Shown here: piece by piece, positions 1 through 22,396 of the stretch
Layout of the letters: every line of letters begins with the position of its first letter
Numbering within the stretch: the stretch's first letter is position 1
Made by a program: the position numbers and the translations under genes
Assembly: GCA_031416315.1 (NCBI GenBank)
Contig: JANOTL010000225.1
Coordinates: 1-22,396, forward strand
Reading direction: 5' to 3'
DNA length: 22,396 bases
DNA from: Pseudomonadota bacterium
GTDB lineage: Bacteria; Bdellovibrionota_B; Oligoflexia; Oligoflexales; CAIYRB01
Notes under the pieces: model-generated
What the model was told of the DNA's origin: nothing
Database searches by the model: none
Seen by the model: the letters and a program-made list of their open reading frames with translations, nothing else

Positions 1-2272
1 CAAGCCGTGGCCGCATCCCCGAGGCCAAGTCGATCTCGAACGTTAGGCTATACCCGTAAATGTAGCGCTTTTCGGCGCTCGCGGGGTCTTCGTCTGCCGC
101 CTTCTCGTAGTGCTCCTGCAGCTCCTCGACCTTCTTTCGACGGAACCCTGCGTCGAGCACGCCGCGATGCGCACTGACGTTCCAAGGGTCGACGGCGATG
201 ACCTTCCGGTACTCCTTGGTGGCCAGCGCCGGCTCGTTTTCCTTCAGGTAATACTCGCCGCGTCGCAGCCAAAATCCGAGCAGGAGGTCGCGAGCGCGCT
301 GGCGACTCTCCGAGCGCTTAGAATCTTTGACGCGCTCGACGAGGCGCGTGAGGATCTCCTCCGCCGCCGCGACGCGGCCGGCTCTCTCCTCCATCGGAAT
401 GAGCCGGGACGCCGCCTCGAGCGTGAGCGCCGTGGACTCCGGATAGGAATCGACGATCTGGCGCAATTCGTTGGCGGCGACGGCGTGTTTACCTTCGCTC
501 ATGTAGTAATCGACCTTTTTCAGGTGCGCCACCGCCGGCAGTGCGGGCAGGCGCTTCGCCGACACCAGGATTTCGCCGAGCTTTTCCACGTAGTCGGCGC
601 GGCCTTCGAGCATCGCGACGGCGGCCTCCGACGAGCGCCGTACGATCAGCCGATTCTCGGGGAACTGCGTGATCAAGCGCTGGAAGGCGCGAATCGCCGA
701 GTCAACGTCGCTCGTGGCGGGCGTGATCAGGGCCGCATAGAACATCGCCTCGGCGACGAGCGCCAAGTCGCTGGCGAACTCCGTCGGCACCTTCGCGAGG
801 ATGTCGTTCGCCGGAAAGAAGTTGCGCTGCGCCGCGAGGATCTTCGCTTTGACGAGCTGTCCCCGACCGACGACGCGGCGCAGCTCGTCGTCCTTGCCCT
901 TGAAGCCGACGAGCAGGCCGTCGACGCGCGCTAGGAGCCCTTCGAGCAGCTTCTTTTGCGCGTCGTTGTGATCGGTTTTCACCTTCGGATAGGCGAGCGG
1001 CGACAGGTCCTGCTCCGTCATCGCGAGGTCAGCGAGGACCTTGATCGCGAGCATGTCGGAGAAGTTCGCGTGAATGCGACGCTGCGCGACTTCGGCCTCG
1101 ACGCGCCGGTCGTTCTGGACGTGCCAGTCGATCTCGAGGATCGCGGCCTCTGCCGCCAGCGCGTCTTGGCCTTGCTTTGCGAATGCGGCCTGCGCGCGAC
1201 GTAAGATGTAGGTCTTCTCGTAGAGGTCGTTTTGTAGGTCGAATTGCTTCTTGAGCGCCTCGATGTCCGTGGCCGGCGCGATCTGTCCCGTCTCGGGCAG
1301 GCGAAAGATGTCGAGACCCTCATTCGTGTGAAGCGCCACGTACAGATAGGGACTGCGGATCTGTGGGGTGAAGGCGCCGAACTTCGCCCCCGTCAGCGGC
1401 TCGATCTTGTAATTGTCACGCTGCTTTTCGCCCTTTTGCGTCGCGAGATCCAGGCGCCAGACCGTCGGGCGATCGTCGCCGTCGAGTTTTCCGTCCGTGT
1501 TCGTGTCGTCGGCGTAACGCACGAACACGAGGCCCTTGCCGTCCTGCGTGAACCGCGGCTGACCATCCAGAATCGAGCCGCCCTCGGTGACTTGCGTGAT
1601 GGTGTTGTCGCCCTCGTGGAACAGCATGATCGCGCCGCTCTTCACGTAGACGACAGTCTTTCCGTCGGGGGCGACGCTCGGTTGGTCGCCCTTGGCTTCG
1701 CCTAGCGGCTGGGCCTTGAGGTCGGCGATCTCGGCCGACATGAGCGTCGCGAGCTTCTCGCCCGGCTTGCGCGCGGCGAATACGACCTTGTCGCCGTCGG
1801 GATACCAAGACGGATTTAGGTCCCCCGTCGACTTCGAGACGATCTGGACGATGCTGCCCTCGCTGCCGCCGAAGATCGACCCGAGCGTTACGCCGAGCTT
1901 CAGCACGTGGATGTCGCCGGCCGCGTCGTCGCGGCGCGAGACGAAGGCGATCGCGTCGCCGTCAGGGCTCAAGACGGGGACGAAATCGTCGGCTGAATGG
2001 AAGGTGAGCGGCCGCGCGAAACCGCCCTGCGCGCGCTTCTCCCAGATGTCCTTGTTACCCTTGCGGTCGGACGTATAGACGACGAACGCGCCGTTCGCCG
2101 ACAAGTCTGGCGCGAAGTTCGATTCGTTGCCGGCCGTCACCTGCGCCGGCTGGAAGAACGTCGCCTCGTCCTTCTTCGCGACGAGGTCGACGTCTTCGGT
2201 GTATTTGTTGCCGCTGCAGGCAACGACCGCCAGGAGCGCCGGCGACCAGACCCGAGCGCAGAAAAGTCGCAT
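1..2272 (-). CDS. Large lipoprotein with TolB-like (PD40) beta-propeller followed by TPR-like helical repeats; 3' end outside window (partial, >757 aa)
   Basis: Manual translation from ATG at 2272 (TGATG overlap with upstream stop) has no stop down to position 2, which is why the ORF track omits it. N-terminus MRLFCARVWSPALLAVVA-C is a lipoprotein signal. PD40-like blades: NFAPDLSANGAFVVYTSDRKGNKDIW, DFVPVLSPDGDAIAFVSRRD, DLNPSWYPDGDKVVFAAR, DQPSVAPDGKTVVYVK, DGQPRFTQDGKGLVFVR. TPR-like segments: AIRAFQRLITQFPEN, AANELRQIVDSYPES, ATKEYRKVIAVDPWN. Confidence 0.9.
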   Translation of the reverse strand, partial: MRLFCARVWSPALLAVVACSGNKYTEDVDLVAKKDEATFFQPAQVTAGNESNFAPDLSANGAFVVYTSDRKGNKDIWEKRAQGGFARPLTFHSADDFVPVLSPDGDAIAFVSRRDDAAGDIHVLKLGVTLGSIFGGSEGSIVQIVSKSTGDLNPSWYPDGDKVVFAARKPGEKLATLMSAEIADLKAQPLGEAKGDQPSVAPDGKTVVYVKSGAIMLFHEGDNTITQVTEGGSILDGQPRFTQDGKGLVFVRYADDTNTDGKLDGDDRPTVWRLDLATQKGEKQRDNYKIEPLTGAKFGAFTPQIRSPYLYVALHTNEGLDIFRLPETGQIAPATDIEALKKQFDLQNDLYEKTYILRRAQAAFAKQGQDALAAEAAILEIDWHVQNDRRVEAEVAQRRIHANFSDMLAIKVLADLAMTEQDLSPLAYPKVKTDHNDAQKKLLEGLLARVDGLLVGFKGKDDELRRVVGRGQLVKAKILAAQRNFFPANDILAKVPTEFASDLALVAEAMFYAALITPATSDVDSAIRAFQRLITQFPENRLIVRRSSEAAVAMLEGRADYVEKLGEILVSAKRLPALPAVAHLKKVDYYMSEGKHAVAANELRQIVDSYPESTALTLEAASRLIPMEERAGRVAAAEEILTRLVERVKDSKRSESRQRARDLLLGFWLRRGEYYLKENEPALATKEYRKVIAVDPWNVSAHRGVLDAGFRRKKVEELQEHYEKAADEDPASAEKRYIYGYSLTFEIDLASGMRPRL

Positions 2273-2832
2273 CACTGGTCCGCTTTCCTGAGCCACTGGC
2301 CGTTTTCGTCTTGAATCCACTGCCCGGGCGCCGCCTGATCCCGCTGCTCCTTCGCGCGAGTCCGGCGCACCGCCGGCAAGTCCTTGTCTTCCAAGGTCTC
2401 GCTCGCTTCGATGAGCCGATGCCAGACCGTCATCCGGTCCTTGTTTTCTTCGTCGACGAGCTGCATGGCGAGGCGCACGTCGGACGTCCCCGGTTGGATG
2501 CCCGCGACCCCGCTCGGAAGGACGACGACGGTGCCGTCGACGGCCTCGCCGAGCACCTGCTTGTCCTTCAGCTCTTCGATGTCGTCGCGGTTGAAGTCCT
2601 GATTCTGCCGCGCGTCGACGGCGCGTTTGCGCTCCGCCGACAGTTTCGGCACGGTCGCCTTCGGGTCCGGCGCACGTACGGACGAGGCGAGGATGACGTC
2701 GTCGTCCAACTCCTTGTACGCGCCGATTACCTGATTCTCTAGGGCCGTACGCTGCGACGTCAGGTCAAATTTGAACGTGCAGCCCGACGCGGAGACCGCG
2801 AGCAGCAACCATGGCAGGGCGGAATGCCGCAT
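2272..2832 (-). CDS. DUF1318/YdbL-like lipoprotein
   Basis: Lipobox LLLAVSASG-C. IEELKDKQVLGEAVDG, LVDEENKDR and AAPGQWIQDENGQW resemble the YdbL/DUF1318 pattern. Starts 3 nt after the AsmA-like stop. Confidence 0.8.
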   Translation of the reverse strand: MRHSALPWLLLAVSASGCTFKFDLTSQRTALENQVIGAYKELDDDVILASSVRAPDPKATVPKLSAERKRAVDARQNQDFNRDDIEELKDKQVLGEAVDGTVVVLPSGVAGIQPGTSDVRLAMQLVDEENKDRMTVWHRLIEASETLEDKDLPAVRRTRAKEQRDQAAPGQWIQDENGQWLRKADQ

Positions 2833-2835
2833 GTT

Positions 2836-5800
2836 CTATTTCCCCTGAGTGTTCGCGCCTGCCGCGGCTTGCTGATCGCCCGCGCCGCCGGCCGTGTCTT
2901 TCATGTTCTGGATAAACTGCGAGATCGGAAAGCGCGACAGCTTCGGCATCGGGAACGGCGCGCCGAGCACGCGCAGGTCGATGTCGAGGCCGATCTCGCC
3001 GTTCTTGATCGGCACCGAGACCTGGCTGATTTCGCCGTACCCGAGGTAACCGCGAATGTCGACGATGGTCTGGTTCTGCTCGTGCGGGTCGATGAAGCAG
3101 AGGATCATGCGCAGCTGATCCTTTCCGATCGAGGTGATTTCGAGACCGCCCTGCATGTTGTTGCTGCGCATGTCGTAGTCGAGATGCACGGTGCCGTCGA
3201 TGAAGGGATTGGCGAAGAGGCTCCAGCTAGATCCCTTGCATTTGCCGCTCGGGATCCGGTCCATGAGCTTTCGCGAGTCGAGTCGGGTCAAGTGGAGGGA
3301 CGTCCGCACGGAGCGCGGTTTTGGGTCGAAAGCGAGCTGCAAGTCGCCCTCGATCTTGCCGTTCAGGAAGCCGATGACGAACTGATTCAGCGCGAACCAG
3401 TTCTGGCGGAGCTCGAGGTCCAATTCGATCTGCGACATCTCCAGGTTGGCGACGACGACTTTCTTGACCGAGAGCGGACGACGCTCTGGGAAGAAGGGGC
3501 GCACCGTGCCGTAATCGACCATGGCGACGATGTTGGCATCCTTTGGCAATCCCGGATCGGTCTTCTCGAAGTAGCCTTTCATCTGCGACTGTAGCTTAGC
3601 CTCGTTGACGTCCTCGGCGACGTCGCCTTCTTCCGTGATCTTGACCTCGGCGACGGTGACCGCCGGCGTAGGTGCAGACCCGGCGTCGGTGGCGACCGCG
3701 CCGCCGCTACTTCCGCTGCCGCTGCCGGAGCCGCTGCCGGACCCGATGCCCACACCTTTCGCCTTCGGCTTCGGCATCAGGTCCGCGAGCTTCAGTATCT
3801 GCTTGAAAGGCAGCTCGCCGTTCACTTCCTCGACATTGATGCTCGGCGGCGCCTTCGGATCCTTGTCGGGGATGGCGAGGTGAAAGTGCTCGAATGCGGC
3901 GCCGCCGTCGACGGCGGCCGTCTTCATGTCCTCGGTTTCGGCGCTGACGCGCACGTTGATCTTGCCGGAGGTCTTGACGTTGCCAGGAAGCTTCTCGTCA
4001 CCGTTGTGCTGCATGTTGGCGGTGACGCGCGTCGCGGCGCGCTGCAGAAGGGACAGGGGGTCGAACTTCTCGCCGCTGGTCACGGTTTTCAGGAAGTCCG
4101 AGGCCATCTTCACGTCGACGAAGACCGAGGCGTCGAGGCCGTAGTCGGGGATTTTCACCCGCAACTCGTCGAGCGCGAAGTCGGTGAGCTTCGCTTGCTT
4201 GATTAGGGAGGTGACGCGGAGCTCCGACATGGGCCGCGGGAGCATGCCCGCGGCCGACACCTTGCCAACGAAGAGCTTGTTGAAGATCTCCGAGCGCATG
4301 TGCTTTAGGAGCTTGGGCGTCTTGCCGCCGGTCGAATCGTCGGGCGTCAAGTCGAGCGGGCCGTCGAAGTCGTTTTGGACCCCGGACTCGAAGGTGAAGC
4401 GCTCGACGGTGATCGGCATCGGCTTGGCCGCGCCCTTGGCAGGAAGCTCGAGCGCTAGTCCCTCGAATTTGTGAATCACTTCGATCTTCTGCGAGGCAGT
4501 CGATCCGCTCGACAGGATGCGCGTCTCGAAGTCTTTCAAGTCGATTTTCATGAACGGCAGGACCGCGTTGAACTTGGCGAGGTTCAACTGCGTGTTGAAT
4601 TTGACGTCTGCCTCGCGGACGAGCTGTTCCGTCGGCGTCGACGTCGGGTCGGGAATCTTCCCGCGGGCTGCGAACTGGAAATCGAGCGAGCCGGTGAGCT
4701 TCGTGGGCATGAAGTCGCCGACTTTGAGGACGGCCCCGAGGGGCAACGCGATCGCATGGAGATTTTGCAGCGAGTCGAGCCGCACGAGCGCGCTCGAGCG
4801 GAACTTTTGGCACTTCTGCTGGCAATCGGCCATCGCCGAGATCTCGGCCAGATCCGTCAATTCCACGTTGGCCGCCAGAGACATCCGCGACAGGTCCTTG
4901 CGCCCGTCGGCGTCGACATCGACATAGAGCGGCGCGTCGATCTTCGCGATGCCTTTGCCCGACGTCGTGACGTGCTCGGCCTCGAGGTTCACCTTGAGGA
5001 TCGGCAAGATCATCTCGGGCCACAGCGCCCGCGCGGTCACCTTCGCCGTGAACTCCTCCACCCCGGCGCGGATCTCGCCCATCTTCGCCTGCTGCGTCAA
5101 GTCGAGCTTCGGCACCGCGAGGTCGAGCGACAGATCGATCTGCGACCCCGAGCCAGCGAGCGCGGGCCCGGCCTGGAGCGACAGGCTGCCTGAGATCGGC
5201 TCCATCGTCACGCCGGTGCCCGGATAGTCGACGAGCACGTCCTCGAGCCACAGAATCGCGGTGGTGTAGGGAAGGGGAACGCCGTTCGCGGCGTTGGCGA
5301 GCTTCTCCGGCTCGATCAGTCCCTCGACCTTCACCTCGTCCAGCGTGATGCCACCCGAGGCAACGAGCCCGGGAACGAAGGGTTTTGCGAGCGTCGTCGC
5401 GTTCTCGAGGTCGACATGGAGCTTCTGCTTCAGCTTCACCTGGAAGGCCTTGAAGCTCGCGTCGACGATCCCGATCTTGCCCGTGAGGTCGTAGTCGAGC
5501 GCGTCCGCGACGCTGACGTCGACCGTATCGACGCTGATGCCACGCAAATCGCTCTCGAGCGCAATGCGCACCTTCGCGAAGGCGCCGAGGTCCTCATAGC
5601 CCGCGAACGGCGTCTTCAAGCTCATGATCCGCACGCCGAAATCGAAGCCCAAACGTTTCAGATCGTCGACGGAGACGCGCGTCGCGAGCGCGGTCTTCAC
5701 CGCCAGCGTCGGCAAGAGCTCGCCGACGACCTCGCCGTTCTCGTCGACCTTCGCCTCTTGGATGTCGACCTCGAGCGGGCGGTCGAAGGGGCTCATCAAG

Positions 5801-6639
5801 CTCACCCAAACGGAGCTTTGTTTGCCGAAGAGATAGACGCCCAGGTCGACGGACAGGCCGTTGGTCATGACGATCTGCGCGATCTTGCCCTTTTGCTCCT
5901 TGATCAGGTCGAGGCGCAGGCCTTGGATGCCGACGTTCTGGGCCATCACCTCGATCGGCATGAAGATCAGGTCCGGATCGAGCGGGATCAGCGCGCCGCC
6001 TTCGGGCACGTCCTCTGGCTTCTTCTCCTCCGGCTTTTCCTCGGGCCCCGGCGGGAACTTGATCGCGCGGTAGGCTAAGATCGAATCGAAGTTGAAGACG
6101 CCATCGACCTGGCGAAGGTGGAATTGCGGCTCGACGAGCTGCAGCGCCTTAATGTGCACGCGACCGGCGAGGAGCTTCGGGATACTGTAGCGGACGCTGA
6201 GCGCCTCGAAGTTCGCGAGCGGGATCGGGTCGATCTCGCCGCCGTATCTCAGGCCCCGGAAGTCTTTGGCCTTCGGCGGATAGAACTGCACCTGGCCGAG
6301 CGTGATGCCGGTCAGGATGTTGAACTGGAGGCTGCCGATGTCGATGCGGCCGCCGGTCTGCTCTTCGACCGCGTCCTTGACGATCTTCTTGAGGTCGTCC
6401 GGCTTCACGAAGTAGGTGGCGCCGACGTAGATCGCGATCCCGAGGAAGGCGACGAGCATGATGCCGTAGGAGATCAGGCGGAAGAACAGCACCTTGAAAC
6501 GGATGCCGATGAAAAATAGCAGGGGCGCGAAGATCCAGCGCCCGCGCCGCCGGCGTTTCGGCGGCGGCGTGTCGACGACGGCTTCAGCAGGCGGAGGGTC
6601 TGCGGGCGGCTGGCTCTGCGTTTCCGGTTCCATGCTCAT
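2836..6639 (-). CDS. AsmA-like/YdbH-family inner-membrane-anchored bridge-like protein (putative intermembrane lipid transport)
   Basis: About 1270 aa. Basic stretch plus hydrophobic N-terminal anchor, AsmA-type N-terminus (IVKDAVEEQTGGRIDIGSLQFNILTG...LQLVEPQFHL...FNFDSI), then beta-strand-rich sequence. Lies upstream of a DUF1318 gene as in ydbH-ynbE-ydbL. Start uncertain (GTG 6654, ATG 6639 or ATG 6633). Confidence 0.75.
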   Translation of the reverse strand: MSMEPETQSQPPADPPPAEAVVDTPPPKRRRRGRWIFAPLLFFIGIRFKVLFFRLISYGIMLVAFLGIAIYVGATYFVKPDDLKKIVKDAVEEQTGGRIDIGSLQFNILTGITLGQVQFYPPKAKDFRGLRYGGEIDPIPLANFEALSVRYSIPKLLAGRVHIKALQLVEPQFHLRQVDGVFNFDSILAYRAIKFPPGPEEKPEEKKPEDVPEGGALIPLDPDLIFMPIEVMAQNVGIQGLRLDLIKEQKGKIAQIVMTNGLSVDLGVYLFGKQSSVWVSLMSPFDRPLEVDIQEAKVDENGEVVGELLPTLAVKTALATRVSVDDLKRLGFDFGVRIMSLKTPFAGYEDLGAFAKVRIALESDLRGISVDTVDVSVADALDYDLTGKIGIVDASFKAFQVKLKQKLHVDLENATTLAKPFVPGLVASGGITLDEVKVEGLIEPEKLANAANGVPLPYTTAILWLEDVLVDYPGTGVTMEPISGSLSLQAGPALAGSGSQIDLSLDLAVPKLDLTQQAKMGEIRAGVEEFTAKVTARALWPEMILPILKVNLEAEHVTTSGKGIAKIDAPLYVDVDADGRKDLSRMSLAANVELTDLAEISAMADCQQKCQKFRSSALVRLDSLQNLHAIALPLGAVLKVGDFMPTKLTGSLDFQFAARGKIPDPTSTPTEQLVREADVKFNTQLNLAKFNAVLPFMKIDLKDFETRILSSGSTASQKIEVIHKFEGLALELPAKGAAKPMPITVERFTFESGVQNDFDGPLDLTPDDSTGGKTPKLLKHMRSEIFNKLFVGKVSAAGMLPRPMSELRVTSLIKQAKLTDFALDELRVKIPDYGLDASVFVDVKMASDFLKTVTSGEKFDPLSLLQRAATRVTANMQHNGDEKLPGNVKTSGKINVRVSAETEDMKTAAVDGGAAFEHFHLAIPDKDPKAPPSINVEEVNGELPFKQILKLADLMPKPKAKGVGIGSGSGSGSGSGSSGGAVATDAGSAPTPAVTVAEVKITEEGDVAEDVNEAKLQSQMKGYFEKTDPGLPKDANIVAMVDYGTVRPFFPERRPLSVKKVVVANLEMSQIELDLELRQNWFALNQFVIGFLNGKIEGDLQLAFDPKPRSVRTSLHLTRLDSRKLMDRIPSGKCKGSSWSLFANPFIDGTVHLDYDMRSNNMQGGLEITSIGKDQLRMILCFIDPHEQNQTIVDIRGYLGYGEISQVSVPIKNGEIGLDIDLRVLGAPFPMPKLSRFPISQFIQNMKDTAGGAGDQQAAAGANTQGK

Positions 6640-6680
6640 TAGTATATAGCCCACGCCCTTTGGGAGGTCCCCCCAAGCAC

Positions 6681-6714
6681 GAAGAAAAGGGCAGGCTCAT
6701 CAGGAGCCTGCCCT
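6681..6714 (-). terminator. Intrinsic terminator of pckA
   Basis: 11-bp perfect stem AGGGCAGGCTC (6688-6698)/GAGCCTGCCCT (6704-6714) followed on the - strand by TTTCTTC, about 20 nt after the pckA stop. Confidence 0.8.
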
Positions 6715-6735
6715 CGTCTCGACGGATTCAGGAGA

Positions 6736-8358
<1,623 letters not shown>

Positions 8359-8589
8359 GGAATACTCCAAGTACCGAACATTCGAGTGAATACCAGGATA
8401 TCCAGATATCACGAAGGCCCCCCGGCGCTGAAGGGGCAGAATAAGCTGATGAGTTTCGATGACTTAGGGGCTCTTTCGATCAGCTTCGGCGGCGAGCGCT
8501 TGCCGGCGCGAAACGCCGTCGGGCCTAGAAAGAGAGCCCCGTAAAGTTCCGACTCCGAGCGCCGATCCACGGTTAACCCGGAGTTCCGC

Positions 8590-9825
8590 ATGCGTCGTAT
8601 CATCCTCATCGCCTTCCTGTGCCTTGCCTGCAACAAGGCGGCGCCCGGCACCAAGCAGGAAAGCAAAGGGAGCGGCAGCAACACGGCATCCGGATCAGCC
8701 GCGACCGACGACTTCTCGACCGCGGCGGCGCCGATTCCGGTCACAGCCGCCAATTTGCACGTCGAGTGCAACTGGGACCGGCTCGGCGAGGCGGATACGG
8801 TCAAAGTCGCGTGCTCGGTCTCGACGCCTGTGCCACCGGGAACCAAGTTTCTCTGGAGCGCGCTCGGGGAGGCTGCCTCCGTGAGCGCCGACGGCGCGAC
8901 CGTCGAGTTCGTCGTGGCACGGGGGATGCTCGCAAGCTTCGCCGCGCGCGTCGTGCTGGTTCGCGACGACGGCACGCCACAGGCGCCGGTCGACACGCCT
9001 TTCGCCAGCGCACTGCCGGCCCTCGAGCCCGGCGGGACGCTCGCGACCTGCCTCGCCTCGCCGGAGCCGATCGCGTCCTGTTTCGCAGCATCCGCCGTCG
9101 GCATCCAGACGGGCGGCGAGATCGGGCGCGGCTGCCGCGTGACGGCGCGACCGGCCATCGTGCGGCGCGGCCATCCCGACACGGTCGTCCTGAGCCTCGA
9201 AGAAATCGGGCCGCGCTCCGACGCCGAGCTCAGCTTTGCGACCGCGACGTTCCCGCCCGGCACGACCGCGACGTCCGCGAGCACTGAGATCGCGTTCATC
9301 CCGACGACGACGGTCGCGGATACGCCTGGAACGAAGCTCCGCTTCGCCGCCCAGTATCGCCAAGGCGTCGACGTCTTCGATTGCCACGTGGACGTCTCGA
9401 TTGAAACACCGCGCATGATTCAAACAAACCAAACCCTCTTGACTACGGCGACGGCCCCAGGCGAGCGCTCATCGATCGAAGCGCGTTACGACATCCGTAA
9501 TCTCTACGAAGGCGAAACGCTCAGCCTAGTCACGCCGCAAGTCATTTCCGAAGACATTGGCGACTTCACCTTCAAGTTCGACGCGCCGCCCGTCTGCGAC
9601 GCTGGCCTATGCAAGCAGGAGCTGATCCTCGGCTACTCGGTCCAATTCTTGGTGTCGACGACCGTCTATCGCGGCCAGGTCTATCGACTGGAGTTCAGCG
9701 GCCCCAAGGGCGCAGACGGCGTCGCCAAGCGGTTCAACGTCAGCGTCGCGCGGGACATCGTCATTCAGATCAACGGCGATGCCAATCCGGCTGCCTCGTA
9801 CGACGGGACGGCGGGAGCGCCCTGA
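8590..9825 (+). CDS. Hypothetical lipoprotein, beta-rich and Cys-containing
   Basis: GGAG before ATG; lipoprotein signal MRRIILIAFLCLA-C; S/G/T-rich tether; no family recognised. Confidence 0.75.
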   Translation: MRRIILIAFLCLACNKAAPGTKQESKGSGSNTASGSAATDDFSTAAAPIPVTAANLHVECNWDRLGEADTVKVACSVSTPVPPGTKFLWSALGEAASVSADGATVEFVVARGMLASFAARVVLVRDDGTPQAPVDTPFASALPALEPGGTLATCLASPEPIASCFAASAVGIQTGGEIGRGCRVTARPAIVRRGHPDTVVLSLEEIGPRSDAELSFATATFPPGTTATSASTEIAFIPTTTVADTPGTKLRFAAQYRQGVDVFDCHVDVSIETPRMIQTNQTLLTTATAPGERSSIEARYDIRNLYEGETLSLVTPQVISEDIGDFTFKFDAPPVCDAGLCKQELILGYSVQFLVSTTVYRGQVYRLEFSGPKGADGVAKRFNVSVARDIVIQINGDANPAASYDGTAGAP

Positions 9826-9837
9826 GCCGCTTTCCGC

Positions 9838-9873
9838 AAAAAAGAAGGCACCTCCGTATTTAGAGGTGCCTTT
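9838..9873. terminator. Intrinsic terminator between convergent genes, strongest on - strand
   Basis: 10-bp stem AAGGCACCTC (9845-9854)/GAGGTGCCTT (9863-9872); A-run at 9838-9843 gives a U-tract on -; short T-run on +. Confidence 0.8.
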
Positions 9874-9947
9874 CAAGGGATGGGACTTCGGGCTCTCACA
9901 CACTCGCGAAGATCATCGCTCGTCCGCCATGAAAGCTCTTTAAGCTC

Positions 9948-11354
9948 TCAGTCGAAAATCTTCCCGGGATTCATTAGCCCTCCCGGATCGAAAACCCGCT
10001 TCAATTTCCGCATGATCTCGACTTCCGCTTCCGTCCGGGAAAAAAGCAGGTCGTGCTTCTTCAGCAGCCCAATCCCGTGCTCGGCGCTAATCGACCCCTT
10101 GAACTTCGCCAGCAGATGAAAGACGCGCTCCTCCACCTTCCGCGCCCGGGCGTTGAACTCTTTCACCGGCTCGGTCTTCGGACCGACGTAGTTGATATGC
10201 AGGTTGCCGTCGCCGATGTGGCCGAATAGCACGATCTCCATTCCGTCCGTCGGCGCCTTTGCGAGCTCCACCTCGAGCTGGGCGATGAAGTCGTCGAGCT
10301 GGTCGATGGCGAGCGAGATGTCGTTCTTTCGCGCCGTTCCATGCGCCGCGATGCTCTCGGTGATGTTCTCACGGAGGCCCCAGAACTCCTTGTGCTGCGT
10401 CGAGTTCTGCGCCACGACCGCGTCCGCGACCAGGCCCTTCTCGAAGAGCTTCTCGAGCAAGGGCTCCATGACGGCGCCGCCGCCCGGGCCTTCCTCCGCC
10501 TCGAGGAGCACGTAGTAAGGATACTTCTGCTCGAACGGCGTCCGCGCGCCCTGCGCATGCTTCAGCACGATCTCGTGCGCCACTTTGGTAAAGAACTCGA
10601 ACGCCGTCAGCGTCACGGCCGCGACATTCGCCACGCCCAAGATCGCGGGAATCGCCTTGAACGTCTCGACGCCCATGATCGCGACCTGCACGTTCCGCGG
10701 CGGCGCCGTCAGCCGTACCGTCGCGCGCGTCACGATCCCGAGCGTGCCTTCGGAGCCGATGAAGAGCTGCTTCAGATCGTAGCCCGTGTTGTTCTTGCGC
10801 AGGCTCGAGTTCATGTCGAGCACGTCGCCGTTCGGCAAGACCACCTCGATGCCGAGCACCTGCTCGCGCATCCCCCCGAAGCGGATGAACTTCACGCCGC
10901 CCGCGTTCGTCGCGATGTTGCCGCCGATGTGGCAGCTGCCCTTCGCCGCGAGGTCTAGCGGGAAAAAGAGCCCGATCTCCCGCGCCGCGTCTTGCAGCGC
11001 TTCAGTCGTCACGCCCGCCTGCACGATCGCCGTCAGGCCGACCGGATCGAGCTTCTCGATCTTGCTCATGCGCTGCAAGGACAGGACGACCTCGCCGTTG
11101 GACGCGACAGCCCCGCCCGCCAGACCGGTCCGGCCGCCGCTCGGCACGACGCAAAGCCCTTTGTCCGCACAGTATTTGACGACCTTCGCCACCTCTGCGG
11201 TCGAGCCCGGCAGCACGGCGCAGCCCGGTGCCACCGGAAAAATCTTCGTCCAATCGCGGCCAAAGGCATCCAAATCGGCGGCTTCCGTCTTGACGTTGCC
11301 GGCCCCGACGGTCGCCCTAAAAAACTCCAAGCACCCCGAGTCCACTGCGCCCAT
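9948..11354 (-). CDS. FAD-binding oxidoreductase, D-2-hydroxyglutarate/D-lactate dehydrogenase (GlcD-like) family
   Basis: PSGGRTGLAGGA, IGGNIATNAGG, LRKNNTGYDLKQLFIGSEGTLGIVT, FGHIGDGNLH, SISAEHGIG, DPGGLMNPGK. Confidence 0.92.
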   Translation of the reverse strand: MGAVDSGCLEFFRATVGAGNVKTEAADLDAFGRDWTKIFPVAPGCAVLPGSTAEVAKVVKYCADKGLCVVPSGGRTGLAGGAVASNGEVVLSLQRMSKIEKLDPVGLTAIVQAGVTTEALQDAAREIGLFFPLDLAAKGSCHIGGNIATNAGGVKFIRFGGMREQVLGIEVVLPNGDVLDMNSSLRKNNTGYDLKQLFIGSEGTLGIVTRATVRLTAPPRNVQVAIMGVETFKAIPAILGVANVAAVTLTAFEFFTKVAHEIVLKHAQGARTPFEQKYPYYVLLEAEEGPGGGAVMEPLLEKLFEKGLVADAVVAQNSTQHKEFWGLRENITESIAAHGTARKNDISLAIDQLDDFIAQLEVELAKAPTDGMEIVLFGHIGDGNLHINYVGPKTEPVKEFNARARKVEERVFHLLAKFKGSISAEHGIGLLKKHDLLFSRTEAEVEIMRKLKRVFDPGGLMNPGKIFD

Positions 11355-11490
11355 CTGCGGAATCTCCCGTTGAAAACGCCAGAAAATATCACGGTTTGTG
11401 CGATTTCCTCAAGCGCTCAGCGCGGCGCCCCGAGGACCCTCCTAAGCATTCGGTGACGCGACTGCGGCGCCAACCCTGGAGGAACTCTAA

Positions 11491-13110
11491 ATGTCGAACC
11501 TGAAACTCTTCGGATCCCTGGCCCTCGCAGCGACCCTGACGTCCTGCGGCAGCGAGCCGAAAAAGCTCGCCGGCTATGACCAGTCGCAAGCCAGCGCGAG
11601 CGACACCAAGAAAAAATCGGATCGGGACAAGAACAAAGACGGCAACGACGCCGACGCCACCGAAGGCGGCAAGCGCGATCATACCGTGAAGCCGCCCCGC
11701 GAGTACTACGACGCCCTGTTCGCCTCGGCTTTGCGCACCGTCGACAACGCCGGCGACGGCTTCTCGCTGGCCGATGTCGCAGGCGGCGACCCCGTCCTCT
11801 TCGTGAACTTCGACGGCGCCTCGCTCCACAAAGGCTTCGAGATCGGTGAGAGCTTCCTCCTCTGCCAAAACTTCGCCGAGATCGCGCCGCCGGACCTGTC
11901 GGCCGCAGACAAGACGGAGATCCTCGCGCAGGTCGCGAAGTTCTTCGCGGACGCCGGCGCCCGCCTCGTCGTCACCGGCGAAGCCCCTACGCAAGGTAAC
12001 TTCACCACCGTGCACGTCGGCGGCTCCTACGCCGACCTCGGTTGCAACGGCAACAGCGTCCTCGGCATCGCGCCCTTCGACAAGGGCAACGCCAACGTGA
12101 ACGACGTCGCCTTCGCCTTCACCAAAGGCATCGACGCCGTCTCGGTGATCGCCGAGACCATCGCCCACGAAGCCGGCCACTCTTTCGGCCTCGAGCACTC
12201 CGACAACGCCGCTGACCTGATGTTCGGGTCGACTAGCCCGACGATCGAGGGATTTCTTAGTGGAAAAATCCCCGGCTCCGCGGCGACCCAGAACGGGCCC
12301 GCCGTCCTCCAGACGGCCCTCGGCGTCCTCGACGGCGCCGTCGCCGCCGCCAACGCCATCGCCGGCGGCGCGGGCGCTGCCGCCGCCATCCCGGGTCTCA
12401 CCTACCTGCCGCCGAACCTGGCGCAGCTCCCGGGCTTGGCCGAGATCGCGATGATCGGCCAGCTCCTCGCCACGCTGAACGGCGCGGATGTCGTCGACAT
12501 CGCGAAGCTCGTCCCCCAGATCGTCGCGCTCTTGCCCGGCGACGCCAAGAACATCAACCTCGCCGGCCTCGACAAGATCCTGACCATCGTCGGCCTCGCC
12601 ACGAGCGCCGTCAGCGCCCAGAACGGCAACGCCCTCCCGGCCACGGTCAACGGCATCTTCAACTCCGGCATCCTCACCAGCCTCCTCGCTCCTCAAGCCG
12701 CTCCGGGTGCCGCTGGCGGCGCCGCCGGCGTCATCCAAGGCGTCACCGGCCTGGCCACCCTCGCCGGCTTCGGCAACGTCGGCGGCGCGATCTCGGCCAT
12801 CCAGGGCATCCTCGGCGCCTTCTCGGGCCAGCAAGCCCCGGTCGCCACCCCGGCCAACCCGAACGCGGACCCCACGATCGCCGCGATCAACGCTGCGCTC
12901 CCGGACTTCGCCGCGATCCTCGGCCTCGTCATCAAGAACAAGCAGATCGGCGATCTCGTGACGAGCCTCCTCGGCACCACCGAAGTCATCATCCAGAACT
13001 TCCCGCCCGGAGCCGACCGCGACGCGATCCTCTCGCTCGTCAAGGTCGCCTACGCGCAGGTCTACAAAGAGCTTTCGGCGAAGCAACCCGCCGCCGTCAG
13101 CGCCCCGTAA
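11491..13110 (+). CDS. Zinc metalloprotease lipoprotein (metzincin/matrixin-like) with Ala/Gly/Leu-rich C-terminal half
   Basis: GGAGG RBS; lipobox ATLTS-C; HEAGHSFGLEH (HExxHxxGxxH, 12166-12198) followed by Met-turn candidate DLM; strong C-ending codon bias. Confidence 0.88.
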   Translation: MSNLKLFGSLALAATLTSCGSEPKKLAGYDQSQASASDTKKKSDRDKNKDGNDADATEGGKRDHTVKPPREYYDALFASALRTVDNAGDGFSLADVAGGDPVLFVNFDGASLHKGFEIGESFLLCQNFAEIAPPDLSAADKTEILAQVAKFFADAGARLVVTGEAPTQGNFTTVHVGGSYADLGCNGNSVLGIAPFDKGNANVNDVAFAFTKGIDAVSVIAETIAHEAGHSFGLEHSDNAADLMFGSTSPTIEGFLSGKIPGSAATQNGPAVLQTALGVLDGAVAAANAIAGGAGAAAAIPGLTYLPPNLAQLPGLAEIAMIGQLLATLNGADVVDIAKLVPQIVALLPGDAKNINLAGLDKILTIVGLATSAVSAQNGNALPATVNGIFNSGILTSLLAPQAAPGAAGGAAGVIQGVTGLATLAGFGNVGGAISAIQGILGAFSGQQAPVATPANPNADPTIAAINAALPDFAAILGLVIKNKQIGDLVTSLLGTTEVIIQNFPPGADRDAILSLVKVAYAQVYKELSAKQPAAVSAP

Positions 13111-13147
13111 ACGCGAGTTTCCGAGCTACTCCAGGTTAGAGACGTGC

Positions 13148-13185
13148 AGAGGCCCGGGAGCTTGCTCCCGGGCCTCTAGTCTTTT
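13148..13185 (+). terminator. Intrinsic terminator between convergent protease and maeB genes
   Basis: Inverted repeat AGAGGCCCGGGAGC (13148-13161)/GCTCCCGGGCCTCT (13164-13177), followed by AGTCTTTT. Confidence 0.8.
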
Positions 13186-15497
13186 CAGCTCATGGCTTCG
13201 AGAGCTTCCGCCGCCGTGATGTACAGCATGTTCAACACCTCGTCCGTCGTCGCGCTGATCTGCAGCACGTTTGCGGGCTTGCGCATGCCGATTAAGAGCG
13301 GACCGATCAAAGACGATCCCGCCAGATTCGCGAGAAGCTTGTAGCTGATGTTGGCCGACGCCAGGTTCGGGAACACCAAAACGTTCGCGTTCCCCGTCAG
13401 GGCCGAGAACGGGAACTCGCGCTGCCGCAGCTCCTCCGAAAGCGCGACGTCCGCCTGCATCTCGCCGTCCACCTCGAGCGAGGGCATCTTCTGCCGCACG
13501 AGCGCGACCGCCTGCGCCACCTTCTTGGTCTCGTCGTGCATCGTCGAGCCGAAGCTCGCGAACGACAGCATCGCGACGCGAATCGGCTCGCGCGTGTAAC
13601 GTTTCGCCGCGTTCGCCGCCGAGATCGCGATCGCCGCCAGCTGCTCGGCGCTCGGGTCGACGTTGATGGTGCAGTCCGCGAAAAAGTACTGCTTCGCTTT
13701 GTGCATCACCATGTAAATACCGGCGAGCGTTTGCCCTTTCTCGGCTCCGATGATCTCGAGCAAGGGCTTGGCGCTCGCGCCGTACGTCTCGACGACGCCC
13801 GAGACGAGCCCGTCTGCACCACCCATCTTCAGCATCATCGCCGCGAAGTAGTTGTGGTTCGAAAGCAGCTGCAGGGCGCTCGTCCGCGTTACGCCTCTGC
13901 GCTGCCGCATCTTGAAGAGCTCGTCCGCGTAGCCCGCCGTCGCCTCGGAGTCGAACGGATTGACGATCCGCACCATGCGCTCGAAACCCGCCAGACCGTT
14001 CTGCGCCGCGACCTCCAGGATCCGCGCCGGCGCGCCCAGCAAAGTCAGGTCCAGATCGCCTTCGTTGACGACCTGCGCCGCCGCCCGCAGGATCCGCCGG
14101 TCGTAAGCGTGCGCGATCACGAGCCGCGGCTTCCGCCCCTTCGATTGCCGCTTCGCGGCGATGTCGCGTTTCAAGCCGCGCAGCATCGCCTGCGTCGGCC
14201 CCAGGATCCGCTCGATGTCGCGCGTATACTGCGCGATGTCGACCTTCTGCCGTGCCACGCCGGAATCCATCGCCGCCTTCGCCACCGCCGGCGCCACGTG
14301 GAAGAGGACGCGCGGGTCCACCGGCTTGGGAATGAGGTAGTCCCGCCCGAATTGATAGACCTCGTTGTCCTTGTAAGCCTTCATCACCGACTCGGGCACG
14401 TTCTCCTTGGCCAAAGCCGCGATCGCGCGCACCGCGGCGAGCTTCATCTCCTCGTTGATCACGCGCGCCCTCACGTCCAGAGCGCCGCGGAAAATGAAGG
14501 GAAAGCCGAGAACGTTGTTCACCTGGTTCGGAAAGTCGCTGCGCCCCGTCGCGATGATCGCATCGGGCCGCGCTTCACGCGCCACCGCCGGGTGGATCTC
14601 CGGATCGGGATTGGCGAGCGCGAAGATGATCGGATTCTTCGCCATCGGCTTGATCATCTCGGCCGTCAGCACGTTGGCCACCGAGACGCCGACAAACGCG
14701 TCCGCGCCGCGCAGGGCCTCCTCGATCGACCGCGCCTCGGTCTCGATCACGAAGCGCTTCTTGATGTCGTTCAGGTCCTTCCGCCCGGAATGCACCGTGC
14801 CCTTGCTGTCGCACAGGATCAGGTTTTTCCGCTGGACGCCGAGCGAGAGAAACAGCGATGCGCACGCGATCGCCGCCGCGCCCGCGCCGGAAAACACGAC
14901 GCGCACGTCCGCGATCTTCTTCCCTGCGACCTCGAGCGCGTTCAGGAAGGCCGCCCCGGCGATGATCGCCGTGCCGTGCTGGTCGTCGTGAAAGACCGGG
15001 ATCGACATCTCGGCGCGCAAGCGCTCCTCGATGTAGAAGCACTCCGGCGCCTTGATGTCTTCCAAATTCACGCCGCCGAAGGTCGGCTCCAAAGCCTTCA
15101 CGGCGGCAATGAAGAGCTCGGGGTCCTTGGCGTCGAGCTCGATATCGAAGACGTCGATGTCGGCGAACTTCTTGAAGAGCATTGCCTTGCCCTCCATGAC
15201 CGGCTTCGCGGCGTAGGGCCCGATGTCTCCCAGTCCGAGGACGGCTGTGCCGTTGCTAATTACGGCGACGAGGTTGCTGCGCCCCGTATAGCGAAATGAA
15301 TCGTCCTGATTCTCGGCAATCTTCAGGCAGGGAAACGCGACCCCCGGCGAGTACGCCAGCGACAGATCGCGCTGGTTCTCCGCCGGCTTCCCGATTCCAG
15401 TGAAGATCTTACCGGCCGGCGTGCGCTCGTGATACTCGAGCGCGTCCTTCTCCAGCTGGTCCCGCTTCGCCTTCTCGTCCGTCGGATTCATATTCAC
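13185..15497 (-). CDS. maeB: NADP-dependent malic enzyme with C-terminal phosphotransacetylase-like domain
   Basis: LAYSPGV, SNGTAVLGLG, PVMEGKA, NLEDIKAPECF, HDDQHGTA, GAGAA, ATGRSDFPNQVNN; PTA-like domain (ADCTINVDP, DGEMQAD, ANVLVFPNL). Start is GTG 15497 (GTGA overlap with dacB stop) or ATG 15491. Confidence 0.96.
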   Translation of the reverse strand: MNMNPTDEKAKRDQLEKDALEYHERTPAGKIFTGIGKPAENQRDLSLAYSPGVAFPCLKIAENQDDSFRYTGRSNLVAVISNGTAVLGLGDIGPYAAKPVMEGKAMLFKKFADIDVFDIELDAKDPELFIAAVKALEPTFGGVNLEDIKAPECFYIEERLRAEMSIPVFHDDQHGTAIIAGAAFLNALEVAGKKIADVRVVFSGAGAAAIACASLFLSLGVQRKNLILCDSKGTVHSGRKDLNDIKKRFVIETEARSIEEALRGADAFVGVSVANVLTAEMIKPMAKNPIIFALANPDPEIHPAVAREARPDAIIATGRSDFPNQVNNVLGFPFIFRGALDVRARVINEEMKLAAVRAIAALAKENVPESVMKAYKDNEVYQFGRDYLIPKPVDPRVLFHVAPAVAKAAMDSGVARQKVDIAQYTRDIERILGPTQAMLRGLKRDIAAKRQSKGRKPRLVIAHAYDRRILRAAAQVVNEGDLDLTLLGAPARILEVAAQNGLAGFERMVRIVNPFDSEATAGYADELFKMRQRRGVTRTSALQLLSNHNYFAAMMLKMGGADGLVSGVVETYGASAKPLLEIIGAEKGQTLAGIYMVMHKAKQYFFADCTINVDPSAEQLAAIAISAANAAKRYTREPIRVAMLSFASFGSTMHDETKKVAQAVALVRQKMPSLEVDGEMQADVALSEELRQREFPFSALTGNANVLVFPNLASANISYKLLANLAGSSLIGPLLIGMRKPANVLQISATTDEVLNMLYITAAEALEAMS

Positions 15498-16990
15498 ATC
15501 TCGTTCATGAACGCGACGACTACCTTGTCCTGGCGCTCGCGTAAATCGGTGATCGAAGGTTGCGTCTTACCCTGGTTGCCGTTCTCGAGGATCGTGAACG
15601 CGACCATGCCGTGCTTCGGATGCCGGAAATAGCCGGCAAGCCCGGCGACCGAAACCGGCTCCGAGAGCGTCCCCGTCTTCGCCCGCACGAGCCCTTTCAA
15701 GCTCTCGGTCTCCGATTTTCCGAAGCGCTTCTTCAGGGTGCCGTCCCAGCCGGTCGCCGGCAGGCTGCCCAGAAACTCCGGAAAGACTTCCATGCGCCCT
15801 TCCATGTAGGCGAGCACGTCGGTGATTTGCCGCGCCGTCAGGCGGTTGTCGGTGTCCAAGCCGGAGCCGTTCTTCAGCACGAACTCGCTCTTGATCCCGA
15901 CTTCCTTGCGCAGAAAGTCGTTCAAGACCTGGATGCCGTTCGCGTAAGTTCCCGAGCCCGGTCCGTCCGGCCGCCCGCTCTGCGGGAACGCCGCGCCGAG
16001 GCGCTTCACCAGCACGTCGGCGACGTAGTTGTTCGAGAAGATCATGAGGCCGGAGACGACCTTGCGCATGTCATAGCCGTCGATCTCGTAGAGGAGGCTC
16101 GCCGTTGCGGGCAAGCGGCCCTCCTTCACGACGCCGCGCACGACGATGCCTTCCTGTTTCAAGAACGCCTTCACGTACTCGCCCGAGGCCTTGACGTGGT
16201 CGCCGACGGAGCGATAGATCTTCGCGATCGGCGCGCCTTCGGGCATCGTCCCCGAGGCGACGACCTTCTCTTCTTTACCCGTCGAGACGCGCTTGACCGC
16301 GACGTTCCGCGCCGTCTTCGCCTTCGCCGTGTGCACTTCGTTGTCGATCACGAGTCCGCGTAGCGGGTAGGGGTCGACGCCCACGAACGCCGGTTTTCCG
16401 GCGCTTTCGCCCGGCGCCACCGCCACCGCGAACGTGTTGAAGTTCACGCCCAAAGCCGAGACCGGCGCGTCGTAGGCGTTCACCGAGCTCTTCTCGCCGA
16501 ACTTCCGCGACGCGTCGCGGCTGTCGCCTTCGAACAAGCTGTTGTCGACGATCAAGTCGCCGGTGAATTCGCGCACGCCCATGTTGCGGAGGTCCGCGGC
16601 CATCTGCCACAGCTTCTCCGACACCAGGTAAGGGTCGCCGTCGCCGACCACGATCAGGTCGCCGAGGATCTTCTCGTTCTTGCGCACGCCCGAATGGTGC
16701 AGCCGCGTCTTGAAGGTATGAACCGGCGTGAACCGTGTCAGCGCCGCGGCTGCCGTGATCACCTTCGTCACCGACGCGGGCGACATCAGCAGATCTGGAT
16801 TCTTCTCGTACAGGACTTTCCCGTCGGTCAGCCGGACCGCCAGGACTCCCTGCGTCGCGGGCGCCTGCGTCGCCTCGCTGAACAACTTGTCGATCACCTC
16901 GGCGTCGGCCTTCGACTTCGCGGCCACCAGCGATGCCGACGCCAAGCCCACTACTAACAGCGACAACGCGCTCCATGCTGCACGCTTCAC
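15494..16990 (-). CDS. dacB: D-alanyl-D-alanine carboxypeptidase/endopeptidase (PBP4, peptidase S13)
   Basis: Signal peptide; SxxK (PASVTK), GDGDP, SxN (SNN), NGSGL, KTG (AKTGTL). Confidence 0.93.
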   Translation of the reverse strand: MKRAAWSALSLLVVGLASASLVAAKSKADAEVIDKLFSEATQAPATQGVLAVRLTDGKVLYEKNPDLLMSPASVTKVITAAAALTRFTPVHTFKTRLHHSGVRKNEKILGDLIVVGDGDPYLVSEKLWQMAADLRNMGVREFTGDLIVDNSLFEGDSRDASRKFGEKSSVNAYDAPVSALGVNFNTFAVAVAPGESAGKPAFVGVDPYPLRGLVIDNEVHTAKAKTARNVAVKRVSTGKEEKVVASGTMPEGAPIAKIYRSVGDHVKASGEYVKAFLKQEGIVVRGVVKEGRLPATASLLYEIDGYDMRKVVSGLMIFSNNYVADVLVKRLGAAFPQSGRPDGPGSGTYANGIQVLNDFLRKEVGIKSEFVLKNGSGLDTDNRLTARQITDVLAYMEGRMEVFPEFLGSLPATGWDGTLKKRFGKSETESLKGLVRAKTGTLSEPVSVAGLAGYFRHPKHGMVAFTILENGNQGKTQPSITDLRERQDKVVVAFMNEM

Positions 16991-17015
16991 GGCCGATGCT
17001 CCTTCGCGGGATTTT

Positions 17016-17139
17016 CCAAAGATTCAGGATGCTTGTCGGCATCATACCGCACGGCCGCCGGCCCCGCCAGGCGCGCCCAGCACGCCGCCGGGCAATGCGC
17101 GACGACGCACGTTTCACCAAAGATTCAGGACGTTTGTCG
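17016..17139. repeat. Two-copy 23-bp direct repeat in the dacB/trxB divergent intergenic region
   Basis: CCAAAGATTCAGGATGCTTGTCG (17016-17038) and CCAAAGATTCAGGACGTTTGTCG (17117-17139): 21/23 identical, 101-bp period. Confidence 0.85.
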
Positions 17140-17216
17140 TATTGCTCTACACCGCGCGAGACCCCTGAGCTAGCTTAGGGCGCTTCCGTTTCCGCCATCC
17201 GTTTGAGGACTTGCCC

Positions 17217-18149
17217 ATGTCGCAGCCCGTACAAGACGTCGTCATCATCGGCACTGGCCCCGCCGGCCTCACCGCCGCCATCTACGCGGCCCGCGGCGGC
17301 TTCAAGCCGATCGTCTACGCCGGCATGCAGCACGGCGGTCAGCTTACGACGACGACGGAGATCGACAACTGGCCGGGCTTCCGCGAGGGCATCATGGGAC
17401 CGGCGCTCATGGCCGACATGACCGCGCAGGCCGAGCGTTTCGGCTCTGAGATCATCTACGACGAGATCACCAAGGTCGACTTCTCCGGCAAGGTCCACAA
17501 GCTCTGGGCCGGCGACAAAGAGATCCAAGCGAAGGTCGTGATCATTGCGACCGGCGCCACGGCGAAGACGCTCGGCCTGCCGCGCGAAGCCGAGCTCATG
17601 GGCCGCGGCCTCTCGACGTGCGCTACTTGCGACGGCTTCTTCTACAAAGGCAAGAAGGTCGCCATCGTCGGCGGCGGCGACACCGCGATGGAGGAGGCGA
17701 GCTACCTCGCGAAGCTCGCAAAGGAAGTCGTCCTGATCCATCGTCGCGACGTCTTCAAAGCTTCCGACATCATGTTGAAACGCGTGAAATCGCTTCCGAA
17801 CGTCACAATGCACATCCCCTATGACGTCGTCGACACGCTCTCTGACGCGACGGGCCTGACCGGCATCGTTTTGAAGCACACGCAAACCGGCGCCAAGAGC
17901 GAGATGAAGCTCGACGGCTTCTTCATGGCCATCGGCCACCGCCCCAACTCCGGCGTCTTCAAATCGTTCGTCGACACCGACGATCACGGCTACATGACGG
18001 TCAAGGATTTCACTAAAACCAAGGTCCCGGGCATTTACGCTGCCGGCGACATCGCAGATCCGGTCTTTCGTCAGGCCGTCACCGCGTCCGGCATGGGTTG
18101 CCAAGCCGCAATGCAAGCCATTCGCTACCTCGAGGAGCAACACGGGTGA
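17217..18149 (+). CDS. trxB: Thioredoxin-disulfide reductase
   Basis: IIGTGPAGLTAAIY, GGQL, active site CATC-DG, VGGGDTAMEEA, HRRD, AAGDIAD, RQAVTASG. Start ATG 17217 with GAGGA upstream. Confidence 0.96.
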   Translation: MSQPVQDVVIIGTGPAGLTAAIYAARGGFKPIVYAGMQHGGQLTTTTEIDNWPGFREGIMGPALMADMTAQAERFGSEIIYDEITKVDFSGKVHKLWAGDKEIQAKVVIIATGATAKTLGLPREAELMGRGLSTCATCDGFFYKGKKVAIVGGGDTAMEEASYLAKLAKEVVLIHRRDVFKASDIMLKRVKSLPNVTMHIPYDVVDTLSDATGLTGIVLKHTQTGAKSEMKLDGFFMAIGHRPNSGVFKSFVDTDDHGYMTVKDFTKTKVPGIYAAGDIADPVFRQAVTASGMGCQAAMQAIRYLEEQHG

Positions 18150-19312
18150 TGGGTCTCCTCTCCGGCTTGAAAGAAAAGCTCAGCGGCAATCAGCCGCCCA
18201 AAGGTCCGACCGAGGCCGACGTACGCCAAGCGCTCACCGTCGTCCGTGATCCCGATCTGCACCAGGACATCGTCGCCCTCGGCTTCGTGCGAAACGTCGT
18301 CATCGAGCGCGGCATCGTGTCGCTCGAGGTCAACCTCACGACCCCGGCCTGCCCCGTCAAAGAAGAGCTAAAAACGCAGTGTGAGACCGTGCTGCGCGCC
18401 CTCCCCGGCATCACCGACGTCAAGGTCACCATGACCGCGACAACGCGCGCACCAGCCGCCTCGCAGGCTCTGAGCTCGAACCCGGCTCTGGCCGGCGTGA
18501 AGAACATCATCGCCGTCGCCAGCGGCAAGGGCGGCGTCGGCAAGTCCACCACCGCAGTGAACCTCGCCTACGCCCTCGCCCGCGCGGGCTCGAAAGTCGG
18601 CCTCCTCGATGCCGACGTCTACGGCCCCTCGATCCCGAAAATGGTGCGTCTCACGCGCCTCGCCGAAGGCGGCGTCGACAACCGCATCCTCCCGCCTGAG
18701 GCCGACGGCGTGAAGGTGATCTCCGCCGCGATGTTTGCCTCCACCGGCGGCAACACCGGCGGCGCCGCGATCTTGCGCGGCCCGATGGCCGGCAACGTCG
18801 TGAAGCAGTTCTTGACCATGGTCGAGTGGGGGGAGCTCGACTACCTCGTCATCGACTACCCTCCTGGCACGGGCGACATCCAGCTCACCATCTCGCAGAC
18901 CGCGCCCGTCACCGGCGCCGTCATCGTCACCACCCCGCAGGAAGTCGCCCTTCTCGACGTCCGCAAAGCGGTGCAGATGTTCAAGACGCTCAAAGTCCCG
19001 GTTCTCGGCGTCGTCGAGACGATGAGCTACTTCGTGTGTGACGGCTGCGACAAGAAGCACTACCTCTTCCGCGAAAAAGGCGGCGAGAAGCTTGCCCGCG
19101 AGCTCGGCGTCGCCTTTCTCGGCGCCGTCCCGATCGATCCTGCCGTCACCATCGGCGGCGACGAGGGCACGCCGCATGTCGTCTCCCATCCGGACTCGAT
19201 CGCGGCAAAAGCGTACGTGCAGGCCGCCGGCGCCGCCGCGGCCCAACTCTCGATCCTGAACGCGCAGCAAAGCGGCGCCCTCCGCGAGTTCACCCTCGTT
19301 TGGAAGAACTGA
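18149..19312 (+). CDS. mrp: Mrp/ApbC/NBP35-family Fe-S cluster carrier ATPase with N-terminal DUF59 domain
   Basis: ATG 18149 overlaps trxB stop (TGATG) with GAGGAG upstream. DUF59: VRDPDLHQDIVALG, LTTPACP. ATPase: SGKGGVGKST, DADVYGPS, DYPPGTGD, VTTPQ, CDGC. Confidence 0.94.
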   Translation: MGLLSGLKEKLSGNQPPKGPTEADVRQALTVVRDPDLHQDIVALGFVRNVVIERGIVSLEVNLTTPACPVKEELKTQCETVLRALPGITDVKVTMTATTRAPAASQALSSNPALAGVKNIIAVASGKGGVGKSTTAVNLAYALARAGSKVGLLDADVYGPSIPKMVRLTRLAEGGVDNRILPPEADGVKVISAAMFASTGGNTGGAAILRGPMAGNVVKQFLTMVEWGELDYLVIDYPPGTGDIQLTISQTAPVTGAVIVTTPQEVALLDVRKAVQMFKTLKVPVLGVVETMSYFVCDGCDKKHYLFREKGGEKLARELGVAFLGAVPIDPAVTIGGDEGTPHVVSHPDSIAAKAYVQAAGAAAAQLSILNAQQSGALREFTLVWKN

Positions 19313-19319
19313 AGAACTG

Positions 19320-19622
19320 ATGCAACCCGAATCCCACCGCGTCAAAGACATCGCGCAAATCGACCCGCGCACCATCGGCATCCTGTGGACCGATGGCAAG
19401 AGCGACGCCTTCGACGTCGTCGAGCTCCGCCGCAAATGCCCTTGCGCCGTCTGCATCGACGAATGGACCCGCGTCCCGAAGCTGAAGCCGGAGGACGTCG
19501 CCGAAACCGTGCGTCCCGTGAAGATCGAATCCGTCGGCGCCTACGCGCTGCGCATCGATTTCAGCGACGGCCATCGCACCGGAATCTACACGTTCAATCT
19601 CCTCCGTCAAATGCATGCCTAG
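19320..19622 (+). CDS. DUF971 / gamma-butyrobetaine-hydroxylase-like N-terminal domain protein
   Basis: W-x-DG, LRRKCPCAVC, VGAYALRIDFSDGHRTGIYTF. Confidence 0.9.
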   Translation: MQPESHRVKDIAQIDPRTIGILWTDGKSDAFDVVELRRKCPCAVCIDEWTRVPKLKPEDVAETVRPVKIESVGAYALRIDFSDGHRTGIYTFNLLRQMHA

Positions 19623-20574
19623 AGCGTTGCTCCTAGCGCTTGCTGTCCTGATCCTCTGCGCCTGCACGACCACCGGTCCCGTGCGCCTCGACCCGGCCGG
19701 CGCCCGCGCCGCTTACAATCGCGGCATCGTCCACCGCAACGGCGGCGACCTCCCGGCCGCCCTCGACGACTTCACCCAGGCGATCGAGCTCGACCCGACC
19801 GATACCGACGCACGCGTAAGCCGCGGTCGCGTCTATCTCCGCCTCAAGAGGAACTACGACGCGATCGACGACTTCAACGCGGCGATCGCCCTGGAGCAAG
19901 GCAGCAAGGCCGACACCTTCACCAGCCGCGGCAACGCCTACCTGCGTCTAGGCAAGCTCGCCGAGGCGCGCGCCGACTACTCGAAAGCGATCGAGCTCAA
20001 GCCGAGCTCCGCCGACGACCATTACAACCGCGGCCTGACTTATTCCCGCGAACGGAGCTGGAAACAGGCCGAGGCCAACTTTTCCCGCGCGCTCGAGCTG
20101 AATCCGAAGGATGTCGGGGCGCTTCGCGAGCGCGCCGCCGCGCGCCGAGAATTGGGCGACGAGAAGGGGCGGCTCGCCGACTTGGACCGCGCGAAGGGAC
20201 TGGAATATGCCGCCCTTCTGAACGCCCCCCGGTCGAAGGGCGCCGTCGACCTCGACGACAAGAGCTACGGCGGCTACTTCATCAAGATGCGCGAACGCAT
20301 CGACAACGTGTGGGTCTATCCGCCAGACGCCGCGCAAAATGGCAAAAGCGGCACCGTCGCCCTCGAATTCAAGATCGCCCGTCAGGGCCACGTCCTCGAC
20401 GTCAAAATCGTGAAGACTTCGGGTTACGGGATCCTCGACGAGGCCATCGTTCGCGCCGTCCGCGGAGCCTCGCCTTTCGCGCCGCTGCCGACCGAATTCA
20501 CTAAAGACGTGCTAACCGTCACCGGCACCTTTAAATACGTCCTCACCGCGCCACGTAAAGATCCGGCAACGTAA
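19615..20574 (+). CDS. Lipoprotein with about 5 TPR repeats and a C-terminal TonB_C/TolA-C-like domain
   Basis: Lipobox LILCA-C; TPRs such as AYNRGIVH...DFTQAIELDP and HYNRGLTY...NFSRALELNP; WVYPPDAAQNGKSGTVALEFKI...G...SGYGILDEAI...ASPFAPLP. 8-nt overlap with the DUF971 gene. Confidence 0.88.
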   Translation: MPRALLLALAVLILCACTTTGPVRLDPAGARAAYNRGIVHRNGGDLPAALDDFTQAIELDPTDTDARVSRGRVYLRLKRNYDAIDDFNAAIALEQGSKADTFTSRGNAYLRLGKLAEARADYSKAIELKPSSADDHYNRGLTYSRERSWKQAEANFSRALELNPKDVGALRERAAARRELGDEKGRLADLDRAKGLEYAALLNAPRSKGAVDLDDKSYGGYFIKMRERIDNVWVYPPDAAQNGKSGTVALEFKIARQGHVLDVKIVKTSGYGILDEAIVRAVRGASPFAPLPTEFTKDVLTVTGTFKYVLTAPRKDPAT

Positions 20575-20645
20575 GCGAATCGCGTTGACCGTCTCATGCG
20601 CGGCAGCTTACAAATCCCTCATCAGATCGACCTTCTGTCTGGATA

Positions 20646-20711
20646 TCCCCATATAAGCCGGTGATTGGACCGGCGTTTCTACCCGAGGCCGCAAATCTCG
20701 GACTATGGAGA
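20646..20711 (+). promoter_or_regulatory. Purine riboswitch aptamer, guanine-type (U47/U51/C74), probably translational OFF switch
   Basis: P1 TCCCCATA (20646-53)/TATGGAGA (20704-11, one C-A mismatch); J1/2 TAA; P2 GCCGGT/ACCGGC with loop GATTGG; J2/3 GTTTCTAC; P3 CCGAGG/TCTCGG with loop CCGCAAA; J3/1 AC (C74-equivalent at 20703). L2 GG can pair with L3 CC. Element order and core match the B. subtilis xpt guanine aptamer. Confidence 0.9.
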
Positions 20712-20716
20712 GCCCC

Positions 20717-21628
20717 GTGAAGATGTGCCGTATTACGTCCGTTTTGGCTTTTTGCGTCGCCGTCAGTTCCCCCGCTTTCGCTTGGGGCGATCGTGGTCAC
20801 AAAGCTCTCAACGTCGTCTCCCCCGACCTGATGACTTCGGCCGGAAGCGACTTCTTCGATCGTCACAAGGACGCAATCGAGCGTCTCTCGCTGACGCCCG
20901 ACACGACCTTCAAGCGCGCCAACTTCGAGTCCGAGCGCGGCACGCACTTCTTCCATTGGGACAAATACCGCGACACGCCGACCTCCGCGTCTTTCGAGTC
21001 GATGTCTCTGCGCACCGTCCTGCAACGTCTCGGGGACGCGTACGTGGACGAGAACGGCTCGGCCCTCTGGCGCATCACCGACGTCTTCCGCAAGACGGTC
21101 ACCGCACTCCGCGAGCGCGACTGGACGCGTGCCGTGCAGATGGTCGGCATCATGGGACATTACGTCGGCGACCTCTCGCAGCCGATGCACGTCTCCAGCG
21201 ACTACGACGGCCAGTCGATCCAGCGTGAAGGCATTCACCGCCACTTCGAGATCACGCTTCTCGAGGATTCGAGCGCGGACGAGCTCCAAACTCAGGTCCG
21301 CAATGCCGCTGGCCCTGTCCGCCAGGAGCTCCTCCGCGAGCCGAAGACGGACGACCCGATCAAGGACATCCGCCGTCTCATCATCGCCGCCGGCCAGAAG
21401 TCGCTCGCGGAGCTACCCGGAATCCTTGCCCTCTACGACCGCCGCCGTCAGGACGACGAAGGCCTGAAACGCATGCTTGCCCCCCGTCTCGGCGAAGGCG
21501 CAGCCCTCTTTGCCCACATCATCGATCGCGCAGTTGAAGAATCGGCTATCAGTGCCGACTTCCCGACGCGTACATTGCAGGTCCAAGAGCCTGCCTTCTT
21601 CGGGCTCGATACTCAATCGATGGAGTGA
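20717..21628 (+). CDS. Secreted trinuclear-zinc S1/P1 nuclease / phospholipase C superfamily enzyme
   Basis: Signal peptide ending AFA then mature WGDRGH; TPD; HFFHWD; GHYVGDLSQPMH; GIHRHFE. Start placed at GTG 20717 (GGAG at 20707-20710); ATG 20705 and ATG 20723 are alternatives. Confidence 0.88.
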   Translation: MKMCRITSVLAFCVAVSSPAFAWGDRGHKALNVVSPDLMTSAGSDFFDRHKDAIERLSLTPDTTFKRANFESERGTHFFHWDKYRDTPTSASFESMSLRTVLQRLGDAYVDENGSALWRITDVFRKTVTALRERDWTRAVQMVGIMGHYVGDLSQPMHVSSDYDGQSIQREGIHRHFEITLLEDSSADELQTQVRNAAGPVRQELLREPKTDDPIKDIRRLIIAAGQKSLAELPGILALYDRRRQDDEGLKRMLAPRLGEGAALFAHIIDRAVEESAISADFPTRTLQVQEPAFFGLDTQSME

Positions 21629-21633
21629 GCCCC

Positions 21634-22287
21634 ATGATCACCGTTTACGCCGGACGCCCGCCCTTCAAGGCACTCAAGGGTCACGTCCGCGACATCCGTG
21701 TCACTTGGCTCCTCGAGGAACTCGGCGTTCCCTACACGACGAAGCTCCTCGACATGGGCGAACACCAGCACAAGACGCCCGAGTACAAGGCCATCAACCC
21801 GTTCGGCAAGATCCCCGCGATCACCGACGGCGACTTGAAGCTTTTCGAGTCCTCGGCCATCAACATCTATCTCGCCGACAAGTACGGCAAAGGCCGCATG
21901 ATCCCGGCCCACGGGACGCTGGATCGCGCGCGTCACGACCAGTGGATGTTCTACGCCGTCTCGACGCTCGAGCCGATTGCCATCCGCCTCGTCGGCGCCC
22001 GGGCCTTCTCCGAGCATCCCGAGAAGGCGGTCTCCGCGACGGTCGCCGAGCTCAAGGGCGCGGGCATCGGTCCGAACCATCTCGAGGTTCTCGAAGCCCG
22101 CTTCGCCAATCAAGAATTCATCTTGGGCAAGGAGATGACGGTCGCTGACATCTCGCTCAGCTGCACTTTGAGCTTTTGTAACCATCCTGAGCTGATCGGC
22201 GAGTACGCGTACCTGGCGCAGTACCTCGAGCGGCTGCAGGCGCGCCCAGCCTACGAGAAAGCGTACGAGATCAACGCCGGCTTCTGA
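21634..22287 (+). CDS. Glutathione S-transferase family protein
   Basis: RVTWLLEELGVPY, INPFGKIPAI, LFESSAINIYL, MTVADI, RLQARPAY. Start ATG 21634 with GGAG 8 nt upstream. Confidence 0.92.
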   Translation: MITVYAGRPPFKALKGHVRDIRVTWLLEELGVPYTTKLLDMGEHQHKTPEYKAINPFGKIPAITDGDLKLFESSAINIYLADKYGKGRMIPAHGTLDRARHDQWMFYAVSTLEPIAIRLVGARAFSEHPEKAVSATVAELKGAGIGPNHLEVLEARFANQEFILGKEMTVADISLSCTLSFCNHPELIGEYAYLAQYLERLQARPAYEKAYEINAGF

Positions 22288-22295
22288 GCCGTCCC

Positions 22296-22396
22296 TTAGA
22301 GGGTGTCTAAAAAGGCGCGGGACGTAGGTTTACGGTCCCGCGATCCGCAACCGCTGACCGCTTGCGGCATTCCGCGGTCCGTGCTCCGCCGACCGC
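22296..22396. other. Structured non-coding end: possible IS5-like/MITE terminus and/or - strand terminator
   Basis: TTA-GAGGGTGTCTAAAAAG followed by hairpins CGCGGGAC/GTCCCGCG (22316-22342) and CCGCAA/TTGCGG (22345-22367); truncated by the window edge. Confidence 0.3.

Follow-up and report, generated by a model that had tools for sequence, protein, structure and literature searches.

A predicted guanine-I riboswitch with its Shine-Dalgarno sequence in P1 precedes exported nuclease-like genes across a bacterial lineage

Introduction

Several described systems resemble parts of the locus analysed here, among them the 2′-dG-II riboswitch, reportedly described by Weinberg in 2017. Guanine riboswitches commonly control purine synthesis, salvage or uptake (PMC9295807), whereas 2′-dG-II riboswitches, reported from Bacteroidetes, are located ahead of genes for endonuclease I and ComEC (PMC8872408). 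The latter are defined by C51, a two-base insertion in J3/1 and a G-C pair at the junction-proximal end of P1 (PMC6847200). Xanthine-II and guanine-II riboswitches carry insertions in J2/3 and J3/1, with U51G in addition in xanthine-II, and 2′-dG-III departs from the standard in all three junctions (PMC9295807). The 8-oxoguanine class has U47 deleted and an 8-oxoG deaminase gene downstream (PMC10556655), and adenine riboswitches have U at position 74 (PMC5393184).

In "direct translation attenuation", described for SAM-I, TPP and preQ1 riboswitches, a ligand-stabilised P1 hides the ribosome-binding site; RBS-like sequences in some aptamers may nevertheless not respond to ligand (Barrick and Breaker, PMC2258182). 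Bdellovibrio bacteriovorus exports the nucleases Bd0934, Bd3507 and Bd1244 (Endonuclease_1) and releases them inside its prey (PMC7925074, PMC3593177). When Bd0934 and Bd3507 were deleted, extracellular DNase activity went up with no clear cause at the transcript level, and the authors suggested that translation might have increased (PMC7925074).

The locus described here lies in a 22,396-nt stretch of DNA (the window). A preliminary description had proposed that a guanine riboswitch occludes the ribosome-binding site of a secreted S1/P1-type nuclease, as part of a purine-repressed nucleic acid scavenging module.

Results

Aptamer structure

The Rfam Purine model (RF00167) matches window positions 20629–20725 (+) over the whole model (positions 1–102) with 55.5 bits (gathering score 37, E = 3.1e-07); Rfam gives no other match in the window. 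The complete purine aptamer proposed earlier, with U47, U51 and C74, is thus present, and in computed folds its RNA forms a three-way junction. Residue numbers are those of xpt, in agreement with the cited papers. The helices and junctions were read from the sequence:

20646–20711 (+): guanine-I type purine riboswitch aptamer, three-way junction (Rfam 55.5 bits; folding; covariation over 64 distinct relatives)
20646–20653/20704–20711 (+): P1
20654–20656 (+): J1/2, with U22 at 20654
20657–20662/20669–20674 (+): P2
20675–20682 (+): J2/3, with U47 at 20676 and U51 at 20680
20683–20688/20696–20701 (+): P3
20702–20703 (+): J3/1, with C74 at 20703
20667–20668 with 20689–20690 (+): loop–loop contact, L2 GG with L3 CC, from the aptamer's kissing loops

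P1 pairs as had been described, although not as a simple helix: it consists of five pairs, a C·A mismatch involving the A of GGAG, and two further pairs. P2 has six pairs compared with seven in the Rfam consensus. We aligned 68 aptamers from the window's phylum, 64 of them distinct rows used for covariation. P2 is six-paired in 63 of the 68, position 73 is U in 34, and no variation is seen at U22, U47, U51, C74 or the kissing-loop GG/CC. Across the 64 distinct rows, 91% of cells are paired (P1 80%, P2 94%, P3 99.5%), and two-sided changes number 206. Not one of 500 shuffles scored as high as the real alignment, a test that is inflated by the relatedness of the sequences, and slid controls paired 28–48%. 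The three-way structure is backed by covariation. Three aptamers, each still ahead of an EndoU or endonuclease I gene, have long loop insertions: in L3 at L210 and L211, and in L2 at L153, which falls below the Rfam cut-off.

Riboswitch class

By sequence the aptamer is guanine-I, with guanine or hypoxanthine as the predicted ligand. It has U22, U47, U51 and C74, junctions of 3, 8 and 2 nt, compensatory changes in P1, P2 and P3, and the L2–L3 GG/CC pairs. Targets typical of guanine-I, which do not define the class, are missing: none of 122 first genes was recognised as a purine synthesis or salvage gene.

The other classes built on this scaffold were considered and rejected. C at 20703 (position 74) is not that of an adenine riboswitch, and U47 at 20676 is not that of the 8-oxoguanine class. 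The junctions are of normal length, unlike those of xanthine-II and guanine-II, and the core does not have the junction deviations of 2′-dG-III. Against 2′-dG-II, U51 is invariant, J3/1 has no insertion, and the junction-proximal pair is A-U in 64 of 64 distinct rows.

The predicted exported zinc enzyme

The gene behind the aptamer and its neighbour are as follows:

20717–21628 (+): GTG start; trinuclear-zinc phosphoesterase of 303 aa, predicted to be exported; phospholipase C/P1-nuclease superfamily
20717–20782 (+): predicted cleaved signal peptide, residues 1–22, ending A-F-A, with Trp23 as mature N-terminus (translation and homologue conservation)
Zinc-site and other key residues of the 303-aa enzyme: W23, H28, D62, H77, H148, D152, H158, H174, E178; K66; F78; Q166
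21634–22287 (+): glutathione S-transferase gene (Pfam GST_N, GST_C), 5 nt downstream of the enzyme gene

The predicted cleavage site recurs among homologues: Trp occupies the Trp23 position in 106 of 111, and of the 104 that have this Trp with at least 10 residues before it, 96 carry small residues at both −1 and −3. A helical fold, the N-terminal Trp and the three-zinc ligand set place the enzyme in the superfamily. The narrower assignment to the S1/P1 family made earlier is not reached: PF02265 (S1/P1 nuclease) scores 24.9 against a cut-off of 29.5 bits, and PF00882 (Zn-dependent phospholipase C, PLC) 21.3 against 26.8. Two homologues, L011 and L012, do exceed the PF02265 cut-off (34.2 and 34.5 bits).

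Identity is 11–17% both to S1/P1 nucleases (S1, P1, SmNuc1, AtBFN2) and to zinc PLCs (B. cereus PC-PLC), and the enzyme is a mosaic of the two. The W-G-x-x-G-H start, Lys66 and the aromatic residue at 78 are S1/P1-like, and the H174-x3-E178 motif is PLC-like. D62 and K66 align with the catalytic D65 and K68 of S1; the S1 Lys68 position holds Lys in 105 and Arg in 6 of 111 homologues, and the Phe81 position is aromatic in all 111. In the sequence alignment the Asn154 position is Gln (Q166) in 107 of 111, and the Asp83 column holds Q, E or H with an Asp two residues further on. The roles of these S1 residues, of which Phe81, Asp83 and Asn154 make up nucleoside site 1, are taken from PMC5201275. 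Fold searches tie PLCs with S1/P1 nucleases: Foldseek E-values put PLC first, and the top query TM-scores are those of P1 and S1 (0.58 and 0.57 vs 0.49–0.53). In a profile built from the 111 sequences, S1 nuclease outranks PLC by about 100-fold. Neither sequence nor fold settles the choice between nuclease and PLC; the enzyme is probably a nuclease or nucleotidase.

The glutathione S-transferase gene is probably co-transcribed with the enzyme gene. At 34 other S1/P1-like loci tblastn returned no match to it, and it does not belong to the conserved module. Directly upstream, 19615–20574 encodes a TPR-repeat lipoprotein-like protein fused to a TonB C-terminal domain; at other loci this gene does not accompany the nuclease-like one. 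Farther upstream lie an ordinary Fe-S/redox cluster at 17211–19622 (thioredoxin reductase-like gene, Mrp/NBP35 Fe-S carrier ATPase, GBBH-like N-terminal gene of DUF971 type) and, at 11491–13110, an ORF of 539 aa whose lipoprotein-like product has a HEAGH motif resembling that of zinc metalloproteases, and a long tail rich in Ala, Gly and Leu.

Leader and Shine-Dalgarno sequence

Two elements of the leader bear on expression:

20585–20614 (+): candidate sigma70-like promoter, TTGACC, 18 nt, TACAAA; 9 of 12 consensus matches, predicted start about 25 nt before P1
20704–20712 (+): P1 3′ strand with the Shine-Dalgarno (SD) sequence, GGAG at 20707–20710, as expression platform (from sequence)

As previously noted, the P1 3′ strand (20704–20711) holds GGAG, 6 nt before GTG 20717, and the gap between aptamer and gene has no terminator: a scan of 20400–22396 returned one site, within the downstream glutathione S-transferase gene. 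Under our looser rule, promoter-like sites occur in 31 of 67 leaders vs 8.1 ± 2.8 in base shuffles; a stricter promoter scan made no call at 20585–20614.

The arrangement is widespread among relatives. An SD-like core overlaps paired P1 by at least 2 nt in 60 of 68 parsed relatives, and the first base of the P1 3′ strand lies 10–19 nt from the start codon in all 68. At five of the 68 loci (L147–L150 and L038) P1 has just 2–3 contiguous pairs, by an ungapped count, and stops short of the SD core; these may be bulged P1 helices or weak switches. In the window, opening the SD has a computed cost of about 5.4 kcal/mol compared with about −6.4 kcal/mol for pairing with the anti-SD octamer, so ligand binding could tip the balance. 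In the computed ensemble the mean pair probability of P1 is 0.67 without ligand in the window, and ligand-free occupancy ranges from 0 to 0.96 across relatives, among which we found no conserved helix competing with P1. Because P1 can form ligand-free and no conserved helix competes with it, the dynamic range may be small.

Distribution across relatives

The closest named records of the enzyme gene carry mostly the labels Oligoflexales or Pseudobacteriovorax, which points to Oligoflexia as the probable lineage of the host. We scanned 40 of 80 homologous loci, comprising the 17 full-length close homologues, the next three and 20 chosen distant ones. The aptamer stands immediately upstream in 17 of the 17 close homologues (30–45% identity) and in none of the 23 others; some of the 17 loci are likely from the same genomes as other relatives searched, and hence are not extra evidence.

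In the window's phylum, the first genes after 69 aptamers are HNH-like (36), S1/P1-like (18), PD-(D/E)XK-like (6), DUF3465-like (6), endonuclease I (2) and EEP (1). In the phylum reached through locus L072, those after 53 aptamers are HNH-like (31), endonuclease I (12), EEP (5), PD-(D/E)XK-like (3), EndoU (1) and EamA (1). The Endonuclease_1 family thus follows 14 of 122 aptamers. Because the genomes surveyed are related, these tallies do not represent independent events. Endonuclease I, EEP and EndoU lie above their Pfam cut-offs, whereas scanned members of the largest uncharacterised families (67 HNH-like, 9 PD-(D/E)XK-like) reach none, and we found no convincing solved relative for either family. 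Two close HNH-like homologues have no aptamer. The lone exception among the 122 is at L196:444–1439, where the aptamer lies 53 nt before an EamA/DMT transporter gene of unassigned substrate, possibly a purine or nucleoside transporter. In one clade of seven loci (L049–L055) an opposite-strand tRNA gene follows the S1/P1-like gene after about 100–150 nt.

The host genome (6.36 Mb, 65% G+C) has a second aptamer, at L002:644–1278 (G000:C33), again with its SD in P1, before a gene for a 180-aa HNH-like lipoprotein. It also has purF and purM, neither with an aptamer, and nuclease-like paralogues without a purine aptamer: one HNH-like (G000:C75:63425–63766), one S1/P1-like (C89:9696–10286) and two EEP genes (C199:31532–32572 and C65:932–1693). 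The secreted nuclease target, called atypical in the preliminary description, is so for guanine riboswitches in general; in this lineage it is the rule.

Discussion

We propose, with a probability of roughly 0.7, that this guanine-I riboswitch is a compact device that turns off translation of an exported enzyme which degrades nucleic acids. A promoter near 20585–20614 would produce a short leader, in which P2 and P3, supported by covariation, would fold and dock through their loops while P1 stays marginal, as computed. By the established guanine-I mechanism, guanine or hypoxanthine would pair with C74 and U51, close the junction and lock P1. Because the P1 3′ strand, which overlaps the SD, is the ribosome-binding site, the bound state should block initiation at GTG 20717. 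At low purine the enzyme would be made, exported, clipped to Trp23 and able to break down external RNA, DNA or nucleotides, until uptake and salvage raised guanine and shut translation again.

The switch might be real and still sense a nucleoside, 2′-deoxyguanosine or guanosine, which is the direct product of a nuclease plus nucleotidase, as 2′-dG-II riboswitches do. Their similar targets (PMC8872408), the six-pair P2 and the frequent U at position 73 lean that way, but the 2007 Purine alignment also shows six-pair P2 helices, in its Lactobacillus rows, and the invariant U51, two-base J3/1 and A-U pair differ from what defines 2′-dG-II at those places (PMC6847200), which makes nucleoside sensing unlikely. 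We regard it as improbable, too, that the riboswitch works as proposed on a PLC or other phosphoesterase serving phosphate or lipid scavenging. Against it stand the S1-first profile, the higher TM-scores of P1 and S1, the S1/P1-like start, Lys66 and aromatic 78, together with the endonuclease I, EEP and EndoU genes led by the same riboswitch. The tied fold search with its Foldseek ranking, the PLC-like H174-x3-E178 motif, the Gln for Asn154 and the unaligned Asp83 speak against our own nuclease reading.

The aptamer could also bind guanine without gating the ribosome directly, the SD being open or shut regardless and control being exerted by mRNA decay or Rho, or being negligible. The variable ligand-free P1 occupancy, the lack of a conserved anti-P1 helix and the caution of Barrick and Breaker about RBS-like aptamer sequences (PMC2258182) would suit this. 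We nevertheless consider it very unlikely, given that the 10–19 nt distance to the start codon is kept before six unrelated gene families, the distal P1 pairs covary while the 3′ strand stays purine-rich, and there is neither room nor sequence for a terminator.

Returning to the translational OFF switch, its placement in this lineage before six or more unrelated families of nuclease type, and before a protein with an OB fold, argues for product feedback on extracellular nucleic acid digestion and not on purine synthesis. The 17 close homologues and the other, unrelated exported nuclease-like targets lend support to purine-repressed scavenging as first suggested, and suggest that cells stop making nucleic acid-digesting enzymes once purine suffices. 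Where the preliminary description spoke of purine starvation, the presence of purF and purM in the host points to economy or feedback, and not to a purine auxotroph being rescued. As purF, purM and the nuclease-like paralogues have no aptamer, the switch would tune a subset of the scavenging enzymes. Prey as the source of the nucleic acids is an extrapolation, predation by Oligoflexia being predicted and unconfirmed (PMC10385382).

A wider interpretation, which we offer tentatively and at a little under even odds, is that in Bdellovibrio-like and Oligoflexus-like bacteria the guanine riboswitch left purine synthesis altogether and became a portable cassette for product feedback, one that was recruited to several unrelated exported nucleases in turn and paces the digestion of prey or environmental nucleic acids to the guanine pool. 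If true, this would explain the higher DNase activity after deletion of Bd0934 and Bd3507 (PMC7925074), and would mark the HNH-like lipoprotein, PD-(D/E)XK-like, OB-fold DUF3465 and S1/PLC-intermediate families as new proteins of extracellular nucleic acid use; the riboswitch would act as a function pointer for several families annotated as hypothetical. It would also put a well-studied riboswitch class to a new use, through a rarely employed design in which P1 itself hides the SD, and predatory and putatively predatory bacteria would gain a first control of their digestive nucleases at the metabolite level. Because B. bacteriovorus is genetically tractable and its aptamer copies are catalogued, the idea can be tested at once, the unexplained knockout phenotype included.

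Comparison with known systems

The aptamer is of a known class in an apparently undescribed, lineage-wide role on exported nuclease-like genes. Among the full texts searched, which lack most subscription papers, so that an earlier mention may exist, we found no guanine-riboswitch nuclease regulon. The word riboswitch has no occurrence in the passages of the Bdellovibrio secreted-nuclease papers (PMC7925074, PMC3593177), those of the transcriptome paper (PMC3627812) do not mention purines, and the text passages and supplements of PMC3766115 gave no match.

With guanine-I riboswitches of the Bacillus subtilis xpt-pbuX type (RF00167) the window aptamer shares the three-way junction, the 3/8/2 junction lengths, U22, U47, U51, C74 and the kissing loops; it differs in having no terminator platform, an SD inside P1, a six-pair P2 and exported nuclease-like targets. 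Like 2′-dG-II (structure in PMC6847200) it places a purine-family scaffold ahead of DNA-acting genes, yet all three features that 2′-dG-II needs are absent. Its switching design is that of actinobacterial-type SAM-I riboswitches whose RBS lies in the 3′ strand of P1, which have another aptamer and ligand; PMC2258182 names TPP, preQ1 and SAM-I as common users, and not purine. In the main text of the same 2007 paper by Barrick and Breaker neither "Bdellovibrio" nor "nuclease" appears. Its supplement nevertheless holds, as alignment rows whose passages give no downstream gene or test, two aptamers of B. bacteriovorus HD100 (PMC2258182), and these, as here, have a six-pair P2 and, where P1 ends on its 3′ side, a GGAG with a start codon after it.
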